Source: Escherichia phage vB_EcoM_G4507 | Length of the DNA stretch: 64,000 nt | Sequence record: NC_054919.1 | Direction: 5' to 3' (one strand) | Shown: positions 1 to 64,000 of the stretch, piece after piece | Layout: each line of letters begins with the position of its first letter | Numbering within the stretch: the first letter of the stretch is position 1 | Notes under the pieces: model-generated | What the model was told of the DNA's origin: nothing | What the model saw: the letters and a program-made list of their open reading frames with translations, nothing else | Databases searched by the model: none | Position numbers and translations under genes: made by a program

Positions 1-1
1 A

Positions 2-202
2 ATGTCTTTAGTGATTTTTGGATGGTTATCAACACAATCAAAATTTATTGATTATGCCGACAAAGATGACATGCGATTAGCATCTGAAGTGTTTTCAAAA
101 GAACTCCAAGATATGGGTGATGAATACGCTCCAGTTATATTTGTTGATTCGGTTCATTCTGCTGAGTATGTTCCAGTATCTCATGGTATGTCAATGGTAT
201 AA
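2..202 (+). CDS. 17: terminase large subunit gp17, C-terminal fragment (5' end outside window)
   Basis: Open frame entering the window and ending just upstream of the gene 18 late promoter; assigned by T4 synteny (17 precedes 18), not by motif. Confidence 0.6.
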   Translation: MSLVIFGWLSTQSKFIDYADKDDMRLASEVFSKELQDMGDEYAPVIFVDSVHSAEYVPVSHGMSMV

Positions 203-205
203 ATA
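198..205 (+). promoter_or_regulatory. T4-type late promoter (TATAAATA) for gene 18
   Basis: Exact TATAAATA about 29 nt upstream of the gene 18 ATG, followed by AAGAGGA Shine-Dalgarno. Confidence 0.55.
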
Positions 206-233
206 TATTAAAGCATATTAAAGAGGATTAAAA

Positions 234-2213
234 ATGACTTTATTATCTCCGGGCATTGAGCTCAAAGAAACTACGGTTCAAAGCACCGTGGTTAATAACT
301 CTACTGGTACAGCAGCTTTGGCCGGTAAATTCCAGTGGGGTCCTGCTTTTCAGATTAAACAGGTTACAAATGAAGTAGATTTAGTTAATACTTTTGGTCA
401 ACCAACCGCTGAAACAGCTGACTACTTTATGTCTGCGATGAATTTCTTGCAGTACGGAAATGACTTACGAGTAGTTCGTGCTGTTGATAGAGATACCGCT
501 AAAAACTCATCGCCAATTGCTGGTAATATTGAATACACAATTTCTACCCCAGGTAGTAACTATGCAGTTGGAGATAAAATCACGGTCAAATATGTTTCAG
601 ATGATATTGAAACTGAAGGTAAAATTACTGAAGTAGACGCAGATGGAAAAATTAAGAAAATTAATATTCCTACTGCAAAAATTATTGCTAAAGCTAAAGA
701 AGTTGGCGAATACCCAGCATTAGGTTCTAACTGGACTGCAGAAATTTCTTCATCTTCTTCCGGTTTAGCTGCAGTAATAACTCTTGGAAAAATTATTACT
801 GATTCCGGTATTTTATTAGCTGAAATCGAGAGCGCTGAAACTGCTATGACAGCAGTTGATTTTCAGGCAAATCTTGAAAAATATGGAATTCCAGGAGTAG
901 TAGCTCTCTATCCAGGCGAATTAGGCGATAAAATTGAAATTGAAATCGTATCTAAAGCTGACTATGCGAAAGGCGCTTCTGCATTACTCCCAATTTATCC
1001 AGGTGGTGGTACTCGCGCATCTACTGCCAAAGCAGTGTTTGGATATGGACCACAAACTGATTCACAGTACGCCATTATAGTTCGTCGTAATGATGCTATT
1101 GTTCAAAGCGTTGTTCTTTCAACTAAGCGTGGTGAAAAAGATATTTACGATAGTAACATCTATATTGATGACTTTTTCGCAAAAGGTGGTTCAGAATATA
1201 TTTTCGCAACTGCGCAAAACTGGCCAGAAGGCTTCTCTGGAATTTTAACTCTGTCTGGTGGATTATCATCAAATGCTGAAGTAACAGCAGGAGATTTGAT
1301 GGAAGCTTGGGACTTCTTTGCTGACCGCGAATCTGTTGACGTTCAGTTGTTTATTGCGGGTTCTTGTGCCGGTGAATCTTTAGAAACAGCATCTACTGTC
1401 CAAAAACATGTTGTTTCAATTGGTGATGCTCGTCAAGATTGCTTAGTATTGTGCTCACCTCCGCGTGAAACTGTAGTTGGAATTCCTGTAACTCGTGCAG
1501 TAGATAATTTAGTTAACTGGAGAACTGCAGCAGGTTCATACACTGATAATAACTTTAATATCAGTTCAACCTATGCAGCAATTGATGGTAACTATAAGTA
1601 TCAGTATGACAAATATAATGATGTGAATCGTTGGGTTCCATTAGCAGCTGATATTGCTGGTTTATGCGCAAGAACTGATAACGTATCTCAGACTTGGATG
1701 TCTCCAGCTGGTTATAATCGTGGCCAAATTTTGAACGTTATTAAACTGGCTATTGAAACTCGCCAGGCTCAGCGCGACCGTTTATACCAAGAAGCTATCA
1801 ACCCGGTAACCGGTACAGGTGGTGATGGTTACGTATTGTATGGTGATAAAACAGCTACTTCTGTTCCTTCTCCATTTGATCGTATTAACGTTCGTCGTCT
1901 GTTTAATATGTTGAAAACGAATATCGGACGTAGTTCAAAATATCGTTTGTTCGAATTAAACAACGCGTTTACTCGTTCATCATTCCGCACAGAAACTGCC
2001 CAGTACTTGCAGGGAATTAAAGCTCTCGGTGGAATTTATGAATATCGTGTAGTTTGCGATACAACAAATAATACTCCGTCAGTAATTGATAGAAATGAGT
2101 TTGTTGCAACATTCTACATCCAACCGGCTCGTAGTATAAATTATATCCAACTTAATTTCGTCGCAACTGCTACTGGTGCAGATTTTGATGAGTTAACTGG
2201 TCTTGCAGGTTAA
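234..2213 (+). CDS. 18: tail sheath protein gp18
   Basis: 659-aa ORF MTLLSPGIELKETTVQ...; length and N-terminus match T4 gp18 as recalled; synteny 17-18-19. Confidence 0.95.
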   Translation: MTLLSPGIELKETTVQSTVVNNSTGTAALAGKFQWGPAFQIKQVTNEVDLVNTFGQPTAETADYFMSAMNFLQYGNDLRVVRAVDRDTAKNSSPIAGNIEYTISTPGSNYAVGDKITVKYVSDDIETEGKITEVDADGKIKKINIPTAKIIAKAKEVGEYPALGSNWTAEISSSSSGLAAVITLGKIITDSGILLAEIESAETAMTAVDFQANLEKYGIPGVVALYPGELGDKIEIEIVSKADYAKGASALLPIYPGGGTRASTAKAVFGYGPQTDSQYAIIVRRNDAIVQSVVLSTKRGEKDIYDSNIYIDDFFAKGGSEYIFATAQNWPEGFSGILTLSGGLSSNAEVTAGDLMEAWDFFADRESVDVQLFIAGSCAGESLETASTVQKHVVSIGDARQDCLVLCSPPRETVVGIPVTRAVDNLVNWRTAAGSYTDNNFNISSTYAAIDGNYKYQYDKYNDVNRWVPLAADIAGLCARTDNVSQTWMSPAGYNRGQILNVIKLAIETRQAQRDRLYQEAINPVTGTGGDGYVLYGDKTATSVPSPFDRINVRRLFNMLKTNIGRSSKYRLFELNNAFTRSSFRTETAQYLQGIKALGGIYEYRVVCDTTNNTPSVIDRNEFVATFYIQPARSINYIQLNFVATATGADFDELTGLAG

Positions 2214-2221
2214 TTGATTAT

Positions 2222-2235
2222 GGGGCTTCGGCCCC
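2222..2235 (+). terminator. GC-rich hairpin GGGGC-UUCG-GCCCC after gene 18
   Basis: Perfect 5-bp stem with UUCG tetraloop 9 nt after the gene 18 stop codon; lies inside the TTG-initiated ORF-track model 2214..2858. Confidence 0.5.
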
Positions 2236-2252
2236 TATTCTCGAGGAAACAA

Positions 2253-2858
2253 GTGATTATTTCTAAGTTTGTTACAATAAAACCAAGAAATCATTCAAAA
2301 ATGTGGTCGACAATTCTGGGATATAAAGTATCATATCATGATACAGTATCTGTTCCAATAGAATTAATGCCAAAGAATAGTAATAAAATAGTTGACGCTA
2401 AATGTGATTTGTGTGGTACTAAATTTAGTAGAAGCATTCAACTTTTAAATAGAACACCCACACATGCATGTAGAAAATGTAGCATTAAACAAGTTGCTAT
2501 TAAAAATTCGGAAGTTCAATCTGGAATAAGCAGACCATGGCAAAGAGGCGATAAACATCCTCGATGGACTGGTAAAAGAAAAGAGTTTGCATTATATGCT
2601 AGTAGAGTTCATTCTATAACTAAGTCAGCTAAAATAAGAAAAATTTGGTCAAAATGGCCGAATGCTGATAAAATAGGAGTGTGTGGAGTAGAAGGTGCTT
2701 ACCAACTCGATCATAAAGTATCTATCAAATATGGATTTGATAATTTAATTCCGCCGGAAATTATAGCAAGCGTAAAAAATTTAGAAATAATCACTTGGGA
2801 ATCTAACCGAGAAAAGTCAAAAAGAAATAGCGTAGATCTTTGGGATTTACTAGAATGA
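2253..2858 (+). CDS. free-standing HNH-family endonuclease (mob-like)
   Basis: C-terminal HNH-like motif GAYQLDHKVSIKYGFDNLIPPEIIASVKNLEIITWESNREKSKRN plus Cys pairs (CDLCG...CRKCS). Start set at GTG 2253 preceded by GAGGA; alternative ATG at 2301. Confidence 0.6.
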   Translation: MIISKFVTIKPRNHSKMWSTILGYKVSYHDTVSVPIELMPKNSNKIVDAKCDLCGTKFSRSIQLLNRTPTHACRKCSIKQVAIKNSEVQSGISRPWQRGDKHPRWTGKRKEFALYASRVHSITKSAKIRKIWSKWPNADKIGVCGVEGAYQLDHKVSIKYGFDNLIPPEIIASVKNLEIITWESNREKSKRNSVDLWDLLE

Positions 2859-2865
2859 TTCTAAA

Positions 2866-2883
2866 GGCCTGTTTCGACAGGCC
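2866..2883 (+). terminator. hairpin GGCCUGU-UUCG-ACAGGCC after the HNH gene
   Basis: 7-bp perfect stem with UUCG loop immediately 3' of the HNH ORF stop; followed by a TATAAATA at 2885-2892. Confidence 0.5.
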
Positions 2884-2943
2884 ATATAAATACACTATAT
2901 CCTTAATTCTTTAATTCTATATGCCCTAGGTTAAACATAGGGA

Positions 2944-2951
2944 TATAAATA
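2944..2951 (+). promoter_or_regulatory. late promoter TATAAATA for gene 19 (second copy at 2885-2892)
   Basis: TATAAATA 15 nt upstream of the gene 19 ATG, with GAGG Shine-Dalgarno between. Confidence 0.55.
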
Positions 2952-2965
2952 CTACAGAGGCTAAT

Positions 2966-3457
2966 ATGTTTGTAGATGATGTAACACGAGCGTTTGAATC
3001 TGGTGATTTTGCTCGACCTAACTTATTCCAAGTAGAAATTTCTTATCTTGGACAAAATTTTACATTCCAATGTAAAGCCACTGCTTTACCAGCTGGTATT
3101 GTAGAAAAAATTCCAGTCGGATTTATGAACCGTAAAATTAACGTAGCAGGCGATCGTACATTCGATGACTGGACTGTTACAGTAATGAACGATGAAGCTC
3201 ATGATGCTCGCCAGAAGTTTGTTGATTGGCAAAGCATTGCTGCTGGTCAAGGAAACGAAATTACTGGTGGAAAACCTGCAGAGTATAAAAAGAGCGCTAT
3301 TGTTCGTCAATATGCTCGTGATGCTAAAACAGTAACAAAAGAAATTGAAATTAAAGGTCTGTGGCCTACTAACGTGGGTGAACTTCAATTAGATTGGGAT
3401 TCAAACAATGAAATCCAAACCTTTGAAGTAACTCTTGCTCTCGATTATTGGGAATAA
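2966..3457 (+). CDS. 19: tail tube protein gp19
   Basis: 163-aa ORF MFVDDVTRAFESGDFARPNLFQVEISYLG...; length matches T4 gp19 as recalled; synteny. Confidence 0.95.
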   Translation: MFVDDVTRAFESGDFARPNLFQVEISYLGQNFTFQCKATALPAGIVEKIPVGFMNRKINVAGDRTFDDWTVTVMNDEAHDARQKFVDWQSIAAGQGNEITGGKPAEYKKSAIVRQYARDAKTVTKEIEIKGLWPTNVGELQLDWDSNNEIQTFEVTLALDYWE

Positions 3458-3463
3458 AATGAA

Positions 3464-3478
3464 TGGGGAGAAATCCCC
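3464..3478 (+). terminator. hairpin GGGGA-GAAAU-CCCC after gene 19
   Basis: 5-bp stem-loop directly after the gene 19 stop; late promoter TATAAATA follows at 3505-3512. Confidence 0.45.
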
Positions 3479-3489
3479 ATCCTGCTTAA

Positions 3490-5114
<1,625 letters not shown>

Positions 5115-5115
<1 letters not shown>

Positions 5116-5354
5116 TGGAAGGTTTAATTGAAGCTATTAAATCAAACGACCTCGTAGCCGCTCGTAAATTATTTGCTGAAGCCATGGCTGCAAGAACGAC
5201 TGATTTAATTAAAGAAGAAAAAATCGCTATCGCTCGTAATTTCTTAATCGAAGGTGAAGAACCTGATGACGAGGATGATGACGAAGACGAAGATAGTGAT
5301 GATAAAGACGACAAAAAAGACAAAGACTCTGACGAAGACGAGGATGATGAATAA
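5115..5354 (+). CDS. 67: prohead core protein gp67 (acidic C-terminal tail)
   Basis: 79-aa ORF with poly-Asp/Glu tail; start overlaps gene 20 stop (ATGA-type coupling); synteny 20-67-68-21. Confidence 0.85.
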
Positions 5355-5779
5355 TGCTTCTGATCCCTGAAACTCATGAATTAGTTCTCGAGAATGTCGA
5401 AGCACTTATTCCTGAAGCACAGGGTCGCTTTGACGAATTGTCTTCTGCTTTAAATAAAGACGATATAAATACAATTGTCGAGAATATGCTTGATGATGAA
5501 ACTGATTTAGCGGTTGCATTAGCTTCTATTAATGAAAATATGCCGTTAAATGAATTTATCGTTAAACATGTTTCTGCCCGTGGTGAAATTACTCGCACTA
5601 AAGATCGCAAAACCCGCGAACGTAATGCATTTCAAACTACCGGGTTGTCTAAAGCAAAACGTAGACAAATTGCTCGTAAAGCTACCAAAACGAAGATTGC
5701 CAATCCAGCAGGTCAATCTCGTGCTCAGCGTAAGCGTAAAAAAGCTCTTAAACGCCGTAAAGCATTAGGATTAAGCTAA
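5354..5779 (+). CDS. 68: prohead core protein gp68
   Basis: 141-aa ORF translationally coupled to gene 67; basic C-terminus; synteny. Confidence 0.85.
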
Positions 5780-6417
5780 TGAATGAACCCCAATTACTAA
5801 TTGAAACTTGGGGTCAACCTGGCGAAATTATTGATGGCGTACCAATGCTTGAATCTCATGATGGAAAAGACTTAGGTTTAAAACCGGGTTTATACATCGA
5901 AGGAATATTCATGCAAGCGGAAGTCGTCAATAGAAATAAACGTCTTTATCCAAAACGTATATTAGAAAAAGCGGTAAAAGACTATATTAATGAGCAAGTT
6001 TTAACTAAACAAGCTCTCGGAGAATTAAATCATCCTCCACGCGCTAATGTTGACCCGATGCAAGCCGCTATCATTATAGAAGATATGTGGTGGAAAGGAA
6101 ATGACGTATACGGACGAGCTCGTGTTATTGAAGGTGACCACGGTCCTGGAGATAAATTAGCAGCTAATATTCGTGCCGGATGGATTCCAGGAGTTTCTTC
6201 TCGTGGATTAGGTTCATTGACTGACACAAATAAAGGTTATCGTATCGTAAACGAAGGATTCAAATTAACTGTAGGTGTTGATGCAGTATGGGGTCCAAGT
6301 GCTCCAGATGCATGGGTAACTCCTAAGGAAATTACCGAATCACAGACGGCGGAAGCCGATACAAGTGCCGATGACGCCTATATGGCTCTCGCAGAGGCCA
6401 TGAAAAAAGCGTTATAA
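5779..6417 (+). CDS. 21: prohead core protease gp21
   Basis: 212-aa [37 protein letters not shown]...; length and position match T4 gp21 as recalled. Confidence 0.92.
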   Translation: MNEPQLLIETWGQPGEIIDGVPMLESHDGKDLGLKPGLYIEGIFMQAEVVNRNKRLYPKRILEKAVKDYINEQVLTKQALGELNHPPRANVDPMQAAIIIEDMWWKGNDVYGRARVIEGDHGPGDKLAANIRAGWIPGVSSRGLGSLTDTNKGYRIVNEGFKLTVGVDAVWGPSAPDAWVTPKEITESQTAEADTSADDAYMALAEAMKKAL

Positions 6418-6420
6418 ATA
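6413..6420 (+). promoter_or_regulatory. late promoter TATAAATA for gene 22, overlapping the gene 21 stop codon
   Basis: TATAAATA spans the TAA stop of gene 21, 28 nt upstream of the gene 22 ATG. Confidence 0.5.
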
Positions 6421-6447
6421 TTATTATCTAAACAACAGGACTACAAA

Positions 6448-7257
6448 ATGCTTAAAGAACAACTGATTGCCGAAGCGCAGAAAATTGATGCTTCCGTTGC
6501 TCTTGATAGTATTTTCGAATCAGTTAATATTTCTCCGGAAGCAAAAGAAACTTTCGGCACTGTATTCGAAGCTACCGTCAAGCAGCACGCCGTTAAATTA
6601 GCTGAATCTCATATCGCTAAAATTGCTGAAAAAGCAGAAGAAGAAGTAGAAAAAAATAAAGAAGAAGCAGAAGAAAAAGCTGAGAAGAAAATCGCTGAGC
6701 AAGCTTCTAAATTCCTTGACCATCTTGCAAAAGAATGGCTCACTGAAAATAAATTAGCAGTAGATAAAGGTATCAAAGCCGAACTGTTTGAATCCATGCT
6801 TGGTGGATTGAAAGAGCTCTTCGTTGAACACAACGTTGTTGTTCCAGAAGAATCAGTTGATGTTGTAGCTGAAATGGAAGAAGAACTGCAAGAACATAAA
6901 GAAGAATCAGCTCGTCTGTTCGAAGAACTCAATAAGCGTGACGCATATATCAATTATGTGCAGCGTGAAGTGGCATTGAGCGAAAGTACTAAAGATCTGA
7001 CTGAGTCTCAAAAAGAAAAAGTCTCTGCTCTGGTCGAAGGTATGGATTATTCAGATGCATTCTCAAGTAAATTGAGTGCAATCGTAGAAATGGTGAAGAA
7101 ATCTAATAAAGATGAAAGCACTATTACTGAGAGTATAAATACTCCTGATACTGAAGCAGCCGGACTGAATTTCGTCACTGAAGCTGTAGAAGATAAATCT
7201 GCACAAGGTGCAGAAGATATTGTAAGTGTATATGCGAAAGTCGCATCTCGTTTCTAA
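6448..7257 (+). CDS. 22: prohead core scaffold protein gp22
   Basis: 269-aa highly charged, coiled-coil-like ORF (AEKAEEEVEKNKEEAEEKAEKK); synteny. Confidence 0.9.
   Translation: MLKEQLIAEAQKIDASVALDSIFESVNISPEAKETFGTVFEATVKQHAVKLAESHIAKIAEKAEEEVEKNKEEAEEKAEKKIAEQASKFLDHLAKEWLTENKLAVDKGIKAELFESMLGGLKELFVEHNVVVPEESVDVVAEMEEELQEHKEESARLFEELNKRDAYINYVQREVALSESTKDLTESQKEKVSALVEGMDYSDAFSSKLSAIVEMVKKSNKDESTITESINTPDTEAAGLNFVTEAVEDKSAQGAEDIVSVYAKVASRF
7134..7141 (+). promoter_or_regulatory. late promoter TATAAATA for gene 23, inside the 3' end of gene 22
   Basis: TATAAATA within the gene 22 coding sequence about 135 nt upstream of the gene 23 ATG. Confidence 0.5.
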
Positions 7258-7275
7258 TTTTAAAGGTTAACACAA

Positions 7276-8841
7276 ATGACTATCAAAACTAAAGCTGAAC
7301 TTTTGAACAAATGGAAGCCATTACTGGAAGGTGAAGGTTTACCGGAAATTGCTAATAGCAAACAAGCGATTATCGCTAAAATCTTTGAAAACCAGGAAAA
7401 AGATTTCCAGACAGCTCCGGAATATAAAGACGAAAAAATTGCTCAGGCATTCGGTTCTTTCTTAACAGAAGCTGAAATCGGTGGTGACCACGGTTACAAT
7501 GCTACCAACATCGCCGCAGGTCAGACTTCTGGCGCAGTAACTCAGATTGGCCCAGCTGTTATGGGTATGGTACGTCGTGCTATTCCTAACCTGATTGCTT
7601 TCGATATTTGTGGTGTTCAGCCAATGAACAGCCCGACTGGCCAGGTATTCGCGCTGCGCGCAGTATATGGTAAAGATCCAATCGCTTCCGGCGCTAAAGA
7701 AGCATTCCACCCAATGTATGGTCCAGATGCAATGTTCTCTGGTCAGGGTGCTGCTAAGAAATTCGCTGCTTTGAAAGCAAGTGATACTCTTGAAGTCGGA
7801 ACTATTTACACTCACTTCTTCCAGGAAACTGGTACAGTATATCTGCAAGCTACAGCAGCTAAACAAATTGATTCAGGCGCATCTGACGCAGACAAATTAG
7901 ATGCTGAAATTAAGAAACAAATGGAAGCTGGTGTACTGGTAGAAATCGCTGAAGGTATGGCTACTTCTATCGCTGAACTTCAGGAAGGTTTCAACGGTTC
8001 TACCGATAACCCATGGAATGAAATGGGCTTCCGTATCGATAAACAAGTTATCGAAGCTAAATCTCGTCAGCTGAAAGCTGCTTACTCTATTGAATTAGCA
8101 CAAGACCTTCGCGCTGTTCACGGTATGGATGCTGATGCTGAACTGTCTGGTATTCTGGCTACCGAAATTATGCTGGAAATCAACCGCGAAGTTGTTGATT
8201 GGATTAACTACTCCGCTCAGGTTGGTAAATCTGGTATGACCCTGACTCCGGGTTCTAAAGCTGGTGTATTTGACTTCCAGGACCCAATCGATATTCGTGG
8301 TGCTCGCTGGGCAGGTGAATCCTTTAAAGCTCTGTTGTTCCAGATTGACAAAGAAGCAGTTGAAATTGCTCGTCAGACTGGTCGCGGCGAAGGTAACTTC
8401 ATTATCGCTTCCCGTAACGTAGTTAACGTTCTGGCTTCAGTTGATACCGGCATTTCTTATGCTGCACAAGGTCTGGCTACTGGCTTTAACACTGATACTA
8501 CCAAGTCAGTATTTGCTGGTGTTCTGGGTGGTAAATACCGTGTATATATCGACCAGTATGCTAAACAGGATTATTTCACCGTAGGTTATAAAGGTCCGAA
8601 CGAAATGGATGCTGGTATTTACTATGCTCCATATGTAGCTCTGACTCCGCTGCGTGGTTCTGATCCGAAGAACTTCCAACCGGTAATGGGATTCAAAACT
8701 CGTTACGGTATCGGTATCAACCCATTTGCAGAATCCGCTGCTCAGGCTCCGGCTTCTCGCATCCAGAGCGGTATGCCTTCTATTCTGAATAGCCTTGGTA
8801 AAAACGCTTACTTCCGCCGTGTATATGTTAAAGGTATCTAA
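7276..8841 (+). CDS. 23: major capsid protein gp23
   Basis: 521-aa ORF MTIKTKAELLNKWKPLLEGEGLPEIANSKQAIIAKIFENQEKDFQ...; T4 gp23-like over the full length. Confidence 0.97.
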   Translation: MTIKTKAELLNKWKPLLEGEGLPEIANSKQAIIAKIFENQEKDFQTAPEYKDEKIAQAFGSFLTEAEIGGDHGYNATNIAAGQTSGAVTQIGPAVMGMVRRAIPNLIAFDICGVQPMNSPTGQVFALRAVYGKDPIASGAKEAFHPMYGPDAMFSGQGAAKKFAALKASDTLEVGTIYTHFFQETGTVYLQATAAKQIDSGASDADKLDAEIKKQMEAGVLVEIAEGMATSIAELQEGFNGSTDNPWNEMGFRIDKQVIEAKSRQLKAAYSIELAQDLRAVHGMDADAELSGILATEIMLEINREVVDWINYSAQVGKSGMTLTPGSKAGVFDFQDPIDIRGARWAGESFKALLFQIDKEAVEIARQTGRGEGNFIIASRNVVNVLASVDTGISYAAQGLATGFNTDTTKSVFAGVLGGKYRVYIDQYAKQDYFTVGYKGPNEMDAGIYYAPYVALTPLRGSDPKNFQPVMGFKTRYGIGINPFAESAAQAPASRIQSGMPSILNSLGKNAYFRRVYVKGI

Positions 8842-8854
8842 TCTTTGACGATTT

Positions 8855-8874
8855 AAGGGACCTTCGGGTCCCTT
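8855..8874 (+). terminator. hairpin AAGGGACC-UUCG-GGUCCCUU after gene 23
   Basis: 8-bp perfect stem with UUCG tetraloop 14 nt after the gene 23 stop, followed by U-run. Confidence 0.6.
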
Positions 8875-8924
8875 TAGTTGTTTTTATGGTATAAATAAAT
8901 CATATAAACTGAAAGGAAAGCGCA

Positions 8925-10208
8925 ATGGCTAAAATCAACGAACTTCTGCGCGAATCAACCACAACGAATAGCAACTCAATCGGTCGCCCAAATCTCGTTG
9001 CTTTGACTCGCGCTACCACTAAATTAATATATTCTGACATTGTAGCAACGCAAAGAACTAATCAACCTGTTGCTGCTTTTTATGGTATCAAATACCTTAA
9101 CCCGGATAACGAATTTACATTTAAAACTGGTGCTACTTACGCCGGCGAAGCTGGATATGTAGACCGAGAACAAATCACAGAATTAACAGAAGAGTCTAAA
9201 TTAACTCTCAATAAGGGCGATTTATTCAAATATAATAATATCGTTTATAAAGTATTAGAAGATACACCATTTGCTGATATTGAAGAAAGCGATTTAGAAT
9301 TAGCTCTTCAGATTGCAATTGTTCTTTTAAAGGTTCGTCTATTTTCTGACGCAGCGTCAACAAGCAAATTTGAAAGCTCTGATAGTGAAATTGCGGATGC
9401 TAGATTCCAGATTAATAAATGGCAAACCGCAGTTAAATCTCGTAAACTTAAAACTGGTATCACAGTTGAATTAGCACAAGATTTAGAAGCAAATGGATTC
9501 GATGCTCCTAATTTCTTGGAAGATTTGCTTGCAACCGAAATGGCAGATGAAATCAATAAAGATATTCTGCAGTCTTTGATTACAGTGTCAAAACGCTATA
9601 AAGTTACAGGAATTACTGATACTGGATTCATCGATTTGAGTTATGCATCTGCACCTGAAGCTGGTCGTTCATTATACCGAATGGTATGTGAAATGGTTTC
9701 ACATATCCAGAAAGAATCAACTTATACAGCAACGTTCTGTGTTGCTTCAGCTCGTGCCGCTGCGATTCTTGCTGCATCAGGTTGGTTAAAACATAAACCA
9801 GAAGATGACAAATATCTTTCACAAAATGCCTACGGGTTCTTAGCTAATGGTTTACCGCTTTATTGCGATACCAACAGCCCATTAGATTATGTAATCGTTG
9901 GCGTAGTAGAAAATATCGGTGAAAAAGAAATTGTTGGATCAATTTTCTATGCTCCGTATACAGAAGGTCTTGACTTAGATGACCCTGAACATGTAGGTGC
10001 ATTTAAAGTTGTAGTTGATCCAGAAAGTTTGCAGCCATCTATCGGTTTATTAGTTAGATATGCTTTATCTGCAAATCCTTACACTGTAGCAAAAGATGAA
10101 AAAGAAGCAAGAGTAATTGATGGTGGAGACATGGATAAAATGGCGGGTCGTTCAGATTTGTCTGTTTTATTAGGTGTTAAGCTACCAAAAATTATCATTG
10201 ATGAATAA
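8925..10208 (+). CDS. 24: head vertex protein gp24
   Basis: 427-aa ORF, gp23 paralog by position; late promoter TATAAATA at 8890-8897; synteny. Confidence 0.93.
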   Translation: MAKINELLRESTTTNSNSIGRPNLVALTRATTKLIYSDIVATQRTNQPVAAFYGIKYLNPDNEFTFKTGATYAGEAGYVDREQITELTEESKLTLNKGDLFKYNNIVYKVLEDTPFADIEESDLELALQIAIVLLKVRLFSDAASTSKFESSDSEIADARFQINKWQTAVKSRKLKTGITVELAQDLEANGFDAPNFLEDLLATEMADEINKDILQSLITVSKRYKVTGITDTGFIDLSYASAPEAGRSLYRMVCEMVSHIQKESTYTATFCVASARAAAILAASGWLKHKPEDDKYLSQNAYGFLANGLPLYCDTNSPLDYVIVGVVENIGEKEIVGSIFYAPYTEGLDLDDPEHVGAFKVVVDPESLQPSIGLLVRYALSANPYTVAKDEKEARVIDGGDMDKMAGRSDLSVLLGVKLPKIIIDE

Positions 10209-10211
10209 AAC

Positions 10212-10233
10212 AAAGGGACCTTTCGGTCCCTTT
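10212..10233. terminator. bidirectional hairpin AAAGGGACC-UUUC-GGUCCCUUU between convergent genes 24 and rnlB
   Basis: 9-bp stem, symmetric A/U flanks, placed exactly between the two convergent stop codons. Confidence 0.6.
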
Positions 10234-10237
10234 TTAT

Positions 10238-11242
10238 TTAACTTACCAATTCAATCCAAGCCGGACGAAGTACATCTTGTACCATTTTAACTAATTCCTT
10301 CTTAATCAAAGAAGGATTATCCGCTTGAGTTAGAGTAATACCTTCACGAGAAGTTTCTTCCAAAATATCTTGAACCGTTAGTCCCATCACCTTTCCAAAA
10401 TCTTTTGGACCAATTTCACCAATTTTAGAAATAACGTTATTTACTCGGTTCAGTGTAACATAACAAGCTAAAATTCCCAGCAATTTATTATCAGCTTCTG
10501 ACAACTCAACTTTAGCTTTAATAGGCTTATCAGACTTTTTCTTTTCACTAAATTTAGAGTTCTTGCATTTGATGGCTACACGATTGCGATTAGGCAGCCA
10601 AGAAGGATAACAAGGTTTCAATACATATCCTTCAGCGGTAAATACTTCGCCTTTTGCTTCAGCATTCCAAACGCATTTATTTGCATCAACTAATCCAGCA
10701 TGGTCTACCGTAAAATTATAATCCTGTACGACAGAATCTAAATCATTTGGCAATTTAATAAGTTCTTCAAATTTACCACGACCTAAAAGTGGAGCCATTT
10801 TAAATTTAAATGTATTACAGAATGATTCCATCATATAATCATCGACATAAATTACATCACCACTTTCTGTAGTAACAATAATGTCAAATACATAAAAATC
10901 TTTATCACCATAATCGACATTCTTCTGAATGCCAGGTCCGGCGAATTCACCAAAGACTTGATAAGATACAACCGCTGAAGTTTCCATAATATCTTGTACT
11001 GCTTTAATGGAATCAGCGTAATTCTTCAAAATAATTTCATACCCAAAGAAATCTTCAGCAGGAAGAATAGGACCAGTTCGTTTAGCACAAGTTACTTTAT
11101 CACGCTCAATAATCAATGAGAAATTTGTGCCGTGAATCTTTTCACGAGCTACCCATTCGCCGCCAGTCAATCCTAAACTGTAAAGTTTTTCAATAAATTT
11201 AGAGTTGTAATGATTTTCAAGACTGCTATACTTTTTAAACAT
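10238..11242 (-). CDS. rnlB: RNA ligase 2 (Rnl2)
   Basis: 334-aa ORF with nucleotidyltransferase motif [10 protein letters not shown] (lysine-adenylate site); synteny downstream of gene 24 on the opposite strand. Confidence 0.9.
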
Positions 11243-11251
11243 AATTAATCC

Positions 11252-11530
11252 TCAAAATGTAATTTCTAACCAATCACCATCACGCTGATCACTATTGACT
11301 TTAAAGCTAAATCCTTCTTTTCTCAGCCAATCACCAATTTCTTCAGTAATCAATTTATCGCGAGCAGTACAATAATAACTAAAATATGTTTTACCTTGTT
11401 CAGCTGCTTTATTAGCAAGTTCCGAAAAATCTTTAATAAAACACTCTAGCTTAAACTGTTTACTTTTAAGTGCTTTTTCACGTAATTGATTAGCAAAAGA
11501 TTCATTTTCATAAAGATCATACTGTTCCAT
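11252..11530 (-). CDS. hypothetical protein (24.2-like)
   Basis: 92-aa ORF in the rnlB-hoc interval; position matches T4 24.2. Confidence 0.6.
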   Translation of the reverse strand: MEQYDLYENESFANQLREKALKSKQFKLECFIKDFSELANKAAEQGKTYFSYYCTARDKLITEEIGDWLRKEGFSFKVNSDQRDGDWLEITF

Positions 11531-11732
11531 TTTTCACCTTTTTATTAATATGCCTTTTTCTATAGACAACTTTTTCTCGAGTTTCAAATTTATTCTTAGC
11601 AGTCATAGCTCGAGCCCATAATACAGCCACTTCTTTCGCCTGTAAGTTTAATTCACGAGCAATTTCAATGAATGACTTTCCAGACTCATGAAGAGTAAAC
11701 ACCACAACCTCAGTTCTCATAATCAATCTCAT
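11517..11732 (-). CDS. small helix-turn-helix-like protein (24.3-like)
   Basis: 71-aa ORF with HTH-like segment GKSFIEIARELNLQAKEV; overlaps the start of the downstream ORF by 14 nt. Confidence 0.55.
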   Translation of the reverse strand: MRLIMRTEVVVFTLHESGKSFIEIARELNLQAKEVAVLWARAMTAKNKFETREKVVYRKRHINKKVKNGTV

Positions 11733-11800
11733 GTTATCGAGTTGATGCCATTATATACATCATTTTCTGAGTATGTTTTGTGTGCTTTCAAAATGAAGAA

Positions 11801-11816
11801 AGGGGCCGAAGCCCCT
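11801..11816 (-). terminator. hairpin AGGGGC-UUCG-GCCCCU after hoc
   Basis: 6-bp stem with UUCG loop (minus-strand sense) 5 nt after the hoc stop. Confidence 0.55.
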
Positions 11817-11821
11817 TATGA

Positions 11822-13240
11822 TTATGGATAGGTATAGATGATACCAGTTTCTAAAGCAGTTTTATGAATGATGTATCCATTGCGTGATTCTTGAACATCA
11901 ACTTCTGGATAGTCTTTCATCATCTTCTGAAGAGTGTAACGATGCAGGTAGTATTTACTATCTGGATCTTCAGTTTTCCAATCTTTACCTTCTTCGGTCA
12001 TTTTTTGGATTTCATCCATAACCCACCAACCGCACCAGATATAAGCTGAAGTGCGATGTGGAAGAGGATGAACATAAGGCAATTCACCTTCTGGTTCCGG
12101 AGCAACTTTATCAGTTACCTGAACTTGGCCTGTTGCTTTAACTGTTTTACTATCATAGTCGGTTGCTGTAACGGTTGCAGTAACTTCAATAGTTTGACTT
12201 CCAATAGATGATGTATCAACCGTGTATACATTAGTTGATTCTTCTACAGGAGAAGAATCTTTCTTCCATGAATATTCGATTTGTGCTTCTTCTGGAGCAT
12301 CCGTAACATTAGCAGTAAATGTAGCCGAAGCATCTTGCTGAACGTTAATAGAAGGAGGAGTCAATGTAACCTGTGGATTCATTGTCTTCTTATTAACTGT
12401 TAATGATACTTCATTAGAAGTAACTTCCTTTTCATTGTAATTTTCAGCCGTTACTTGGGCTACGCATTTAATTCTTTTTACTCCACTTGTAGTTGGAGTA
12501 TAGTTAAATGTAGAGTTAGTTTCTCCACCAATTTGAGAATCATCTACATACCATTTATATGTAGCAGACGCTCCATCAGGTTGAGAAACCAAGGCAGCAG
12601 TAAATTGAACTGGGGTTCCAATTACTCCAGCTGGAGGACTATCAGGAGTTACTGCCAAGGTAGTTGTCTGCGTCTTTTTATTAACAGTCAGTGACACTTC
12701 ATTGGAAGTAACTTCCTTTGTATCATAATCTGTCGCGGTTACTTGAGCTACGCACTTAATTGTTTTAACTCCGCTTGCGTCAGGAGTGTAATTGAATGTA
12801 GTGCTAGTTGCTTCGCCCACAGGAGAACCGTCAACGTACCATTGATACGTAGCGTTTGCACCTGATGGCTGTGAAGCTAAGGCAGCGGTAAATTCAATTG
12901 GAGTTCCAATCACTCCAGCATCAGGGCTACCAGGAGTTACTGCCAAAGTAGTTGTTTGTGTCTTATTTTGAACTGTGATAGTTGTACTAATTTCAGCTGT
13001 TTCAGGTTCAGATTCTGCAACTTGATTGGTTGCAACTACTTTAATAGTCTTTTGACCGGCAGGTCCTTTTAGTACATAACTAAAAGTTGCTGACGTTTCT
13101 TCCTGTGGAGCGTCGTCTACAGTCCAAGCATATGTAATAGGTCCATCTCCAGTTTGACCACTGGGTGTAGCAGTAAACTGCTGAGTCTGATCTATAACTC
13201 CAGTAGGTGTTTTAGGAGTTATATCAACTGTAAAAGCCAT
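11822..13240 (-). CDS. hoc: highly immunogenic outer capsid protein Hoc, with four Ig-like domains
   Basis: 472-aa ORF; two adjacent ~96-aa modules (KTQTTTLAVTP...EVTSNEVSLTVNK) are near-identical; conserved C-terminal capsid-binding region; synteny. Confidence 0.9.
   Translation of the reverse strand: MAFTVDITPKTPTGVIDQTQQFTATPSGQTGDGPITYAWTVDDAPQEETSATFSYVLKGPAGQKTIKVVATNQVAESEPETAEISTTITVQNKTQTTTLAVTPGSPDAGVIGTPIEFTAALASQPSGANATYQWYVDGSPVGEATSTTFNYTPDASGVKTIKCVAQVTATDYDTKEVTSNEVSLTVNKKTQTTTLAVTPDSPPAGVIGTPVQFTAALVSQPDGASATYKWYVDDSQIGGETNSTFNYTPTTSGVKRIKCVAQVTAENYNEKEVTSNEVSLTVNKKTMNPQVTLTPPSINVQQDASATFTANVTDAPEEAQIEYSWKKDSSPVEESTNVYTVDTSSIGSQTIEVTATVTATDYDSKTVKATGQVQVTDKVAPEPEGELPYVHPLPHRTSAYIWCGWWVMDEIQKMTEEGKDWKTEDPDSKYYLHRYTLQKMMKDYPEVDVQESRNGYIIHKTALETGIIYTYP
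12389..12964 (-). repeat. tandem duplication of two ~288-bp units inside hoc (Ig-like domains 2 and 3)
   Basis: Protein residues 93-188 and 189-284 are near-identical; DNA units at 12389-12676 and 12677-12964 computed from the ORF frame. Confidence 0.7.
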
Positions 13241-13249
13241 AAGTTATCC

Positions 13250-13930
13250 TTATTTTAATGTTACGAAAGAAGAATTACGTGTTTCACGAATTAGAACTGA
13301 TCCGTCACGATTAATGTAGTAAATTAAGCTAAATAAAGTTTGGTGTGCCGACGCATGTTCAAAACTAGTTGGGTGAGATTTCCAATCTGGGGTTTCAGCA
13401 ATCCATTGATAAATCCACCAAGGAACAGTGCAGAATCCTGGATTTTTTCCAATCAGCTGAAGATTCGGACTAAAGTTTTCCGGAAGAGTAAATACAGACG
13501 GCTTTTCAGATTCAATAATCTCAGCTACAGCCTGTTCGAATTTTTCTTCAACAAAAGGAGTATCTTCAATTAAAACAGTGGTATTTTCAGGAATTTTATC
13601 CGTTTCTACTACTTCAATTTTAATGTCAGATTTAACCGGAGAATCAATCAGAAGTGCTGCCTCTGGATTGACTTCTTCATCGTCATATTTTAATCCGTCT
13701 GCGGCATCAGCAGCATCAATTAAGTCTTTAATAGATAACCCATCAGTCTCTGGCATAGGTTCACTAGCGAGCTTCTGGAGAGCTTCTTCAATATCATTAA
13801 CGATATTATCAAAAGATTTATTCTTTTTGACCTTTATACCAAACTGTTCAGCATATTCAGCTAATTTAGCTTTAGCTTCTTTATTATCATCAAGAGCCTT
13901 CAGCTCTGCAATATAATCTTTATCTATCAT
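13250..13930 (-). CDS. inh: inhibitor of prohead protease (Inh)
   Basis: 226-aa ORF directly downstream of hoc; length and position match T4 inh as recalled. Confidence 0.8.
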   Translation of the reverse strand: MIDKDYIAELKALDDNKEAKAKLAEYAEQFGIKVKKNKSFDNIVNDIEEALQKLASEPMPETDGLSIKDLIDAADAADGLKYDDEEVNPEAALLIDSPVKSDIKIEVVETDKIPENTTVLIEDTPFVEEKFEQAVAEIIESEKPSVFTLPENFSPNLQLIGKNPGFCTVPWWIYQWIAETPDWKSHPTSFEHASAHQTLFSLIYYINRDGSVLIRETRNSSFVTLK

Positions 13931-13979
13931 AATATTTCCTCAGTATAAATATAGATATATTTATTACTCGGAAAATAGT

Positions 13980-14597
13980 ATGTACCACTTTGTATATGAA
14001 ACAACAAATCTAATAAATGGTAAAAAGTATATAGGAAAACACTCTACTGATGACTTGAATGATGGTTACCTTGGTTCCGGTAAGGCAATTCAGCAGGCTA
14101 TAAAGAAATATGGTGAAAACAATTTCTCTAGAACAATACTAAAAGAGTTTAAAACTTCCGAAGAAGCGTACATGTATGAAGAAGAAATTATAACTCCTGA
14201 AATAATAAAAAGCAAAAATTATTATAATATGAAACCTGGTGGAATTGGTGGAATTGTTATGACTACAGAGGTTATAGCAAAGATGAAAGAATCTTCCGCT
14301 AAGAGATTTGAAAACTCACCGGGCACGGTATTAGGTACAACTTGTTACACTAATGGAACTAAAAATATTTTTATTAAACCTGGAGAACTTGTTCCAGAAG
14401 GATTTGTAAAAGGAATGGTTCATCCTAATAGAAAGTCCAGAAAAGGATGTAAAGTCAAACCGACTACCACAGGAACTTTTTGGGTCAATAACGGTGCAAT
14501 AAATAAATTAATACAACCAGACGGTATTATTCCCGACGGATTTATTAAAGGTCGTCTCATGAAAAGAGATTCTAAAGGCAAATTTAGTAAGGCATAA
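13980..14597 (+). CDS. segE: GIY-YIG homing endonuclease, seg-like (segE position)
   Basis: N-terminal GIY-YIG motif: HFVYETTNLINGKKYIGKHS...YLGSGKAI...E; 205 aa; sits between inh and uvsW on the opposite strand from its neighbours. Confidence 0.65.
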   Translation: MYHFVYETTNLINGKKYIGKHSTDDLNDGYLGSGKAIQQAIKKYGENNFSRTILKEFKTSEEAYMYEEEIITPEIIKSKNYYNMKPGGIGGIVMTTEVIAKMKESSAKRFENSPGTVLGTTCYTNGTKNIFIKPGELVPEGFVKGMVHPNRKSRKGCKVKPTTTGTFWVNNGAINKLIQPDGIIPDGFIKGRLMKRDSKGKFSKA

Positions 14598-14599
14598 TT

Positions 14600-16108
14600 A
14601 TGGATATTAAAGTACATTTTCACGACTTCAGCCATGTACGCATCGATTGTGAAGAGAGCACGTTCCACGAATTAAGAGATTTCTTTTCGTTTGAGGCCGA
14701 TGGATATAGATTTAATCCTCGCTTCAGATATGGCAACTGGGATGGACGAATCCGTCTTTTAGATTATAATCGTCTTCTTCCATTTGGCTTAGTCGGGCAA
14801 ATTAAAAAGTTCTGTGATAACTTTGGCTATAAAGCCTGGATTGACCCACAAATTAACGAAAAAGAAGAATTATCAAGAAAAGATTTTGATGAATGGCTTT
14901 CTAAATTAGAAATCTATTCAGGAAATAAAAGAATTGAACCGCATTGGTATCAAAAAGATGCAGTGTTCGAAGGATTAGTTAATCGTCGTAGAATTCTTAA
15001 TCTTCCAACATCCGCTGGTAAATCTTTAATTCAAGCTTTGCTTGCGCGATATTATTTGGAAAATTATGAAGGCAAAATTCTTATCATTGTTCCAACAACT
15101 GCTCTGACAACTCAGATGGCTGATGACTTTGTTGACTATCGTTTATTCAGTCATGCAATGATAAAGAAAATCGGCGGTGGAGCATCAAAAGATGATAAAT
15201 ATAAAAATGATGCACCGGTCGTTGTTGGTACATGGCAAACTGTAGTTAAACAACCAAAAGAATGGTTCTCACAGTTTGGAATGATGATGAATGATGAATG
15301 CCATCTTGCTACAGGAAAAAGTATTTCATCTATCATATCAGGTTTAAATAACTGTATGTTCAAATTTGGTCTATCTGGTTCATTACGTGATGGCAAAGCC
15401 AATATCATGCAGTATGTTGGAATGTTTGGTGAAATATTTAAGCCAGTAACGACTTCTAAGTTAATGGAAGATGGACAAGTAACTGAGCTAAAAATTAATA
15501 GTATTTTTCTTCGCTATCCCGATGAGTTCACTACTAAATTAAAGGGAAAAACTTATCAAGAAGAAATAAAAATTATTACGGGGCTTAGTAAAAGAAATAA
15601 ATGGATCGCTAAATTGGCTATTAAGCTTGCACAAAAAGATGAAAACGCTTTTGTCATGTTTAAACATGTATCACATGGTAAAGCTATTTTCGATTTAATT
15701 AAAAATGAATACGATAAAGTTTATTACGTATCAGGGGAAGTTGATACCGAAACCCGCAATATAATGAAAACCTTAGCTGAAAATGGTAAAGGAATAATTA
15801 TAGTAGCTAGTTATGGTGTATTTTCTACTGGTATTTCAGTTAAAAATCTGCATCACGTTGTTTTAGCGCACGGTGTTAAATCAAAAATCATTGTATTACA
15901 AACAATCGGTCGTGTATTACGTAAGCATGGTTCTAAAACAATCGCAACAGTCTGGGACCTCATAGATGACTGTGGTGTCAAGCCAAAATCTGCTAATACT
16001 AAAAAGAAATATGTTCACTTGAACTATCTTTTAAAACACGGCATTGATCGTATTCAGCGCTACGCAGATGAAAAATTTAATTACGTAATGAAAACAGTTA
16101 ATTTATAA
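14600..16108 (+). CDS. uvsW: UvsW RNA-DNA/DNA helicase
   Basis: 502-aa ORF with Walker A PTSAGKS and DExH box MNDECH; synteny. Confidence 0.93.
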   Translation: MDIKVHFHDFSHVRIDCEESTFHELRDFFSFEADGYRFNPRFRYGNWDGRIRLLDYNRLLPFGLVGQIKKFCDNFGYKAWIDPQINEKEELSRKDFDEWLSKLEIYSGNKRIEPHWYQKDAVFEGLVNRRRILNLPTSAGKSLIQALLARYYLENYEGKILIIVPTTALTTQMADDFVDYRLFSHAMIKKIGGGASKDDKYKNDAPVVVGTWQTVVKQPKEWFSQFGMMMNDECHLATGKSISSIISGLNNCMFKFGLSGSLRDGKANIMQYVGMFGEIFKPVTTSKLMEDGQVTELKINSIFLRYPDEFTTKLKGKTYQEEIKIITGLSKRNKWIAKLAIKLAQKDENAFVMFKHVSHGKAIFDLIKNEYDKVYYVSGEVDTETRNIMKTLAENGKGIIIVASYGVFSTGISVKNLHHVVLAHGVKSKIIVLQTIGRVLRKHGSKTIATVWDLIDDCGVKPKSANTKKKYVHLNYLLKHGIDRIQRYADEKFNYVMKTVNL

Positions 16109-16122
16109 GGGCTTCGGCCCTT
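16107..16122 (+). terminator. hairpin AAGGGC-UUCG-GCCCUU between uvsW and uvsW.1
   Basis: 6-bp stem with UUCG loop overlapping the uvsW stop; the ORF-track TTG start at 16122 reads through it. Confidence 0.45.
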
Positions 16123-16133
16123 TGGAGAAAAAG

Positions 16134-16364
16134 ATGTTACTAGAATTTAAACAATTTCTTTATGAAGCTTCTATTGATGAATTTATGGGTAAAATTGCCT
16201 CTTGTCAAACATTAGAAGGTTTAGAAGAACTTGAAGCTTATTATAAGAAAAGAGTTAAAGAAACTGAATTAAAAGATACTGATGACATCTCAGTCAGAGA
16301 TGCTTTGGCAGGAAAAAGAGCTGAATTAGAAGATTCAGACGATGAAGTAGAAGAAAGCTTTTAA
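16134..16364 (+). CDS. uvsW.1: UvsW.1 small acidic protein
   Basis: Start moved from TTG 16122 to ATG 16134 (GGAG 7 nt upstream), giving 76 aa: MLLEFKQFLYEASIDEFMGKIASCQTLEG... Confidence 0.7.
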   Translation: MLLEFKQFLYEASIDEFMGKIASCQTLEGLEELEAYYKKRVKETELKDTDDISVRDALAGKRAELEDSDDEVEESF

Positions 16365-16419
16365 ATTAAAAAAGGCCCAACCAAAAAGGAAGGGCCAAAA
16401 CTATAGACTAAAGGTCACA

Positions 16420-16587
16420 CTATAGCAAAAGTTGCGTTTCATTTAATTGTTCTTCCGAACTTTCTGAAACTGGTAGTTCTTTAATGTAATTATAGCAAGG
16501 CCCAGGATGTACAGGACCTTTGTCTGTTTCAACAACCAATGCAGAATCGATTGGAGTTTTACAGACAACACAAATCTTATCTGACAT
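16420..16587 (-). CDS. small zinc-ribbon-like protein (uvsY.-2-like); absent from the ORF track (under 60 aa)
   Basis: Hand translation of the minus strand: MSDKICVVCKTPIDSALVVETDKGPVHPGPCYNYIKELPVSESSEEQLNETQLLL, 55 aa, CxxC...C motif; GAGGAGACAATC precedes the ATG. Confidence 0.55.
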   Translation of the reverse strand: MSDKICVVCKTPIDSALVVETDKGPVHPGPCYNYIKELPVSESSEEQLNETQLLL

Positions 16588-16615
16588 GATTGTCTCCTCT
16601 GAATTATATATCTAT

Positions 16616-16840
16616 TTATACAACTCTCATATGCATATCAATGCCCATATCTTTAGAATAAAAATATTCATCAAGATATCCGGCAAATTTTCCTTTAATA
16701 TAAAGAACATCTTCACCGCACGGGTGGTCGGCCAGGATACGAATATCCTGACGCTTAAGATTATGCTTTTTCATTAAGAATTGAATTTCCGTTTCAAATT
16801 CTTCTTCATAATTAAAAGCATCATCAATGTTATATCTCAT
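16616..16840 (-). CDS. hypothetical protein (uvsY.-1-like)
   Basis: 74-aa ORF whose ATG overlaps the uvsY stop (translational coupling). Confidence 0.65.
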   Translation of the reverse strand: MRYNIDDAFNYEEEFETEIQFLMKKHNLKRQDIRILADHPCGEDVLYIKGKFAGYLDEYFYSKDMGIDMHMRVV

Positions 16841-17253
16841 TATTTTCCAGCCTCAAATGCTCGCATGTCTTGAATATGCTTAATAGCAAATCCACGTGAT
16901 TTAATAGCATCAAGAGCTCCGCTACAGAAATCTAATAAAATCCCCCAATACTGTAACGAGGTATCAACCTTTAAAACATCCTTATCAGCTGATAGAACTG
17001 TCTTCATTTCTGATTTCTCGTAACGATCCATACTAAATTCATCACCATCTCCTCGTCCCGAGTAGTAGTCTAATTTAGCTTTAAGAGCAACTTTTTTCTG
17101 TGCTTCAATTCTAAGCATTTCCTTTTTAATACTTGAATGCTTATTAAGCCATTTACTATATAACATCACATTATTAGCTGCTTCATACTGTAATTTAGTC
17201 GAATCTATAAACACATCTTTCTTCAATTCTTCTTGAAGATCTTCTAATCTCAT
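16840..17253 (-). CDS. uvsY: recombination mediator UvsY
   Basis: 137-aa ORF MRLEDLQEELKKDVFIDSTKLQYEAANNVMLYSKWLNKH...; length matches T4 UvsY as recalled; MotA-type promoter upstream. Confidence 0.9.
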   Translation of the reverse strand: MRLEDLQEELKKDVFIDSTKLQYEAANNVMLYSKWLNKHSSIKKEMLRIEAQKKVALKAKLDYYSGRGDGDEFSMDRYEKSEMKTVLSADKDVLKVDTSLQYWGILLDFCSGALDAIKSRGFAIKHIQDMRAFEAGK

Positions 17254-17293
17254 ATTGTTCTCTATTCAATTGTTATTGGATGGACTTAGATTC

Positions 17294-17319
17294 ATTATAC
17301 CACGTTTATACGTGAAGCA
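17294..17319 (-). promoter_or_regulatory. MotA-dependent middle promoter for uvsY
   Basis: Minus strand reads AATGCTTCA (MotA box), 13 nt, then TATAAT, about 40 nt upstream of the uvsY ATG; overlaps the 3' end of gene 25. Confidence 0.5.
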
Positions 17320-17718
17320 TTATACTCTATTACTGGAAGCCAGTTGTAGTTTTATCTGCTCAATATCATCAGGGTTATCGATGACTGAAAAGCGTATTTC
17401 TACTATCAAAGTATAATCATCATAAACCGGTATTACATTAACTGCTAATTTATCAATACGTGGCTCATAGTTTCTTACTGCGCTTTCGATATTACGCTCA
17501 ACCGTGTCAGCAGTAAGAGGAGTCATATTCTCAAAAAGTTGGTCAGATAAATCGCATCCAAATTCAGGGTCAAACGGTCTTGAACCTTTTCTTGTTGTAA
17601 TAATTCCTAAAAGACTATTTTTAATTGACCTTAATCCAAGTGATCTTGAAACGTCTTTGTTCCAATCCATTTTCATCTCTGGGTCAATATCAGAATAAAG
17701 CTTATTAATATTTGCCAT
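17320..17718 (-). CDS. 25: baseplate wedge protein gp25
   Basis: 132-aa [66 protein letters not shown]...; gpW/gp25 family. Confidence 0.92.
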   Translation of the reverse strand: MANINKLYSDIDPEMKMDWNKDVSRSLGLRSIKNSLLGIITTRKGSRPFDPEFGCDLSDQLFENMTPLTADTVERNIESAVRNYEPRIDKLAVNVIPVYDDYTLIVEIRFSVIDNPDDIEQIKLQLASSNRV

Positions 17719-18344
17719 TACAATAGCTCAAAGAATTCTTTGAGTCCTCTTATTACATGAGCGTGAGTTTTTCCACACTCTGGACATTTAATTGGAACAG
17801 CCAAATAAACAGTAGGCTTTAAAAGCATATCTTTTATAGCTACAATATCTGACTCTGTGATGATAGAATATAAATCTTCTAGTTCCTTTTCATTTAAGTC
17901 TTCAACTGGAATGCTTTCCCCGTTAGCATGAATCGTTTCTATACATGATACTATCATGTGGGCTATATTTTTATCATCAAAAATTTTAGGGTATCGGAAT
18001 TTAATTTTAATGTCACCCAGTGTATACCAAAGGTCTTCTGGTGCATCTATTTGTGTATGTAATAGATTTATATGGGTTGGTATTTCAGTTCCGCAGGTGC
18101 ACTTCCAGGAGTTTTCGTGATTAACTTCTCCAAGAGAATGCGCCCATAAATGAATCAACAATAGTTCTGATTCTTGGCGATTTAAATCTTTTGCATTTGT
18201 GCAGTCTTTGATTAGCTTTTTAACAATTACTTCTACAGAACCATTATTTTTGGCAGTAATAAGTTCTAGATATTCTTTAAGAGTAAATGCGCGACAGTTG
18301 ATTATTTTAGAACCAACTCTCACATCAAATTTGTATTCATACAT
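17718..18344 (-). CDS. 26: baseplate hub protein gp26
   Basis: 208-aa ORF translationally coupled to gene 25; synteny 26-25 divergent from 51. Confidence 0.88.
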
Positions 18345-18365
18345 ATTTAGCTCCTTTATTTATCA

Positions 18366-18377
18366 TATTTATAAATA
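18366..18377. promoter_or_regulatory. overlapping divergent late promoters for gene 26 (minus) and gene 51 (plus)
   Basis: Plus strand TATTTATAAATA holds TATAAATA on both strands (plus 18370-18377, minus 18373-18366), each about 18-22 nt from its ATG. Confidence 0.55.
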
Positions 18378-18394
18378 GAATAAAAGGAGCATCT

Positions 18395-19144
18395 ATGGCA
18401 AACATTATTCGTTGTAAATTACCAGATGGTGTTCATCGTTTTAAACCATTTACGGTAGAAGATTATCGAGATTTTTTGTTAGTTCGAAACGATATAGAGC
18501 ATCGGTCACCACAAGAACAAAAAGAAATAATTACTGATTTAATTGATGATTATTTTGGAGACTATCCGAAGACTTGGCAACCATTTATATTTTTGCAGGT
18601 ATTTGTAGGTTCAATAGGTAAAACTAAAGTACCAGTCACATTTGTATGTCCAAAATGTAAAAAAGAAAAGACAGTTCCATTTGAAATATATCAAAAAGAA
18701 TTAAAGGAACCTATTTTTGATGTAGCTAATGTTAAAATTAAATTAAATTTTCCTTCTGAGTTTTATGAAAATAAAGCAAAGATGATTACTGAAAATATTC
18801 ATTCTGTTCAAGTAGATGAAATGTGGTATGATTGGAAGGAAATTAGTGAATCGAGTCAAATAGAACTTGTTGACGCCATCGAGATAGAAACATTAGAAAA
18901 AATTCTCGATGCAATGAATCCTATTAATTTAACATTGCACATGTCGTGTTGTGATAAGTACATTAAAAAATACACTGATATAGTAGATGTGTTTAAGCTA
19001 TTAGTTAATCCAGATGAGATATTTACTTTTTATCAAATTAATCACACGCTTGTAAAAAGTAATTATAGCTTAAATTCAATAATGAAAATGATTCCTGCCG
19101 AGCGCGGATTCGTATTAAAACTGATTGAGAAGGATAAACAATAA
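18395..19144 (+). CDS. 51: baseplate hub assembly catalyst gp51
   Basis: 249-aa ORF; AAGGAG Shine-Dalgarno; synteny 51-27-28-29-48-54. Confidence 0.88.
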
Positions 19145-20316
19145 TGAGTATGTTGCAACGCCCCGGATATCCAAATCTCAGCGTTAAATTATTTGAGAGT
19201 TATGACGCTTGGAGTAATAATAGATTTGTTGAATTAGCTGCTACTATTACCACATTAACTATGCGGGATTCTCTTTATGGTCGAAATGAAGGAATGCTAC
19301 AATTTTATGATTCTAAAAATATCCATACAAAAATGGATGGAAATGAAATAATTCAGATTTCTGTAGCTAATGCAAACGATATTAATAATGTTAAAACAAG
19401 AATTTATGGATGTAAGCATTTTTCTGTATCTGTAGATTCAAAAGGTGATAACATCATTGCTATTGAATTGGGAACTATTCATTCTATAGAAAATCTTAAA
19501 TTTGGTAGACCATTTTTCCCTGATGCAGGTGAATCTATAAAAGAAATGCTTGGTGTCATTTATCAAGACCGCACATTATTAACTCCAGCAATAAATGCTA
19601 TAAATGCTTATGTTCCTGATATTCCATGGACTAGCACATTTGAAAACTATTTGTCATATGTAAGAGAAGTTGCTCTAGCGGTAGGAAGCGATAAGTTCGT
19701 ATTTGTATGGCAAGACATCATGGGAGTTAACATGATGGACTATGATATGATGATAAATCAAGAACCATATCCAATGATTGTAGGTGAGCCAACTTTAATA
19801 GGTCAATTCGTCCAAGAATTGAAATATCCATTAGCATATGATTTTGTTTGGTTGACTAAATCAAACCCGCATAAACGTGATCCAATGAAAAATGCTACTA
19901 TCTATGCTCATTCATTTTTAGATTCTTCATTACCAATGATTACTACAGGAAAGGGTGAAAACTCTATTGTAGTGTCAAGGTCAGGTGCTTATTCTGAAAT
20001 GACTTATAGAAATGGATATGAAGAAGCTATTCGTCTTCAGACTATGGCGCAATATGACGGCTATGCTAAATGTTCTACTGTCGGTAATTTTAACTTGACT
20101 CCTGGCGTTAAAATTATTTTTAATGATAGTAAAAACCAATTTAAAACAGAATTTTACGTTGATGAAGTTATTCACGAATTATCAAATAATAATTCCGTAA
20201 CTCATCTATATATGTTCACTAATGCAACGAAACTGGAAACAATCGACCCAGTTAAGGTTAAAAATGAATTTAAAACTGATACTACCACTGAAGAAAGTAG
20301 TTCTTCCGATAAGTAA
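19144..20316 (+). CDS. 27: baseplate hub protein gp27
   Basis: 390-aa ORF coupled to gene 51 (ATGA overlap); synteny. Confidence 0.93.
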
Positions 20317-20797
20317 TAAAGAAGTTTCTATTCCTAAGATGGGTCTTAAACATTATAACATTTTAAAAGATGTTAAAGGTCCTGATGAAAATTTAAAGCT
20401 TCTTATTGATTCTATTTGTCCAAATTTATCACCGGCAGAAGTTGATTTCGTTTCTATTCATTTATTGGAATTTAATGGAAAGATTAAATCTCGTAAAGAA
20501 ATAGATGGCTATACTTATGACATTAATGATGTTTATGTATGCCAAAGATTAGAATTTCAATACCAAGGAAATACATTTTATTTTAGACCTCCTGGAAAAT
20601 TTGAACAATTTTTAACGGTGAGCGATATGTTATCTAAATGCTTGCTTAAGGTCAACGATGAAGTTAAAGAAATTAATTTTCTTGAGATGCCAGCATTCGT
20701 TTTAAAATGGGCAAATGATATTTTTACAACTTTAGCAATTCCTGGCCCTAATGGTCCAATAACTGGAATTGGCAATATTATTGGATTATTTGAATGA
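20261..20797 (+). CDS. 28: baseplate hub distal protein gp28
   Basis: ORF track starts at 20222; ATG at 20261 has an AAGG Shine-Dalgarno and gives ~178 aa; overlaps the gene 27 3' end in another frame. Confidence 0.75.
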
Positions 20798-22566
20798 AAA
20801 AGCCACAAGAAATGCAAACGATGCGTAGAAAAGTTATTTCAGATAATAAACCAACACAGGAAGCGGCTAAATCCGCTTCCAATACTTTATCTGGACTTAA
20901 TGACATTTCTACAAAATTGGATGATGCTCAAGCTGCTTCTGAATTAATAGCTCAAACCGTTGAAGAAAAATCGAATGAAATAATTGGAGCAATTGACAAT
21001 GTAGAAAGCGCAGTGAGTGATACTACTGCTGGTTCTGAGTTAATTGCTGAAACTGTCGAAATTGGCAATAATATTAATAAAGAAATCGGTGAATCGCTCG
21101 GAAGTAAATTAGATAAATTAACGAGTTTACTCGAGCAAAAAATCCAGACAGCCGGAATTCAACAAACAGGAACTAGTTTAGCTACGGTTGAAAGCGCTAT
21201 TCCTGTTAAAGTTGTTGAGGACGATACAGCTGAATCCGTGGGTCCTTTATTACCAGCTCCTGAAGCAGTTAATAATGATCCTGACGCTGATTTTTTCCCT
21301 GCCCCTCAACCAGTTGAACCTAAGCGAGAGTCACCGGAAGAAAAACAGAAAAAAGAAGCATTTAATTTAAAATTATCTCAAGCTTTAGATAAATTAACAA
21401 AGACTGTTGATTTTGGATTTAAAAAATCCATTTCAATTACTGATAAAATATCAAGCATGCTATTTAAGTATACTGTCAGTGCTGCTATTGAAGCTGCTAA
21501 AATGGTTGCATTAATAATGGCTGTTGTTATTGGAATAGACCTACTGATGGTTCATTTTAAATATTGGTCAGATAAATTTTCAAAAGCCTGGGATTTGTTT
21601 AGCACTGATTTTAAAACTTTTTCAAGCGAAACCGGAACTTGGGGTCCTTTATTACAGAGCATCTTTGAATCTATTGATGAAATTAAAAAGTTCTGGGAAG
21701 CGGGAGATTGGGGCGGTTTGACGGTAGCTATTGTAGAAGGGCTTGGAAAGGTTCTTTATAATTTAGGAGAACTTATTCAGCTTGGAATGGCTAAATTATC
21801 AGCAGCAATTCTTCGAGTTATTCCTGGTATGAAAGATACTGCTGACGAAGTAGAAGGAAGAGCACTGGAAAATTTCCAAAATTCTACTGGAGCATCTCTC
21901 AATAAAGAAGACCAGGAAAAAGTTGCGAATTATCAAGATAAACGAATGAATGGAGACCTTGGTCCGATAGCAGAAGGACTAGACAAAATTGCGAACTGGA
22001 AAACTCGTGCATCTAACTGGATTCGTGGTGTTGATAATAAAGAAGCATTGACAACTGATGAAGAACGCGCAGCAGAAGAAGAAAAATTAAAGCAGCTTTC
22101 ACCAGAAGAAAGAAAAAATGCTTTAATGAAGGCTAATGAAGCCCGTGCCGCGATGATTCGTTTTGAAAAATATGCTGATTCAGCTGATATGAGTAAAGAC
22201 TCAACGGTTAAATCAGTTGAAGCTGCCTATGAAGACCTTAAAAAACGAATGGATGACCCGGATTTAAATAATTCACCGGCAGTTAAAAAAGAACTTGCTG
22301 CTAGATTTTCTAAAATTGATGCTACTTATCAAGAGCTCAAGAAAAATCAGCCTAATGCCAAACCTCAAACTTCTGCTAAATCGCCAGAAGCAAAACAAGT
22401 CCAGGTAATAGAAAAGAACAAAGCACAGCAAGCTCCTATTCAACAAGCATCTCCTTCAATCAATAATACTAATAATGTTATTAAGAAAAATACTGTCGTT
22501 CATAATATGACACCCGTAACGAGCACGACTGCTCCTGGTGTATTTGATGCGACTGGAGTTAATTAA
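20794..22566 (+). CDS. 29: baseplate hub / tail-length determinator gp29
   Basis: 590-aa ORF with long alpha-helical central part; coupled to gene 28; synteny. Confidence 0.92.
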   Translation: MKKPQEMQTMRRKVISDNKPTQEAAKSASNTLSGLNDISTKLDDAQAASELIAQTVEEKSNEIIGAIDNVESAVSDTTAGSELIAETVEIGNNINKEIGESLGSKLDKLTSLLEQKIQTAGIQQTGTSLATVESAIPVKVVEDDTAESVGPLLPAPEAVNNDPDADFFPAPQPVEPKRESPEEKQKKEAFNLKLSQALDKLTKTVDFGFKKSISITDKISSMLFKYTVSAAIEAAKMVALIMAVVIGIDLLMVHFKYWSDKFSKAWDLFSTDFKTFSSETGTWGPLLQSIFESIDEIKKFWEAGDWGGLTVAIVEGLGKVLYNLGELIQLGMAKLSAAILRVIPGMKDTADEVEGRALENFQNSTGASLNKEDQEKVANYQDKRMNGDLGPIAEGLDKIANWKTRASNWIRGVDNKEALTTDEERAAEEEKLKQLSPEERKNALMKANEARAAMIRFEKYADSADMSKDSTVKSVEAAYEDLKKRMDDPDLNNSPAVKKELAARFSKIDATYQELKKNQPNAKPQTSAKSPEAKQVQVIEKNKAQQAPIQQASPSINNTNNVIKKNTVVHNMTPVTSTTAPGVFDATGVN

Positions 22567-22574
22567 GGAATAAT

Positions 22575-23669
22575 ATGGCAATTGTTAAAGAAATAACTGC
22601 TGATTTAATTAAAAAGTCCGGTGAGAAAATTTCAGCCGGACAGAGTACTAAATCAGAAGTAGCAACTAAAACATACACTGCCCAGTTTCCAACTGGGCGT
22701 GCTAGTGGTAATGACACTACAGGGGACTTCCAGGTAACAGATCTATATAAGAATGGATTATTATTTACTGCATACAATATGTCATCTAGGGATTCTGGAA
22801 GTCTTAGAACGATGAGATCTAACTACTCTTCTTCATCTTCGAGTATTTTACGTACAGCCAGAAACACTATCAGTAATACAGTATCAAAACTATCAAATGG
22901 ACTAATATCAGATAATAATTCAGGAACAATAAGTAAAGTTCCTGTTGCAAATATTCTTTTACCTAGATCTAAATCTGACGTCGATACGTCATCACATAGA
23001 TTTAATGATGTTCAAGATAGTCTTATTACAAAAGGTGGAGGTACTGCTACTGGTGTGCTAAGCAATATGGCTTCAACCGCAGTATTTGGAGCGCTGGAAA
23101 GTATAACACAAGGTATAATGGCTGATAATAATGAACAGATTTATACGACAGCCAGAAGCATGTACGGCGGTGCTGAAAATAGAACTAAAGTGTTCACTTG
23201 GGATTTGACTCCGCGCTCAACAGAAGATTTAATGGCTATTATTAATATCTATCAGTATTTTAACTATTTTTCTTACGGTGAAACTGGTAAATCTCAATAT
23301 GCTGCTGAAATAAAAGGATATCTAGATGAGTGGTACCGTTCTACTTTTATTGAGCCGTTAACTCCAGAAGATGCAGTTAAAAATAAGACGTTATTTGAGA
23401 AAATGACATCGAGTTTAACTAACGTTCTTGTAGTTTCAAACCCGACAATTTGGATGGTGAAAAACTTTGGTGCAACATCTAAGTTTGATGGAAAAACGGA
23501 AATATTCGGTCCATGTCAAATCCAGAGTATCAGATTTGATAAAACACCTAATGGTAACTTTAACGGATTAGCTATTGCTCCAAATCTCCCTAGTACATTT
23601 ACTCTCGAGATTACTATGAGAGAAATTATCACGTTAAACCGTGCTTCTTTATATGCGGGGACTTTTTAA
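22575..23669 (+). CDS. 48: baseplate tail-tube junction protein gp48
   Basis: 364-aa ORF; synteny. Confidence 0.92.
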   Translation: MAIVKEITADLIKKSGEKISAGQSTKSEVATKTYTAQFPTGRASGNDTTGDFQVTDLYKNGLLFTAYNMSSRDSGSLRTMRSNYSSSSSSILRTARNTISNTVSKLSNGLISDNNSGTISKVPVANILLPRSKSDVDTSSHRFNDVQDSLITKGGGTATGVLSNMASTAVFGALESITQGIMADNNEQIYTTARSMYGGAENRTKVFTWDLTPRSTEDLMAIINIYQYFNYFSYGETGKSQYAAEIKGYLDEWYRSTFIEPLTPEDAVKNKTLFEKMTSSLTNVLVVSNPTIWMVKNFGATSKFDGKTEIFGPCQIQSIRFDKTPNGNFNGLAIAPNLPSTFTLEITMREIITLNRASLYAGTF

Positions 23670-24634
23670 TGTATTCTTTAGAGGAATTTAATAATCAAGC
23701 AATAAACGCAGATTTCCAACGTAATAATATGTTCAGCTGTGTTTTTGCTACAACTCCATCAACTAAAAGCTCTTCGTTGATAAGTTCAATTAGCAACTTT
23801 TCTTATAATAACTTGGGCCTAAATTCAGATTGGTTAGGATTAACTCAAGGCGATATTAATCAGGGAATTACTACGCTAATTACAGCTGGCACACAAAAAC
23901 TGATAAGAAAATCAGGGGTTAGTAAATATCTTATTGGTGCCATGAGTCAACGTACAGTTCAAAGTTTATTAGGCTCATTTACAGTTGGTACATATTTAAT
24001 TGACTTCTTTAACATGGCATATAACTCATCTGGATTGATGATATACTCTGTAAAAATGCCAGAGAATAGATTATCCTATGAAACTGACTGGAACTATAAT
24101 TCTCCTAATATTCGTATAACTGGGAGAGAATTAGACCCTTTGGTTATTTCATTCAGAATGGATTCAGAAGCTTGTAACTATCGTGCAATGCAAGACTGGG
24201 TTAACGCTGTTCAAGACCCAGTAACTGGATTGCGTGCTTTGCCGCAAGATGTCGAGGCTGATATTCAGGTTAATCTTCATTCTCGCAATGGATTACCACA
24301 TACTGCGGTGATGTTCACTGGATGCATTCCAGTGTCCGTAAGCGCTCCTGAGTTATCATATGATGGAGATAACCAAATAACTACATTTGATGTTACTTTT
24401 GCGTATAGAGTCATGCAGGCTGGAGCAGTTGATAGACAAGCTGCGCTTGAATGGCTTGAATCTGCTGCTATAAATGGTATTCAAAGCGTTCTCGGAAATA
24501 GTGGAGGTGTCACTGGACTATCTAATTCGCTTTCACGACTTAGTAGATTAGGGGGAACTGCAGGAAGCATTTCAAATATTAACACTATGACAGGAATTGT
24601 CAATTCGCAAAGTAAAATATTAGGAGCAATATAA
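23669..24634 (+). CDS. 54: baseplate tail-tube initiator gp54
   Basis: 321-aa ORF coupled to gene 48; synteny. Confidence 0.92.
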   Translation: MYSLEEFNNQAINADFQRNNMFSCVFATTPSTKSSSLISSISNFSYNNLGLNSDWLGLTQGDINQGITTLITAGTQKLIRKSGVSKYLIGAMSQRTVQSLLGSFTVGTYLIDFFNMAYNSSGLMIYSVKMPENRLSYETDWNYNSPNIRITGRELDPLVISFRMDSEACNYRAMQDWVNAVQDPVTGLRALPQDVEADIQVNLHSRNGLPHTAVMFTGCIPVSVSAPELSYDGDNQITTFDVTFAYRVMQAGAVDRQAALEWLESAAINGIQSVLGNSGGVTGLSNSLSRLSRLGGTAGSISNINTMTGIVNSQSKILGAI

Positions 24635-24636
24635 CA

Positions 24637-24658
24637 ATGGGGACCTTTCGGTCCCCAT
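24637..24658. terminator. bidirectional hairpin AUGGGGACC-UUUC-GGUCCCCAU between gene 54 and the convergent 96-aa ORF
   Basis: 9-bp perfect stem between two convergent stop codons. Confidence 0.6.
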
Positions 24659-24662
24659 ATTT

Positions 24663-24953
24663 TTATTTACGGAATGAAATGAAAGCAGCAACTGAAGCAA
24701 CTAAACTGTCTTCAATATAAACTTCAATTTTTACCGGAGCTTCTGACTCAAATTTACCTGTTACTACACCCTGAAAAATACTTTCAGTCTGTTCTGGCTT
24801 TGAAAAATTTTCAGAAGGAAAAATTCCGAACTTTTTATCTGTTCCAAAAATTTTGATAAATTCATCGTAAACTGCTTCATTAAAAGCATTATCAGCAGGA
24901 ATAACGCCTTCAACTACAAGTTCTTGACCTAAAAAGCGCAAAGAAGATTTCAT
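24663..24953 (-). CDS. hypothetical 96-aa protein driven by the duplicated early-promoter cassette
   Basis: ORF with GAGGA Shine-Dalgarno 9 nt upstream; GTTTAC-type promoter directly upstream; no recognisable domain. Confidence 0.6.
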   Translation of the reverse strand: MKSSLRFLGQELVVEGVIPADNAFNEAVYDEFIKIFGTDKKFGIFPSENFSKPEQTESIFQGVVTGKFESEAPVKIEVYIEDSLVASVAAFISFRK

Positions 24954-24960
24954 TTTGTGT

Positions 24961-25014
24961 TCCTCATGTTATGTCAGTAAGACTACTATAACACAACACG
25001 AGGGACTTGTAAAC
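24961..25014 (-). promoter_or_regulatory. 54-bp early-promoter plus leader cassette, copy 1
   Basis: Minus strand GTTTACAAGTCCCTCGTGTTGTGTTATAGTAGTCTTACTGACATAACATGAGGA: GTTTAC (-35), TATAGT/TTATAG (-10), GAGGA SD. Matches 40215-40268 at 53 of 54 positions. Confidence 0.6.
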
Positions 25015-27071
25015 TACATCTTGAACTTTTTAGACATTCCGTTGATGTTAACCAAAGAAGCTAAGATTTGAGAAACTTCGTTTTCCTCTTCTTTTGATTC
25101 TTCTACAAGGAATTGATTAAATCCAGCCATTGGACGAACTTCACCAGTTTCCATTAGATGGTCGCCATCATATACTGATTCTTCTAATTGTTCAGAAGGA
25201 GGAACGATTGTACCTTCGATTAGATACTTGTTATAAGCAGTTTCTTTCATAAAGTAAGTACTTACTTTATTAATCTTCAGTAAAATTCCACGTGGTAGAA
25301 TAACTTCAGCTTCTGACGGAAATCCTGATAAATGACCCGGAACGATAACTTTGATTCGCTCAGCTCCTTTAATTACCATACCCACGCTAGTTTCAGCATC
25401 TTCATTAGCATATGTAGAATGACTACCCATATGCATCAAATCTTCTGCATCAACGGAACCTTCTCCTTCACCAGAAAATACTGCGCCGGAATCATCTAGA
25501 GCCATATAGTTTTTACCATGCTCACCGAAGATATTTGGTTTAAGCGATGTGGATACGAAGTTCTTGAAATAGAACATTTTATTTTCAATGTTATGACGCA
25601 AAGTTTTAAAGGTAACTTCTTGTCCACGGTAAAGTGTAGTTCCTGGAGGAAGAACTGAACCTTTAGCGAATGCAGAATCAAGCGTCTCAATATGTTTAAT
25701 AGCTCGTTCCATATATTCTTCACGGGTAGAATCTGGTTTACCCAAAAGGAACGAGTTCATTTCAACATATGAATCTGCACAATAATCTTCAATTACATCA
25801 GATTCAGCTTGAGTTAATCCTTTTGGAGTTACTTCAGTGCTTGCGTATTCATATGCCTGAGCAGCAGATTCATTAATCAATTTATAAATGCCATTCATGA
25901 CAAATTGAATAATAGCTGTCTTTTCATCTGGCGTAGCTTTAGAACCTTTAACCAAATCATTGATAATTTTCTTAATAACATCAAAGCTATTAGAAATATT
26001 AATATCAGCAAGATCGCTTAAAATTTTATCAGTCTTATAATCAAAGAATTCTTTATTCTTTAAATATTCTTGAGAACCTTGATATGTTATATCGCTCTGT
26101 AACTTGATAGATGGATCACGTAAACGTGCATGGGCTAATGCAATATGATTTCGGAAGCTTTCGAGTTCATAATCACTAGATTTAAAACGAGAAGCGCTTC
26201 TCATACCGCCTATAGCTCCTTTGCTGAAGTTTGAACCAATTTGAATAACGCCAGAGTTCATTGGTCCTTCTGCTTTATACACCGGAACTTTAGATTCAAA
26301 CTCTTGATATTTCTTAGCAGCGAAGCTATCACCCTGAAGTGAAGCATCAACAGTAGAATATTGAGCTTGTGCTGCTAATCGACGACTAATTTTAGTTTTC
26401 TGAATAACAGCTTGGTCCGTGCGCTTATCATTTTCTAAAGCAATAGAAGCAGCAACAGCAACAGCTTTAGGAACAGCATTACCTGTTTTAACATCTACAT
26501 AAACATCACCAACCTTTGATTCAACTTTTGTGAATAACTCAGTTGAAATAGGAGGTACACCTGGAATGTCTTCTAAATTGGCATTTTTACGATAAACCAT
26601 AATATATGCGTACTTTTTATCATAATCCCAGATTTCCTTTAAAAGAACATATCGACCTGCTCCTTTAGTACGTACTAAACGGTCAGCAATAACTTGCATT
26701 TGACGAGCAGCGCCATTTGTTTTACTCTTTAGTACGCGGAATAAGCATGCATCAATTTTATACTGTTTCATTGTTTGAAGAGCAGTATCAAAAACAGCGT
26801 TAATGACGCCAATTGGATTTCCACCCAAGTTTCTAAGTTTAACCAGTGATAATTTCTCGTTGACACCTATCATTACGATATGCATCATTTTATCGCCCGG
26901 CTTAACGTTTTTATTTGTATCACCTCCAGAGGTGTATGTACAAAATCTAAATCCAGGAAGCACGCTTTCTTCGCCGGCTTGAATAGCAAAAATTTGAGGT
27001 ATTTTATGCTTAGGATTTAAGTTAACAACCGGCGCCGAAGCGCCGTCAAATAATTCTGTAATAAGTTCCAT
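25014..27071 (-). CDS. Alt-like ADP-ribosyltransferase paralog
   Basis: 685 aa; N-terminus MELITELFDGASAPVVNLNPKHKIPQIF and ART motifs TLYRGQ, FYFKNFVSTSL, SEAEVILPRG align with the adjacent alt gene; ATG 3 nt after the alt stop. Confidence 0.85.
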   Translation of the reverse strand: MELITELFDGASAPVVNLNPKHKIPQIFAIQAGEESVLPGFRFCTYTSGGDTNKNVKPGDKMMHIVMIGVNEKLSLVKLRNLGGNPIGVINAVFDTALQTMKQYKIDACLFRVLKSKTNGAARQMQVIADRLVRTKGAGRYVLLKEIWDYDKKYAYIMVYRKNANLEDIPGVPPISTELFTKVESKVGDVYVDVKTGNAVPKAVAVAASIALENDKRTDQAVIQKTKISRRLAAQAQYSTVDASLQGDSFAAKKYQEFESKVPVYKAEGPMNSGVIQIGSNFSKGAIGGMRSASRFKSSDYELESFRNHIALAHARLRDPSIKLQSDITYQGSQEYLKNKEFFDYKTDKILSDLADINISNSFDVIKKIINDLVKGSKATPDEKTAIIQFVMNGIYKLINESAAQAYEYASTEVTPKGLTQAESDVIEDYCADSYVEMNSFLLGKPDSTREEYMERAIKHIETLDSAFAKGSVLPPGTTLYRGQEVTFKTLRHNIENKMFYFKNFVSTSLKPNIFGEHGKNYMALDDSGAVFSGEGEGSVDAEDLMHMGSHSTYANEDAETSVGMVIKGAERIKVIVPGHLSGFPSEAEVILPRGILLKINKVSTYFMKETAYNKYLIEGTIVPPSEQLEESVYDGDHLMETGEVRPMAGFNQFLVEESKEEENEVSQILASLVNINGMSKKFKM

Positions 27072-27074
27072 GAT

Positions 27075-29126
27075 TTATCCTTGAACGAACTTGTAAGGCA
27101 TGTTTGTAATATCTATGCAAGACGCAATAATTCCAAGAGATGATTCTACTTTCTGTTTAACATTTGATGAAACAAATGATGCAAAGTCAACTCTATCTTC
27201 TATATCACCTGTCATTGTAACTACTTCGCCGGTTTCCATTAAACGGTCACCGTCATAAATTACTGATTCGGTGAGTTCTTCGGTGGTCATAACTTCAGCT
27301 TGAATAAGCTTGTTGTTAGTTTTGACTGTTCCATCATTGTAAGATGCATCAGTTATTTTATTAACTTTGACCATTAATCCACGTGGCAAAATGACTTCCA
27401 TTTCATTTGAAGGCGCTAAACTTCCACCGGGTAAAACAACATTGACTTTATCAGCCCCAGTAATAACCCATCCAATTCCGACTAAATTATCGCTAGAATT
27501 AACAAGCCCTTCATCATTTTTATCGATAGAAATGTTTAGACGCTTTTCATCTGGTAAAACACCAACAGCTGAATCAGTCATCCAAGTACCAAAAATGTTT
27601 GGATATAATGATGTTGATACAAAATTTCTAAAATAAAAAACTCGATTTTTTACCATTGCTTCGTATATTGAAGGTAACATTCGTTGTGAACGATACAAAG
27701 TAATACCTTTTGGTAATCGTTCACCATTTTTAAAGGCTGAATCTAAATTATCAATAGCTTTTTCTATGTCAGATGCTGTCAAAATACTTGTACGCTCATC
27801 TGGATTATATAATCCCAAAAGAGCATTATTTATGTCTACATATCCTGAACCTACGTATTCACGAATTCCGCGTTTTTGTGCTGGTGTGTATTTAGATGAA
27901 TCTTTATTTTCGACTATAGGATGTAATGACCATCCAGCTGTAAGAGCATATCCACGTAATTCTCTTCGAATAATCTTTGTTTTTATTGCATTCCAAGAAT
28001 TTTGTACTAACTCATTTGCAGCATCTTGGTTTAAATGCGAATGTTTGTTAATATTTCTTTCAAACCAAGCACCTTTATATTTTTCTAAAGTATTATCGAC
28101 GATAGAAGCAATAGTTTCTAAAGTTTTTATTGAAGTAATAGATTCTTTTCGTAATTTTTCTAAAGCTTTATTTTTTATTTCTGCATTAATAATGGATTCT
28201 TTATCTTCAGGAATTATAGAAGCTTCTCTGAATGCCATCCCAGCTGTAACACTGCTAAGAGCATTCTCTAGTGCAAATCCTGAAGTAGAAATTACCGTTA
28301 ATTCATTAGAATCAGAAATTAAAGGCGCATCAGCGGGTTTATTTAATTCTGCTGCTGAAGCCTCAAATTTTTGAAACATCGGTGTTTCAAATCTAGAAGA
28401 TTCCAATGACTGACTTTGTGCAATTGCTCTACGGGAAATTTTAACTTTAACGATTACAGCTTGGTCAGAACGTTTATCATTTTCTTGTGCAATAGATGCT
28501 GCAATTGCCTCATTTTTGGTTACTTGAGCTCCGGTATCTTTATTGATATAAACATCACCGACCTTCGATTCAACTTTAGTAAAGAGCTCGGTACTAATTT
28601 CCGGAACTCCTGGAATGTCTTCTAGTGATACATTTTTGCGATGTATAAGAATATATGCATACTTTTTATCATAATCCCAGAGTTCCTTAAGAAGGACGTA
28701 TCTGCCACCTGAACGACTACGGATAAGTCTATCAGCAATAACTTGAATTTGTCGAGCTTGACCAGCGGTTTTAGACTTAAGAATACGAAGCATACAGGCA
28801 TCAATTTTATACTGACGCATTGTTTGCATCGCAACAGTAAAAACTGAATTGATATAATTAATTGGGCTTGGACCAAGACCTTTTAATTTAGCAATTGAAC
28901 CTTTAGCAGTTAATGTAAAAGGAACAATATGCATCATTTTATCGCCCATCTTTAAATCGCGATTAGTATCACCTCCAGATGTATAGGTACATAAACGAAA
29001 GCCTGGTTGTTCAATTGCATCATCAACATGAACTGAAAAAATTTGCGGTATTTTCTTCTTTGGATTTAAGTTTGTAATCGGAAGAGTAGTATCTTCGTCA
29101 AATAATTCTGTAATAAGTTCCATCAT
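27075..29126 (-). CDS. alt: Alt ADP-ribosyltransferase (capsid-packaged, injected)
   Basis: 683 aa; MMELITELFDEDTTLPITNLNPKKKIPQIF...; R-S-ExE motifs ITLYRSQ, FYFRNFVSTSL, NEMEVILPRG; late promoter upstream. Confidence 0.9.
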   Translation of the reverse strand: MMELITELFDEDTTLPITNLNPKKKIPQIFSVHVDDAIEQPGFRLCTYTSGGDTNRDLKMGDKMMHIVPFTLTAKGSIAKLKGLGPSPINYINSVFTVAMQTMRQYKIDACMLRILKSKTAGQARQIQVIADRLIRSRSGGRYVLLKELWDYDKKYAYILIHRKNVSLEDIPGVPEISTELFTKVESKVGDVYINKDTGAQVTKNEAIAASIAQENDKRSDQAVIVKVKISRRAIAQSQSLESSRFETPMFQKFEASAAELNKPADAPLISDSNELTVISTSGFALENALSSVTAGMAFREASIIPEDKESIINAEIKNKALEKLRKESITSIKTLETIASIVDNTLEKYKGAWFERNINKHSHLNQDAANELVQNSWNAIKTKIIRRELRGYALTAGWSLHPIVENKDSSKYTPAQKRGIREYVGSGYVDINNALLGLYNPDERTSILTASDIEKAIDNLDSAFKNGERLPKGITLYRSQRMLPSIYEAMVKNRVFYFRNFVSTSLYPNIFGTWMTDSAVGVLPDEKRLNISIDKNDEGLVNSSDNLVGIGWVITGADKVNVVLPGGSLAPSNEMEVILPRGLMVKVNKITDASYNDGTVKTNNKLIQAEVMTTEELTESVIYDGDRLMETGEVVTMTGDIEDRVDFASFVSSNVKQKVESSLGIIASCIDITNMPYKFVQG

Positions 29127-29146
29127 AGCCTCTCTAGTGTTTATTC

Positions 29147-29154
29147 TATTTATA
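29147..29154 (-). promoter_or_regulatory. late promoter TATAAATA for alt
   Basis: Minus-strand TATAAATA about 21 nt upstream of the alt ATG. Confidence 0.5.
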
Positions 29155-29159
29155 AAATT

Positions 29160-29177
29160 AAAGGCCCGAAGGCCTTT
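29160..29177 (-). terminator. hairpin AAAGGCC-UUCG-GGCCUUU upstream of alt
   Basis: 7-bp stem with UUCG loop at the stop of the 62-aa ORF; separates the early block from late alt transcription. Confidence 0.55.
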
Positions 29178-29364
29178 AATAATCTAGTGGTAAGAGAGTA
29201 CGGTATATTTCAAACTTTGGACCTTTTTCATAGGCATCAAATGTTTCTGTGAATTTATTATAAGCATATGCATCTACAAATTCGAGAATGACTTGTGATA
29301 CAGAAGTAGAAACATCTCCACCTTCTTTTTGAGCAATGACAATTGTTTCTAAGTAAGCTTTCAT
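29176..29364 (-). CDS. hypothetical 62-aa protein
   Basis: ORF coupled to the ligase stop (overlap 29361-29364); no recognisable domain. Confidence 0.5.
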   Translation of the reverse strand: MKAYLETIVIAQKEGGDVSTSVSQVILEFVDAYAYNKFTETFDAYEKGPKFEIYRTLLPLDY

Positions 29365-30824
29365 AAACCAGTTACCTCATGAAAATCACCAAATACATCC
29401 TCGAATGTATTAGCTTTAGTTTTATCTTCACGCAAACGAATCGCAATCGGAAGAAATAATTTAACGTAATCAGTGCGGCCATCAGATTTTAACCAACCGT
29501 TGCATTCGCACTCTAGAATTTTTCCAATATAATAATTTTGGTTTTCCATAATGCGAGTACGGTCAAGTTCATGCGATTTTACACCGGCTTTATCTTTTAA
29601 GCCTGAACCAGCATTTACTTTAATTTTTCCACACTCTGACTCAAGAATAAATCCACCTGCTTTAGTAGGGTCTTTACGGTGAGGATAAATTCCTACAATT
29701 TTTAAATCAACATCAATTACTTCTTTAAATTTATAGAGATTTTTTGAACGAGCATTTTCCCATAATCCATCGATATTTTTGAGAATAATACCTTCAAGAC
29801 CTTGGTCAATATACTTTTTATAAATTATCTTGGCTTCGTCTAGGTTATTTACTACCTGGTTTTCAATTAAAATTACTTTATCATAGCCTGATGTCATTTG
29901 TTCTAGTTTAGAAAAACGTACATCATATTTCAAACGAAATGCAGGAAGACCGTATATTTCTACCAACGGTACATAATCCCAGACCTGAAACTTCATGCAT
30001 TGTGCTTCTTTTTCAGAAATGGTTCCCTTTAAAGATTTATTGGCGATGCCATTAGATGCAGTACGTGATTCAGCTACTTCGGCGAATTCTTTAGCTTTAC
30101 TGTTTTCAGGATAAGCATCAAAAAGAAAATCTAGGCCTTCTGGCTCCTTTTTAACTTGCTCATGATATACCAATTCGCCATCAATTAACACGCCTTCTGG
30201 ATGAATCTGGCGGGCTTCAGCGGTCATTTTGATTAATTCTTCCTTAAGAAGATCTAATCCTAGATATTCATTACCAGCTCGTGATAAAAGACGAACGTCA
30301 TCTAATTCATCACCTCTGACTTCGGCAAAGCACCGAGCTCCATCAGCTTTTAACTGGGCAAAGGCTGGAAATTTGATATTCTTATTAATGCCTTTTTCAT
30401 CATAAGAACTTGCAAGCATTTGAGGTTGTTCAGGAATTAAACCTGGCCAAACTTTGTTCGCAATAGATACTGAAGCGCCACATTCAAGGTCTCGCATCAT
30501 CACTCGACGCAAAACTTCAACATCATCTTTTTTACCGTCAGTAATATAACCTACTAATTCCTCAATTGCCGCATTTCCGGTCAATTTTCGAGTAGCTAAT
30601 GTAAATTCAATGAAGTCAAGCATATCAGTAATAGTCAGCATTCCAAAACTCTGGGTAGCAATACCAGGTTTAGGCCATTTCTTGATATAATACTGTAACC
30701 CACGAGAATAAGTCAGACGATATACTCGTTTAAGCAATTCATTATCTTTATTCTTTTCAAGAATTGCTTGCTTCTGCTTAGTTGAACCAATAGATGCTAT
30801 TTCGTTCAGAATTTTAAGAATCAT
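29361..30824 (-). CDS. 30: ATP-dependent DNA ligase gp30
   Basis: 487-aa ORF with adenylation motif I FAQLKADGARC; N-terminus MILKILNEIASIGSTKQKQAILEKNKDNELLKRVYRLTY as in T4 ligase. Confidence 0.95.
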   Translation of the reverse strand: MILKILNEIASIGSTKQKQAILEKNKDNELLKRVYRLTYSRGLQYYIKKWPKPGIATQSFGMLTITDMLDFIEFTLATRKLTGNAAIEELVGYITDGKKDDVEVLRRVMMRDLECGASVSIANKVWPGLIPEQPQMLASSYDEKGINKNIKFPAFAQLKADGARCFAEVRGDELDDVRLLSRAGNEYLGLDLLKEELIKMTAEARQIHPEGVLIDGELVYHEQVKKEPEGLDFLFDAYPENSKAKEFAEVAESRTASNGIANKSLKGTISEKEAQCMKFQVWDYVPLVEIYGLPAFRLKYDVRFSKLEQMTSGYDKVILIENQVVNNLDEAKIIYKKYIDQGLEGIILKNIDGLWENARSKNLYKFKEVIDVDLKIVGIYPHRKDPTKAGGFILESECGKIKVNAGSGLKDKAGVKSHELDRTRIMENQNYYIGKILECECNGWLKSDGRTDYVKLFLPIAIRLREDKTKANTFEDVFGDFHEVTGL

Positions 30825-31090
30825 TGTTCATCCTTTAGAGTTTGGTTTACAGCTCTATTATAAATCAATTCATCATTAAGCTCAGTCAAAGACCTGTGGT
30901 ACGTTGTTCTAACTTTATTTCCTTGCATCCAGTGCTTGACGTAAATGAAACCTTGCTCTACACATTTTTTAAAAATTCGTTCGTCTTTTTGAGCTCGGAA
31001 TTCTGGATTGCATCTAAAAAATTGATTTACGTGACCGTAATCACGTGTAGTATTACCTTCATTTTCATAAATAGTGTGAACAACAAACAT
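30821..31090 (-). CDS. hypothetical protein (30.1-like)
   Basis: 89-aa ORF coupled to the ligase start; position only. Confidence 0.55.
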   Translation of the reverse strand: MFVVHTIYENEGNTTRDYGHVNQFFRCNPEFRAQKDERIFKKCVEQGFIYVKHWMQGNKVRTTYHRSLTELNDELIYNRAVNQTLKDEQ

Positions 31091-31929
31091 TAGAATGCTC
31101 CTTGGAAAATATTATTAGCACCAGTAGGTCTATTATACAAATACTCTATGCCACCGGGTTTAATATAGTTCCATGTCTGAAACGGATGCGTCTGATATGG
31201 ATGATATAGATGATTATAAGGATTAAATCCAGGAGTTCTCCAGGTAGTGTTCCAAGGAAAAGAATCGTTTTTAATCATCTTTTCAATTACATCTTTTATA
31301 GCTTTTTCACTATCAAAACTTTCTTTATTTTCCTTCGGTGAAAAAAGCTTATTTTCTACATCATTCCATGTATAAACTCGCTGAGCAGTTTTTGGAATAT
31401 TGTCACGCTCTCCTCGAGCCATCCAATAAACAGGAACATTTAATATTTCACTCGCATGATCGCAATGGTGAGCGAGATCGTCAATATAACAAATCACGTT
31501 ATATTTCTCTTTTGCCTTTTTAAACAACTCTTCTTTTGAAGAATCATGACCACACATCAGTACTTCTGAGAAGGCACCAGGAAAAAGAGCGTTCAAATTA
31601 AATTGACGATTCAGCAGAGCGTCAATAGAATCACCCAATGCTGTAACAGCTACAAAATTATAATCTTCTTTTAATTTGTTAATTACACACAGAGCATCTT
31701 TATATGGAGACAAGTAACGAATAAAATCTGAACGATTGTATTTTTCAATTAGCTTGACGCCAAGTTCTTCATCACAATTAAAAAGTTTACCTGGAGAAAT
31801 AAATTTCTCATCTTGGATCATTTTTAAAATATGTTCTAATGGAAGATTATATTTCTGAGCAAAATAAGGAAGACCTGATTGCCAGCTTAAACATACTCCA
31901 TCAATATCAGTTAAAATAGTAGGCTTCAT
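31090..31929 (-). CDS. HAD-superfamily phosphatase-like protein (30.2-like)
   Basis: 279 aa; N-terminal HAD motif I ILTDIDGVCL. Confidence 0.65.
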   Translation of the reverse strand: MKPTILTDIDGVCLSWQSGLPYFAQKYNLPLEHILKMIQDEKFISPGKLFNCDEELGVKLIEKYNRSDFIRYLSPYKDALCVINKLKEDYNFVAVTALGDSIDALLNRQFNLNALFPGAFSEVLMCGHDSSKEELFKKAKEKYNVICYIDDLAHHCDHASEILNVPVYWMARGERDNIPKTAQRVYTWNDVENKLFSPKENKESFDSEKAIKDVIEKMIKNDSFPWNTTWRTPGFNPYNHLYHPYQTHPFQTWNYIKPGGIEYLYNRPTGANNIFQGAF

Positions 31930-32390
31930 AGAGAGTCTCTTAATAGGTTTAACACATCAATAAATTCAGCTTCGGTTAGTATTGTATCATCTTTTGTTAG
32001 ACCACTAGCCATGCTGTGCTTCAAAACTTTTCCTTTCGAGGCTTGTAATGCATCACGAAAGCCCTTGTTTTGAATCGCTGCTTCAAAATATGCATTTGTG
32101 TATAATTCTTTCCACGCCGGGGAGTATCTTGAAAACGGAACTCCAATCCAGAAGAGGGTCCCACGGTCCTGAGCTCTAGCATAAGACCTTCCAGCTTGTT
32201 GGGCGGCAAGCCCGGATAACCCAAATATACGACGTTGTTGTTCAACATTTTTCACCTTACACCCTTGGAGGAATCCTTCAAGACCTCCAAATTGAATACC
32301 ATCCATAACGAAAGGCCATTGGGCGAAATTACTTAATGCGCATGATGGCCATCTAAAATTACTTCTAATCTCTAACTCAGACATTTTCAA
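31926..32390 (-). CDS. NADAR (YbiA/DUF1768)-like protein (30.3-like)
   Basis: 154 aa; segment SNFAQWPFVMDGIQFGGLEGFLQGCK matches the YbiA/NADAR signature SNFAxWP..DG as recalled. Confidence 0.7.
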   Translation of the reverse strand: MKMSELEIRSNFRWPSCALSNFAQWPFVMDGIQFGGLEGFLQGCKVKNVEQQRRIFGLSGLAAQQAGRSYARAQDRGTLFWIGVPFSRYSPAWKELYTNAYFEAAIQNKGFRDALQASKGKVLKHSMASGLTKDDTILTEAEFIDVLNLLRDSL

Positions 32391-32583
32391 TGCTTATAAT
32401 TTCAACATCAGCCCAATGACCATAGCAAGGAAGACGAAATTCAACTGGCCAGTTAGGGTCCTTTTCTAATATAATAGACTTAACTTGTGGTTCTTCGTGT
32501 TCATCAGTATACGGATTTTTATCTGTTACTTTATATGTGACCTTAATGTACTGAATTCCAAAAATCTTATTAATTATATTCAT
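32377..32583 (-). CDS. hypothetical 68-aa protein
   Basis: Short ORF in the operon-like 30.x array, overlapping its neighbours by a few nt. Confidence 0.5.
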   Translation of the reverse strand: MNIINKIFGIQYIKVTYKVTDKNPYTDEHEEPQVKSIILEKDPNWPVEFRLPCYGHWADVEIISIENV

Positions 32584-32777
32584 ACTAATTCCTTTAATCC
32601 GTAGATAGGAGATAATTCATCACCCATACGAAGGTCTTCATTTCCATCTACCCAGGAAACAATATAAGCCTCTTTTATTTGAATACCACTCCATTTAAAT
32701 GGAGGTAGAACCTTAGAAATTAATCCAGGTATACCAACTCCCTTTAATTCAACGGTTTGACCTAAAAAGAATTTCAT
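32580..32777 (-). CDS. hypothetical 65-aa protein
   Basis: Short ORF in the 30.x array; coupled start/stop. Confidence 0.5.
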   Translation of the reverse strand: MKFFLGQTVELKGVGIPGLISKVLPPFKWSGIQIKEAYIVSWVDGNEDLRMGDELSPIYGLKELV

Positions 32778-33064
32778 TAAAACCTCATCTGAAAACCATG
32801 CGATTTAACGTTACCACCGCCAATATCAGAAATATTAATTTCACGCGCAATTGAAGGGTCAATGTCAATTTCACGATTGAGTTTAGTGATAGCTAAAGTA
32901 TCGCGCCCATTTACAGTACGGAACTCTAAAGGACAAACCACATCAACGTAGTTTTTAATCGATTCGCTAGTAGGTTGCAAATGTGCAGGAAGGTCTTTAG
33001 GCGACTTTGAGAAAACTACTTCGCAGAAGTTTTTACGGGTATCAAAATAAGTAGTCATAAACAT
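32777..33064 (-). CDS. hypothetical 95-aa protein
   Basis: ORF preceded by GAGGA and a terminator-like hairpin. Confidence 0.55.
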   Translation of the reverse strand: MFMTTYFDTRKNFCEVVFSKSPKDLPAHLQPTSESIKNYVDVVCPLEFRTVNGRDTLAITKLNREIDIDPSIAREINISDIGGGNVKSHGFQMRF

Positions 33065-33080
33065 AACATTTTCCTCAGTA

Positions 33081-33096
33081 AGGGGCCAAAGCCCCT
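33081..33096 (-). terminator. hairpin AGGGGC-UUUG-GCCCCU
   Basis: 6-bp stem between ORF 33106-33483 and ORF 32777-33064, then U-run. Confidence 0.5.
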
Positions 33097-33105
33097 CATT
33101 TTATT

Positions 33106-33483
33106 TTAAATATCAAATTCGTTAAGAACTACATCAAAGATTGCTTCAAGATGCTCAGGTTTAGCTCTGTTACTCAGAATATGACGAATCCAAGTTTTAA
33201 CCAAAAGCTTGCGATTAGCACCATTCCAGCAAGGATGAGTCCCTAAATCACGTTGACGAAAATCATCATCCAGAGCGATTTTGAAGTTTGAACCTTCCAT
33301 TGTGATTGAAACCGTGATGCCATTTTCAAATCGCATATAAACGTAATTAGGAGTCATATACTGTTCAATTTCGCATACTGATCCATTTTGATGTTTCCAA
33401 AGGCAAATAGTATCAATAGAACCTGCAATACAATTAGAAACATATTTACGTTCAAAATTGGTGTAGTTCATTTTATTCTCCAA
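33106..33483 (-). CDS. hypothetical 125-aa protein
   Basis: ORF with GGAGAATAAAATG start context and GTTTAC-type promoter upstream. Confidence 0.6.
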   Translation of the reverse strand: MENKMNYTNFERKYVSNCIAGSIDTICLWKHQNGSVCEIEQYMTPNYVYMRFENGITVSITMEGSNFKIALDDDFRQRDLGTHPCWNGANRKLLVKTWIRHILSNRAKPEHLEAIFDVVLNEFDI

Positions 33484-33538
33484 GATGTTTAATTGCGGTA
33501 CAGGTATATAATATCATATCCTGTACCAAAGTAAACAA

Positions 33539-33871
33539 TTATTTTACTACTTTCCAATGCTGCATGTCAAGTTTACCAACTTTTTTCATCTTCTCAATTA
33601 AGCGTTCTGCACGTTGGCGAGCTGTAACATAATGCCATTCGCCTAATTCATTTTGTTCAATTTTTCCAACGATTACTGTATTCAATTCATAAATCCAACC
33701 AGTAAAGAAATTATGAACTTGAATTGTAAAGGTGAAATCTGTTCCCATACCTTCTGTTGTTTCTACTTCAATAATATCACCTTCAACTGCCATTAAGAAC
33801 CACATAGTTTCATCATATTTACCATTGAAGCATTTAGTTTTAACTGTAGCGTTCAGATTAATCGTTTTCAT
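33539..33871 (-). CDS. hypothetical 110-aa protein
   Basis: ORF with AAGGAGAATAAAATG start context and GTTTAC-N18-TAGTAT promoter upstream. Confidence 0.6.
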   Translation of the reverse strand: MKTINLNATVKTKCFNGKYDETMWFLMAVEGDIIEVETTEGMGTDFTFTIQVHNFFTGWIYELNTVIVGKIEQNELGEWHYVTARQRAERLIEKMKKVGKLDMQHWKVVK

Positions 33872-33958
33872 TTTATTCTCCTTTGTTTATGTAAGATAAT
33901 ACTATCACAAAGGAACTATACTGTAAACAACTTTATGCAATCTTTGGAAAATAAAAAA

Positions 33959-33976
33959 GGACTCCCGAAGGAGTCC
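33959..33976 (-). terminator. hairpin GGACUCC-UUCG-GGAGUCC
   Basis: 7-bp stem with UUCG loop 5 nt after the stop of the 58-aa ORF, then U-run. Confidence 0.55.
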
Positions 33977-33981
33977 TCAAC

Positions 33982-34158
33982 TTATGCTTTCTGCTTACCA
34001 AAACGAGAAGCATCATCTCGAAGAACCGCACGTGCTCGGCGCATGATCTTCTCAACAGTTTGATTGATACGAGAGTTCGACCCACGCTTGTAGCCAGCGC
34101 GTTTAGAATCACCAACTTTCTTTTCAACTGCTTTCTTTGCTTTAACTTGTTTTGCCAT
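33982..34158 (-). CDS. small basic protein (58 aa; possible 72-aa form from ATG 34200)
   Basis: Lys/Arg-rich MAKQVKAKKAVEKKVGDSKRAGYKRGSNSRINQTVEKIMRRARAVLRDDASRFGKQKA; start uncertain. Confidence 0.45.
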   Translation of the reverse strand: MAKQVKAKKAVEKKVGDSKRAGYKRGSNSRINQTVEKIMRRARAVLRDDASRFGKQKA

Positions 34159-34402
34159 TATAAATTCTCTTTTAAATGAAAATGCAGGACTTATTGGCAT
34201 TGCCTGCGAAAGCCCTCAAAGGGGTACTTAGGTTTTGAATATTTACCGACAGGATAACCATAAACCCGTCATCATTCACATTCAAGAGGTACACCATAAA
34301 ACTGCCGGGGTCTTAAAACTATAATGATTCGCAAATCATTAATCAGACAGTTCGATGGCTCCTCGATTTTAGCTCACACTAAGGCAGTGAATCTCCAATA
34401 AA

Positions 34403-34651
34403 TTACTTCAGTGTTACCACAAAGTGACGAACTGCTTTTCGTGCAGCAGAAGCCAGAGGCTTAGCATACTTAAGTTCATCTTTTTCCTGAAGCTCAGCGG
34501 CTAATGCAGTTTGAGCAGGATTTAGATGTTTGAAATAACGCAGGATTTCAAGAGCTTCGGCTTCAACATCAATAGATGCGCCATAGTTTTCGTGACCATT
34601 ATTCCATGCGTTTCGTTGCAGTTCAAGAGCGTGTTGTAATTGTTTAATCAT
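34403..34651 (-). CDS. rIII: lysis-inhibition accessory protein RIII
   Basis: 82-aa ORF between gene 31 and the 30.x array; length and position match T4 rIII as recalled; TATAAATA upstream at 34781-34788. Confidence 0.8.
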   Translation of the reverse strand: MIKQLQHALELQRNAWNNGHENYGASIDVEAEALEILRYFKHLNPAQTALAAELQEKDELKYAKPLASAARKAVRHFVVTLK

Positions 34652-34798
34652 TTAAAAATTCTCGTTAGAGATTAAAACTCGGTAGTCACGTTCTTCTGAA
34701 TTTCATCTTCTTTCGACAGATCTCTCAGTTGTAGACTACCACATAGAATTGTTCGGTTAACTTATTATTCCGACACCCAATTCATATTATTATTTATA

Positions 34799-35134
34799 TC
34801 ACTTATAAAGACATGGAATAGCTTTATAGTGACAAGTAACGAATTTTTGTTTAATTTCTTTTGGCTGCTTAAGACCCAGAGCTACAAAAGGATGCGGAAC
34901 GTTTCGAATTTGACCAACTGGAAGAGAAGTCAAATCACCAACTTCGCAGAAACCTTCAGGAACATCAGGACCAACAGAGTGAACTACACACAATTCAGGA
35001 ACTTCACCTTGAACACGTTTACCGATAATAAGCCCTGATTCTGTGACTTCTTCATCGCCAGCTTGTGCAGGTTCAGAAACTAAAATAACATATTCACCGA
35101 CAGCACGAATTGGTAGCTGTTGTACTTCAGACAT
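34799..35134 (-). CDS. 31: co-chaperonin gp31 (GroES analogue for gp23 folding)
   Basis: 111-aa [43 protein letters not shown]...; length matches T4 gp31 as recalled. Confidence 0.92.
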
Positions 35135-35164
35135 CGTTTTTCCTTTTTGTTAATAGATGAATTA

Positions 35165-35189
35165 ATAATAACAAATAATTCTTAAAGCA
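35165..35189 (-). promoter_or_regulatory. MotA-dependent middle promoter for gene 31
   Basis: Minus strand AATGCTTTA (MotA box), 12-13 nt, then TATTAT, upstream of the gene 31 ATG. Confidence 0.5.
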
Positions 35190-35190
35190 T

Positions 35191-35499
35191 TTATTTACCA
35201 ATAAATTGGAGCAAATGCTCAACTTTCATACCATTAACGGAAATCAATTTGTCAATAGAAAAACCTCGCCATGCGCCAAGTTCAACATCAAATACTGGAA
35301 TCATGTCAGTAGATTCTTTCCGAGTAGATTCAGTCAATTTACCAGTTTGCATGGTTGGCATAAAGTCTGCATCACGAGTACCTTTCATAGTACGAATAGT
35401 ACCATCAGACTTTTCAAAAACTACGTTTGAAACACCCATGGACAATTTAGTTTTCAAAATTTCGCGAATTGCTACTTTCTGCTCAGTTGTCAGTTTCAT
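35191..35499 (-). CDS. hypothetical protein (31.1-like)
   Basis: 102-aa ORF between cd and gene 31. Confidence 0.6.
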   Translation of the reverse strand: MKLTTEQKVAIREILKTKLSMGVSNVVFEKSDGTIRTMKGTRDADFMPTMQTGKLTESTRKESTDMIPVFDVELGAWRGFSIDKLISVNGMKVEHLLQFIGK

Positions 35500-35736
35500 T
35501 TATTTACCTATTACAGTTTTAATATGAGTTGTTCCACGTTCTTTAAGGGTGGAAAGTAATTTTTGGCATTTTTCTAAATCAGATTTCCAACTATATGGTC
35601 TATCAATACAAACCCAATTTGTCTTATAATACTGTTTCCATTTAGAGAAAAAATATTTCTTATACTCTACAGCAAACGAGATGTTCTCATTAGAATAAGA
35701 ACTAATTGCTGTGAGCTTTACCAAACGAAATTTCAT
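35500..35736 (-). CDS. hypothetical protein (31.2-like)
   Basis: 78-aa ORF coupled to the cd stop. Confidence 0.55.
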   Translation of the reverse strand: MKFRLVKLTAISSYSNENISFAVEYKKYFFSKWKQYYKTNWVCIDRPYSWKSDLEKCQKLLSTLKERGTTHIKTVIGK

Positions 35737-36317
35737 TATTCACCACAGAATTCGTTGATATTTTCCCAGTTTAACTTATTCAAGTTTTTCTTAGGAACAT
35801 TAAACACTTCAATACCTGCATTTCGCAGAATATCATCCCAGCCAGGTTTATTTTTATCGTATGTTTCGCAATAAACCAGCTTTTTAATACCAGATTGAGC
35901 TATTGCTTTTGCACAATCTGGACAGGGAGAAAGTGTTACATACATAGTAGCACCTTCAATAGAAGAACCATTTCGTGCAGCAAACAAAATTGCATTTAGT
36001 TCAGCATGAATTTCATTTTTAGATGACCATTCCGAGTGAGCACTACGATGTTCTTTTGCCAAGACAAAACGATCAGTTGAACCAAATGATACGCATTCGG
36101 GCTTATGGCCTTGAATGATAGTATGTTTAGGCTTATTCAACAACCATCCTTGCTCAGCAGCATAATCACAACAGTTCACACCCCCTGCGGGTGAACCATT
36201 ATACCCAGTAGAAATAATACGTCCATTCTTTTCAATTACTGCTCCTACCTTCCAGGAGCAACATTTTGATTCTTGTGATACTAAATATGCAATTTGAAGT
36301 ACTGTACTCGCTTTCAT
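35736..36317 (-). CDS. cd: dCMP deaminase
   Basis: 193-aa ORF with zinc-binding deaminase motifs HAELNAI and PCPDCAKAI. Confidence 0.93.
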   Translation of the reverse strand: MKASTVLQIAYLVSQESKCCSWKVGAVIEKNGRIISTGYNGSPAGGVNCCDYAAEQGWLLNKPKHTIIQGHKPECVSFGSTDRFVLAKEHRSAHSEWSSKNEIHAELNAILFAARNGSSIEGATMYVTLSPCPDCAKAIAQSGIKKLVYCETYDKNKPGWDDILRNAGIEVFNVPKKNLNKLNWENINEFCGE

Positions 36318-36652
36318 TTCATAATCACCAGATAAGCAGATTTAGCAGTTTCAACACGATAAATTTCGTGACGAAGTTTAGTTATACTTTTAATAACAGA
36401 ACTAATTATATTCTGCCCATCTTTAAAGCGGTTTTTCTTGTCAATAAAAATTGCACCAACCATCTTTTTGTGAAGCTCAACTGGATACTTCGTCACAATA
36501 ATAGCATCATATACAGAAGGATGAATACTATTTACTAGAGTGTCATTCATTAAAGTTATTCTAATGAACTGTGCTGTTTCAGAGTCAAGCGCTCTATGAT
36601 CGCCAGTATCATTTTCAAGACAATTATCAATTATATCAGTTAAATTCATCAT
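36314..36652 (-). CDS. hypothetical protein (cd.x array)
   Basis: 112-aa ORF coupled to the cd start. Confidence 0.55.
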   Translation of the reverse strand: MMNLTDIIDNCLENDTGDHRALDSETAQFIRITLMNDTLVNSIHPSVYDAIIVTKYPVELHKKMVGAIFIDKKNRFKDGQNIISSVIKSITKLRHEIYRVETAKSAYLVIMK

Positions 36653-36888
36653 AGTACGCCATACACCCTTTGTGCTTCAACTAATCCATCAAAATCCAGT
36701 TTAAGATGCGATATTTGATCGCCATCGCCTGGATTCACAATTACTAATACTGAACGAGGAGTTTCGGTAATAACACGAACCGATGTTTCAGGAAATCGTT
36801 CAGAAACCTTATTTACCAATTCCTGAGCAAATAGTTTAACTTTTTCTTGGAATTCTTTAACAGTAATTGGTTTTTCACTTAGCAGCAT
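36649..36888 (-). CDS. hypothetical protein (cd.x array)
   Basis: ORF-track start 36984 trimmed to ATG 36888 (GAGGAAAACAAAATG); GTTTAC-N18-TATTAT promoter at about 36915-36948. Confidence 0.5.
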   Translation of the reverse strand: MLLSEKPITVKEFQEKVKLFAQELVNKVSERFPETSVRVITETPRSVLVIVNPGDGDQISHLKLDFDGLVEAQRVYGVL

Positions 36889-36949
36889 TTTGTTTTCCTC
36901 ATTTGTTTGGTAGAGCCATAATATCACAACTCTACCGTAAAGTAAACTA

Positions 36950-37225
36950 TTAAATCGCTTTGAATTCCGCAGTTTGAGATTCAAAGCGAATGTCGCCTTT
37001 GATAACTAGCTCAGCATCAAGACCAAATACGACAATGATATGCGCGGAACCTGGATACAGCGTAATGGCAACAGAATCCACCTGGTCTGGAAGCAAAGTG
37101 TTTAATACATGAGTCACTTGAGCATGGATTCGAAGTTCGGCTGCGTTATCAAGCTTTTCAAACATATTATTAGCGATAATTTGGCTAAACACTACTTCTA
37201 CGATTTTAGAGTAAGTCGGAAACAT
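36950..37225 (-). CDS. hypothetical protein (cd.x array)
   Basis: 91-aa ORF with GAGG Shine-Dalgarno. Confidence 0.5.
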   Translation of the reverse strand: MFPTYSKIVEVVFSQIIANNMFEKLDNAAELRIHAQVTHVLNTLLPDQVDSVAITLYPGSAHIIVVFGLDAELVIKGDIRFESQTAEFKAI

Positions 37226-37227
37226 AT

Positions 37228-37428
37228 TTACCTCACATAATTTTCTTCAAGCCAATCAATAACATCCAACGCATTATCAAAAGTTGAACCATCTACTCTG
37301 TCTTCTGTTTCATAATCAAGAACATCTAAGCCTACTCTTCCATCAACAATAGGCCATAAACAAAATAGATATTTCTTTTCTTTTTCAATTTTATCACAAA
37401 GACGATAAATCTTTTCTATGTTATTCAT
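37228..37428 (-). CDS. hypothetical protein (cd.x array)
   Basis: 66-aa acidic ORF. Confidence 0.45.
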   Translation of the reverse strand: MNNIEKIYRLCDKIEKEKKYLFCLWPIVDGRVGLDVLDYETEDRVDGSTFDNALDVIDWLEENYVR

Positions 37429-37617
37429 AAGTTTTCCATGGTAAAGGCAGTTTAGTTTTCTTTACTGTTAGTTCAACATCAGGATTCTTTTCTCTTAATT
37501 TAAGGCATTCCTCCCAAGCTCTGATTTCACTAGTGAATACACAAAATTGCCCATTACTAGTACCGACTAAACCACTATTTACAATAATAATAGCCCAAGT
37601 TTCATGGTGCAAAGCCA

Positions 37618-37618
<1 letters not shown>
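37421..37618 (-). CDS. hypothetical protein (cd.x array)
   Basis: 65-aa ORF coupled to the pseT stop. Confidence 0.45.
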
Positions 37619-38836
<1,218 letters not shown>

Positions 38837-38840
<4 letters not shown>

Positions 38841-39067
38841 TTATTTTTCTCAACCAATGATTGAATATAATCATGCAGGTCTTTAGATGCTTTACCCCAC
38901 TTATTTTGATATTCATTTTTGAGATTAGCACGTGATTGAGCTAATAAAACATCATTAGTTGGAGGTAAAGATTCTAATCGCTGAATCTGGCGTCCATAAA
39001 TCATTGCAGCCATCTCGGATTCATAAATCAATCCTTTGAGATGTTCAAATTGATGCCATGAAATCAT
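38837..39067 (-). CDS. hypothetical 76-aa protein
   Basis: ORF coupled to its neighbours. Confidence 0.5.
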
Positions 39068-39363
39068 TTACATTTATCCTCTTTTAACTCTTGACGATAA
39101 TAACATATCATAGTTTTCTGGTCATGTACATATCGTTTTACATCATTAAGCCAAATACGAAATTCCTGGGAATCTTCAAATGGCATACCGACCCAAGCTT
39201 TACCATCAATAACTTTAACTTGCCAAGATAATTTAGCTTCGTCATATGACTTTATTTGTACAGGCCAATTAGGATGAATTGTTTCTTTCTTTACTTCTAG
39301 AGGCTTTGTCGAACAACCAACTAGAAGACCAATAGATAATATTACTGCTGATAGTTTAATCAT
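39064..39363 (-). CDS. pseT.2: outer-membrane spanin (lipoprotein, Rz1 equivalent)
   Basis: 99 aa; signal peptide with lipobox MIKLSAVILSIGLLVGC-S; adjacent to the i-spanin-like gene. Confidence 0.7.
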   Translation of the reverse strand: MIKLSAVILSIGLLVGCSTKPLEVKKETIHPNWPVQIKSYDEAKLSWQVKVIDGKAWVGMPFEDSQEFRIWLNDVKRYVHDQKTMICYYRQELKEDKCK

Positions 39364-39713
39364 TTAGAAAGGTCCTGGATGTCTTCTGCTAACTTGTTGA
39401 AGGAGTTGTTAATTTGTTTTTCAACCAATCCTGGCTTATGAGCCACCACATCCGCCTTCTTTGCGTCTTTGCGCAGTTTTTCATTTTCACGCTCAATAGC
39501 AGCAATTGCCTCACGATTTTTATTATTCATCGCATCAATATAATTATACTGAATTCGCAAATTATTTAATGCTAAAGCGTTTTCATTGGCTGTTTTTGTA
39601 ATTTCGGTAACTGATGTTTCTAATCTTTCTACCTTATTTTTTAAAATAATAGATGTTCCGCCAAATGCTATTACAAGTAATAGCAATCCAGCTGTAAAAT
39701 TACTTACATGCAT
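39360..39713 (-). CDS. pseT.3: inner-membrane spanin (Rz equivalent)
   Basis: 117 aa; N-terminal transmembrane helix GLLLLVIAFGGTSIIL followed by coiled-coil-prone periplasmic region; coupled to the o-spanin gene. Confidence 0.7.
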   Translation of the reverse strand: MHVSNFTAGLLLLVIAFGGTSIILKNKVERLETSVTEITKTANENALALNNLRIQYNYIDAMNNKNREAIAAIERENEKLRKDAKKADVVAHKPGLVEKQINNSFNKLAEDIQDLSK

Positions 39714-40210
39714 AAAGTTTTAATAACCTCTATAATATCGTCTTGAGAAAGACCGTTAATTAAAATATGATGTTCAGCTGGAGATTTAGAAATTTTAAAG
39801 CATGCCTCAACATCTTCTGCCATATCCGATGCACTACGATTTGGATTACTAATCCCAAGGCGATGTTTTCCCGTCAAAGGATTAACGATGATATAGCATT
39901 TGCAGCTATTGATATGAACATTGGGTTGAGTCTGATTAATGAACACTTCACAATCATACTTAGCGAGTTGATTTTCTAAAAAGACTTTCATCTCTTCAAC
40001 CGCATCAGGAAGCATATCACGGGCTTGCTCAAGACGACGATTTCGATATTCTTTAATGGTCGTTTTCCGCTTGACTTGTTTAGCTAAATCTTTCTTAAGA
40101 TCAGTGATATATCCAACTCGACGATTTCCTTTAAATACAGAAATCCCATCTGTAGTATCACCGTATGCTTCAACGACCATTTCAGTAGTAATACGCTGCA
40201 AATCCATCAT
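39704..40210 (-). CDS. alc: Alc, host transcription unfoldase / terminator on cytosine DNA
   Basis: 168-aa ORF between the spanin genes and rnlA; length and position match T4 alc as recalled; driven by early-promoter cassette copy 2. Confidence 0.8.
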   Translation of the reverse strand: MMDLQRITTEMVVEAYGDTTDGISVFKGNRRVGYITDLKKDLAKQVKRKTTIKEYRNRRLEQARDMLPDAVEEMKVFLENQLAKYDCEVFINQTQPNVHINSCKCYIIVNPLTGKHRLGISNPNRSASDMAEDVEACFKISKSPAEHHILINGLSQDDIIEVIKTLCM

Positions 40211-40214
40211 AAAG

Positions 40215-40268
40215 TCCTCATGTTATGCCAGTAAGACTACTATAACACAACACGAGGGACTTGTAAAC
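40215..40268 (-). promoter_or_regulatory. 54-bp early-promoter plus leader cassette, copy 2 (upstream of alc)
   Basis: Identical to 24961-25014 except one transition; GTTTAC -35 begins 3 nt after the rnlA stop; GAGGA SD 4 nt before the alc ATG. Confidence 0.6.
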
Positions 40269-40271
40269 AGC

Positions 40272-41859
<1,588 letters not shown>

Positions 41860-41867
41860 AATAAAAT

Positions 41868-41881
41868 GGGCCTTGCGGCCC
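41868..41881 (-). terminator. hairpin GGGCC-GCAA-GGCCC between nrdB and denA
   Basis: 5-bp GC stem with GNRA-type loop (minus-strand sense). Confidence 0.45.
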
Positions 41882-41886
41882 ACTCC

Positions 41887-43065
41887 TTAAAAGTATTTTT
41901 TAAAACTCATCATAACTTTATCATCAACATCATTATCAATCTGTGCAACAAGGTAAGATGACAGTTCTACTTCTTGTGGCGCGGATTGAACATTATCAGA
42001 ATTAAGATATTCACGAATCCAAGGATACGGATGTTTAACCGGAGCATCGGTAATTGGGCATGGAAGACCACACTGTTTCATACGAGATACAGTTAAGTAA
42101 TCAATAAAGCTCCACATGCTATTTGTATTTAATCCAGGAACATCGCCGTCTTTAAATAAATGAACTGCCCAATCTTTTTCTTGGCGGTTAACTTCCATGA
42201 AAATATCAACTGCTTCTTGTTCACACTCTTGAGCAATTTTAACCCATTCATCGCCATCAGTGCCAAGTTGAAGTTGACGAATAATATATTGGGTGCCTTT
42301 AAGGTGAAGCTGCTCATCACGTGCAATGAACTTCATAATCTTGGCATTACCTTCCATGATTTCCATGTTTTTATGGAAGTTAAAGGTACATGCGAAAGAT
42401 ACATAAAAACGAATAGCTTCCAATGCGTTGATTACATGCAAACAGAGGTAAAGAGATTTCATTAGCTCACGCTTCCAATATGTCTCATGCTCAATAGCAT
42501 CTTCAATAACGTCTTCGTCTGCATTAATTTCTTTTTGGTATTCGATATCAGCTTTAGCGTTTTCCCAATAACGAGTTTTAATCAGAACATCATCATAATA
42601 ACGTCCAATGGATTCAGCACGTTTCATAATAGCTTCATCTAATACAATTTCATCAAATACCTTCGATGGATCAGTATAAAGATTTCGCATGATATGTGTA
42701 TATGAACGGCTGTGAATAGTTTCACTAAAAGTCCACGTAGCAACCCATGTATCAAGGCTTGGGTCTGAAATTAATGACATAAGTACAGCAGACGGCGCAC
42801 GACCCTGAATGCTATCCAAAAGTGATTGATACTTCAGATTATTAGTAAAAATATTTTGCTGATACTGAGGAAGCTTATTAAACTGTGCAGCATCCATCAT
42901 CAAGTTTACTTCTTCAGGACGCCAGAAAAATGATAATTGCTTTTCGGTTAAATCTTCAAAAACTTTATGACGTTGAATATCATAACGCGCAATACCAAGA
43001 CCTGAACCAAAAAACATAGGTTCTTTTAAAACATCAACTGGATTTGTATTAAAAACTGTGCTCAT
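41887..43065 (-). CDS. nrdB: ribonucleotide reductase small subunit NrdB (continuous, no intron)
   Basis: 392-aa uninterrupted ORF MSTVFNTNPVDVLKEPMFFGSGLGIARYDIQRHKVFEDL... Confidence 0.93.
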   Translation of the reverse strand: MSTVFNTNPVDVLKEPMFFGSGLGIARYDIQRHKVFEDLTEKQLSFFWRPEEVNLMMDAAQFNKLPQYQQNIFTNNLKYQSLLDSIQGRAPSAVLMSLISDPSLDTWVATWTFSETIHSRSYTHIMRNLYTDPSKVFDEIVLDEAIMKRAESIGRYYDDVLIKTRYWENAKADIEYQKEINADEDVIEDAIEHETYWKRELMKSLYLCLHVINALEAIRFYVSFACTFNFHKNMEIMEGNAKIMKFIARDEQLHLKGTQYIIRQLQLGTDGDEWVKIAQECEQEAVDIFMEVNRQEKDWAVHLFKDGDVPGLNTNSMWSFIDYLTVSRMKQCGLPCPITDAPVKHPYPWIREYLNSDNVQSAPQEVELSSYLVAQIDNDVDDKVMMSFKKYF

Positions 43066-43116
43066 AAATTTTCCGCTTAGTTAATAGATAGTGACTCGTC
43101 CATGAGTCAAATTATA

Positions 43117-45381
43117 TCATAATTTACAGGATGAACAATCTTCAGCTTTTGGAGTTTCTATTTCATAATCATCAGTACCAGAACCATCACGGGTATTATG
43201 ATAATAGAAATTTTTTCCGCCAAAATACCAAAAATACAAAAGGTCATCAATCATTATTGACATTGGAACCTTGCCTTTAGGGAAGATTTGGGGGTCATAA
43301 TATGTATTCGCTGAAGCTGATTGACACACCCATTTCAGCATAATAGCTACCTGCGTAAGATAAGGTTTATTACCTTTCTTAGCTAATTTCCATGTATAAT
43401 CATAGAGGTCTATGTTATGCTCAATATTGGGCACGACTTGATTAAAGGAGCCCTCTTTTGATTCTTTAACAGAGACTGGTCCACGTGGAGGCTCGATACC
43501 GTTTGTACTGTTAGAAACTTGGGAAGATGACTCACATGGCATAAGTGCTGATAATGTGCTATTACGGATGCCAAAGAGCTTAAGGTCTTCCCGCAGCGAC
43601 GACCAGTCACAAACGTATTTTGGAGCTGCGATTTGGTCAATCTTTTTATTGTACCAGTCGATAGGTAATTCGCCTCGAGACCAACGAGTGTCTGAATAAT
43701 ATTCGCAAGGTCCTTTTTCTTTGGCGAGCTTAATGGATGCTTTAATGAGTCCATACTGTAATCTCTCAAATAGTTCATGTGTTAAATCGTTAGCATCTTC
43801 ATAAGAAGCAAAGTTACTTGCCAGCCAAGCTGCATAGTTGGTAACACCTACACCGAGGTTACGACGCTTTTTGGCTTTTTCTGCTTCAGGAACCGGATAT
43901 CCTTGGTAATCCAAAAGATTATCAAGAGCACGAACTTGGACTTCTGCCAATTCATTAATTTTATCTTGGTCTTGCCAATCAAAGTTATCCAGCACAAATG
44001 CTGATAACGTGCACAATCCAATTTCAGCATCAGGACTATTCACATCATTTGTTGGAATAGCAATTTCACAGCACAAGTTACTCTGACGAATAGGTGCCTT
44101 TTCACGAATAAACGGAGTATAGTTATTCGTATTATCAATGAACTGTACATAAATCCTTGCTGTTCCTGAACGTTCAGTCATGAGCAATTCAAATAGTTCA
44201 CGGGCTTTAATACGCTTTTTACGAATATTAGGGTCTTTTTCTGCTGCTTCGTACAATTCACGGAAACGGTCTTGGTCTTTAAAATAAGAATAATAAAGTT
44301 CGCCACCCATTTCATGCGGACTAAACAAAGTAATGTAATCGTTCTTTCCGAATCGTTCCATCATTAGGTCATTCAGCTGGACGCCATAATCCATATGACG
44401 GATACGGTTTTCTTCTACACCTTTGTTATTTTTCAAAACGAGAAGATTTTCAACTTCCAAATGCCAAATAGGATAATAAGCAGTAGCAGCGCCGCCACGA
44501 ATTCCGCCCTGTGAACATGATTTAACAGCAGTCTGAAAATGTTTCCAAAAAGGAATAACCCCAGTATGGCGTACTTCACCCATGCCAATCTTAGAACCTT
44601 CGGCACGAATCATACCAACGTTAATACCAATTCCAGCGCGTTTAGAGATATATTCAACAATCGAAGCGGAAGCCTTATTGATAGACTTCAGCGAATCACC
44701 TGCCTCAATAACAACACATGAACTAAACTGTCGAGTCGGAGTACGACAACCAGCCATAATAGGAGTTGGTAATGAAATCTGTCGAGTAGATACTGCTTCA
44801 TAAAAACGAATAACATGTTTTAATCTATCAACAGGTTCATCTTGATGCAATGCCATTCCAATAGTCATAAATGCAAACTGCGGAGTTTCATAAATTTGAC
44901 CAGTGGTTTTATCTTTAACTAAATATTTTTCTTTTAATTGCATCGCCCCGGAATAAGTAAATTCCATATCCCGCTCGTGCTTAATTTTTGATTCTAAAAA
45001 TGTAATTTCTTCTGCTGAATATTTTGACAACAATTCAGGGTCATATTTACCTGCATTTACACAGTAAGAAATATGGTCAATAAATGAACGTGGTTCATAC
45101 TGCCCATAAACATGCTTACGAAGAGCAAACATTAAACAGCGTGCAGCTACATATTGATAATCAGGTTCTTCAACCGAAATAGAATTCGCAGCAGCCTTAA
45201 TGACAATAGTCTGAATATCATCAGTTGTCATTCCATCACGGAGATATGATTTAATATTTTCATATAATTCATAAGGATCTACTGATGTTCCCTCAGATGC
45301 CCAAGATAAAACTTTAATAATTTTTTGCGGGTCAAAGCTCTGAGAAACACCACTACTTTTGATAACATTAATTAATTGCAT
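43117..45381 (-). CDS. nrdA: ribonucleotide reductase large subunit NrdA
   Basis: 754-aa ORF with N-terminal ATP-cone region and class I RNR catalytic region; length matches T4 NrdA as recalled. Confidence 0.95.
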   Translation of the reverse strand: MQLINVIKSSGVSQSFDPQKIIKVLSWASEGTSVDPYELYENIKSYLRDGMTTDDIQTIVIKAAANSISVEEPDYQYVAARCLMFALRKHVYGQYEPRSFIDHISYCVNAGKYDPELLSKYSAEEITFLESKIKHERDMEFTYSGAMQLKEKYLVKDKTTGQIYETPQFAFMTIGMALHQDEPVDRLKHVIRFYEAVSTRQISLPTPIMAGCRTPTRQFSSCVVIEAGDSLKSINKASASIVEYISKRAGIGINVGMIRAEGSKIGMGEVRHTGVIPFWKHFQTAVKSCSQGGIRGGAATAYYPIWHLEVENLLVLKNNKGVEENRIRHMDYGVQLNDLMMERFGKNDYITLFSPHEMGGELYYSYFKDQDRFRELYEAAEKDPNIRKKRIKARELFELLMTERSGTARIYVQFIDNTNNYTPFIREKAPIRQSNLCCEIAIPTNDVNSPDAEIGLCTLSAFVLDNFDWQDQDKINELAEVQVRALDNLLDYQGYPVPEAEKAKKRRNLGVGVTNYAAWLASNFASYEDANDLTHELFERLQYGLIKASIKLAKEKGPCEYYSDTRWSRGELPIDWYNKKIDQIAAPKYVCDWSSLREDLKLFGIRNSTLSALMPCESSSQVSNSTNGIEPPRGPVSVKESKEGSFNQVVPNIEHNIDLYDYTWKLAKKGNKPYLTQVAIMLKWVCQSASANTYYDPQIFPKGKVPMSIMIDDLLYFWYFGGKNFYYHNTRDGSGTDDYEIETPKAEDCSSCKL

Positions 45382-45698
45382 AAGTCCTCAACTTGAAAAT
45401 CGTCTTTAAACAATCGGTTAACTATATGAGCTATTATATCACCATGACACGGCTTTGGTTTACATGTGCATCCTAGCCTCATTCCACGTAAAGGCTCTAA
45501 ATGTGCTTTAGTTATTTCTCCGGATTTAATTCGACGTATAAAATCTTTTTTGAATAATTCAATGGCAGCCTCCCGGCTGCCAGCATCTTTACCGACGTAA
45601 TTTCCCCAAAATGTACCGCGGTGAATATTAACATCAAAGTCGGATTTATATTTATTCACTACTCGGCATATACGGCCTGCGCGGTTGTAAGTGTTCAT
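45372..45698 (-). CDS. hypothetical Cys-motif protein (nrdA.1-like)
   Basis: 108 aa; conserved-looking motif [11 protein letters not shown]...[13 protein letters not shown]; overlaps the nrdA start by 10 nt. Confidence 0.6.
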
Positions 45699-45915
45699 AT
45701 TGTTCTTCCGTTAAAACAGTAATATCGTAGTAACAGTCAGAAGAAGTTTTAACTGTGGAAATTTTATTATCAAAATACTCACGGGTCATTTTATGAGTAT
45801 AATATTTTTTGCCATAAATGATAATAGGCTGATTTGGTCCTGGAACTTCTAACTCACTTGGATTAGGAAGTGTAAAAAGAACTACACCAGAAGTATCTTT
45901 AAATCGTAAAATCAT
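45652..45915 (-). CDS. hypothetical 87-aa protein (nrdA.2-like)
   Basis: ORF overlapping the next gene by 47 nt in another frame. Confidence 0.5.
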
Positions 45916-45938
45916 AAATCCTCACAATTAAATTAAAA

Positions 45939-46250
45939 TTACACCGCCATTTTTCCTTTCAAGACGCCGTGGGGCTGATAATCTTTGAGAACGAAATCTT
46001 TAGGCCTGAGTTTAAGAATGTATTCCAATTGTTCTTTAGTAGAAAGATAGCGGAATTTATAAGGCAATCCGCCTATTACCAGTTCACAAAGCTCTTTAGG
46101 TTCACGACGCAAAATTTCTTTACATTGTTCTACGTGATTCATATAGATATGAGTATTACCACCGGAAAATATCAAATCTCCCGGAATAAGATTACACATC
46201 TTAGCTACAATATGAACTAACGTAGCATATGATGCAATATTAAATGGAAG
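45939..46250 (-). CDS. td: thymidylate synthase, exon 2
   Basis: Exon starts CTACCGTTTAAT (LPFNIASYATLVH...) directly after the intron terminal G; joins in frame with exon 1 for a 286-aa product. Confidence 0.9.
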   Translation of the reverse strand, partial: LPFNIASYATLVHIVAKMCNLIPGDLIFSGGNTHIYMNHVEQCKEILRREPKELCELVIGGLPYKFRYLSTKEQLEYILKLRPKDFVLKDYQPHGVLKGKMAV

Positions 46251-47266
46251 CATTATGTTCAGATAAGGTCGTTAATCTTACCCCGGAATTATATCCAGCT
46301 GCATGTCACCATGCAGATCAGACTATATCTCCAACTTGTTAAAGCAAGTTGTCTATCGTTTCGAGTCACTTGACCCTACTCCCCAAAGGGATAGTCGTTA
46401 GGCATTTATGTAGAACCAATTCCATTTATCAGATTTTACACGATAAGTAACTAATCCAGACGAAATTTTAAAATGTCTAGTTGCATCTGCTGCACAATCA
46501 AAAATAACCCCATCACATGAAATCTTTTTAATATTACTAGGCTTTTTACCTTTCATCTTTTCTGATATTTTAGATTTAGTTATGTCTGAATGCTTATGAT
46601 TAAAGAATGAATTATTTTCACCTGAACGATTTCTGCATTTACTACAAGTATAAGCAGAAGTTTGTATGCGAACACCGCACTTACAAAACTTATGGGTTTC
46701 TGGATTCCAACGCCCGTTTTTACTTCCGGGTTTACTGTAAAGAGCTTTCCGACCATCAGGTCCAAGTTTAAGCATCTTAGCTTTAACAGTTTCAGAACGT
46801 TTCTTAATAATTTCTTCTTTTAATGGATGCGTAGAACATGTATCACCAAACGTTGCATCAGCAATATTGTATCCATTAATTTTAGAATTAAGCTCTTTAA
46901 TCCAAAAATTTTCTCGTTCAATAATCAAATCTTTCTCATATGGAATTTCTTCCAAAATAGAACATTCAAACACATTACCATGTTTGTTAAAAGACCTCTG
47001 AAGCTTTATAGAAGAATGGCATCCTTTTTCTAAATCTTTAAAATGCCTCTTCCATCTCTTTTCAAAATCTTTAGCACTTCCTACATATACTTTATTGTTT
47101 AAAGTATTTTTAATCTGATAAATTCCGCTTTTCATAAATACCTCTTTAAATATAGAAGTATTTATTAAAGGGCAGTCCTACAATTTAGCACGGGATTGTC
47201 TACTAGAGAGGTTCCCCGTTTAGATAGATTACAAGTATAAGTCACCTTATACTCAGGCCTCAATTA
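46251..47266 (-). ncRNA. self-splicing group I intron of td (1016 nt) carrying the I-TevI ORF
   Basis: Exon 1 ends CTTGGGT; intron begins UAAUUGAGGCCUGAGUAUAAGGUGACUUAUACUUG... and ends ...AUG. Boundaries give exactly 1016 nt and a uninterrupted td reading frame. Confidence 0.9.
46398..47135 (-). CDS. I-TevI: GIY-YIG homing endonuclease I-TevI (intron-encoded)
   Basis: 245 aa; MKSGIYQIKNTLNNKVYVGSAKDFEKRWKRHFKDLEKGCHSSIKLQRSF... with zinc finger CKCGVRIQTSAYTCSKC and C-terminal DNA-binding region. Confidence 0.93.
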   Translation of the reverse strand: MKSGIYQIKNTLNNKVYVGSAKDFEKRWKRHFKDLEKGCHSSIKLQRSFNKHGNVFECSILEEIPYEKDLIIERENFWIKELNSKINGYNIADATFGDTCSTHPLKEEIIKKRSETVKAKMLKLGPDGRKALYSKPGSKNGRWNPETHKFCKCGVRIQTSAYTCSKCRNRSGENNSFFNHKHSDITKSKISEKMKGKKPSNIKKISCDGVIFDCAADATRHFKISSGLVTYRVKSDKWNWFYINA

Positions 47267-47815
47267 ACCCAAGAAAACATCTACTGATCGTTGATACCAC
47301 TGCAAATCCAAATAGCCATTACGCACATTAAACTGATAGAACATATGACAAGGCGGTAATGCCATTTGCTTAAGTTCTGCCGGATTCCATGCTGAAACAA
47401 TTTGACGCCTATCATTTGGCAGTTTTTTAATACGATCAATAACTTCTATAATTTGGTCTACACCGCCAAAATCACGCCATTGTTTTCCATAAATTGGACC
47501 AAGTTCACCGCTATGGTATCCTAAATCTTTTGCTTGATTTTCGTAATTTTCATCCCAGACTGTTTTGCCTTGAATTAATGAATTATGTTGAATTAATCGC
47601 AAATCATTTACGTTAGTACTTCCTGATAAGAACCACAATAACTCAGAAATACATGCATTCCAGGCGAGCTTCTTAGTTGTTACTGCAGGAAAACCTTTAG
47701 TTAAATCCCAGCGTAATTTAGTACCGAACAAAGCAATTGTTCCTGTGCCCGTTCGGTCATCAGTTTCATAACCATTTTCAAAAATGTCTTTAATTAAATC
47801 TTGGTATTGTTTCAT
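47267..47815 (-). CDS. td: thymidylate synthase, exon 1
   Basis: 183 codons MKQYQDLIKDIFENGYETDDRTGTGTIALFG... ending VDVFLG, then in-frame UAA at the first intron codon. Confidence 0.9.
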
Positions 47816-47860
47816 TTAGTACCTTATATAAATTATAATACATTTTATGAAGCTAAATAA

Positions 47861-48208
47861 TCAATACGGTTTAGCATCAAATTTTCTCTCAATTTCAGGC
47901 GTGAAATATAATTCTTTACCGCGTTTGGAAAAGCGACCAATAATATGATAATTATTCTCATCAAACGTGATATTACCAATATCCATAGCTTTCAACCAAA
48001 TATCGATATTTCTATCCAGCTTTATGTCAAAATTCCAATACGGAGAACTATTACCGAAAATACTGCAAGCGGATTCAGTGAAACAACTGCTATAAATCTT
48101 GTCTTTAGGAACTACTAATTGATAGACACCTTTAATAAACTGAGGACCCTGCCATTTAGGTTGTTTCTCATCTTTTTCTAATAGAATAGGGTAATAATTA
48201 AAATTCAT
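47861..48208 (-). CDS. hypothetical 115-aa protein inserted between frd and td
   Basis: ORF starts 19 nt after the frd stop (co-transcribed); no recognisable motif. Confidence 0.55.
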   Translation of the reverse strand: MNFNYYPILLEKDEKQPKWQGPQFIKGVYQLVVPKDKIYSSCFTESACSIFGNSSPYWNFDIKLDRNIDIWLKAMDIGNITFDENNYHIIGRFSKRGKELYFTPEIERKFDAKPY

Positions 48209-48227
48209 ATTTCCGCCACGCGTTATT

Positions 48228-49054
<827 letters not shown>

Positions 49055-49065
49055 ATTATCTCCTA

Positions 49066-49398
49066 TTAAAAAGGATCAGGAATATATCCGCTAGCTTTAA
49101 TCATTTTAATTAACGTTAGCATTCCTTTATTAACCGCTCGTGAGATTTCATCAAAAACTTCATCACTAAAAAGTTCTAACACACCCTTCTGAACTTTTAA
49201 TTTACAGCCAACAATTTCGTCATCGCCTATAGTAAATTCATTACCACCAATTCCTCCGAAAAACTTAATTACACCAGTTAACTGTCTTCCACGAGAATAT
49301 GGGTCGTGTGATAAATTAATATGAGTCACCCCGGGTACAGTTTTAAATTGGCAGCGAATGTTTACTTGGGAAATTCCAGTTACATGAATATCAGACAT
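49066..49398 (-). CDS. hypothetical 110-aa protein (frd.x array)
   Basis: ORF with GAGGA Shine-Dalgarno. Confidence 0.5.
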   Translation of the reverse strand: MSDIHVTGISQVNIRCQFKTVPGVTHINLSHDPYSRGRQLTGVIKFFGGIGGNEFTIGDDEIVGCKLKVQKGVLELFSDEVFDEISRAVNKGMLTLIKMIKASGYIPDPF

Positions 49399-49408
49399 AA
49401 TATTTTCC

Positions 49409-49651
49409 TCAAACAGACTTTTTCACAATTTTCCAATCAGCTTTAAACTGTTCAACGTCAGAATGGTAAATCCAGAATCCTGCGCTTTCTCCATCCTCAT
49501 AAAGAGGGCATCCATCACATTCATCTTCCCATCCCATATCACGCAAAAGACGTTCAGCTTTTTCAACAAGTTCAGAATCTTTACCAATAATATTAAAATA
49601 CCATTTACCTCTAACTTCTGAATCTTTGATACTCTGACGTTGTAATCTCAT
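49409..49651 (-). CDS. hypothetical ~80-aa protein (frd.x array)
   Basis: ORF-track start 49708 lies inside a GTTTAC-N18-TACTAT promoter; trimmed to ATG 49651 preceded by AAGGAG. Confidence 0.5.
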   Translation of the reverse strand: MRLQRQSIKDSEVRGKWYFNIIGKDSELVEKAERLLRDMGWEDECDGCPLYEDGESAGFWIYHSDVEQFKADWKIVKKSV

Positions 49652-49708
49652 TTTATTCTCCTTAGTTGATAAGGCTATAGTATCACTACCATAGCCTGTT
49701 GTAAACAA

Positions 49709-49969
49709 TTATTTTTGAATTTTATCGAGCCACTTACCAAGCTTAATCATTTCTTTAGTAGCCTTTTCCATACTTCTGAACTTAACCAATAGAGGATAGG
49801 TATCGACACCCATAACTAAACTGGTTACAAGACTGTGTTCACCCACAAGCCATAACGAATACGTTTGAATATCGAGCCCGTAATTTCTGTCTTTGTGGAC
49901 CCGTACACCTATCACTTCAAATTTCTCACTAGCTTTTTCTACCGCATCCAGGAAATCATCTTTAGTCAT
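49709..49969 (-). CDS. hypothetical ~86-aa protein (frd.x array)
   Basis: ORF-track start is TTG at 50002; ATG 49969 has TAAGG Shine-Dalgarno. Confidence 0.45.
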   Translation of the reverse strand: MTKDDFLDAVEKASEKFEVIGVRVHKDRNYGLDIQTYSLWLVGEHSLVTSLVMGVDTYPLLVKFRSMEKATKEMIKLGKWLDKIQK

Positions 49970-49970
49970 A

Positions 49971-50336
49971 TTAGGCCTTAAAAGTTTTTCGCAAAAGTTC
50001 AATGATTTCGTCTACATTGTTTTCATCTACAATGCAGTGAATTTTTGTTACGCCAGAAACCTTGTCTTTGACTTCATCTTCTTCAGAAGTCGGTTCTTTA
50101 TACTCGCGAAAACAATGAAATTCGTCTTCACAAACGTTAAAGTAAAAATGCTTTCCATTTGCGCATTCAATGTGTTTTATTACTCTAAATCCATCAACAA
50201 AGAAAGCTTCTTTAACTTCAAACCATCCGCCGTTTTCTTGAATAATTTTAACTATTGATGAATTAGAACGTGGGCGATAATTAATAAATGTATCAATAAG
50301 TCTTGGAACAAGCTCATACTTTTTGCCGATATACAT
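49971..50336 (-). CDS. hypothetical ~121-aa protein (frd.x array)
   Basis: ORF-track start 50393 crosses hairpin 50358-50375; ATG 50336 preceded by GAGGAAACC. Confidence 0.5.
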   Translation of the reverse strand: MYIGKKYELVPRLIDTFINYRPRSNSSIVKIIQENGGWFEVKEAFFVDGFRVIKHIECANGKHFYFNVCEDEFHCFREYKEPTSEEDEVKDKVSGVTKIHCIVDENNVDEIIELLRKTFKA

Positions 50337-50382
50337 TACGGTTTCCTCATTTTGATAGGGGCTTGATAGAGCCCCTTGATAA

Positions 50383-50610
50383 TTATTGTTCAATCAGTCC
50401 CATGTAAAATTCTGCGTCTTCAGAATCCATGCCATCACAATATTCATTAGCCATAAAGCGGGTGAGGTCTTCAAGAGGACCTTCAATAACGATTTGAATA
50501 CTCCAAAACTTAGAATCTTGTACGCTTGTGATACTAAGTTCAGGATAACGATTACGAATAATTTCTTCAATATATTCAAAATCAACGATGTCAATATCAA
50601 CTTTAGCCAT
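50383..50610 (-). CDS. hypothetical ~75-aa acidic protein (frd.x array)
   Basis: ORF-track start 50673 trimmed to ATG 50610 ([13 protein letters not shown]...) preceded by AAAGAGGAAAATAAT. Confidence 0.5.
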
Positions 50611-50713
50611 ATTATTTTCCTCTTTAATTATCAGCAGTATTGCCGATAGTTGTATAGTACCATGGAAGGACAAGGATGTAAACCGTTTTGTGAAAAATTT
50701 TTAAAATAAAAAA

Positions 50714-50732
50714 GGGGACCCTAGAGGTCCCC
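50714..50732 (-). terminator. hairpin GGGGACC-UCUAG-GGUCCCC downstream of gene 32
   Basis: 7-bp perfect stem 22 nt after the gene 32 stop, in an A/U-rich context. Confidence 0.55.
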
Positions 50733-50754
50733 AATTAATTAGTAATATAATCTA

Positions 50755-51663
50755 TTAAAGGTCATTCAAAAGGTCATCCAGGTCCGTGTCATCAGCACTA
50801 GATGAACTGCCAGAGCTTGAGCTCATAAAATCATCTTCAGTTTTTGTATTGAAGTCATCAACATTGAATGCATCCAAATCATCAGCAACTTTATCAGCTT
50901 TCTTAGCAGCAGTTGCAGCGGCACCGCCCATCACAGCAGTTCCCATAACTTGACCGAATTTAGTGCTCAGTTCTTCAAATGATTTGAATTTATCTTTAGA
51001 AGTCATTTCAGAAAGGTCAACCATTTGTTCGAACAGTTCTTTCTGAAAAGATTCATCATCAATGTTTGGAATCGCAGATTGATTCAGGAATTTAGATTCA
51101 TCGTAGTTACTAAATCCAGAAACCTGTTTAACTTTCAGTACAAAGTTAGCACCTTCCCACGGACAAGTTACATCAACCGGAGTTTCACCCATTTCAACAT
51201 CAACTGCAATCATTGCATTGATTTTATCCCAGATTTTCTTACCGAAACGGTATTTAAATACTTTACCTTCATTTTCTGGAGCAGCTGGGTCTTTTACAAC
51301 AAGAATGTTAGCCCAGTAAGAAGTTTTACGTTTAACAAGACTGTACTCTTTATTGTCAGTGTTGTACAGATCATTTTTACTGATGTATTGACATACTGGG
51401 CAAGAATCGTAATCACCGTGGGTAGATGAACAGTTTTCAATATACCATTTACCATTTTTCTTGAAACCGTGATTTACAAGAATTGCGAATGGTGCTTGTT
51501 CATCATTTTTAGACGGAAGAAAACGAATTACTGCTTGACCGTTACCCGCATTGTCGAGTTTCAGTTTCCACTCGCCTTTATCTTCAGAAGAAAAACCACC
51601 TTTATTTCCAGCCAGTTTAGCCATTTGCGCAGCGAGTTCAGCAGTAGATTTACGTTTAAACAT
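50755..51663 (-). CDS. 32: single-stranded DNA-binding protein gp32
   Basis: 302-aa [55 protein letters not shown]... with acidic Ser/Asp-rich C-terminal tail. Confidence 0.95.
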
Positions 51664-51696
51664 TTTTATTTCCTTTTTAATTTAATTAACAGTTGG

Positions 51697-51729
51697 TGCT
51701 ATGACGATGTATGACCTCATAGCTGGTCA
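51697..51729 (-). promoter_or_regulatory. gene 32 autoregulatory translational operator (5' pseudoknot; AU-rich leader follows)
   Basis: Minus-strand RNA UUGACCAGCUAUGAGGUCAUACAUCGUCAUAGC: stem A UGACC/GGUCA and stem B GCUAUGA/UCAUAGC are interleaved (H-type), followed by about 30 nt of A/U-rich sequence before the ATG. Confidence 0.6.
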
Positions 51730-51762
51730 ATGAGATAATTATAATCTATTTATAATAAGCAA

Positions 51763-52416
51763 TTAATACTTACAAGATTTCACAGTTTCAATGAAAACAT
51801 TTTTAGCTTTCTGTGAATCAATATTTAAAATTTTTCTATAAGCCTTTAACTTTATAGAATAATTATTCCAGACTAAATTATCAGTCTGTTCATCATGTTT
51901 ATCAATTATATTTAAAAATGAATCAAGCAAGATAAACGTCTCAAACGAAATTATGTTCGATTGCAGAAGTTTAAAAATATAACTTGACTGAACCTTTGGA
52001 TTATATTCAAAGATTTCTTTAAAAGCAGAAACTTCAACTTTTTTACTAAAATAGTAAATATTGCGAATATCTTCTTCAAACTTAAACTTAATTTGCTTTA
52101 AGCGTCCGATATATTCACGATAAAACACAAGTGCATCAGCGTCAGAGATGTCACCAATCCAAGCATCTTGGTTAGCAACCAAATTACTTATAAAGATTAA
52201 AGCAAGTTCCTTTAATTTATATTTTTCTGATAACTTCTGGAAAAAATACTTATCCCTTCGCTTTTGATAAGCGGCATCAGACACCCGCATGCACCAATTA
52301 TACTTAATTACATCATACTTTCCATTCATATGCTGTTTTATCATTAAGTATAATTTATAAACTGATTTACCATCAATGTATCTTTCACCACCAGCAGGCA
52401 TGCGGAGTTTAATCAT
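51763..52416 (-). CDS. 59: helicase loader gp59
   Basis: 217-aa ORF immediately upstream of gene 32; synteny 33-59-32. Confidence 0.9.
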   Translation of the reverse strand: MIKLRMPAGGERYIDGKSVYKLYLMIKQHMNGKYDVIKYNWCMRVSDAAYQKRRDKYFFQKLSEKYKLKELALIFISNLVANQDAWIGDISDADALVFYREYIGRLKQIKFKFEEDIRNIYYFSKKVEVSAFKEIFEYNPKVQSSYIFKLLQSNIISFETFILLDSFLNIIDKHDEQTDNLVWNNYSIKLKAYRKILNIDSQKAKNVFIETVKSCKY

Positions 52417-52751
52417 AGTAGAAAATCTAATGTATTAGTTTTTTCACAACGAACAACAGAAGGACGTAAAAGATTTTCGTCAATAGCTTCTGACTGAATT
52501 TTTTCAATTATACCCGAAGGAATAAATTTAGCAAATTGAGTTTCAGGAATAGAATTTTCTTCTAAGAATGCTGTTGTAGCTTCAAGATAACTCATTCCAA
52601 ACTCTTCTACCATTTTTTCAATAATAAATCCATTTTCTTGGCGGTCAAGAAGCTTTGCAATTTCATCCTTTTCTTTCTTAATTGAAAGTTCTTTTTCTGA
52701 AAGTCCGGTCTCATCGACCGGACGAATATCATTTAGAGAAAACTGTGTCAT
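52413..52751 (-). CDS. 33: late transcription co-activator gp33
   Basis: ORF-track start 52760 trimmed to MTQFSLNDIRPVDETG... (112 aa); coupled to the gene 59 start. Confidence 0.85.
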   Translation of the reverse strand: MTQFSLNDIRPVDETGLSEKELSIKKEKDEIAKLLDRQENGFIIEKMVEEFGMSYLEATTAFLEENSIPETQFAKFIPSGIIEKIQSEAIDENLLRPSVVRCEKTNTLDFLL

Positions 52752-52998
52752 AAAGTTCAACTACCTCTTCAGTTTCAGCTTCAAACACATCACGATTATC
52801 TTTATGATACAAAGCTAACAGACGATTAAACATCTTACCATCAACGCCAAGTTCATCTTTGGCACGAATTCGAATATCTTTAATCAATTCATTATAACCA
52901 GAAATTTTCAGTTTATGATCAGATGCTTCTTTAATAAATTTAGCCAAGTCTTCGCCATGGATAGCTTCATCAAATTCAACCATTTCTTTTTTAGCCAT
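52729..52998 (-). CDS. dsbA: double-stranded DNA-binding protein DsbA (late transcription enhancer)
   Basis: 89-aa ORF between rnh and gene 33; length and position match T4 dsbA as recalled. Confidence 0.8.
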   Translation of the reverse strand: MAKKEMVEFDEAIHGEDLAKFIKEASDHKLKISGYNELIKDIRIRAKDELGVDGKMFNRLLALYHKDNRDVFEAETEEVVELYDTVFSK

Positions 52999-53006
52999 TA
53001 TTCACC

Positions 53007-53924
53007 TCAAAATTCATTAATGCTATTAGTTAATTTAGAAAGACCCGCTTTTACAAAATATGAATAAATTTTGCCGCGCGGTGGTAATTTATATGAATTA
53101 TAGTAATTCACAATGTTTGAAGCAATATTATCAGGAATATAATCAAAATCAATTAGAACTAAATTTTCTTTATAACGATTATATTCAGATTCTGTGAGAA
53201 GCACCTTAGCTTGCTCACGGTCATTAGCAATAGCTTCAACAATAGAGGTTTTCATTGAAGGAGTTCGTTCACCTTCAACTCTGGTAAACCAAAAGTCAGA
53301 TCGTACTTTAACTGAAGCAACGTTATCCTTTTTGTCGCCTTTAAGGATTTTAGTCATACAGTCAATTTCAGCAGAACCGCTTTTAATTTTAACCCATTTC
53401 TTGTGCATCGGTGACCATTGCTTAACATTTGGGTATTTGTGAAGTTGAGTAAAGTCACCATCCGACGAAATGATTAAAATCTTATGTCCTTCTAAAGAGA
53501 ACTTTTTAACAAGAACAGCGATATGATCATCTGCTTCATACTTATCAATATCCATAACGATGTATGGCATATAAGCTTTCAATTCATCTATAACTTTATG
53601 ACTGGATTCAAAATAACCTTCCCAGTCCCAAGTAGATTCTTCTCGTGCTTTTCCACGGTTTTTCTTATAATAATAAGCGAAATCACGACGCCAGTATCCA
53701 GATTTCGCATTATCAATACACAATACAATTTTAGTGTATCCAAGAGTTTTTGCTTTTTTAACATTGAACTTAATTGAGTTCAATATCAAATGACGAACCA
53801 TTGATAAATTAATTTTTTCTTTATCTGGGAAGTTTACCAGAGCAGTTGAAAGCGCAATCTGACTAAAGTCAATTAAGCAAATTCCTTCTTTGTAATCTTC
53901 ATCCAGCATCATTTCTAAATCCAT
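53007..53924 (-). CDS. rnh: RNase H (5'-3' exonuclease, FEN-1 family)
   Basis: ORF-track start 53939 contains the Shine-Dalgarno; ATG 53924 (MDLEMMLDEDYKEGICLIDFSQ...) gives 305 aa with acidic-cluster nuclease motifs. Confidence 0.9.
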   Translation of the reverse strand: MDLEMMLDEDYKEGICLIDFSQIALSTALVNFPDKEKINLSMVRHLILNSIKFNVKKAKTLGYTKIVLCIDNAKSGYWRRDFAYYYKKNRGKAREESTWDWEGYFESSHKVIDELKAYMPYIVMDIDKYEADDHIAVLVKKFSLEGHKILIISSDGDFTQLHKYPNVKQWSPMHKKWVKIKSGSAEIDCMTKILKGDKKDNVASVKVRSDFWFTRVEGERTPSMKTSIVEAIANDREQAKVLLTESEYNRYKENLVLIDFDYIPDNIASNIVNYYNSYKLPPRGKIYSYFVKAGLSKLTNSINEF

Positions 53925-53953
53925 ATGAACCTCGTTCAATTAGTGAGATTTCT

Positions 53954-53983
53954 ATTATATACTATCTAAATCTTAAAGTAAAC
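53954..53983 (-). promoter_or_regulatory. early promoter for rnh (GTTTAC-N18-TATAAT), back-to-back with the gene 34 late promoter
   Basis: Minus strand GTTTAC (53983-53978), 18-nt spacer, TATAAT (53959-53954). Confidence 0.45.
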
Positions 53984-53986
53984 AGG

Positions 53987-53994
53987 TATAAATA
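53987..53994 (+). promoter_or_regulatory. late promoter TATAAATA for gene 34
   Basis: TATAAATA 35 nt upstream of the gene 34 ATG. Confidence 0.5.
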
Positions 53995-54028
53995 CTTATT
54001 ATTGAAAACACAATAGGAGCCCGGGAGA

Positions 54029-57000
54029 ATGGCCGAGATTAAAAGAAAGTTCAGAGCAGAAGATGGTCTGGACGCAGGTGGCGATAAAATAATCAACGTA
54101 GCTTTAGCTGACCGTACCGTAGGAACTGACGGTGTTAACGTTGATTACTTAATTCAAGAAAACACAGTTCAGCAATATGATCCAACTCGTGGATATTTAA
54201 AAGATTTTGTAATCATTTATAATAATCGTTTTTGGGCAGCAACGGATAATATTCCAAAACCTGCTGGAAATTTTAATAGAATTCGTTGGAAAGCATTACG
54301 TACTGATGCCGTATATACAACCGTATCATCTGGACCATATCAATTAAAATCCGGAGAAGCAATTTCAGTAGATACATCAGTTGGCAATGACATTGAGTTT
54401 ACTTTACCACCTTCTCCGCTTGATGGAGAAACCGTAATAATTCAAGATATCGGTGGAAAACCTGGCATAAATCAGGTTAAAATAAATTCTTCAAATCAGA
54501 GTATTGTCAATTTTAGAGGTGAACAGGTACGTTCAGTTTTAATGACTCATCCAAAGTCACAGATGATATTCATTTTTAATAATCGTTTGTGGCAAATGTA
54601 TGTTGCTGATTATAGCAGAGAAGCTGCGATTGTTACTCCATCGACTGCGTATCAAGCACAATCTAATGATTTTATCGTACGTAGATTTACTTCTGCTGCA
54701 CCAATTAATGTTAAACTTCCGAGATTTGCTAATCATGGCGATATTATTAATTTCGTTGATTTAGATAAACTGAATCCACTTTATCATACAATTGTTACTA
54801 CATACGATGAAACGACTTCAGTACAAGAAGTTGGAACTCATTCCATTGAAGGCCGTACATCGATTGACGGTTTCTTGATGTTTGACGATAATGAGAAATT
54901 GTGGAGATTGTTTGACGGGGATAGTAAAGCACGTTTACGCATTATAACAACTAATTCAAATATTCGTCCAAATGAAGAAGTCATGGTATTTGGCGCGAAT
55001 AATGGAACAACCCAAACAATTGAACTTCAGCTTCCGACTGATATTTCTGTTGGTGATACTGTTAAAATTTCCATGAATTACATGAGAAAAGGACAAACAG
55101 TTAAAATCAAAGCTGCTGGTGAAGATAAAATTGCTTCTTCAGTTCAATTGCTGCAATTCCCAAAACGTTCAGAATATCCGCCTGAAGCTGAATGGGTAAC
55201 AGTTCAAGAATTAGTTTTTAATGGTGAAACTAATTATGTACCAGTTTTGCAACTTGCTTATATAGAAGATTCTGATGGAAAATACTGGGTTGTACAGCAA
55301 AACGTTCCAACAGTTGAAAGAGTCGATTCTTTAAATAATTCTACTAGAGCAAGATTAGGCGTAATTGCTTTAGCTACACAAGCTCAAGCAAATGCTGATT
55401 TAGAAAATTCTCCACAAAAAGAATTAGCAATTACTCCAGAAACGTTAGCTAATCGTACTGCTACTGAAACTCGCAGAGGTATTGCAAGAATAGCAACTAC
55501 TGCTCAAGTAAATCAGAACACCACATTCTCTTTTGCAGATGACCTTATCATCACTCCTAAAAAGCTGAATGAAAGAACTGCTACAGAAACTCGTAGAGGT
55601 GTTGCTGAAATTGCTACGCAGCAAGAAACTAATACAGGTACTGATGATACTACAATCATCACTCCTAAAAAGCTTCAAGCTCGTCAAGGTTCTGAATCAT
55701 TATCTGGTATTGTAACTTTTGTATCTACCGCAGGAGCTACTCCAGCTTCTAGTCGTGAATTAAATGGTACGAATGTTTATAATAAAAACACTAATAATTT
55801 AGTTGTTTCACCTAAAGCTTTGGATCAGTATAAAGCTACTCCAACGCAACAAGGCGCAGTAATTTTAGCAGTTGAAAGTGAAGTAATTGCTGGACAAAGC
55901 CAAGAAGGATGGGCAAATGCGGTTGTAACGCCAGAAACGTTACATAAAAAGACATCAACTGATGGAAGAATTGGTTTAATTGAAATTGCTACGCAAAGTG
56001 AAGTTAATACAGGAACTGACTATACTCGTGCAGTCACTCCTAAAACTTTAAATGACCGTAGAGCAACTGAAAGTTTAAGTGGTATAGCTGAAATTGCTAC
56101 GCAAGTTGAATTCGACGCAGGCGTCGACGATACTCGTATCTCTACACCATTAAAAATTAAAACCAGATTTAATAGTACTGATCGTACTTCTGTTGTTGCT
56201 CTATCTGGATTAGTTGAATCAGGAACTCTCTGGGACCATTATACCCTTAATATTCTTGAAGCAAATGAGACACAGCGTGGTACACTTCGTGTAGCTACAC
56301 AAGTTGAAGCTGCTGCAGGAACATTAGATAATGTTTTAATAACTCCTAAAAAGCTTTTAGGTACTAAATCTACCGAATCGCAAGAAGGTGTTATTAAAGT
56401 TGCAACTCAGTCTGAAACTGTGACTGGAACGTCAGCAAATACTGCTGTATCTCCAAAAAATTTAAAATGGATTGTGCAGAGTGAACCAACTTGGGCAGCA
56501 ACTACTCTGATAAGAGGGTTTGTTAAAACTTCTTCTGGTTCATTAACGTTTGTTGGTAATGATACGGTAGGTTCAACACAGCCATTAGAATCATATGAGA
56601 AAAATGGTTATGCAGTATCACCATATGAATTAAATCGCGTATTAGCAAATTATTTGCCGTTAAAAGCAAAAGCTGCTGACGCAAATTTATTAGATGGTCT
56701 AGATTCATCTCAGTTCATTCGTAGGGATATTGCCCAGACAGTTAATGGTTCACTAACCTTAACCAAACAAACGAACCTGAGTGCCCCTCTTGTATCATCT
56801 AGTACTGCTACGTTTGGTGGATCAGTTTCAGCAAATAGTACACTAACTATTTCTAATACTGGAACGGCAACTCAATTAATTTTTGAGAAAGGACCTCAAA
56901 CTGGAACAAACCCGACTCAAACAATGACTGTAAAAGTGTGGGGAAATCAATTTAGTGGGGAGTCAGACACAACACGTTCTACTGTATTTGAAGTTAGTGA

Positions 57001-57898
57001 TGAAACTTCTAGTCATTTTTATTCTCAGCGTAATAAAGCTGGTAATATAACATTTAATATCAACGGTACAGTAACACCGATAAATGTGAATGCTTCAGGA
57101 ACATTGAATGCGAATGGCGTTGCTACATTTGGTAATTCAGTCACTGCAACTGGTGAAATTATTTCTCGAAGCGCAAATGCTTTCCGTGCTATTAATGGAA
57201 ATTATGGTTTCATTATTCGTAATGACGGGTCAGTAACGAATTTTATGCTTACTGCATCAGGCAATCAAACTGGTGGATTTAATGGATTACGTCCATTGTC
57301 CATTAATAATCAATCTGGGCAGGTCACAATTGGTGAAAGCTTGATCATTGCTAAAGGTGCTACTATAAATTCAGGTGGTTTAACTGTTAACTCGAGAATT
57401 CGTTCTCAAGGTGTTAAAACATCTGATTTATATACCCGTGCGCCGACATCTGATACTGTAGGATTCTGGTCAATCGATATTAATGATTCAGCCACTTATA
57501 ACCAGTTCCCGGGTTATTTTAAAATGGTTGAAAAAACTAATGAAGTTACTGGACTTCCATACTTAGAACGTGGCGAAGAAGTTAAATCTCCTGGTACATT
57601 GACTCAGTTTGGTAACACACTTGATTCACTTTACCAAGATTGGATTACTTATCCAACGACTCCAGAAGCACGTACCACTCGCTGGACACGTACATGGCAA
57701 AAAACTAAAAACTCTTGGTCAAGTTTTGTTCAGGTATTTGATGGAGGTAACCCTCCTCAACCTTCGGATATAGGAGCAATTCCATCTGATAATGGAATAA
57801 TAGGTAATCTTACTATTCGTGATTTCTTACGAATTGGTAATGTTCGCATTATTCCTGACCCAGTGAATAAAACTGTTAAATTTGAATGGGTTGAATAA
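54029..57898 (+). CDS. 34: long tail fibre proximal subunit gp34
   Basis: 1289-aa ORF; internal repeats of (I/V)TPKKL..RTATETRRG(V/I)AEIATQ-like units; synteny 34-35-36-37-38. Confidence 0.95.
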   Translation: MAEIKRKFRAEDGLDAGGDKIINVALADRTVGTDGVNVDYLIQENTVQQYDPTRGYLKDFVIIYNNRFWAATDNIPKPAGNFNRIRWKALRTDAVYTTVSSGPYQLKSGEAISVDTSVGNDIEFTLPPSPLDGETVIIQDIGGKPGINQVKINSSNQSIVNFRGEQVRSVLMTHPKSQMIFIFNNRLWQMYVADYSREAAIVTPSTAYQAQSNDFIVRRFTSAAPINVKLPRFANHGDIINFVDLDKLNPLYHTIVTTYDETTSVQEVGTHSIEGRTSIDGFLMFDDNEKLWRLFDGDSKARLRIITTNSNIRPNEEVMVFGANNGTTQTIELQLPTDISVGDTVKISMNYMRKGQTVKIKAAGEDKIASSVQLLQFPKRSEYPPEAEWVTVQELVFNGETNYVPVLQLAYIEDSDGKYWVVQQNVPTVERVDSLNNSTRARLGVIALATQAQANADLENSPQKELAITPETLANRTATETRRGIARIATTAQVNQNTTFSFADDLIITPKKLNERTATETRRGVAEIATQQETNTGTDDTTIITPKKLQARQGSESLSGIVTFVSTAGATPASSRELNGTNVYNKNTNNLVVSPKALDQYKATPTQQGAVILAVESEVIAGQSQEGWANAVVTPETLHKKTSTDGRIGLIEIATQSEVNTGTDYTRAVTPKTLNDRRATESLSGIAEIATQVEFDAGVDDTRISTPLKIKTRFNSTDRTSVVALSGLVESGTLWDHYTLNILEANETQRGTLRVATQVEAAAGTLDNVLITPKKLLGTKSTESQEGVIKVATQSETVTGTSANTAVSPKNLKWIVQSEPTWAATTLIRGFVKTSSGSLTFVGNDTVGSTQPLESYEKNGYAVSPYELNRVLANYLPLKAKAADANLLDGLDSSQFIRRDIAQTVNGSLTLTKQTNLSAPLVSSSTATFGGSVSANSTLTISNTGTATQLIFEKGPQTGTNPTQTMTVKVWGNQFSGESDTTRSTVFEVSDETSSHFYSQRNKAGNITFNINGTVTPINVNASGTLNANGVATFGNSVTATGEIISRSANAFRAINGNYGFIIRNDGSVTNFMLTASGNQTGGFNGLRPLSINNQSGQVTIGESLIIAKGATINSGGLTVNSRIRSQGVKTSDLYTRAPTSDTVGFWSIDINDSATYNQFPGYFKMVEKTNEVTGLPYLERGEEVKSPGTLTQFGNTLDSLYQDWITYPTTPEARTTRWTRTWQKTKNSWSSFVQVFDGGNPPQPSDIGAIPSDNGIIGNLTIRDFLRIGNVRIIPDPVNKTVKFEWVE

Positions 57899-57906
57899 GA
57901 GGTATT

Positions 57907-59022
57907 ATGGAAAAATTTATGGCAGAGTTTGGACAAGGATATGTCCAAACGCCATTTTTATCGGAAAGCAATTCAGTAAGATATAAAATAAGCATAGCGG
58001 GCTCTTGCCCGCTTTCTACTGCAGGGCCATATGTTAAATTTCAGGATAATCCCGTTGGAAATCAAACATTTAGTGCAGGTCTTCATTTAAGAGTTTTTGA
58101 CCCTTCTACGGGAGCATTAGTTGATAGTAAGTCATATGCTTTTTCTGCTTCAAACAATACAACATCTGCCGCTTTTGTCAGTTTCATGAATTCTTTGTCA
58201 AACAATAGACTTGTTGCTATATTAACTAGCGGAAAGGTTAATTTTCCTCCTGAAGTGGTATCTTGGTTAAGGGGAGCAGGAACTTCAGTTTTTCCATCAG
58301 ATTCAGTATTGTCAAGATTTGACGTATCATATGCTGCTTTTTATACTTCTTCTAAAAGAGCTATTGCATTAGAGCATGTTAAACTAAGTAATAGAAAAAG
58401 CACAGATGATTATCAAACTATTTTAGATGTTGTATTTGATAGTTTAGAAGACGTCGGAGCGACAGGATTTCCAAAAAGAACTTATGAAAGTGTCGAGCAA
58501 TTCATGTCAGCAGTTGGTGGAACTAATAACGAAATTGCGCGATTGCCAACTTCAGCTGCTATAAGTAAACTTTCTGACTATAATTTAATTCCTGGTGATG
58601 TTCTTTATCTTAAAGCACAGTTATATGCTGATGCTGATTTACTTGATCTTGGAACTACAAACATATCCATTCGTTTTTATGATGCATCAAATGGATATAT
58701 TTCCTCTACCCAAGCTGAGTTTACTGGGCAAGCTGGGTCATGGGAATTAAAGGAAGATTATGTAGTTGTTCCTGAAAATGCAGTCGGATTTACTATATAT
58801 GCGCAGAGAACTGCTCAAGCTGGTCAAGGCGGAATGAGGAATTTAAGCTTTTCTGAAGTATCAAGAAATGGCGGCATTTCAAAACCTGCCGAATTTGGCG
58901 TCAACGGTATTCGCGTTAATTATGTCTGTGAATCGGCTTCACCTCCAGATATAATGGTACTTCCTACACAAGCCTCTTCTAAAACTGGCAAAGTGTTTGG
59001 ACAGGAATTTAGAGAAGTTTAA
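57907..59022 (+). CDS. 35: long tail fibre hinge (knee) protein gp35
   Basis: 371-aa ORF directly after gene 34. Confidence 0.9.
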   Translation: MEKFMAEFGQGYVQTPFLSESNSVRYKISIAGSCPLSTAGPYVKFQDNPVGNQTFSAGLHLRVFDPSTGALVDSKSYAFSASNNTTSAAFVSFMNSLSNNRLVAILTSGKVNFPPEVVSWLRGAGTSVFPSDSVLSRFDVSYAAFYTSSKRAIALEHVKLSNRKSTDDYQTILDVVFDSLEDVGATGFPKRTYESVEQFMSAVGGTNNEIARLPTSAAISKLSDYNLIPGDVLYLKAQLYADADLLDLGTTNISIRFYDASNGYISSTQAEFTGQAGSWELKEDYVVVPENAVGFTIYAQRTAQAGQGGMRNLSFSEVSRNGGISKPAEFGVNGIRVNYVCESASPPDIMVLPTQASSKTGKVFGQEFREV

Positions 59023-59026
59023 ACTG

Positions 59027-59044
59027 AGGGAGCCTTCGGGTTCC
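59027..59044 (+). terminator. hairpin GGGAGCC-UUCG-GGUUCCC after gene 35
   Basis: 7-bp stem (one G-U pair) with UUCG loop, then U-run and a TATAAATA at 59054-59061. Confidence 0.55.
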
Positions 59045-59084
59045 CTTTTTCTTTATAAATAATATTAAAATAAAGGGGCATATA

Positions 59085-59735
59085 ATGGCTGATTTAAAAG
59101 TAGGTTCAACTGTAGGTGGATCTGTCATTTGGCATCAAGGAAATTTTCCATTGAATTCAGCCGGTGACGATGTACTCTACAAATCATTTAAAATATATTC
59201 AGAATATAATAAACCACAGGCAGCTGATAACGATTTCGTTTCTAAAGCTAATGGTGGTACTTACACCGGTCCAATTACTATTAATTACGGGGTAAATAGT
59301 TATCTTCAATTAAGTAATAATGAAACCCCCATTCGAATTCGTTCTGGTGGCGGTACCGGTAATACTCTTGTAGTTGGCGGCTCTTCCGGCGGTATTAGTT
59401 TTAGACCTGCAGGTAGTGAAATCACTACTGGACAAATTACTATTACACCAGAAGGTTTGACAACATTTACCAGGGCTGTAACGGCTCCATCGGTAACTGT
59501 TACATCTACTCCTTCCGCAGCATCTGATGTTACTCGCAAAGATTATGTTGATGGAGCAATAAATACTGTTACAGCAAATGCAAACTCTAGGGTATTACGC
59601 TCTGGAGACACTATGACAGGAAATTTAACTGCGCCAAACCTTTTTTCACAGAATCCTGCATCTCAACCCTCGCATGTTCCGCGATTTGACCAAATCGTAA
59701 TTAAGGATTCTGTTCAAGATTTCGGCTATTATTAA
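59085..59735 (+). CDS. 36: long tail fibre distal connector gp36
   Basis: 216-aa ORF MADLKVGSTVGGSVIWHQGNFPLN...; synteny. Confidence 0.92.
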   Translation: MADLKVGSTVGGSVIWHQGNFPLNSAGDDVLYKSFKIYSEYNKPQAADNDFVSKANGGTYTGPITINYGVNSYLQLSNNETPIRIRSGGGTGNTLVVGGSSGGISFRPAGSEITTGQITITPEGLTTFTRAVTAPSVTVTSTPSAASDVTRKDYVDGAINTVTANANSRVLRSGDTMTGNLTAPNLFSQNPASQPSHVPRFDQIVIKDSVQDFGYY

Positions 59736-59743
59736 GAGGACTT

Positions 59744-63863
<4,120 letters not shown>

Positions 63864-63894
63864 TTTGAATAAATATCCTTAAAAGGAGGGTCTA

Positions 63895-64000
63895 TGGCAG
63901 CACCTAGAATATCATTTTCGCCCTCTGATATTCTATTTGGTGTTCTAGATCGCTTGTTCAAAGATAACGCTACCGGGAAAGTTCTTGCTTCCCGGGTAGC
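63895..64000 (+). CDS. t: holin T, N-terminal fragment (3' end outside window)
   Basis: MAAPRISFSPSDILFGVLDRLFKDNATGKVLASRV... after AAGGAGG Shine-Dalgarno; synteny after gene 38. Confidence 0.8.

Follow-up and report, generated by a model that had tools for sequence, protein, structure and literature searches.

ORF19.1, a putative free-standing homing-endonuclease gene at the sheath/tube junction of T4-like phages

The window analysed here, a 64,000-nt stretch of the genome of Escherichia phage vB_EcoM_G4507 (NC_054919.1), was identified by sequence comparison as belonging to a Tequatrovirus (T4/T6-like coliphage), with 99.9% identity to Escherichia phage vB_EcoM_G10400 and 98.1% to T6 across positions 1700-3500. 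Gene 18, coding for the tail sheath, occupies 234..2213 on the plus strand (open reading frame list; tail sheath annotation in relatives, G10400 and T6 among them), with terminase gene 17 directly upstream. Its TAA stop codon (2211-2213) is followed on the same strand by an uninterrupted open frame at 2214-2858, by the tail tube gene 19 (2966..3457, from the frame list and annotations in relatives) and by gene 20, which is annotated as starting at 3529.

Direct comparison with T4, T2, RB14, RB51 and others places the left edge of an insertion at the gene 18 stop codon: 644 nt (2214..2857, plus strand) stand in place of the 8 nt TACGGTGC. The T4 junction reads ...GGTTAA TACGGTGC ATTCTAAAGGCCTGTTTCGGCAGGCC ATATAAATAC..., while that of the window phage reads ...GGTTAA, the 644 nt, and then ATTCTAAAGGCC..., with the alignment to empty genomes picking up again at 2858. 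Among 26 Tequatrovirus loci compared, the 8-nt TACGGTGC was found in all 14 empty sites, filled sites held either 644 nt (type A, as in T6 and the window) or 655-656 nt (type B, as in RB3 and sb3), and the boundaries of the cassette were the same in 12 out of 12 carriers, irrespective of allele type. The cassette is an exact 644-nt substitution for 8 nt, with the stop codon of gene 18 on its left and the ancestral gene 18 hairpin on its right, and the first-pass annotation was right that T4 has no gene at this site. No target-site duplication was present at the cassette junctions of the 26 loci and no terminal inverted repeats were visible by eye; a transposon-like insertion was rejected for want of such a duplication.

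The 8-nt empty site is shared by T4, T2 and about 380 further relatives in the database. A probe for the empty site spanned the junction in 382 of 500 matching phage records, whereas a filled-site probe recovered about 100 records and a wider probe 116 of 674. Comparison of the 18-19 interval across T-even genomes, which had been proposed as a check, thus reveals a clear presence/absence polymorphism, with about 382 empty and about 100-118 filled Tequatrovirus records, or carriage by roughly a fifth of close relatives. At the protein level, the type-A product (at least 95% identity) occurs in 68 records and any relative of it in 239. Three records stand out by their labels: MG010123 (Staphylococcus phage SAJK-IND) has a Tequatrovirus sheath/ORF19.1/tube region in which the ORF19.1 copy resembles type B (its protein is 50% identical to that of the window), and OR584013 and PV654520, labelled as Pseudomonas phages, have the same region at about 98% identity to the window. 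These are probably mislabelled or contaminated.

The earlier description of a frame of about 200 codons at 2214-2858 holds, but not its start: TTG 2214 is merely the first start-type codon 3' of the gene 18 stop. The start is most likely GTG 2253, at which the PHROG profile and nearly all homologues open (MIISK...), and the T6 record gives the equivalent position. A Shine-Dalgarno-like GAGGA (2243..2247, plus strand) lies 5 nt 5' of this GTG and is kept in both type A and type B cassettes; an ATG at 2220, upstream of it, is missing in W143 and F13076. With GTG 2253 as the start, the product is therefore a protein of 201 aa, encoded at 2253..2858 (plus strand), and the TGA stop codon (2856-2858) spans the right edge of the insert. 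We refer to it as an ORF19.1-family gene, after the T6 homologue; no paralogues were found elsewhere in the window.

Two hairpins border this coding sequence, and comparison with T4 reverses the origin first assigned to each. The UUCG-tetraloop hairpin GGGGC-UUCG-GCCCC (GGGGCTTCGGCCCC / GGGGCUUCGGCCCC; 2222..2235, plus strand), formerly read as the gene 18 terminator, lies within inserted DNA, past the gene 18 stop and ahead of the ORF start, and therefore belongs to the cassette. It is found in both allele types and is absent from T4; no U run follows it, and it was not scored as a terminator in the terminator scan. The deposited annotation of G2133 has a 'terminator' feature in the interval -96..+64, which is taken to be this hairpin. 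The downstream hairpin GGCCUGU-UUCG-ACAGGCC (GGCCTGTTTCGACAGGCC; 2866..2883, plus strand), formerly attributed to the ORF itself, is common to T4 and all empty genomes and is therefore ancestral; all sequence past 2858 is likewise shared with T4. The cassette hairpin was also considered as a trait of the whole family and rejected as such, many distant members abutting gene 18 with a gap of 0-12 nt.

The gene 19 late promoters do lie downstream of the ORF, as first annotated: a pattern search located two TATAAATA boxes upstream of gene 19, at 2885..2892 and 2944..2951 (plus strand), both of which occur in T4 and are ancestral. The same search found no TATAAATA late promoter in the cassette, and the terminator scan called no terminator there, so that the insert is not the transcriptionally self-contained unit it was thought to be. 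Since the cassette is devoid of TATAAATA, its expression in the window lineage would therefore depend on read-through of the gene 18 late transcript. RNA structure masking the ribosome-binding site has been described for mobE and I-TevI. A similar arrangement was considered here and dropped, as the predicted fold of 2195-2300 was no better than that of shuffled sequences (z -1.56).

The translated product contains the motif quoted in the first-pass annotation (LDHKVSIKYGFDN...NLEIITWESNREKSKRN) as well as its two Cys pairs, CDLC and CRKC. The latter form a CxxC...CxxC zinc-ribbon or treble-clef arrangement (C51, C54, C73 and C76; 2403..2480, plus strand), and the N-terminal half that contains it is presumably the DNA-binding part. 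The C-terminal half comprises a probable HNH-like (H-N-N) beta-beta-alpha core (2700..2822, plus strand), in which D153-H154 end a strand, N176-L177 lie on the second strand and N185-R186-x-K188 fall in the helix. Across 29 homologues with 30-68% identity, C54, D153, H154, N176, L177, W182, N185, R186 and K188 are invariant, and C51 and C73 are conserved in at least 90%. The motif is thus not degenerate (D153, H154, N176 and N185 never vary), and it follows the residue pattern of HNH and His-Me finger nucleases, with an Asp-His pair at a strand end, a structural Asn and a helix Asn, its last residue being Asn and not His. This Asp-His ... Asn ... Asn version is reportedly the one seen in the structure of I-HmuI (Shen et al. 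2004). In that enzyme the metal is bound by the Asp together with the last Asn, while the His acts as the base, which is the catalytic set of H-N-N variants.

The HNH-type motif claimed at the outset is therefore present and invariant in its residues, but no sequence model calls it HNH. Pfam assigned no HNH family to the window protein, and only one of the 29 members grazed HNH_4 (E 0.078); the DUF4379 treble-clef zinc finger scored below threshold in the window protein and weakly in 11/29 members. The ORF19.1 protein had no match in NCBIfam, sequence-profile searches of the PDB returned no HNH chain but weak zinc-finger and spurious leucine-rich-repeat matches, and PHROGs likewise yielded no HNH assignment; these searches covered both the single protein and alignments. 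The HNH label is instead given because of the invariant residues and the fold matches. AlphaFold modelled the whole protein (pLDDT 88) and residues 96-201 (pLDDT 85) with confidence, and in the models D153-H154 end a strand, with N176-L177 on the next strand and N185 in the helix after it. HNH nucleases, Gme HNH (4h9d) and GVE2 HNH (5h0o), rank first in the fold search; with the domain alone, the top Foldseek match was 4h9d_A, which is non-significant (E 0.27, TM 0.44-0.47), and the full-length model gave no useful Foldseek match. Taking the residues and models together, we consider an H-N-N version of the HNH fold very probable for the C-terminal domain.

The failure of every sequence model to return HNH, the Asn in place of the last His, the modest fold-match scores and the position of the gene within the tail gene cluster would also suit a zinc-ribbon nucleic-acid-binding regulator of tail mRNA or late transcription, with an HNH-like but non-catalytic C-terminal domain. 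We regard this as improbable: the invariant residues are precisely those that perform H-N-N chemistry (the Asp-His pair, the structural Asn and the helix Asn), the domain recurs joined to diverse DNA-binding arrays, and a sporadic distribution would be odd for a regulator of core genes. The identity of the two best structural matches raises a further alternative, as both are small phage-type HNH nickases and gene 18 comes just after terminase gene 17. A packaging-associated HNH terminase cofactor, such as those that some cos-type phages encode alongside their terminase genes, is nevertheless extremely improbable here. Such cofactors are expected beside terminase genes and throughout a phage group; here gene 18 stands between the ORF and gene 17, and packaging proceeds normally in T4, T2 and most relatives, all of which lack the gene. 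An N-terminal zinc-ribbon domain is foreign to cofactors of this kind, and the T4-type terminase has a nuclease of its own.

The gene belongs to the family PHROG 5104. Searched exhaustively with HMMER, 1.84 billion cluster representatives yielded 6,436 proteins at E <= 0.001, of which 116 at E <= 1e-30. Pfam gave no match over the nuclease domain in any of the 39 family members scanned. In longer relatives (P0128, P0134, P0142 and P0189) the same C-terminal domain follows DUF7487 or tandem helix-turn-helix modules. Joining one C-terminal domain to varied DNA-binding modules is the kind of modularity typical of homing endonucleases, those of phages having a characteristic beads-on-a-string architecture (review PMC2988022).

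Domain exchange is also visible within Tequatroviruses. Type A and type B cassettes are about 90-97% identical over their first 45 and last 230 nt, whereas the middle 370 nt (window 2259-2628 compared with RB3 and sb3) are unrelated as DNA; accordingly, residues 13-110 of the two proteins share 31% identity while the DNA of the nuclease domain is about 90% identical. As both types sit in genomes that are otherwise about 98% identical, the mosaic amounts to a swap of the N-terminal zinc-ribbon domain with one nuclease domain retained at one site.

Both alleles look functional, the 13 copies examined all being intact with pN/pS of 0.04 (type A) and 0.13 (type B), values that indicate purifying selection on the gene. 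At the same time, its synonymous diversity is only 0.072 (A) and 0.012 (B), against 0.16-0.17 in gene 18 and 0.11-0.13 in gene 19, as calculated from the same genomes for gene and flanks in small samples (6 and 4 genomes). Lower diversity than in the flanks is what lateral spread of the cassette would produce once the genomic backgrounds had diverged. The history of the gene is thus unlike that of its flanks, both in its lower synonymous diversity and in the occurrence of two alleles in near-identical backgrounds.

Outside the close relatives of T4 the family keeps to the same junction. Near-full-length homologues in IMG/VR are located between sheath and tube genes in 39 of 46 cases, one of the 39 (L041) having the homologue on the opposite strand; gp18 in these loci is 36-74% identical to that of the window or of Sinorhizobium phage phiM7. 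The homologues of Salmonella phage S16 and of a Klebsiella phage likewise sit between genes 18 and 19. In phiM7 itself, the homologue comes after the sheath gene and is followed by a NosD-like gene instead of the tube gene. When 77 diverse T4-like loci were sampled with gp19 as the anchor, and hence blind to the cassette, seven had a family member in the 18-19 gap, and the remaining 70 had a gap of 22-205 nt or none (4 loci). Every gap of >300 nt in these 77 loci holds a member of the ORF19.1 family, and no other gene was found in the gap.

The spacing of the gene varies among lineages. In many environmental T4-like phages, 0-12 nt separate it from gene 18 and 26-41 nt from gene 19; such packing resembles that of an ordinary operon member and counts against the homing reading. 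In some enterobacterial lineages the ORF19.1 homologue has its own TATAAATA. A divergent 227-aa subfamily from IMG/VR (L027/L140, L030/L130 and L048/L150) is inserted directly 5' of the gene 19 start, and TATAAATA lies just upstream in L030 and L048.

This close, operon-like spacing relative to both neighbours in distant phages, the persistence of the family at one junction across very distant lineages and strong purifying selection with none of 13 copies decayed would all fit a nuclease that is kept because it benefits the phage (through competitor exclusion, DNA degradation or anti-defence) and is not purely selfish, its fixed position reflecting co-regulation with late genes. We find this rather unlikely given that the gene is missing from about 78% of close relatives and from 70 of the 77 diverse T4-like loci and that synonymous diversity below that of the flanks indicates lateral spread. 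Moreover, excluding a competitor by cutting its genome is the same mechanism as homing.

A further feature of the locus lies not in the cassette but in the 3' end of gene 18, where a recoded patch (codons ...PARSINYIQLNFVA; 2126..2165, plus strand) is situated at -88 to -49 from the insertion point. These codons encode PARSINYI(T/Q)LNFVA, and nearly all changes among genomes are synonymous, the exception being a three-base Thr/Gln codon swap. Over 4.86 kb in 21 Tequatroviruses, the patch is the regional maximum of diversity (pi 0.212; mean 0.029, 99th percentile 0.10). The 48 nt between patch and insert are native-type in all genomes compared, which makes co-conversion of a contiguous foreign tract an unlikely origin. 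A second dense stretch of polymorphism is seen in the same genomes in gene 67, after gene 20 (about 5277-5346 of the window, offsets +2420 to +2489 from the junction), where almost all positions are variable; this stretch falls partly outside the region covered by the diversity scan.

Patch and cassette are associated. One patch haplotype is found in all six type-A carriers and another in five out of six type-B carriers, while the empty genomes among the 21 Tequatroviruses have the T4 haplotype or alternatives. Database-wide, the T4 haplotype occurs in only about 4 of about 100 carriers (sb1, sb3, Ec_YwIITB1 and perhaps sb2 being the only genomes to combine it with the cassette) compared to roughly two thirds of empty genomes, giving an approximate Fisher p of 4e-34 for counts that are phylogenetically non-independent. 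Across genera, the codon state ATA-AAT-TAT is present in 33 of the 53 loci that carry the gene and 12 of the 77 that do not; with redundancy removed, this becomes 12/28 versus 8/39 (p 0.06), and the cross-genus link is then no more than suggestive. Carriers with the other, common codon state (AAC-TAC) mostly belong to the divergent 227-aa subfamily next to the gene 19 start. The idea that carriage-linked codons are translationally poor was dropped, as AAT and TAT are the commoner forms in gene 18 and only ATA is rare (3/50 Ile).

SegF, SegG and MobE cut inside a neighbouring gene; by analogy, the patch at 2126-2165 is read as a likely recognition or cleavage region and is a candidate target or immunity determinant of the nuclease. 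Its polarity could be of either sign, since the same data fit the T4-type patch being the sensitive or the resistant form; carriers sb1, sb3 and Ec_YwIITB1, with their T4-type patch, do not fit a simple model in which the T4 patch is the sensitive site. The patch may also have another role altogether. Non-T4 patch haplotypes alone contain TATAAATT at 2135-2142, inside gene 18 and one base off the T4 late-promoter box, where T4 has CATTAACT; this octamer, made by silent recoding, could be a near-consensus late promoter serving ORF19.1.

Several known systems offer partial parallels. MobA-MobE are free-standing HNH homing endonucleases of T-even phages, among which MobE has been shown to be active (Wilson & Edgell 2009, PMC2790892; review PMC2988022). 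ORF19.1 resembles the Mob proteins in being free-standing, intergenic in a T-even genome, beside a conserved essential gene and patchily present, in the HNH-type chemistry proposed for it and in having no promoter of its own. However, the HNH motif of MobE is N-terminal (Pfam HNH, residues 21-44), whereas the nuclease domain of ORF19.1 is C-terminal, behind the zinc ribbon, and membership of the T4 Mob family was rejected on an hhalign nuclease-domain alignment with T4 MobE, the one Mob protein compared, at a probability of 0.06%. I-TevIII of phage RB3 likewise pairs an HNH motif with a zinc finger in a T-even phage protein (Robbins et al. 2007, PMC1865063), but its gene lies in the nrdB intron, and at the level of PHROG and Pfam families, where the two were compared, nothing links it to ORF19.1. 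The nickases Gme HNH and GVE2 HNH are 8-17% identical to ORF19.1 and differ from it as single-domain proteins of ~100 residues without a zinc ribbon that are not known as site-specific mobile genes. I-HmuI, I-HmuII and I-BasI of SPO1-like Bacillus phages are said to share the Asp-His ... Asn ... Asn motif with ORF19.1, along with a separate DNA-binding part. They are nonetheless intron-encoded nicking enzymes with an N-terminal catalytic domain, and no sequence match between them and ORF19.1 was found.

A behavioural parallel is offered by SegF and SegG, free-standing GIY-YIG endonucleases of T4 (Belle 2002, Liu 2003, as cited in PMC2993671). These are encoded by intergenic genes and cut inside a conserved neighbour away from their own insertion, silent polymorphisms protecting the carrier and marker exclusion being localised; the same is proposed for ORF19.1. 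Their catalytic family is different, and in the case of ORF19.1 the target and the exclusion are suggested by the polymorphism pattern alone.

We propose, with a probability of about 0.75, that 2214-2857 is a free-standing homing-endonuclease cassette of the ORF19.1 family (PHROG 5104). As far as computation reaches, this upholds the core of the first-pass annotation, a homing-endonuclease-type gene inserted in the 18-19 interval, for the gene is polymorphic, intact, HNH-like by residues and probably by fold, and less diverged than its flanks; both outcomes named as refuting it, carriage by all relatives and a degenerate motif, were ruled out. Under the proposed mechanism, late transcription would proceed from gene 18 by read-through past the cassette UUCG hairpin, with low-level translation from the GTG. 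The N-terminal zinc ribbon would then bind specific DNA, and the C-terminal H-N-N beta-beta-alpha-metal domain would nick or cut it. In a mixed infection, the enzyme would cut the cassette-free genome near the 18/19 junction, and the T4 recombination-repair machinery would copy the cassette with neighbouring markers from the carrier genome. The patch at 2126-2165 would be the best candidate for the recognition or cleavage site, its linked variant shielding the carrier.

A more specific and much more tentative reading is that ORF19.1 represents a distinct HNH-like homing-endonuclease lineage without a Pfam model, specialised for the sheath/tube junction across the T4 superfamily, uncultured phages included. 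In Tequatroviruses, two alleles with swapped DNA-binding domains might then be rivals for the slot, each possibly tied to its own silent 40-bp recoding of gene 18 as target or immunity.

The gene is not new. It has been on deposit since 1994 as the T6 "ORF19.1" record, which we suspect to come from Repoila et al. 1994, and it is an element of an ordinary kind for T4-like phages. Most database records name it a hypothetical protein and several leave it out, while others label it an HNH endonuclease, homing endonuclease, type II restriction endonuclease, holin or putative head morphogenesis protein. The reviews of T4 mobile elements and T4-like genomes that were consulted list no homing endonuclease at the 18-19 site, and targeted literature searches found no experimental work on ORF19.1 regarding cleavage, homing or marker exclusion. 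The cassette is real, intact, selectively maintained and spreading laterally; its nuclease activity, target and homing are what we infer from these patterns.

Free-standing homing endonucleases influence which markers survive co-infection and mark the boundaries of genetic exchange, and ORF19.1 sits in the most conserved structural module of T4-like phages. It is carried by T6 and by about a fifth of sequenced Tequatroviruses, many phage-therapy candidates among them. If active, it should skew the inheritance of genes 17-20 in mixed infections and in phage cocktails. The combination of swapped binding domains, a shared nuclease domain and the linked patch gives a handle on target choice and genome immunity, and the nuclease domain defines a large family (6,436 clusters), most phage members of which are annotated as hypothetical.

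Follow-up and report, generated by a model that had tools for sequence, protein, structure and literature searches.

Tandem Ig-like modules in a common long allele of Tequatrovirus hoc: a probable ancient duplication with recurrent in-register loss

The hoc gene of Escherichia phage vB_EcoM_G4507 is, very probably, a common long allele of Tequatrovirus hoc, in which two anciently duplicated modules, termed here A and B, lie within a mosaic region and from which a module is recurrently lost in register. The window referred to throughout is the whole stretch of DNA that was analysed, 64,000 nucleotides of sequence record NC_054919.1, and positions are counted from its first letter.

Domain layout of the window Hoc

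The hoc reading frame occupies positions 11822-13240 on the minus strand and comprises 472 codons and a TAA stop (11822-11824). A phmmer search matched its product to T4 Hoc (PDB 5vf3_Z, 376 aa) with E = 5e-221, and on this sequence match we identify the product as Hoc; the ORF list and the match together confirmed the position, length and identity given for the gene in an earlier note on this DNA. The alignment is collinear in two stretches, residues 1-124 and 189-472 of the query, so the window protein corresponds to T4 Hoc plus 96 residues. Plus-strand ORFs of 51-79 aa that lie inside hoc were treated as spurious antisense frames.

T4 Hoc consists of three domains that are Ig-like and, at the C terminus, a non-Ig domain that binds the capsid (PMC10385173). 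In the window protein, Ig-like domain 1 (aa 1-92; 12965-13240, minus strand) aligns with T4 Hoc 1-92 and is modelled as an all-beta block at residues 1-91 with a pLDDT of 81-94. It is followed by module A (aa 93-188; 12677-12964, minus strand), the first of two Ig/PKD-like modules of the domain-2 type, located by the repeat described below and by stretches matching the Pfam PKD and Ig_2 families. Module B (aa 189-284; 12389-12676, minus strand), likewise located by the repeat, is the second of this type and the counterpart of the single domain 2 of T4. Ig-like domain 3 (aa 285-377; 12110-12388, minus strand) aligns with domain 3 of T4 Hoc, with Ig_3 and I-set matches at aa 289-374 and a pLDDT of about 90. 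The chain ends with a linker and the capsid-binding domain of the C terminus (aa 378-472; 11825-12109, minus strand), which is near-identical to T4 Hoc 282-376, with few substitutions only. The Pfam domains found across the protein were PKD, Ig_2, PKD_3, Ig_3 and I-set, the best PKD stretch falling at aa 195-267, within module B.

An AlphaFold2 model built with 23 homologues as input contains four successive all-beta blocks, at residues 1-91, 93-187, 189-283 and 285-376, with pLDDT values of about 85-95, followed by a poorly modelled C-terminal domain (pLDDT <55). The top PDB matches in Foldseek were four-Ig chains, namely Dscam1 Ig1-4, Sidekick-2 Ig1-4 and ICAM-5 D1-D4, at E values near 1e-13. 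The model and these matches support an architecture of four Ig-like domains and a capsid-binding domain, in agreement with the earlier note, which had counted four against the three of T4. The tandem duplication of an Ig domain, also proposed there, is borne out by the 288-nt repeat and by the gap of 96 residues in the T4 Hoc alignment; the module that was copied is that of domain 2. Since the C-terminal domain was modelled poorly, capsid binding is assigned from its sequence identity to T4; by homology with T4 Hoc, one copy would sit at the centre of each gp23* hexamer through this domain (PMC10385173).

The window gene thus resembles that of T4 in its position between inh and 24.3/rnlB and in domains 1, 3 and the capsid-binding domain, which are collinear at 85-90% nucleotide identity. 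It differs in having a module A upstream of the B-type module, giving four Ig-like domains instead of three and 472 residues instead of 376.

Divergence of the two copies

Tandem Repeats Finder placed a repeat with a period of 288 nt, 2.0 copies and a score of 694 within hoc, and a second repeat search gave the same pair. The repeat is far beyond chance. The copies lie at 12389-12676 and 12677-12964, exactly in codon register and with the ends KTQTTTLAVTP...SNEVSLTVNK, just as the earlier note had placed them. The same note had called the two modules nearly identical, and this description does not hold. Modules A and B are identical at 219 of 288 nucleotides (76.0%) and 74 of 96 amino acids (77.1%), and the 69 nucleotide differences are distributed 15/14/40 over codon positions 1/2/3. 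By the Nei-Gojobori method (NG86) dN is 0.15, dS 0.99 and dN/dS 0.15, with synonymous sites saturated. The longest exact run common to A and B is the 16-nt TTGGCAGTAACTCCTG, at 12931-12946 (minus strand) in A with its twin at 12643-12658 in B. Taken as a test of a recently expanded, slippage-prone repeat, these values describe copies that are not near-identical in DNA.

Comparison between alleles gives a relative age for the duplication. The first modules of different alleles are 83-96% identical in nucleotide sequence, whereas the modules inside one gene are 74-80% identical, with dS values of 0.55-1.33; for the remainder of hoc between the same alleles dS is 0.10-0.37. At the protein level, among 29 two-module proteins, the first module averages 79% identity to the second module of the same protein and 88% to the first modules of the others. 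Positional orthologues are therefore closer than the modules within a gene, which places the duplication, or duplications, before the divergence of the extant alleles. Judged from these sequence comparisons, A and B probably arose by an ancient tandem duplication. No young duplicate was present in any gene examined. The earlier note had implied a recent expansion; with a dS of 0.99 and positional orthology across alleles, what was found is the ancient duplication that the note itself had set against its reading.

Three module types, A, B and C, are defined by the three-module genes, and each of the eight proteins with three modules has them in the order A-B-C. Where there are two modules, an A-like one mostly comes first and a B- or C-like one second; the window hoc is A-B and that of phage pSs-1 is A-C. 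Module A of the window has 92% amino acid identity to the A-type consensus of the three-module Hocs, and the single domain 2 of T4 is mainly of the B type, with 88.9% nucleotide identity to module B against 77.8% to module A. Painting the modules by A-, B- and C-diagnostic residues revealed pervasive mosaicism. Two further proteins, P0046 (472 aa) and P0052 (567 aa), have a T4-like domain 1, first module and C-terminal domain, together with added modules that are much more divergent (for example AVEIGTATTFTANVSNQP...). The sequences of these extra modules suggest that they may have been imported from more distant hoc lineages.

Distribution of the four-Ig form among relatives

The window hoc is 100% identical in nucleotide sequence to that of vB_EcoM_G4500, and to that of G29 apart from a 55-nt duplication discussed below. 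A 1419-nt hoc at 90-96% identity is found in dozens of other records, from phages of Escherichia, Yersinia, Shigella, Salmonella, Hafnia, Serratia and Proteus. Within an evenly spaced sample of 60 out of 677 matching phage records, hoc spans 1419-1474 nt in 16 and 1131-1133 nt, the T4-like length, in 35, the rest being other forms or distant relatives. Form was judged here by the span in the record and the proportion is a rough one; BLAST coverage counts join out-of-order pieces into one place and so cannot separate the one-, two- and three-module forms. The four-Ig form is an ordinary allele class, carried by about a quarter of the sampled Tequatrovirus records, and the expansion described in the earlier note is not an unusual one.

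Splitting the homologues at the module boundaries showed that Hoc proteins of 376, 472 and 568 aa contain one, two and three modules of exactly 96 aa, so the variation in domain number that the note had anticipated does occur among relatives; proteins of 568-570 aa were also among the matches of the protein search. The 119 listed clusters that could be split comprised 80 with one module, 31 with two and 8 with three, in a list ranked by score that favours the long forms. Several other 472-aa Tequatrovirus Hocs (G4500/G29, G9062, PYps14T, ime09, pSs-1, Isf-Pm2 and others) have the same architecture as the window and are annotated as 'Hoc-like head decoration' or 'PKD domain protein'; some, pSs-1 for example, differ in being A-C where the window is A-B. 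Searches of IMG/VR matched 20 loci, mostly from distant relatives. One contig (L004) encodes a Hoc 100% identical to that of the window within a 3.6-kb neighbourhood of 99.75% nucleotide identity.

That members of the Hoc family vary in domain number has already been described (PMC10385173, PMC11853027). Homologues with one to ten Ig-like domains have been reported (Fokine et al. 2023, PMC10385173), as has a two-Ig variant (Fu et al. 2024; PMC11853027). In full-text literature searches we found no paper describing a four-Ig Tequatrovirus Hoc or a duplication of domain 2. The Hocs of PNJ-9, UGKSEcP1/2 (568-570 aa) and Serratia phage Muldoon have two, five and ten Ig domains, respectively; unlike in these comparisons, the number here shifts by one in-register 96-aa module type among very close alleles.

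Repeat number also varies by recombination in the tandem-repeat surface adhesins of bacteria, such as streptococcal Alp/Rib and staphylococcal SasG/Aap. Like Hoc, these are projecting surface fibres of tandem beta-sandwich modules with a copy number that varies between strains. Their repeat units usually differ little in DNA sequence and change in number at high frequency, whereas the Hoc modules are 24% diverged and the deletion junctions lie in microhomologies of at most 16 nt.

Some records depart from these forms. In four Tequatrovirus records hoc is divided between two or more CDS. It spans 1418 or 1420 nt in three of them (MZ501066, MZ234018 and OR887633) and 1419 nt in OP555982; these are frameshifts, which may come from sequencing errors or, hoc being non-essential, from genuine pseudogenisation. 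The 32-kb record MG010123.1, named 'Staphylococcus phage SAJK-IND', contains a T4-type four-Ig hoc at 18685-20103 that is 94% identical to that of the window, and is probably mislabelled or contaminated.

Loss of single modules

Five one-module alleles equal the window hoc minus exactly 288 nt, removed in register at a single junction that is different in each. The clearest is that of phage 107 (OQ599309), a complete isolate genome with 0 mismatches over 1131 nt, in which the junction lies in the 8-nt run GCTGCCTT (12879-12886, minus strand, in A; twin at 12591-12598 in B). Allele P0061, from the Logan public read-archive assembly ERR13324457, also has 0 mismatches over 1131 nt and has its junction in ATTGGAAC (12903-12910, minus strand, in A; twin at 12615-12622 in B). 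In P0085 (Logan ERR12864205; 1 mismatch over 1131 nt) the junction is the 16-nt run TTGGCAGTAACTCCTG, and in P0074, from a human gut metagenome (ENA; 4 mismatches), it is AAGAC at the module boundary, with all of A kept. The fifth, P0091 (ENA metagenome and Logan SRR13789663), has 11 mismatches, all in domain 3, and a junction in CAAGTAAC (12738-12745, minus strand, in A; twin at 12450-12457 in B). Every junction sits in a run of 5-16 nt common to A and B.

A wider comparison at the protein level identified 20 shorter alleles, 19 with one module and one with two, that differ by no more than 6 aa from a longer allele with 96 aa taken out; the two-module one among them is equal to a three-module allele without its third module. 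Among the alleles examined there was no instance of module gain, only loss and shuffling. The suggestion in the earlier note that the repeat is a substrate for slippage or recombination therefore stands for loss, with five 288-nt deletion alleles of which two have no mismatches, and not for gain. Parsimony points to deletion from the longer allele as the direction of change. Phage 107, P0061 and P0091 are internal hybrids that could also have been produced by equal crossover between A-only and B-only derivatives. P0074 and P0085 each need an unequal event and the three hybrids may not, which sets the number of independent recent losses at a minimum of two and a maximum of five. T4 is known to undergo deletion between short direct repeats; what appears modestly new here, on the aligned alleles, is the clean, recurrent and natural loss of one module from this allele at the level of microhomology.

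Phage 107 can also be compared with the window over a longer region (11822-14740). Identity is 99.4% from within module B to the end of the region, with hoc 100% identical bar the deletion, against only 95.9% over inh and the opening part of hoc; this difference places a recombination mosaic boundary close to hoc. A smaller repeat lies within domain 3, where 2.1 copies of the 12-nt unit GTTACTGCAACC at 12160-12184 (minus strand) encode VTATVTAT (aa 353-360). One VTAT unit is missing in P0009 (468 aa, 99% identical) and in P0119 (372 aa), a small length polymorphism of the slippage type.

Alternative origins of the second module

The values given above bear directly on a recent, phage-specific and slippage-prone tandem duplication with near-identical copies, which we regard as very improbable. 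As such an event would leave them, the two 288-nt units lie head to tail, perfectly in register and with their ends conserved; against this stand the 76% nucleotide identity, the dS of 0.99, a longest exact run of 16 nt and the presence of A-B with orthologous modules in dozens of diverged alleles from seven phage host genera. The divergence of A and B together with the orthology of modules across alleles led us to reject it. Mis-assembly of the repeat, creating either the extra module in this genome or the shorter 'deletion' alleles elsewhere, is scarcely plausible either. Tandem repeats are a classic source of such errors, and the G29 record contains what may be an artefact of contig joining. 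However, with 69 differences in 288 positions and no run above 16 nt, a de Bruijn assembler with k of at least 21 cannot collapse the copies or jump between them, and collapse is not credible because the common runs of A and B never exceed that length. The 1419-nt form moreover occurs in many isolate genomes of independent origin; of the junction alleles, that of phage 107 belongs to a complete isolate genome and the others trace to four independent samples.

The G29 hoc (MK327940, contig L002) is the window hoc with a blunt 55-nt tandem duplication of gene nucleotides 355-409, at 1855-1909 of L002 and corresponding to window positions 12832-12886. The duplication shifts the frame of the gene, for which two CDS are annotated. 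Microhomology is absent at the junction, and the length, 55 nt, is a k-mer size often used by assemblers; the duplication resembles an untrimmed contig join. It also begins at the first base of GCTGCCTT, the deletion junction of phage 107. A 55-mer of this kind is the de Bruijn node expected if some genomes had a junction of B-prefix and A-suffix at GCTGCCTT, which is a hint of heterogeneity within the stock. Such a junction would be the gain product reciprocal to the deletion in phage 107, and the position of the G29 duplication would fit it.

A further possibility is that the second module came from unequal recombination between one-module A-type and B-type alleles in mixed infection, so that multi-module genes are fusions of alleles. 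T4-type phages recombine very actively, the module region of hoc is highly mosaic, and near-pure one-module alleles of each type exist (P0105 and P0074 for A, P0083 for B, P0096 and P0067 for C); the much more divergent extra modules of P0046 and P0052 also suggest import. The constant order of modules speaks against fusion, being A-B-C in 8/8 three-module proteins and mostly A-like then B- or C-like in two-module proteins. In addition P0085, the B-only allele nearest to the window, keeps A-type bases at module offsets 6, 9 and 18, which indicates that it derives from A-B and is not a parent of A-B, and loss explains equally well the pure one-module alleles whose flanks do not differ from the window. 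On balance we consider this origin unlikely, and favour an old A-B duplication followed by repeated loss.

Gene neighbourhood

The neighbours of hoc are an inh homologue (226 aa) upstream and, downstream, ORFs of 71 and 92 aa homologous to 24.3 and 24.2 and an RNA ligase 2 gene (334 aa). The order inh - hoc - 24.3 - 24.2 - rnlB matches that in the records of T4, G29 and phage 107. A hairpin resembling an intrinsic terminator, AAGGGGCTTCGGCCCCTT, followed by a T-rich tail, lies at 11800-11817 (minus strand), 5 nt past the hoc stop, and the G29 record has a terminator annotated at this site. Upstream of hoc and of inh the minus strand has no exact TATAAATA late promoter; a near-match, AATAAATA, occurs upstream of inh only.

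Between inh and uvsW lies an ORF for a GIY-YIG homing endonuclease similar to segD (13980-14597, plus strand), with TATAAATA at 13944-13951 (plus strand). The ORF is present in T4 and absent in G29, G4500, phage 107 and the metagenomic contigs L004, L027 and L028. In G29, phage 107, L027 and L028 uvsW abuts inh, and the alignment of L004 to the window ends at the same point. The closest record across hoc, inh and the GIY-YIG gene is G10400, at 97.3%, and no record is identical across all three. Co-conversion by the endonuclease could contribute to the mosaicism of hoc.

Discussion

The window Hoc would be a capsid-anchored fibre built, in order, from Ig-like domain 1, module A, module B, Ig-like domain 3 and the conserved C-terminal domain. 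We propose that Tequatrovirus hoc alleles draw on the old module types A, B and C, used in that order and in one to three copies per gene. In-register recombination or replication slippage at common runs of 5-16 nt would repeatedly drop one module, despite an identity of 76%, and the outcome of such loss would be a Hoc of T4 length with a pure or hybrid module. Exchange of segments among modules and alleles would then produce the highly mosaic region. More tentatively, and with some doubt on our part, the domain-2 array might behave as a natural cassette array of A, B and C modules, constantly reshuffled in one to three copies, altering the length and surface chemistry of the fibre so often as to be polymorphic within single populations, and allowing a contingency-like tuning of adherence or of escape from antibodies.

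The literature agrees with the earlier note that Hoc is a projecting capsid fibre, implicated in adherence to mucus and cells (PMC10385173, PMC11150434, PMC11853027). The extra module would be expected to lengthen this fibre by one Ig domain. The Hoc of PNJ-9 is reported to bind the fucose of MUC2 through residues S183/L184/T185 of domain 2 (PMC11853027), and an SLT motif occurs in the window Hoc at aa 183-185 and again at aa 279-281. By analogy, the added module may provide a second domain-2 surface that includes the S-L-T motif, and a longer fibre with a second surface would alter the reach or avidity for mucin or cell-surface glycans. In PNJ-6 MUC2 was bound by domain 1 and not domain 2 (PMC11150434), so a second domain-2 module need not change binding.

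T4 nanoparticle vaccines have Hoc as their main platform for display, and in the model of how phages adhere to mucus Hoc is the adhesin. Our understanding of what Hoc is remains unchanged. For engineering, the losses described here suggest that inserts placed between diverged repeats can still be lost, and for comparative genomics they bear on how differences in hoc length are read. They may also bear on the choice of therapeutic phages by mucus-binding reach. Natural Tequatrovirus Hoc exists in interchangeable forms of three, four and five Ig domains, from which modules drop out cleanly at short homologies.

Follow-up and report, generated by a model that had tools for sequence, protein, structure and literature searches.

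The window analysed here, 64,000 nucleotides of Escherichia phage vB_EcoM_G4507 (NC_054919.1), carries between the genes inh and uvsW an ATG-to-TAA open reading frame of 205 amino acids plus stop on the plus strand (13980..14597), the orthologue of T4 segE. Its upstream neighbour inh (hoc.1; 13250..13930, minus strand), the prohead protease inhibitor gene, is located downstream of hoc (11822..13240) and is divergent from segE, and the helicase gene uvsW (14600..16108, plus strand; 502 amino acids) follows immediately downstream. The inh start codon and segE are separated by 49 bp, the segE stop codon and the uvsW ATG by 2 bp, and the AAGG Shine-Dalgarno sequence of uvsW lies within the 3′ end of segE. 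A preliminary description of this DNA had placed a plus-strand ORF of 205 codons at exactly these positions, alone between a minus-strand hoc-inh block and uvsW; the ORF map and the translation, with YIGKHS at residues 17-22 and YLGSGK at residues 30-35, agree with it. The gene order of the window, namely 18, 19, 20, 67, 68, 21, 22, 23, 24, rnlB, hoc, inh, uvsW, uvsY, 25-29, 48, 54, alt and 30, followed by pseT, rnlA, denA, nrdB, nrdA, td, frd, 32, 59, 33, rnh and 34-37, is the order of T4. After uvsW, uvsW.1 forms a separate small ORF (16122..16364, plus strand; about 76-80 amino acids), an arrangement as in T2 and RB32; the RefSeq record of T4 (NC_000866) still annotates a fused uvsW of 587 amino acids, with a note on sequence discrepancies.

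Window SegE is identical to T4 SegE (NP_049795) in 202 of 205 residues without gaps (E 2e-154), and on the DNA level the gene is 98.5% identical to positions 112057-112674 of T4 (NC_000866), annotated between inh and uvsW as 'homing endonuclease; site-specific DNA endonuclease; GIY-YIG family'. The two proteins share their length, their neighbours, the upstream late-promoter box and the linked allele of the uvsW 5′ end; they differ by three conservative substitutions (I75L, E97D and T120K), and the activity of the window allele is predicted from its sequence. None of the substitutions affects a conserved position in our family alignment of 45 full-length SegE homologs (31-67% identity). The order inh, segE, uvsW, with segE co-oriented with uvsW, is found in T4 and in more than 150 phage records. 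The 2.9-kb stretch from inh to uvsW matches 808 phage records, nearly all from Tequatrovirus and relatives, the best being Escherichia phage vB_EcoM_G10400 (99.6%).

Profile searches gave a graded picture. The model PF19835 (SegE_GIY-YIG) matched with 37.6 bits, above its curated Pfam cut-off of 25, and phrog_314 ('homing endonuclease') with 8.7e-44. The generic Pfam GIY-YIG model PF01541 stayed just below its cut-off (20.9 versus 22.6 bits), and the NCBIfam model for group I intron endonucleases, TIGR01453, was also below (33.7 versus 56). Since the matches to PF19835 and phrog_314 come with a protein cluster of 72 members to which window SegE is 100% identical, and with 1412 homologs at E<=1e-3, the ORF is not a chance reading frame. 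We are highly confident that it is segE and belongs to the free-standing ('intronless') GIY-YIG homing endonuclease genes of T4-type phages, and that the homing mechanism applies to it; the earlier reading of the ORF as a seg-type GIY-YIG homing endonuclease is thereby borne out by the near-identity to T4 SegE and the same neighbours. GenBank is inconsistent in naming the gene: many of the matching entries give no more than 'group I intron endonuclease' or 'hypothetical protein', and 'tail tape measure protein' stands in the entry for T6 (AP018814).

The gene is already known, named and experimentally characterised, and the window copy is near-identical to that of T4. In T4, segE was formerly referred to as ORF 3 or the hoc.2 region. 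Kadyrov et al. reportedly characterised T4 SegE experimentally as a GIY-YIG homing endonuclease in 1994 and 1997, and the work of 1997 is said to have placed its site in uvsW of RB30, at the 5′ end, and to have found T4 DNA to be cut as well, with lower efficiency. A review on mobile DNA in T4, which cites Kadyrov et al. 1997, lists segE as a free-standing GIY-YIG gene with shown activity, inserted between inh and uvsW and with uvsW as target (PMC2988022). According to a later study, RB30 and RB52, both of which lack segE, have the cleavage site in their hoc.1-uvsW region (Brok-Volchanskaya et al. 2008, PMC2330249). Cleavage and near-100% homing have been demonstrated for T4 SegE; homing needs an intact segE and DNA homology, and flanking sequences are co-converted (PMC2330249). 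The exact target differs between these secondary sources, being 'uvsW' in one (PMC2988022) and the intergenic stretch between hoc.1 and uvsW in the other (PMC2330249).

At a DNA identity of at least 95%, segE is present in about 157 phage records, and several hundred close relatives, including T2, RB30 and RB32, are without it. To define the boundaries, the window and T4 were aligned with T2, RB32, ASO78A and the RB30 fragment Y13611, which was deposited by the SegE authors. The segE-bearing segment (13968..14602, plus strand) consists of a 12-bp leader, segE, TT and ATG. The comparison of the locus with related phages, proposed in the preliminary description, gave a clear result: 635 bp in the segE-bearing records stand against 19 bp (ATGGTATTTAGACATGACT) in T2, RB30, RB32 and ASO78A. 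On the left, the shared sequence ...TATAAATATAGATATATTTATTAC ends at position 13967, and on the right it restarts with GAT ATT AAA at position 14603, so that the matched span from inh to uvsW comprises 2243 bp without segE and 2859 bp in the window. The flanks of both kinds of alleles are 96-98% identical, and within inh 16-21 of 718 positions differ from the empty alleles. RB30 (Y13611), the recipient phage in the experiments, has an empty allele of the T2 type. The segE locus therefore shows what is expected for a free-standing homing gene, namely presence/absence polymorphism and precise boundaries in otherwise collinear DNA.

In the record of vB_EcoM_G10400 (MK327937, 3682..3907 of the compared stretch) 177 extra bp are found between inh and segE. 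The alignment ruled out an inserted element: these 177 bp, which are absent from the window, combine an adapter read-through (CTGTCTCTTATACACATCTCCGAGCCCACGAGAC-CGTACTAG-ATCTCGTATGCCGTCTTCTGCTTG) with a long run of poly-A and 53 bp of duplicated flank, and represent an assembly artefact. We take the adapter sequence to be the Illumina Nextera adapter.

The filled alleles differ from the empty ones also within uvsW. Codons 1-48 (14600..14742, plus strand) form a recoded 5′ end in the segE-linked allele, at the place that according to the literature holds or adjoins the SegE target in phages without segE. In comparison to T2 or RB30, the first 50 codons (150 nt) contain 35 nucleotide differences and the following 840 nt only 25. 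Of 26 changed codons 21 are synonymous, and among the changes are switches of several bases, for example CGC/AGA, TTA/CTC and TCG/AGC. Over codons 2-46, the alleles with and without segE share 74% identity, which rises to ∼98% directly beyond. Either island allele is 76-77% identical to a Mosigvirus uvsW, similar to the 74% between the two alleles. The T4-type island is found at an identity of at least 95% in 156 records and so tracks the presence of segE (157 records), and the T2-type island at an identity of at least 90% in 338 records. These patterns are compatible with a flank that was co-converted or resists cleavage, around the target published for the 5′ end of uvsW, and the island is what would be expected for a homing cassette that brings donor flank along and whose carrier is unlike the target near the point of cleavage. 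The target had been predicted in the preliminary description to lie in or near uvsW or inh of relatives without the gene; this is in agreement with both literature sources (PMC2988022; PMC2330249) and with the recoded uvsW 5′ end. It could also be that the island is purely hitch-hiking donor sequence without effect on cleavage.

Two segE-less phages have mosaic islands with one single crossover each. In vB_EcoM-UFV05 (UFV05; OP572230, 895..1040 of the compared stretch), uvsW is of the T2 type through codon 26 and of the T4 type to codon 46, with 19 sites of the former type and then 15 of the latter. In vB_Shso_BCPShso_001 (PV295201, 895..1040 of the compared stretch), the T2 type reaches through codon 33 and the T4 type again to codon 46, with 24 and 9 sites, respectively. 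From these mosaics it follows that the distal part of the T4-type island does not require segE; its proximal part is so far known only from phages with segE. Both mosaic alleles could serve as natural substrates for mapping SegE recognition.

A T4 late-promoter consensus box, TATAAATA (13944..13951, plus strand), precedes the segE ATG by 28 nt and is the sole exact match between positions 13000 and 16500; the window as a whole contains 18 matches, with 8.6 expected. The box is part of the shared left flank and lies directly upstream of uvsW in empty alleles and upstream of segE-uvsW in filled ones, and the annotation of the segE-less phage ASO78A gives this element as a late promoter. For segE, transcription from a promoter located in non-coding DNA upstream was described, as were promoters for the downstream gene that are embedded in segE (PMC2988022). 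A candidate for such an element, AATAAATA (14498..14505, plus strand), deviates by one mismatch from the late consensus and is situated within segE towards its 3′ end, with ∼95 nt to the start of uvsW. A scan for sigma-70 promoters and terminators over positions 13700-14800 returned fewer promoter-like sites than in shuffled controls, and its one terminator-like site was weak and lay inside uvsW; the scan is uninformative, since T4 late promoters are of another type.

The N-terminal part of SegE (residues 1-95; 13980..14264, plus strand) constitutes the GIY-YIG catalytic domain, with FVY at residues 4-6, YIG at 17-19, YLGSG at 30-34, E67, N83 and GGxGG at 87-91. Among the 45 homologs, Y6, K15, Y17, G19, D28, Y30, G32, S33, G34, K43, G45, N83, G87, G88, G90 and G191 are invariant, and H21, E67, W168 and R192 are conserved in at least 90%. 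The family profile matched only the catalytic domain of I-TevI among all PDB sequences (1LN0, 1MK0; E 0.017-0.03). This structure was reached via the family profile because a single-sequence search was insufficient: phmmer with SegE alone gave chance-level matches, which were rejected, the best of them being a tail tube protein (E 0.015). With hhalign, the SegE family aligned to I-TevI of the window with a probability of 92.9%, pairing Y6/Y6, Y17/Y17, G19/G19, E67/E75 and N83/N90. Thus, a loss of catalytic residues, raised in the preliminary description as a sign of pseudogenisation, is not observed: the GIY and YIG tyrosines, the YIG glycine, the metal-binding Glu and the Asn are all kept. 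In an AlphaFold2 model of SegE (mean pLDDT 85, >95 over residues 1-80), the closest structure retrieved by Foldseek was again the I-TevI catalytic domain (probability 1.00). The model and the profile comparisons agree and confirm a predicted GIY-YIG fold for SegE, with a three-stranded antiparallel sheet flanked by helices.

One element of I-TevI appears to be missing. The stretch DFEKRWKRH around the essential R27 stands opposite a gap of nine residues in SegE in both the hhalign and the hmmsearch alignments, residues 1-50 of SegE contain no Arg at all, and the AlphaFold2 model has a loop instead of a helix at residues 24-34. The apparent lack of the Arg27 helix extends to all 45 aligned homologs, T4 SegE included. 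Since it is family-wide and shared by the active T4 enzyme, we consider it as a probable variant active-site arrangement and not as inactivation. Judged from conservation, the family-invariant K15, D28, Y30, S33 or K43, or H21 (conserved in at least 90%), could stand in for R27.

The seemingly missing helix is also a reason to suspect that segE is a decaying or inactive relic, fixed in the lineage and kept only for uvsW expression signals in or around the gene, as the score below the PF01541 cut-off and the presence of AAGG, the ribosome-binding site of uvsW, within the 3′ end of segE might suggest. We regard this as very unlikely. The apparent lack of the helix is common to all aligned homologs including T4 SegE, for which cleavage and near-100% homing have been demonstrated, and a pseudogene reading from the missing Arg was therefore rejected, the feature belonging to an entire active family. 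Moreover, the ORF is intact and occurs in 157 records at an identity of at least 95%, every family-invariant residue is present, and the three differences from T4 SegE are all at non-conserved positions. Most relatives keep empty sites (at least 338 records), so fixation of the gene is a long way off, and its activity should still be under selection.

The C-terminal half starts with a helix that in the AlphaFold2 model links it to the catalytic domain (residues 96-112; 14265..14315, plus strand). Many homologs carry a NUMOD3-type motif at this position (PF07460, precomputed), and the helix may have a role in DNA binding. Two copies of a module follow, copy 1 at residues 116-147 (TVLGTTCYTNGTKNIFIKPGELVPEGFVKGMV; 14325..14420, plus strand), with a beta-hairpin modelled at residues 121-132, and copy 2 at residues 162-193 (TTTGTFWVNNGAINKLIQPDGIIPDGFIKGRL; 14463..14558, plus strand), with the family-conserved motif GTxWxNNG...IPxGWxKGR. 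Over ∼32 residues the copies are identical in 13 of 32 positions (internal repeat, E 2e-8), and each is modelled as a beta-hairpin. In copy 2, G165, W168, G172, G191 and R192 are invariant or nearly so among the 45 homologs. This copy also matches the C-terminus of phrog_10820, a PHROG named HNH endonuclease (8.1e-8), indicating that the module is common to different nuclease families. No Pfam model covers the modules, and no solved structure convincingly similar to them was found. By analogy with homing enzymes of modular build from the GIY-YIG and HNH families, the helix and the two repeated hairpin modules are likely to form the DNA-recognition part of SegE.

I-TevI and SegE share the GIY-YIG fold with Y6, Y17, G19, E75 and N90 (I-TevI numbering) and the division into an N-terminal nuclease and a C-terminal DNA-binding region, and both home by double-strand break repair. 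However, I-TevI is encoded in an intron, whereas SegE is free-standing and apparently lacks the R27 helix (nine-residue gap). The C-terminal regions are unrelated, since I-TevI uses a zinc finger, NUMOD3 and helix-turn-helix (PF22635, PF07460, PF20987) and SegE a helix and two hairpin repeats.

We propose that segE is transcribed together with uvsW during infection from the late promoter just upstream, as suggested by the TATAAATA box and the review (PMC2988022). According to the model and the conservation, the N-terminal GIY-YIG domain would cut the DNA and the C-terminal half would recognise the site. During co-infection with a segE-less genome of the T2, RB30 or RB32 type, SegE would then break both strands of that genome where inh and uvsW meet or at the uvsW 5′ end, as described in the literature for T4 SegE. 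The break would be repaired by recombination on the segE-carrying template, by which segE and its flanks are copied, resulting in the non-reciprocal exchange and marker exclusion known from the literature. The phage's own site differs from the target, as it is split by 635 bp and as 140 nt of the adjoining uvsW are heavily and for the most part synonymously recoded. This recoding would mark the co-converted flank and probably lowers self-cleavage.

That SegE, instead of being purely selfish, mainly serves for attack or defence when phages compete, for example by keeping out the genomes of relatives in the same cell, or benefits its host otherwise, for example by stimulating recombination or amplification near uvsW, appears very unlikely as well: Seg and Mob enzymes do cause marker exclusion of T2 and RB30 loci (PMC2330249), SegB is reported in a 2026 paper to promote amplification of anti-defence loci (PMC13096335), and segE is linked to a recombination helicase gene, but such a role needs the same mechanism of site-specific cleavage of a relative's DNA and subsequent gene conversion, the co-conversion is limited to a short flank, and our literature search found no SegE-specific evidence of benefit beyond its own spread. 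For homing by SegE itself, two refinements can be put forward, rather speculatively and with the odds against them. The SegE clade may work without the I-TevI Arg helix by means of K15, H21 or K43, and, separately, judged from the mosaic uvsW alleles of segE-less phages, the determinants of SegE sensitivity may be the intergenic 19 bp and the first ∼80-100 nt of uvsW, with the distal island being mere hitch-hiking donor DNA from a phage as distant as another genus.

In T4, SegF (gene 56), SegG (gene 32), SegB (tRNA region) and MobE (nrdB) are further free-standing enzymes of 'intronless homing' between conserved genes; they cut the neighbouring conserved gene in relatives without them and co-convert flanking markers (PMC2988022; PMC2330249). 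This co-conversion is the basis of the partial exclusion of T2 and RB30 markers. These enzymes differ from SegE in insertion sites and targets, and MobE is an HNH enzyme. Homologs of SegE itself are present at the junction of inh and uvsW in the same orientation also in other genera. The Gelderlandvirus Salmonella phage STP4-a encodes one from a family of ∼65% identity (P0004, Salmonella phage homing endonuclease), and the Mosigvirus p000y one of 243 amino acids with 48% identity (P0007). The junction between inh and uvsW is thus a recurrent landing site for the SegE family. In contrast to the window, the STP4-a homolog is annotated in a truncated form of 411 bp, and uvsW is interrupted by a further ORF. 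In this record (NC_026607; 3119..5537 of the compared stretch), uvsW is annotated in two pieces, separated or overlapped by an 876-bp ORF for a 'hypothetical protein' (4090..4965), which may be a further mobile insertion.

Due to its near-identity to the characterised T4 SegE, the window gene, a textbook case of intronless homing among T-even phages, is of little discovery value and its use lies in annotation. Usable outputs are the base-precise empty and filled alleles, the natural recombinants as candidate substrates for mapping the SegE site, and the apparent absence of the Arg helix.

The preliminary description had counted at least three endonuclease genes of two families in the window, segE among them together with I-TevI and an HNH gene. 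I-TevI is present in the td intron (46398..47135, minus strand) with its full domain set. The sole HNH candidate of the window is an unannotated ORF between genes 18 and 19 (2253..2858, plus strand), which is probably an HNH-type insertion; its assignment to HNH is itself tentative, and the count as a whole is probably right. A fourth nuclease gene that had been left out of it is denA (41449..41883, minus strand), encoding EndoII (endonuclease II), with PF01541 above the cut-off and a match to phrog_1111 (2e-65). EndoII, likewise a GIY-YIG nuclease, serves the degradation of host DNA and not homing. A search of the window for segD, segG, mobE and an nrdB intron, based on the intergenic gaps and the uninterrupted nrdB, found none of them; T4 has segG in the space separating genes 32 and 59 and mobE in that separating nrdA and nrdB, and the corresponding gaps in the window are too small for either. 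While nrdB is uninterrupted in the window (41887..43065, minus strand), in G10400, the closest public relative, it is split (42136..44404 of the compared stretch) and its two parts enclose an ORF of 810 bp, which looks like an intron with a full-length endonuclease gene. The content of homing endonucleases therefore differs even between near-identical phages.

Follow-up and report, generated by a model that had tools for sequence, protein, structure and literature searches.

How are two divergent sets of late baseplate genes in a T4-type phage both transcribed from an intergenic spacer of only 50 bp, and could they be transcribed from it at the same time? The question is raised by the junction between genes 26 and 51 of Escherichia phage vB_EcoM_G4507 (NC_054919.1), of which a stretch of 64,000 nucleotides, referred to here as the window, was analysed computationally. 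The genes on the two sides of the spacer are arranged as follows.

17320-17718, minus strand: gene 25, 132 aa, baseplate wedge subunit, adjoining gene 26
17718-18344, minus strand: gene 26, 208 aa, baseplate hub / hub assembly (PF12322, E = 8.8e-64; phrog_150; T4 annotation)
18345-18394: divergent spacer of 50 bp, with gene 26 on the minus and gene 51 on the plus strand
18395-19144, plus strand: gene 51, 249 aa, hub assembly catalyst (PF12322, E = 1.2e-54)
19144-24634, plus strand: five tightly packed ORFs, genes 27, 28, 29, 48 and 54, with names from the T4 order
24637-24658, both strands: bidirectional terminator-like hairpin with a 9-bp stem, six G-C pairs and a T-run on the plus strand

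Gene 26 starts at 18344 on the minus strand (CAT at 18342-18344) and gene 51 at 18395. The initial annotation had taken them to be the baseplate-hub genes 26 and 51, and this assignment stands, with both ORFs matching PF12322 (T4_baseplate) and the spacer between them being base-for-base identical to that of phage T4 (AF158101, 116429-116478). In the T4 record gp26 is annotated as a baseplate hub subunit and gp51 as a baseplate hub assembly catalyst; of the rightward genes, the T4 annotation consulted covers 51 and 27, while genes 28, 29, 48 and 54 were named by T4 gene order. The hairpin separates the rightward late cluster from a converging minus-strand ORF (25014-27071) and is likely to be the end of the rightward unit.

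Within the spacer is a 12-bp sequence, TATTTATAAATA, that reads identically on both strands and has no second copy in the window. It carries an exact copy of the late-promoter octamer TATAAATA on each strand, and we refer to the two putative promoters, after the genes that they face, as P26 and P51. The features of the spacer are listed below.

18350-18357 and 18383-18390: arms GCTCCTTT and AAAGGAGC of a perfect 8-bp inverted repeat, from the mirrored Shine-Dalgarno regions
18351-18356, minus strand: AAGGAG, gene 26 Shine-Dalgarno sequence, within the predicted leader and 6 nt from the ATG
18360, minus strand: A, predicted +1 of P26 from the -13/-6 rule, leader of 16 nt
18364..18357, minus strand: GATAAATA, a second octamer with one mismatch, 12 nt from ATG26 and 2 nt downstream of the P26 box
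18366-18377: TATTTATAAATA, perfect 12-bp palindrome, putative common core of both late promoters, symmetry axis between 18371 and 18372
18373..18366, minus strand: P26 late-promoter octamer, exact TATAAATA, with -13 at 18373 and -6 at 18366
18370-18377, plus strand: P51 late-promoter octamer, exact TATAAATA, -13 to -6
18383, plus strand: A, predicted +1 of P51 from the -13/-6 rule, leader of 12 nt
18384-18389, plus strand: AAGGAG, gene 51 Shine-Dalgarno sequence, within the predicted leader and 5 nt from the ATG

The two octamers overlap by the 4 bp of their upstream halves (18370-18373), and bases 18366-18369 belong to the P26 octamer only. That the 12-nt element carries TATAAATA on both strands with a 4-nt offset had been pointed out in the initial annotation, which placed the octamers about 18-22 nt from the ATGs; the matches were found to be exact and the measured gaps, 17 nt to ATG51 on the plus strand and 21 nt to ATG26 on the minus strand, agree with that estimate. 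Exact copies of TATAAATA are abundant in the window, with 18 found against 8.6 +/- 2.6 in dinucleotide-preserving shuffles (n = 100), none of which reaches 18. Twelve of these 18 sites precede the ATG of a similarly oriented ORF (at least 50 aa) by 14-34 nt, and this placement indicates that the motif is used systematically in the genome. In their position the spacer copies resemble the other copies in the window. For the 12-mer itself, one copy compares with 0.06 expected per window and 6 of the 100 shuffles contain one, so that its rarity by itself is only suggestive and the decisive evidence comes from conservation.

In a T4 late promoter an 8-bp TATA box precedes the start by about one helical turn; a -35 element is lacking, and the DNA immediately after the box is rich in A+T (PMC2988020). 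The octamer TATAAATA occupies positions -13 to -6 (PMC1524935). Both octamers of the spacer conform to this definition, under which either TATAAATA or a single-mismatch variant is allowed at -13 to -6. Neither has a conserved -35 element and both are followed by A+T-rich DNA, the pentamers downstream of the two boxes being GAATA and TGATA, each 4/5 A+T. By the -13/-6 rule the predicted start sites are back to back and 23 bp apart, and their T4 equivalents are 116467 on the plus strand (18383) and 116444 on the minus strand (18360). Each octamer has the same orientation as the virion gene that it precedes, and each predicted leader includes a ribosome-binding site; a Shine-Dalgarno-like purine run is present in every aligned orthologous spacer. 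A consensus scan found no sigma-70-like -35/-10 site in the spacer, and over the region it gave 46 matches against 53.5 in shuffles, which is not above the shuffled level. The conserved unit is the 8-bp gp55 late box and not a TATAAT-type hexamer of the housekeeping sigma. With its overlapping -10-type boxes on opposite strands, the pseudo-symmetric element has the make-up of a bidirectional promoter (sensu Warman et al.).

Among genes 27 to 54 no copy of TATAAATA was found that is exact, or gene-proximal with one mismatch; these genes are therefore presumably transcribed from P51, and no late-promoter-like site was found for gene 25 itself, which would thus presumably be co-transcribed from P26. 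Judged by sequence, the palindrome would hold the only plausible late promoters for both units, with gene 26 as the first gene of the leftward late unit and gene 51 as the first of the rightward one, the extents of both units being putative. One component of the late machinery is encoded in the window.

52416-52751, minus strand: gene 33, late-transcription co-activator (PF16805, E = 5.3e-27; phrog_254)

The 64-kb window does not reach genes 55 and 45; gp55 is present in all sequenced T4-related genomes (PMC2988020). Gene 33 overlaps dsbA (52732-52998, minus strand) by about 20 nt, and a conserved dsbA-33 coupling is mentioned in the review of T4 late transcription (PMC2988020).

By investigating the conservation of the junction we found that the palindrome is its most constant part. 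The 1.5 kb around the spacer are 100% identical to Escherichia phage vB_EcoM_G4498 and 95-99% identical to some 470 other T4-like phages, and the window can be assigned to a Tequatrovirus. Orthologous 26/51 junctions were then taken from phages of decreasing similarity and their spacers aligned. TATTTATAAATA is invariant in 14 of 17 T4-like phages, from 13 genera or lineages (Tequatrovirus, Mosigvirus, Moonvirus, Gelderlandvirus, Jiaodavirus, Karamvirus, Winklervirus, Gaprivervirus, Acinetobacter phage 133, an unclassified Klebsiella phage, Bragavirus, Acajnonavirus and Hadassahvirus), and these 14 phages span Tevenvirinae, Twarogvirinae and Bragavirus. The rest of the spacer varies, with a length of 45-65 bp and the commonest base at flanking positions accounting for 30-80%, and conservation ends exactly at the ends of the octamers. 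The four bases unique to each octamer correspond to positions -17 to -14 of the opposite promoter. They are invariant across the lineages, whereas the same positions vary freely at the 16 other TATAAATA sites in the window, from which it follows that both octamers are under selection. The initial annotation had proposed late promoters in this spacer, a proposal supported by the exact octamers at defined positions together with the conservation of both, and the palindrome would appear to be a real and deeply conserved pair of overlapping, divergent late promoters.

The phages that depart from this pattern do so in different ways. In the Aeromonas phages (Biquartavirus 44RR2.8t; Tulanevirus) a 10-bp palindrome, TATTTAAATA, is found at the same junction; in phages 50AhydR13PP and 44RR2.8t this variant has a TAAATA core on each strand, the cores overlapping by 2 bp, and the predicted start sites are separated by 21 bp as against 23. 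In Krischvirus the plus-strand octamer is kept and a 1-nt insertion breaks the minus-strand octamer. The best minus-strand candidate there is ACTAAATA, which does not overlap and gives a spacing of 31 bp, suggesting that the overlap itself is not obligatory. In Pseudotevenvirus (Cronuts) and Slopekvirus (KLB1) there is no divergent junction, gene 51 and a weak gp26 relative being in tandem. The order on the one strand is a tail-tube initiator/junction gene, a G+C-rich hairpin, gene 51 and the weak gp26 relative, and in both phages neither the palindrome nor TATAAATA is found before gene 51.

The symmetry of the locus extends beyond the promoters. Both gp26 and gp51 match PF12322 over their whole length and belong to one PHROG (phrog_150), with a weak direct similarity (BLASTP, 19% identity, E = 2e-4), and on the strength of this shared family the two genes are regarded as head-to-head paralogues. 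TATTTATAAATA is near the axis of a 24-nt quasi-palindrome and the whole spacer is quasi-palindromic (18348-18395). The head-to-head layout suggests that the locus, promoter included, goes back to an ancient inverted duplication.

The mirrored Shine-Dalgarno regions also have a consequence for RNA. The arms GCTCCTTT and AAAGGAGC pair only in an RNA that reads through the whole spacer. Such RNAs are predicted, in the two directions, to fold with energies of -12.7 and -13.9 kcal/mol (z = -2.6 and -3.3), sequestering the Shine-Dalgarno sequence of the downstream gene, while RNAs beginning at the predicted late +1 leave it free. The fold could limit translation to late transcripts, in which it would resemble a known T4 device for late-only translation (PMC2988022), though the pairing could also be an automatic product of having two mirrored Shine-Dalgarno sites.

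The palindrome was also sought outside the known T4-like genomes, by scanning IMG/VR contigs for copies between mirrored Shine-Dalgarno cores (CTCC...GGAG), with swapped flanks as the control. At least 120 viral contigs have the palindrome with the mirrored cores, as against 14 for the swapped-flank control. Among the matches listed, 25 of 120 are 26/51 junctions. Recurrent pairs among the rest of those listed include head closure (gp4-like) with tail-tube cap (gp48-like) and tail tube with tail tube, and portal and endolysin genes are likewise found beside the palindrome. In the listed contigs other than 26/51 junctions TATAAATA is barely enriched (167 copies against 129-164 in shuffles), so that this set is a mixed one, and the idea that all of the metagenomic matches are T4-type late junctions was not upheld.

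Several explanations other than a pair of late promoters have to be considered. A perfect palindrome could arise by chance in A+T-rich intergenic DNA, as it does somewhere in the window in a few of the shuffles, but its presence at the same position of the orthologous spacer in so many diverged phages, together with its excess over the control in the metagenomes, means that chance is ruled out for practical purposes. It is also conceivable that only P51 is functional, in which case the P26 octamer would be a by-product of the palindromy and gene 26 would be transcribed from GATAAATA or by read-through. In favour of this, GATAAATA is a near-consensus site on the gene 26 strand, and not all of the 50 late-promoter sites listed for T4, of which 32 have the perfect consensus, are proven to be active in vivo (PMC2988020). 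However, the TATT at 18366-18369 is at -17 to -14 of P51, which is unconserved in late promoters, and yet it is invariant here, while GATAAATA is not conserved outside Tequatrovirus in the genera examined. A transcript from GATAAATA would start 7 nt before the ATG and lack a Shine-Dalgarno sequence, and in read-through RNA the Shine-Dalgarno sequence of gene 26 is predicted to be sequestered. We consider it very unlikely that P51 is alone, and GATAAATA, which was discarded as the true gene 26 promoter for its lack of conservation and of a Shine-Dalgarno sequence in its transcript, is probably incidental.

Perfect 12-bp palindromes are also typical of the operators of dimeric proteins, and since T4 DsbA is DNA-binding and encoded in the window, the element might mainly be an operator for DsbA or for another such factor, through which both genes would be controlled. 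Against this, the two promoters account for every conserved base, with conservation stopping where the octamers stop; DsbA binds weakly (micromolar) and its gene is non-essential (PMC2988020); and the 10-bp variant of the Aeromonas phages keeps the TAAATA cores but alters the half-site spacing, a change that a dimer operator would tolerate poorly. An operator as the main function is therefore highly improbable.

Whether the two promoters can be used at the same time depends on the size of the complex that forms on them. In the activated complex the gp45 clamp occupies the upstream end and makes contacts at -39 and -36/-35, and the clamp-activated footprint exceeds the basal one by 13 bp (PMC2988020). 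Position -39 corresponds to 18344 for P51 and to 18399 for P26. Since the activated complex reaches to at least -39, either complex would cover the whole spacer, with the other box and its start, and simultaneous occupancy of P26 and P51 can safely be taken as excluded on structural grounds, the extent of the footprint being that of the published biochemistry. The initial annotation had argued from the overlap that the two elements cannot both be occupied, which indeed follows from the published late-complex footprint (PMC2988020). Steric exclusion of opposing polymerases has been stated for sigma-70 bidirectional promoters as well, where competition matters only at high promoter activity (PMC12825309).

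It would seem likely, with a probability of roughly 0.85, that the palindrome is a bidirectional T4-type late promoter that serves both units, fires in one direction per event with the direction set by the clamp, and is a compact arrangement as opposed to a switch. Host RNA polymerase core with gp55 and gp33, activated by the gp45 sliding clamp, would initiate at P51 near 18383 and proceed rightward through 51-27-28-29-48-54 to the hairpin at 24637-24658, or at P26 near 18360 and proceed leftward through genes 26 and 25. A single activated complex, extending from about -40 to beyond +1, would cover the entire spacer and so allow one direction per initiation event. Which way the element fires would most likely depend on how the clamp that brings in or activates the polymerase is oriented, and not on free competition. 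By the published clamp polarity rules the activation of late promoters by the clamp is polar, from which we infer that a clamp loaded on one strand would serve only one of P26 and P51, though the idea is extrapolated from templates with a single promoter. The compact, symmetric layout would derive from the old head-to-head duplication and be held tight by selection on both promoters. The palindrome is probably not a dedicated regulatory switch.

The opposite case, that the overlap is itself a selected regulatory device in which polymerase competition couples or balances the two hub operons, so that more initiation in one direction would mean less in the other, takes the mutually exclusive or balanced initiation predicted in the initial annotation to be a function and has several points in its favour. 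The 12-mer and its 23-bp geometry are strictly kept across the 13 genera or lineages, both octamers are perfect consensus with a 4/5 A+T stretch just downstream, and the first genes of both units are paralogous hub assembly factors; moreover, strongly activated bidirectional promoters of E. coli repress the divergent RNA through polymerase competition (PMC12825309). The conservation would, however, be accounted for just as well by two independent promoters confined to a short spacer. Other spacings also exist, 21 bp in Aeromonas phages and 31 bp without overlap in Krischvirus, the T4 4/53 junction has a different, crossed geometry, and Pseudotevenvirus and Slopekvirus do without the arrangement. 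In addition, clamp polarity means that the two directions may draw on different clamp populations without competing. For these reasons we regard a device of this kind as unlikely.

A bolder extension of clamp-set direction is that the superposition of P26 and P51 acts as a sensor of clamp polarity, and hence as a readout of replication direction, or that it is a general module of late junctions; this we view as speculative and improbable. A gp45 clamp in such a sensor would activate one promoter only, namely that for which the strand with its loading site is the non-transcribed one. If this were true, the ratio of leftward to rightward transcripts would report the strand and fork direction that loaded the clamps, and selection would have kept the 23-bp geometry as a link between replication and the dosage of the paralogous hub-assembly genes. 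The T4 origin oriF is only about 1.1 kb from the P26/P51 element. The broader form, if true, would make palindromic bidirectional late promoters a general, uncatalogued module at divergent late junctions.

Returning to the bidirectional late promoter as the preferred reading, its closest counterpart is P26/P51 of T4, which has the same 50-bp spacer, the same flanking genes and the same two octamers. In the element itself there is no difference, the window being from a different Tequatrovirus isolate. The pair is already known in T4, fits established classes and is in that respect ordinary: Scarlato, Storlazzi, Gargano and Cascino (Virology 1989, 171:475) reportedly described overlapping T4 promoters for the divergent transcription of the base plate gene cluster, and are said to have mapped transcripts from both promoters. 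A companion paper on the 25/26/uvsY transcription units (Gruidl et al, Virology 1991, 184:359) is cited in PMC2988022. The T4 GenBank record (AF158101) has no promoter features in the 26/51 region, and PMC9161530 and PMC3004832 make no mention of P26/P51 promoters; a T4 dRNA-seq preprint (10.1101/2024.04.04.588121) reports 150 T4 start sites.

Compared with the T4 late promoter class that depends on gp55, gp33 and gp45, reviewed by Geiduschek and Kassavetis in 2010 (PMC2988020), P26 and P51 are alike in the 8-bp box, the lack of a -35 element, the A+T-rich DNA downstream and the location before virion genes. A typical T4 late promoter stands alone, however, whereas here two are superimposed on opposite strands with 4 bp in common. 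Bacterial bidirectional promoters (Warman et al.; PMC12825309, PMC10268837) likewise consist of a pseudo-symmetric A+T-rich element that gives divergent mRNAs, and their common start separations are 10, 18 and 23 bp (PMC12825309), the last being the same as the 23 bp predicted here from starts assigned by rule. They use sigma-70 and a hexamer, in contrast to the phage gp55 and 8-bp box of the element in the window, which also depends on a DNA-tracking, orientation-specific sliding clamp, while sigma-70 promoters have no such polarity rule. The element is thus the gp55 version of a bidirectional promoter in concept and not a member of the sigma-70 class. The junction of genes 4 and 53 in T4 (AF158101, 77338-77384) is likewise a short divergent late spacer, of 47 bp, with one exact TATAAATA on each strand. 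There the arrangement is crossed, in that the leftward octamer is placed to the right of the rightward one at a distance of 7 bp, and no palindrome is present. In local numbering (spacer 4339-4385) the rightward box is at 4350-4357 and the leftward box at 4365-4372, and the predicted starts, 4363 on the plus and 4359 on the minus strand, cross by about 4 nt.

What the present analysis adds to the T4 pair is the depth of its conservation together with the 10-bp variant, the head-to-head paralogy, and the occurrence of the palindrome at other divergent junctions in metagenomes. With two perfect-consensus promoters, each of which can be removed through its unique 4 bp, the spacer offers a compact natural test bed for the question of whether polymerase competition matters at highly active phage promoters. 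The invariance in 13 lineages, the 10-bp variant, the absence from tandem layouts and the recurrence in metagenomes provide a conservation map for such experiments.

A number of minor observations were made in the course of the work. Two exact copies of TATAAATA on the plus strand, 2885-2892 and 2944-2951, are 59 bp apart upstream of an ORF at 2966-3457 (163 aa) and may be tandem late promoters. Another exact copy on the plus strand, 40808-40815, is inside and antisense to a minus-strand ORF (40272-41396) with no ORF downstream; it could be an antisense late start or have arisen by chance. In Enterobacter phage CC31 (NC_014662) the RefSeq record places the start of gene 51 at position 575 in local numbering, 99 nt (33 codons) beyond the conserved ATG at 476, and this ATG aligns with that of all the other phages and with the Karamvirus PS49 annotation; the RefSeq start in CC31 is probably mis-annotated. 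Finally, two adjacent minus-strand ORFs, 25014-27071 and 27075-29126, encode proteins of about 684 aa each with 42% mutual identity (E = 8e-162), and the upstream ORF of the pair is preceded by an exact TATAAATA at 29147-29154. From the T4 gene order we take alt to be the gene expected at 25014-29126, and the two ORFs seem to be tandem Alt-like paralogues.

Follow-up and report, generated by a model that had tools for sequence, protein, structure and literature searches.

What is the short open reading frame (ORF) between the baseplate gene 54 and the alt genes of a T4-like phage, when is it expressed, and what does its product do? We addressed these questions in a window of 64,000 nucleotides from Escherichia phage vB_EcoM_G4507 (NC_054919.1), 'the window' being the whole stretch of DNA that was analyzed. 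In this region, the baseplate and tail genes 29, 48 and 54 lie on the plus strand, and two tandem genes for alt-type ADP-ribosyltransferases lie on the minus strand. The ORF corresponds to alt.-3 of T4, one of the many early genes of that phage that are left without a function decades after its sequencing. The gene has been conserved in around a thousand T4-like phages of enterobacteria. Its promoter is of one of the strongest types, its protein appears within minutes of infection, and escape from the CmdTAC defense was obtained at no other T4 locus. Finding the target of the wild-type protein would add to the map of host takeover and counter-defense.

We are practically certain that the 96-aa ORF is the ortholog of T4 alt.-3 and, at the same time, a single-gene early unit. 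Gene, family, early timing and the one phenotype have all been published before and are not a new discovery. Our best overall explanation goes further, and takes alt.-3 as an immediate-early unit whose product is a host-binding accessory factor; we consider it probable, with considerable room for doubt. The features on which the analysis is based are collected in Table 1.

Table 1. Coordinates of alt.-3, its neighbors and its expression signals (positions in the window, except for the last line)
Feature	Position	Strand	Details
alt.-3 CDS	24663-24953	-	ATG-to-TAA ORF, 96 aa
Gene 54	23669-24634	+	converges on alt.-3
alt paralog next to alt.-3	25014-27071	-	685 aa, intact
Distal alt	27075-29126	-	683 aa, intact; equals T4 Alt (98% identical)
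T4-type early (sigma-70) promoter, predicted	24985-25014	-	GTTTACA, 17-nt spacer, TG extended -10, TATAGT
5' leader	24954-24984	-	short, unstructured; GAGGA ribosome-binding site at 24961-24965
Second copy of the promoter cassette	40215-40268	-	upstream of alc (39704-40210, -)
Bidirectional intrinsic-terminator-like hairpin	24627-24668 (stem-loop 24637-24658)	both	sequence scan and fold
GEC-3S slot genes	5465-6771 of the GEC-3S locus	-	own promoter

Identity, conservation and selection

The protein encoded in the window is 100% identical to T4 Alt.-3 (NP_049808, UniProt P39493), which the T4 record NC_000866 labels as 'conserved hypothetical protein', and the 901 nt around the gene show 100% identity to several Tequatrovirus genomes, e.g. 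that of Escherichia phage vB_EcoM_G4498. Coding sequence, promoter and leader are nearly identical to those of T4: there are four differences in the coding sequence, all of them synonymous (pN = 0, pS = 0.065). In both phages the gene occupies the slot between the alt genes and gene 54. The two differ upstream of it, where the window has the intact 685-aa alt paralog and T4 has just the remnants alt.-1 and alt.-2 as its counterpart. The intact paralog is only 41% identical to T4 Alt.

Regarding protein families, Alt.-3 matches the Pfam entry PF17602 (DUF5498) from end to end, with residues 1-96 on profile positions 1-96 and a score of 215 bits (gathering cut-off 27; E = 1.4e-64), and it also matches PHROG 1739 (1.3e-44). 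Both are function-unknown families, and they were all that our sequence searches for a function returned; there was no match in NCBIfam, PADLOC or the PDB sequences. The original prediction described a product with no recognisable motif. Because DUF5498 was matched at this level, the description has to be narrowed to the absence of a motif of known function.

A tblastn search detected full-length homologs in 835 phage records, with identities from 34 to 100%, and a remote homolog of 92 aa occupies the same slot in 143 Klebsiella-phage records (hhalign probability 94.6%, E = 7e-8). After scanning 1.84 billion representative proteins with HMMER we obtained only 15 clusters, nearly all with proteins of ~95-110 aa and three of them shorter fragments, and no bacterial or distant relatives. 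Hence, the family is confined to enterobacterial T4-like phages. Every homolog-bearing locus that we examined (among others, RB69, VR5, Marfa, Ursula, Kosakonia 305, EnC15, Melville, EcS1 and two metagenomic contigs) has the order ligase, alt.1, alt, alt.-3, followed on the other strand by 54, 48 and 29. Between genera, identity is 34-58% for Alt.-3, 63-86% for gp54 and 32-58% for Alt, that is, Alt.-3 diverges faster than its structural neighbors gp54 and gp48 and at approximately the pace of Alt. The slot itself is variable: Krischvirus GEC-3S carries other genes in place of alt.-3, namely one for a protein of 274 aa in which an ADP-ribosyltransferase exoenzyme domain was recognized (PF03496, 4e-16) and one for a protein of 161 aa with no family match, and in Aeromonas phage 50AhydR13PP the slot is empty, with alt directly abutting gene 54.

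The codon-usage score of alt.-3 is 0.55 bits/codon in frame, equal to that of the neighboring phage genes, versus at most 0.01 in each of the five remaining frames, and dN/dS between genera lies between 0.16 and 0.55, at saturated dS. We checked the locus both for lack of expression and for a non-conserved frame with random codon usage, and found neither. A chance open frame, or a decaying remnant without a function of its own, would agree with a deletion that has no known phenotype under laboratory conditions and with a family that does not extend beyond T4-like phages, but this idea deserves next to no credit given the frame-specific codon usage, the selection on the protein, the confident fold prediction, the conservation across genera of length, N-terminus (MKS), C-terminus (FRK), promoter and ribosome-binding site, and the detection of the T4 protein by proteomics (PMC9697503). 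A spurious ORF is excluded by codon usage, selection, conservation and T4 proteomics, and alt.-3 is shown to be a real gene under purifying selection.

Promoter, duplicated cassette and terminator

The gap between the ATG of alt.-3 and the stop codon of the alt paralog (25014) measures 60 nt and holds the promoter, which matched 10 of the 12 consensus positions in a consensus scan and has the TG extension. The G of its -35 element (GTTTACA) is shared with the TAG stop codon of the paralog. Transcription would start near 24978, judging by the position of these elements. The resulting leader has its GAGGA 7 nt before the ATG and folds no better than shuffled sequences (-2.2 kcal/mol, z = +0.6). 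The same early promoter is found in T4. We also aligned the region for 10 phages belonging to 9 groups, between which the Alt.-3 proteins share no more than 34-58% identity; both GTTTACA and TGAGGA were invariant, and the -10 element was invariant or near-invariant.

Exactly two occurrences of the 30-nt promoter were found in the window, compared to 0 expected. Identity between the two copies spans 54 nt, from the -35 element through the ribosome-binding site, with a single mismatch (24961-25014 versus 40215-40268). The second copy precedes alc, a gene of 168 codons located downstream of RNA ligase 1. T4 also has this duplication, and in Tequatrovirus the matches to the cassette amounted to 789 places spread over 487 records, which means two places in many of those records. 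Besides, sites of the form GTTTAC-N16-18-TAnnnT are found 8 times on the minus strand of the window, compared to 2.4 expected. Six further early-promoter-like sites on this strand (33508, 33899, 36918, 49677, 50654 and 53954) may mark other early transcription units of the region.

On the other side of alt.-3, the hairpin ATGGGGACC-GAAA-GGTCCCCAT has 9 pairs, 6 of them G-C, and a predicted RNA folding energy of -20.7 kcal/mol (z = -4.9). In a scan with a threshold of 5 T in 8, it scored as terminator-like on both strands (2 sites, versus 0.5 expected from shuffles). The tail on the plus strand, ATTTTTATTT, provides a good T-run for gene 54 and overlaps the stop codon of alt.-3, and the one on the minus strand, TGTTATATTG, which would serve alt.-3, is weaker and interrupted, still above the threshold. 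A terminator is annotated at this hairpin in the 100%-identical record NC_054918, and Marfa, Melville, GEC-3S and Roth68 have equivalent hairpins, either annotated or visible. T4 differs in its loop, which reads TTTC on the alt.-3 strand, as opposed to GAAA in the window.

As for the timing, T4 alt.-3 has been classed as early both as protein and as transcript, and so has alc; alt was classed as a late protein with a middle transcript, and gp54 as a late protein, yet the gene 54 transcript was classed as 'early' (PMC9697503, Table S2; Wolfram-Schauerte et al. 2022). From the promoter identical to that of T4 we infer that alt.-3 is also expressed early in the window phage. The original prediction, which gave no strand, placed between gene 54 and alt an early unit that is transcribed independently and is bracketed by a bidirectional terminator and a duplicated early-promoter cassette. 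It agrees with these findings: the gene has a promoter and a terminator of its own, both duplication and hairpin are real, and expression in T4 was measured as early. In our proposed mechanism, the host sigma-70 RNA polymerase would initiate at the strong early promoter of T4 type, beginning at the alt paralog's stop codon, the unstructured leader and GAGGA would allow efficient translation of alt.-3, and transcription would stop at the GC-rich hairpin, which would also terminate the converging late gene 54.

Proposed role of Alt.-3 in the infected host

Alt.-3 is a small acidic protein (96 aa, pI 4.7, net charge -5) with no Cys or Trp, and acidity is common to all its homologs (pI 4.4-5.0). 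Residues E11, E15, F24, F50, G66, E71, F91, F94 and R95 are invariant, and the C-terminus aF[IV]xFRK is conserved. With an alignment of 25 sequences, AlphaFold2 predicted a single compact alpha/beta domain of topology beta-beta-alpha-beta-alpha-beta-beta (pLDDT 95.8, pTM 0.83). The matches to this model in BFVD were only uncharacterized proteins of T4-like phages, down to 19-22% identity, and we found no solved structural relative of the predicted fold. Likewise, Alt.-3 had no sequence match to known anti-defense or defense-associated proteins in PADLOC, NCBIfam and PDB, and no neighbor among them by fold.

The phenotype on record comes from the CmdTAC defense system. All T4 phages that escaped CmdTAC carried a C-terminally extended Alt.-3, of 117 aa after a stop-codon mutation or of 110 aa after a 1-nt deletion (PMC11618068; Vassallo et al. 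2024). The extended protein rescues the toxicity of CmdTA in that it keeps the antitoxin CmdA from being degraded in a ClpP-dependent manner (PMC11618068 and its preprint). Wild-type Alt.-3, on the other hand, neither activates nor inhibits CmdTAC and does not rescue CmdTA toxicity, and T4 with alt.-3 deleted is viable and continues to be restricted by CmdTAC (PMC11618068). In our literature search, alt.-3 was mentioned only in that paper and its preprint. Applied to the window sequence, the same two mutations (a sense mutation of the stop codon and a 1-nt deletion) give predicted proteins of exactly 117 and 110 aa, and the two extension tails were unrelated in sequence, which fits a non-specific effect.

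We propose that Alt.-3 would be an accessory factor, for takeover or counter-defense, that binds a host protein stoichiometrically when the infection is only minutes old. Stoichiometric binding is the most likely mode of action because the protein lacks a catalytic or cofactor signature and diverges as fast as Alt; a binder and not an enzyme is what its size and composition, the only basis for this choice, point to. The accessory character agrees with the divergence between genera, the variable slot and the viable deletion in T4. Altogether, we lean towards Alt.-3 being a binding-type accessory modulator of the host, and we do so with reservations. The extended alleles stabilize CmdA against ClpP-dependent degradation, and for this reason host proteolysis and its labile antitoxins are the likeliest area in which to look for the target, though a target in the ClpP/antitoxin axis is itself a tentative proposal, with the balance leaning clearly against it. 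Since the effect is obtained with either of two unrelated tails and not with the wild type, the ClpP link may be a pure neomorph, e.g. the new unstructured tail of an abundant early protein competing for the protease. The idea that the gene is host-takeover or anti-defense cargo, raised from its position at a module boundary, is plausible in view of the fast evolution, the variable slot and the gain-of-function alleles that defeat CmdTAC, but the wild-type protein is inactive on CmdTAC.

There is a precedent for phage interference with host proteolysis in PinA, the T4 inhibitor of the host Lon protease, which was cited as such by the authors of the CmdTAC study (PMC11618068 and its preprint). 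[quoted passage not shown] Unlike PinA, the anti-protease activity has been demonstrated for mutant forms only. Other points of comparison are Dmd, which acts against RnlA/LsoA, and TifA, which acts against ToxIN; both are small, early, dispensable T4 proteins that counter abortive-infection toxins stoichiometrically, are active as wild type and have the toxin itself, or its RNA, as their direct target. Extended Alt.-3 resembles them in neutralizing a toxin-antitoxin-chaperone system. It differs from them in that its effect is indirect, through a stabilized antitoxin, and in that the wild type is inactive against CmdTAC, and it has no homology to either of them.

A more specific alternative is that wild-type Alt.-3 would have a fold not seen before and would natively shield ClpP-labile proteins. 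In this case, it would stabilize the host antitoxins of some toxin-antitoxin(-chaperone) systems, or block a Clp adaptor or unfoldase, and the conserved C-terminus would set the specificity. We regard this as unlikely. If it were true, the CmdTAC escape alleles would be specificity-broadening variants of an existing counter-defense, and not accidents.

Another alternative, which we hold to be equally improbable, is a functional partnership of Alt.-3 with Alt, the ADP-ribosyltransferase encoded next to it. More precisely, and again with little expectation that it holds, Alt.-3 would be made early to regulate or inhibit the Alt that is injected with the DNA, or to act as its specificity factor. 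The location invites this idea, with alt directly upstream in every alt.-3 locus seen and the promoter starting at the alt stop codon, but gene order is rigid across the whole block and, because of this, the adjacency says little. The two proteins diverge at similar rates, and the slot in Krischvirus holds a protein with the ADP-ribosyltransferase domain PF03496. Nevertheless, Alt was found in 1221 records, compared to 835 plus 143 with an Alt.-3 homolog: Acinetobacter and Aeromonas phages carry Alt and no detectable Alt.-3, among them 50AhydR13PP with its Alt next to gene 54, and in Salmonella phage Melville alt is frameshifted and the alt.-3 next to it is intact. An obligatory coupling of both proteins is weakened by these genomes and loci that have Alt without Alt.-3. 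It could also be argued that the sole phenotype involves CmdTAC, whose toxin is an ADP-ribosyltransferase too, but the escape acts via the stability of CmdA and not on the toxin (PMC11618068).

Slightly further down, at a slim chance, we place the possibility that Alt.-3 belongs to a transcription-takeover set co-regulated with Alc and acts on the host RNA polymerase or on transcription shut-off. The alt.-3 and alc cassettes are identical over their 54 nt but for one base in both the window and T4, and both genes are early as RNA and as protein (PMC9697503). Moreover, the neighbor Alt targets RNA polymerase, according to the annotation of the T4 record. The leaders of alt.-3 and alc were seen to be alike within a genome and different between genera: in VR5 they have ~27 nt in common (ACCTTACACAAACATGAGGAGAACATT), and in RB69 they have ATCAACAACA[T/C]GAGGA in common. 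Likeness within a genome implies concerted evolution or a shared regulatory constraint, so that gene conversion or such a constraint is suggested as the link between the leaders of both genes. Against the co-regulation, the two leaders of Melville are unrelated, with nothing in common, and a common strong promoter may simply be the outcome of gene conversion between short repeats.

Other observations around the promoter and the terminator

In 7 of 12 promoter copies we observed perfect 6-bp inverted repeats, centered on GGA, between the -35 and -10 elements. Six of these copies are alt.-3 promoter spacers, including those of VR5 and Melville, and the seventh is the alc promoter of RB69. The stems have five different sequences (ACCACA, ATCCAC, ACATCC, TATCAC and AACACC), and each repeat has a p of ~0.01-0.03 against shuffles of the spacer. 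The repeat is absent from the cassette of T4 and the window, as well as from Kosakonia 305. A palindrome as a generic feature of T4 early promoters was ruled out, given that the stems in the other GTTTAC promoters of the window have 4 bp or less. At the place where the spacer repeats sit, the promoter of Krischvirus GEC-3S is overlapped by a strong terminator of alt. The inverted repeat may be a weak hairpin at the 3' end of alt, or an operator for a homodimer.

Regarding the hairpin, the T4 reference NC_000866 is missing two G of the stem in comparison with the resequenced T4 GT7, which carries the full stem as in the window. The published mutant lengths of 117 and 110 aa were not reproduced from the NC_000866 sequence, which gave 156 and 116 aa instead. 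As these lengths were reproduced from the window and not from NC_000866, and the stem of GT7 is full, the T4 reference is probably in error at this hairpin.

Finally, we detected a sigma-70-like site on the minus strand at 24576-24603 (TTGACA-16-TAATAT with TG, 10/12 matches). It is antisense within the 3' end of gene 54, just past the alt.-3 terminator. As mentioned, the T4 gene 54 transcript was classed as 'early' and its protein as late (PMC9697503); early antisense transcription or read-through across gene 54 is possible.

Follow-up and report, generated by a model that had tools for sequence, protein, structure and literature searches.

Two published classes of phage element come closest to the cassette described here: the promoter-early stem-loops (PeSLs) and the hairpins with internal promoters that mask a translation initiation region. 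PeSLs, described by Arbiol et al. (2010, PMC2839356) and Comeau et al. (2014, PMC4122927), combine an early promoter of the sigma-70 type with a stem-loop that overlaps the -10 box, and carry a Shine-Dalgarno (SD) sequence and the ATG at their 3' end; the whole cassette sits between an upstream stop codon and a downstream start. The stem-loops of phages RB49 and phi1 are most often found between the -35 and -10 boxes or overlapping the -10, and Arbiol et al. interpret the stem-loop as a terminator or attenuator (PMC2839356). Masking hairpins are described for the T4 genes e, soc, 49, and I-TevI: long transcripts fold so that the initiation region is covered, and translatable RNA comes from an internal late promoter; alc and alt.-3 are absent from the list of such T4 genes given by Uzan and Miller (PMC3014915).

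We analysed 64,000 nucleotides of Escherichia phage vB_EcoM_G4507 (NC_054919.1), hereafter the window, which belongs to the genus Tequatrovirus (T4-like, Straboviridae). A sequence-only reading of this DNA had reported a 54-nt sequence present twice in the same orientation with 53 matching positions, and a direct read of the sequence, a pattern search, and a repeat finder all bear this out. Positions 24961-25014 and 40215-40268, both on the minus strand, are identical at 53 of 54 positions; copy 1 (minus strand, 25014-24961) reads GTTTACAAGTCCCTCGTGTTGTGTTATAGTAGTCTTACTGACATAACATGAGGA, and the sole mismatch is an A/G difference at cassette position 41 (ACTGAC in copy 1, ACTGGC in copy 2). The pattern search, which allowed up to three mismatches, returned only these two sites in the window (0 and 1 mismatch), and the repeat finder reported the pair as its family D7 (54 nt, 98%). 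Chance is ruled out as the source of the pair, as none of 100 dinucleotide shuffles gave a match to the cassette pattern. The features of the two copies and their surroundings are as follows.

24961..25014, minus strand: cassette copy 1, before alt.-3; position 1 is 25014 (G of GTTTAC) and position 54 is 24961 (A of GAGGA)
40215..40268, minus strand: cassette copy 2, before alc; position 1 is 40268 and position 54 is 40215
25008..25013, minus strand: -35 hexamer TTTACA of copy 1, from the promoter scan
24985..24990, minus strand: -10 hexamer TATAGT of copy 1; in the predicted hairpin it falls at the upper end of the 5' arm and within the interior loop
40262..40267, minus strand: -35 hexamer TTTACA of copy 2, from the promoter scan
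40239..40244, minus strand: -10 hexamer TATAGT of copy 2, from the promoter scan and the fold
24990..25003, minus strand: predicted hairpin 5' arm of copy 1, positions 12-25, CCUCGUGUUGUGUU; promoter spacer, 5' of the predicted start
24962..24975, minus strand: predicted hairpin 3' arm of copy 1, positions 40-53, GACAUAACAUGAGG; includes the SD
40244..40260, minus strand: predicted hairpin 5' arm of copy 2, positions 9-25, from the RNA fold
40213..40229, minus strand: predicted hairpin 3' arm of copy 2, positions 40-56; includes the SD GAGGA
24978, minus strand: predicted transcription start A37 of copy 1, placed by sigma-70 geometry 7 nt after the -10, in the hairpin loop
40232, minus strand: predicted transcription start A37 of copy 2, likewise an inferred position
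24663..24953, minus strand: alt.-3 homologue (96 aa, function unknown), downstream of copy 1
39704..40210, minus strand: alc, inhibitor of host transcription, downstream of copy 2
25014..27071, minus strand: second alt paralogue, full-length; its stop codon overlaps position 1 of copy 1; candidate source of read-through RNA
40272..41396, minus strand: rnlA (gene 63), with its stop codon 4 nt upstream of copy 2; candidate source of read-through RNA
24637..24658, no strand assigned: bidirectional terminator hairpin between alt.-3 and gene 54, which ends the alt.-3 transcription unit

The GTTTAC, the TATAGT-like -10, and the GAGGA ahead of a minus-strand gene that the sequence-only reading had described are all present at both copies, with 6-8 nt separating the GAGGA from the start codon of a minus-strand ORF. 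The sequences flanking copy 1 and copy 2 are unrelated on either side, so the repeat is, as had been proposed, a discrete promoter, leader, and SD cassette and not a duplicated gene. Generic conservation of early promoters is ruled out as the source of the identity: when the eight minus-strand GTTTAC-type early promoters of the window are aligned at the -35, the cassette pair matches at 53 of 54 positions and the other pairings at 15-32 of 54. The identity thus goes beyond what the promoter consensus demands, and no other early promoters in the window are equally identical over the leader.

T4 itself (NC_000866) carries both copies (53/54 identical, at ~123,040-123,093 and ~136,283-136,336). 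A blastn search with the copy 1 region, where the window is 100% identical to vB_EcoM_G4498 and others, matched 587 phage records, of which 497 had at least 80% query coverage, and nearly all of the ~500 matching genomes were matched in exactly two places. The pair is therefore a fixed feature of the genus Tequatrovirus. Among the viral contigs of IMG/VR, a 14-mer scan gave chance matches only, and 19-mer and protein-seeded scans recovered only about five close relatives, so the comparisons below are based on the GenBank phage collection.

Both copies carry a predicted promoter of the form TTTACA-17 nt-TATAGT with a TG-extended -10, matching the consensus at 10 of 12 positions. The spacer of this promoter is the reverse complement of the leader and SD region, and the sense RNA is predicted to fold into a helix of spacer with leader and SD. 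Copy 1 would form 14 pairs and copy 2 as many as 16, and three of the pairs are G-U. The minimum free energy (MFE) is -24.6 kcal/mol for copy 1 (z -4.63) and -27.3 kcal/mol for copy 2 (z -4.94), and in neither case was any of 200 shuffles as stable. The antisense RNAs are less stable (copy 1, -17.2 kcal/mol, z -2.0; copy 2, -13.0 kcal/mol, z -1.5), and with DNA folding parameters the sense strand again folds better than the antisense strand. This asymmetry, together with G-U pairs that are valid only on the sense strand, points to a structure of the sense-strand RNA and argues against a DNA cruciform or an antisense structure. The -10 box and the predicted start A37 lie in or at the loop, which is long (~14 nt) and contains an inner mini-stem. 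In both copies, the MFE structure and the centroid structure alike predict pairing of the SD through its GAGG. The weak leader stem (GUUAU...AUAAC) of the sequence-only reading turns out to be the top of this strong 14-16 bp helix. As GUUAU is located at the -10 box, upstream of the predicted start, the stem cannot form in the cassette's own transcript. Given the predicted start sites, only RNA read through from upstream can form the hairpin. In the alc read-through RNA, the SD has a computed probability of 0.02 of being unpaired, compared with 0.75 in the own-promoter RNA (from A37). For alt.-3, the computed SD accessibility is also low in the own-promoter RNA (0.19), via a weak structure of -4.5 kcal/mol, compared with -24.6 kcal/mol for the hairpin of the read-through RNA.

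A search against the covariance models of Rfam 15 gave no match for copy 2, and for copy 1 only MIR868 overlaps, with 18 bits against a gathering score of 200, which is a chance match far below threshold. A mini-ORF starting at the ATG inside ...CATGAGGA was considered and rejected, because it has no SD upstream and its frame differs between the copies.

The cassette shares most of its architecture with PeSLs. Its predicted promoter, TTTACA-17-TATAGT, corresponds to the PST/T4 consensus TTTACW-N17-TAYWAT, a stable predicted helix of 14-16 bp spans the -10 box, and both copies lie between an upstream stop codon and the SD and ATG of the next gene. The phage group is also the same (T4, PST), and parts of the cassette occur at other loci, for example in a promoter of phage G53. 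Other features set it apart. It is a near-identical pair in two copies, whereas PeSL motifs are roughly 50 in number and only loosely similar, and it lies among conserved genes in conserved synteny, whereas PeSLs are associated with ORFans, indels, and replacements in hyperplastic regions. As regards the AT-rich tract that PeSLs have upstream of the -35, the 30 nt upstream of the two copies are ~67% and ~70% A+T by hand count, compared with a T4 average of 64.7% (35.3% GC); they lack the A-tract of the window's other promoters and are also coding sequence of the upstream gene. The stem motifs AGNA...TCNT known from PST/T4 are not obvious in the arms GUCCCUCGUGUUGUGUU and GACAUAACAUGAGGAC, and neither is G(n)...C(n). 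Finally, the 3' arm is here the SD itself, a feature that the PeSL papers do not discuss. The PeSL-like label given in the sequence-only reading thus holds for the architecture (early promoter, stem-loop, SD), but not for the weak leader stem and the synteny breakpoints that came with it.

The likeness to e, soc, 49, and I-TevI lies in the logic of the hairpin. As in those genes, where the SD or AUG is sequestered, the SD is predicted to be paired in the longer transcript, and relatives keep the same arrangement. The promoter of the known cases is located within or ahead of the 5' strand, and RNA started there does without that strand and is translated; here the spacer forms the 5' arm and transcription is predicted to begin in the loop, so the gene's own RNA would likewise lack that arm. 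The polarity differs: the internal promoter of the known cases is a late one (TATAAATA), whereas here it is an early sigma-70 promoter and the cassette contains no TATAAATA. In the known cases, the block hits early and middle read-through RNA and delays expression, whereas the block predicted here would act on later read-through RNA and would confine expression to the immediate-early period. A third comparison is with intrinsic terminators, with which the cassette shares a stable G+C-containing hairpin right after the stop codon of the upstream gene. However, it has no U-tract and a long loop (~14 nt, with the inner mini-stem), the tails 3' of the hairpins (AACACAAAAUG and CUUUAUGAUGG) contain no T-run, and a terminator scan called nothing at either cassette. 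We thus rejected a canonical intrinsic terminator for both copies.

The alc locus allows the hairpin to be followed across genera. The order of rnlA, an intergenic region of ~60 nt, alc, and pseT.3 is kept in every Tevenvirinae genus examined, and the full design (rnlA stop, GTTTACA, anti-SD spacer, -10 in the loop, SD, ATG) was found in seven other phages: STP4-a (Gelderlandvirus), GF (Jiaodavirus), QL01 (Dhakavirus), X20 (Winklervirus), IME523 (Kanagawavirus), Clarke_MM3, and YOG. The alc locus of fHe-Yen9-01 (Tegunavirus) is a partial case: its hairpin also surrounds the -10 but stops immediately before the SD. The hairpin is absent from the alc loci of Mosigvirus NHEP36 and Gaprivervirus TH40, and more distant Acinetobacter and Aeromonas phages have other arrangements at alc. 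With the Tequatrovirus cassette counted in, the SD is part of the 3' arm in 8 of 9 representatives. The arm pairs themselves differ among phages (UCUCCGUUU/AAACGGAGA, UCCUCAUCAG/CUGAUGAGGA, UCUCCUCAU/AUGAGGAGA, UCCCCAUUUUGUU/AACAAAAUGGGGA, CCUCGUUUGUU/AACAAACGAGG, and UCUCCAUUUGGUU/AACCAAAUGGAGA). Alignment of the alc cassettes with MAFFT followed by RNAalifold understated the helix, with T4 and QL01 shifted by 3 and 1 columns, respectively. As this alignment is not structural, it was replaced by an alignment-free test in which the duplex energy of each spacer with its own leader was compared with that of cross pairings. The mean was -18.0 kcal/mol for own pairings and -10.7 kcal/mol for cross pairings, and none of 20,000 permutations was as good. 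Such compensatory evolution of the arms indicates that the alc hairpin is old and functional.

Complementarity between spacer and downstream sequence is also a feature of other early promoters in the window. It was found for six of the eight GTTTAC promoters, with own pairings of -11 to -22 kcal/mol and a cross-pairing mean of -7.9 kcal/mol (permutation p = 5e-5). The SD lies within the 3' arm at 40267, 25013, and 33927, and the helix stops short of the SD at 36946, 33535, and 49705. The SD outside the helix at the latter three promoters, and at alc of fHe-Yen9-01, indicates that SD masking is not the general role of such stem-loops.

Variation within the genus was followed in 10 Tequatrovirus genomes (the window, G4498, T4, T2, phiC600P9, and five IMG/VR genomes). 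The consensus across these genomes is the same 54-mer at both loci. All eight variants in the main stem keep pairing: G40A (G-U to A-U), A41G (A-U to G-U), G16A, which occurs once at each locus (G-U to A-U), C15U (C-G to U-G), C13U (C-G to U-G), U49C (G-U to G-C), and C12A, which is absorbed by sliding of the C11 bulge. By a rough hand estimate assuming typical transition bias, this outcome has a probability of ~0.007 by chance. Outside the main stem, the variants T27C, G29A, G32A, T33A, and C11T affect the -10 box, the loop, or the bulge. Variants are confined to a single locus, with G32A as the sole shared change; in T2, the two copies differ at 6 of 54 positions (48/54 identical). The locus-private variants give no sign of concerted evolution.

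The alt.-3 locus appears to have had a different history. The order of alt, alt.-3, and gene 54 is conserved in all genera examined, and a promoter of another type precedes alt.-3 in VR20 (Gaprivervirus), P8 (a Yersinia phage), IME341 (Dhakavirus), NHEP10 and NHEP36 (Mosigvirus-like), and PhiKpNIH-6 (Marfavirus). Promoters of this other type have a small hairpin wholly within the spacer (e.g., CACCAC-AAGGAU-GUGGU), still start with GTTTACAA and end with CAUGAGGA, and have CATGAGGA in common with the Tequatrovirus cassette. Immediately outside the 54 bp of the Tequatrovirus alt.-3 copy, the sequences on both sides (TTCAAAATGTA upstream and AACAAAATGAAATC downstream) are homologous to the alt.-3 loci of these other genera. 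As the alt.-3 promoter of the other genera is of a different type, the alt.-3 copy is most likely an alc cassette transplanted in an ancestor of Tequatrovirus, with the direction, which is based on about 15 genomes, and the mechanism both deduced from sequence comparison. On this reconstruction, the cassette would be ancestral at alc, and ectopic recombination or conversion in the Tequatrovirus ancestor would have replaced the resident alt.-3 core with the ~40-nt core from alc. The transplanted core would comprise the spacer, -10, and leader between GTTTACA and ATGAGGA, motifs that both loci already had. After the transplant, the copies would have evolved independently under purifying selection. 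In Mosigvirus G53, the 3' half of the cassette is present at an unrelated locus, in the promoter next to ndd.

Published T4 time-course omics data (PMC9697503) class alt.-3 and alc both as early RNA and early protein, alt as late, alt.-1 and alt.-2 as middle RNA, and rnlA as early RNA and late protein. These classes are consistent with each cassette containing an early promoter that is active and with a switch of expression class across it, by whichever mechanism. The explanation that we favour as a whole, with a probability of roughly 0.55, is that the cassette is a PeSL-type, hairpin-embedded early promoter that acts as a gate on the SD and was transferred from alc to alt.-3. Transcripts initiated at the cassette during the first minutes after infection would lack the 5' arm, leaving their ribosome-binding site free. 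Read-through RNA (from rnlA into alc and from alt into alt.-3, the upstream gene being expressed later in both cases) would contain both arms, and a helix of about -25 kcal/mol would bury the SD. Synthesis of Alc and Alt.-3 would thereby depend almost entirely on immediate-early transcripts begun at the cassettes themselves, by the logic of genes e, soc, 49, and I-TevI with an early promoter replacing the late one. Judging from the computed structures, a translational block on read-through RNA is likely. We know of no phenotype that needs Alc or Alt.-3 to be withheld late in infection.

The main rival to the translational gate is a hairpin that acts mainly on transcription or RNA stability, as a terminator, an attenuator, an insulator against read-through, or a protector of the 3' ends of upstream mRNAs, and such a role is compatible with the gate. 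It is how the authors of PMC2839356 read their elements, one of which, an RB49 PeSL stem-loop, reduced lacZ as much as rrnB T1 did. The change of expression class across both cassettes speaks for it, as does the occurrence of such hairpins at six of the eight early promoters of the window, three of them with the SD outside the helix. Against it are the missing T-run and the negative terminator scan at both sites, and the SD within the alc 3' arm in nearly all representatives, for which termination has no need; we consider it rather unlikely that transcription or RNA stability is the main target. It is less probable still that the cassette is a common recognition site in trans, at which a protein or RNase (RegA- or RegB-like, or RNase III) binds the leader or hairpin and co-regulates alc and alt.-3. 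The two genes do share an expression class, and the copies also agree in the loop and next to the -10, more closely than pairing alone requires. However, alt.-3 uses a different cassette in other genera, the Rfam search gave no match at either site, and the arms change freely across genera while staying complementary, which points to a structure rather than a sequence-specific site. A RegB site in particular was rejected because the cassette contains no GGAG motif, its SD being GAGGA. We rate this reading as the least probable of those considered.

Recombination offers a further explanation of the pair, in which the copies are PeSL linkers kept identical by ongoing exchange and moving adjacent gene modules. 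PeSL exchanges and mini-circles are documented in RB49 and phi1 and have been proposed for PST and T4, and 54 bp is close to the minimum for efficient homologous recombination in T4 attributed to Singer et al. (1982) in PMC2839356. The partial cassette in Mosigvirus G53 could also be taken as a product of such exchange, and T4 and three other genomes have a 1.69-kb deletion in the second alt paralogue, leaving alt.-1 and alt.-2, with its right end only 19 nt upstream of copy 1. This deletion is the only indel near the copies, and in the broad usage of the PeSL papers it would count as lying close to a PeSL. It has, however, its own overlap of ~9 nt at the junction, outside the repeat, and from the junction sequence the 54-bp repeat is not its crossover site. 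The sequence-only reading would lead one to expect synteny breakpoints at the copies, but rnlA/alc/pseT.3 and alt/alt.-3/54 are kept on both sides of both copies in every genus examined. Ongoing exchange is likewise at odds with variants that are private to one copy, with the divergence of the T2 copies, and with the presence of exactly two places in nearly all of the ~500 genomes. Recombination between the direct repeats would moreover lose or duplicate ~15 kb with genes 30 and 31, and the products would presumably be inviable or unpackageable. The module-shuffling model is thus poorly supported for these two copies and, as an account of the pair, improbable; what the earlier reading took for a shuffling element is instead a two-copy pair in conserved synteny, in which the cassette itself appears to have been exchanged.

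Returning to the hairpin-embedded promoter as a translational gate, a broader generalization can be put forward tentatively, at somewhat less than even odds. The cassette may be a portable gate that admits only self-initiated transcripts, in which the promoter spacer encodes an anti-SD, which would have been kept at alc by compensatory evolution across most Tevenvirinae, and whose ~40-nt core can be transplanted via GTTTACA and ATGAGGA, perhaps with a reverse transfer in Mosigvirus. Many PeSL stem-loops would then be translational gates and not terminators.

The class of element is already published, in the form of PeSLs and of masking hairpins with internal promoters. Three aspects appear to be new: an alc hairpin whose 3' arm is the SD and which, from comparison of the arm sequences, seems to be maintained by covariation across at least six named genera; the early-promoter polarity of the proposed gate; and the putative transplant of the cassette to alt.-3. 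A full-text literature search for the cassette sequence returned nothing relevant, and the identity between the alc and alt.-3 cassettes may have been noticed before. At present, the finding refines the picture of a well-studied system and overturns nothing. If the gate works as proposed, it would provide a compact and portable promoter-plus-insulator part for phage engineering and would assign a concrete role in translation to the stem-loops that are so widely embedded in promoters (PeSLs). It would further explain how immediate-early proteins such as Alc, the terminator of host transcription, are tied to the first minutes of infection despite later-expressed genes upstream on the same strand.

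In most of the eight minus-strand early promoters with a GTTTAC -35 box that we compared in the window, the -35/-10 spacer is complementary to the promoter's own leader or to sequence close to its -10 box. Those with a self-complementary spacer, given by the position of the G of GTTTAC, are:

49706, minus strand: GTTTAC promoter
40268, minus strand: GTTTAC promoter of cassette copy 2, before alc
36947, minus strand: GTTTAC promoter
33928, minus strand: GTTTAC promoter
33536, minus strand: GTTTAC promoter
25014, minus strand: GTTTAC promoter of cassette copy 1, before alt.-3

The hairpins of these promoters enclose the -10 box, and at 33928 the Shine-Dalgarno sequence (SD) itself forms the 3' arm (arms UCCUUUGU and ACAAAGGA). 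The window promoters at 53983 and 50683 have no such spacer complementarity or hairpin.

Upstream of copy 1 lie two tandem, full-length paralogues of the ADP-ribosyltransferase gene alt:

25014-27071, minus strand: second alt paralogue
27075-29123, minus strand: alt paralogue

In T4, alt.-1 and alt.-2 (1066-1451 of the T4 comparison sequence) are the remnant of the second paralogue after a 1.69-kb deletion, the junction of which has an overlap of about 9 nt and lies 19 nt upstream of copy 1. Around copy 1, phage vB_EcoM_G4498 and the window agree at every position (100% identity), and the two copies of G4498 are 670 bp closer together than those of the window. In its alc promoter (19300-19340 of the G4498 sequence), the -10 box reads TACAGT, vs TATAGT in the window; TACAGT is also found at this position in IMG 2974742932 and phiC600P9. 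Given its differences from G4498, the window belongs to another isolate.

The window contains further repeats. A terminator hairpin with a UUCG loop, GGGACCTTTCGGTCCC, is the same at two late-gene ends (10215-10230 and 24637-24658), and the latter, between gene 54 and alt.-3, is bidirectional. A minus-strand ORF of 472 aa (11822-13240) carries a 288-nt (96-aa) tandem repeat (12384-12959, 76% identity) and resembles a Hoc protein that has gained one Ig-like domain relative to T4 Hoc, which is about 376 aa long. A 77-nt stretch recurs with 70% identity at 8029-8105 and 9405-9481 in two adjacent plus-strand genes, which, judged by position, are probably the capsid paralogues gp23 and gp24.

Two promoters of the Mosigvirus-like phage NHEP36 were also compared:

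L140, about 240-305: alc promoter
L153, about 2610-2675: alt.-3 promoter

At alc, the anti-SD hairpin, in which the spacer pairs with the leader/SD, is absent, and the promoter is similar to the phage's own alt.-3 promoter (GTTTACAAACAC..., TACTAT, ATCAACAACAYGAGGA), including a small hairpin within the spacer. NHEP36 may thus have undergone a transplant opposite in direction to that proposed for the Tequatrovirus ancestor, from alc to alt.-3. In Mosigvirus vB_EcoM_G53 (401-444 of its sequence), the cassette's 3' half (TATAGTAGTCcTACTGA..AACATGAGGA) is accompanied by the alt.-3-specific flank AACACAAAATGA, and both are embedded in a different hairpin promoter upstream of an unrelated 66-aa ORF adjoining ndd. 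This site hints that pieces of the cassette move between loci and genera.
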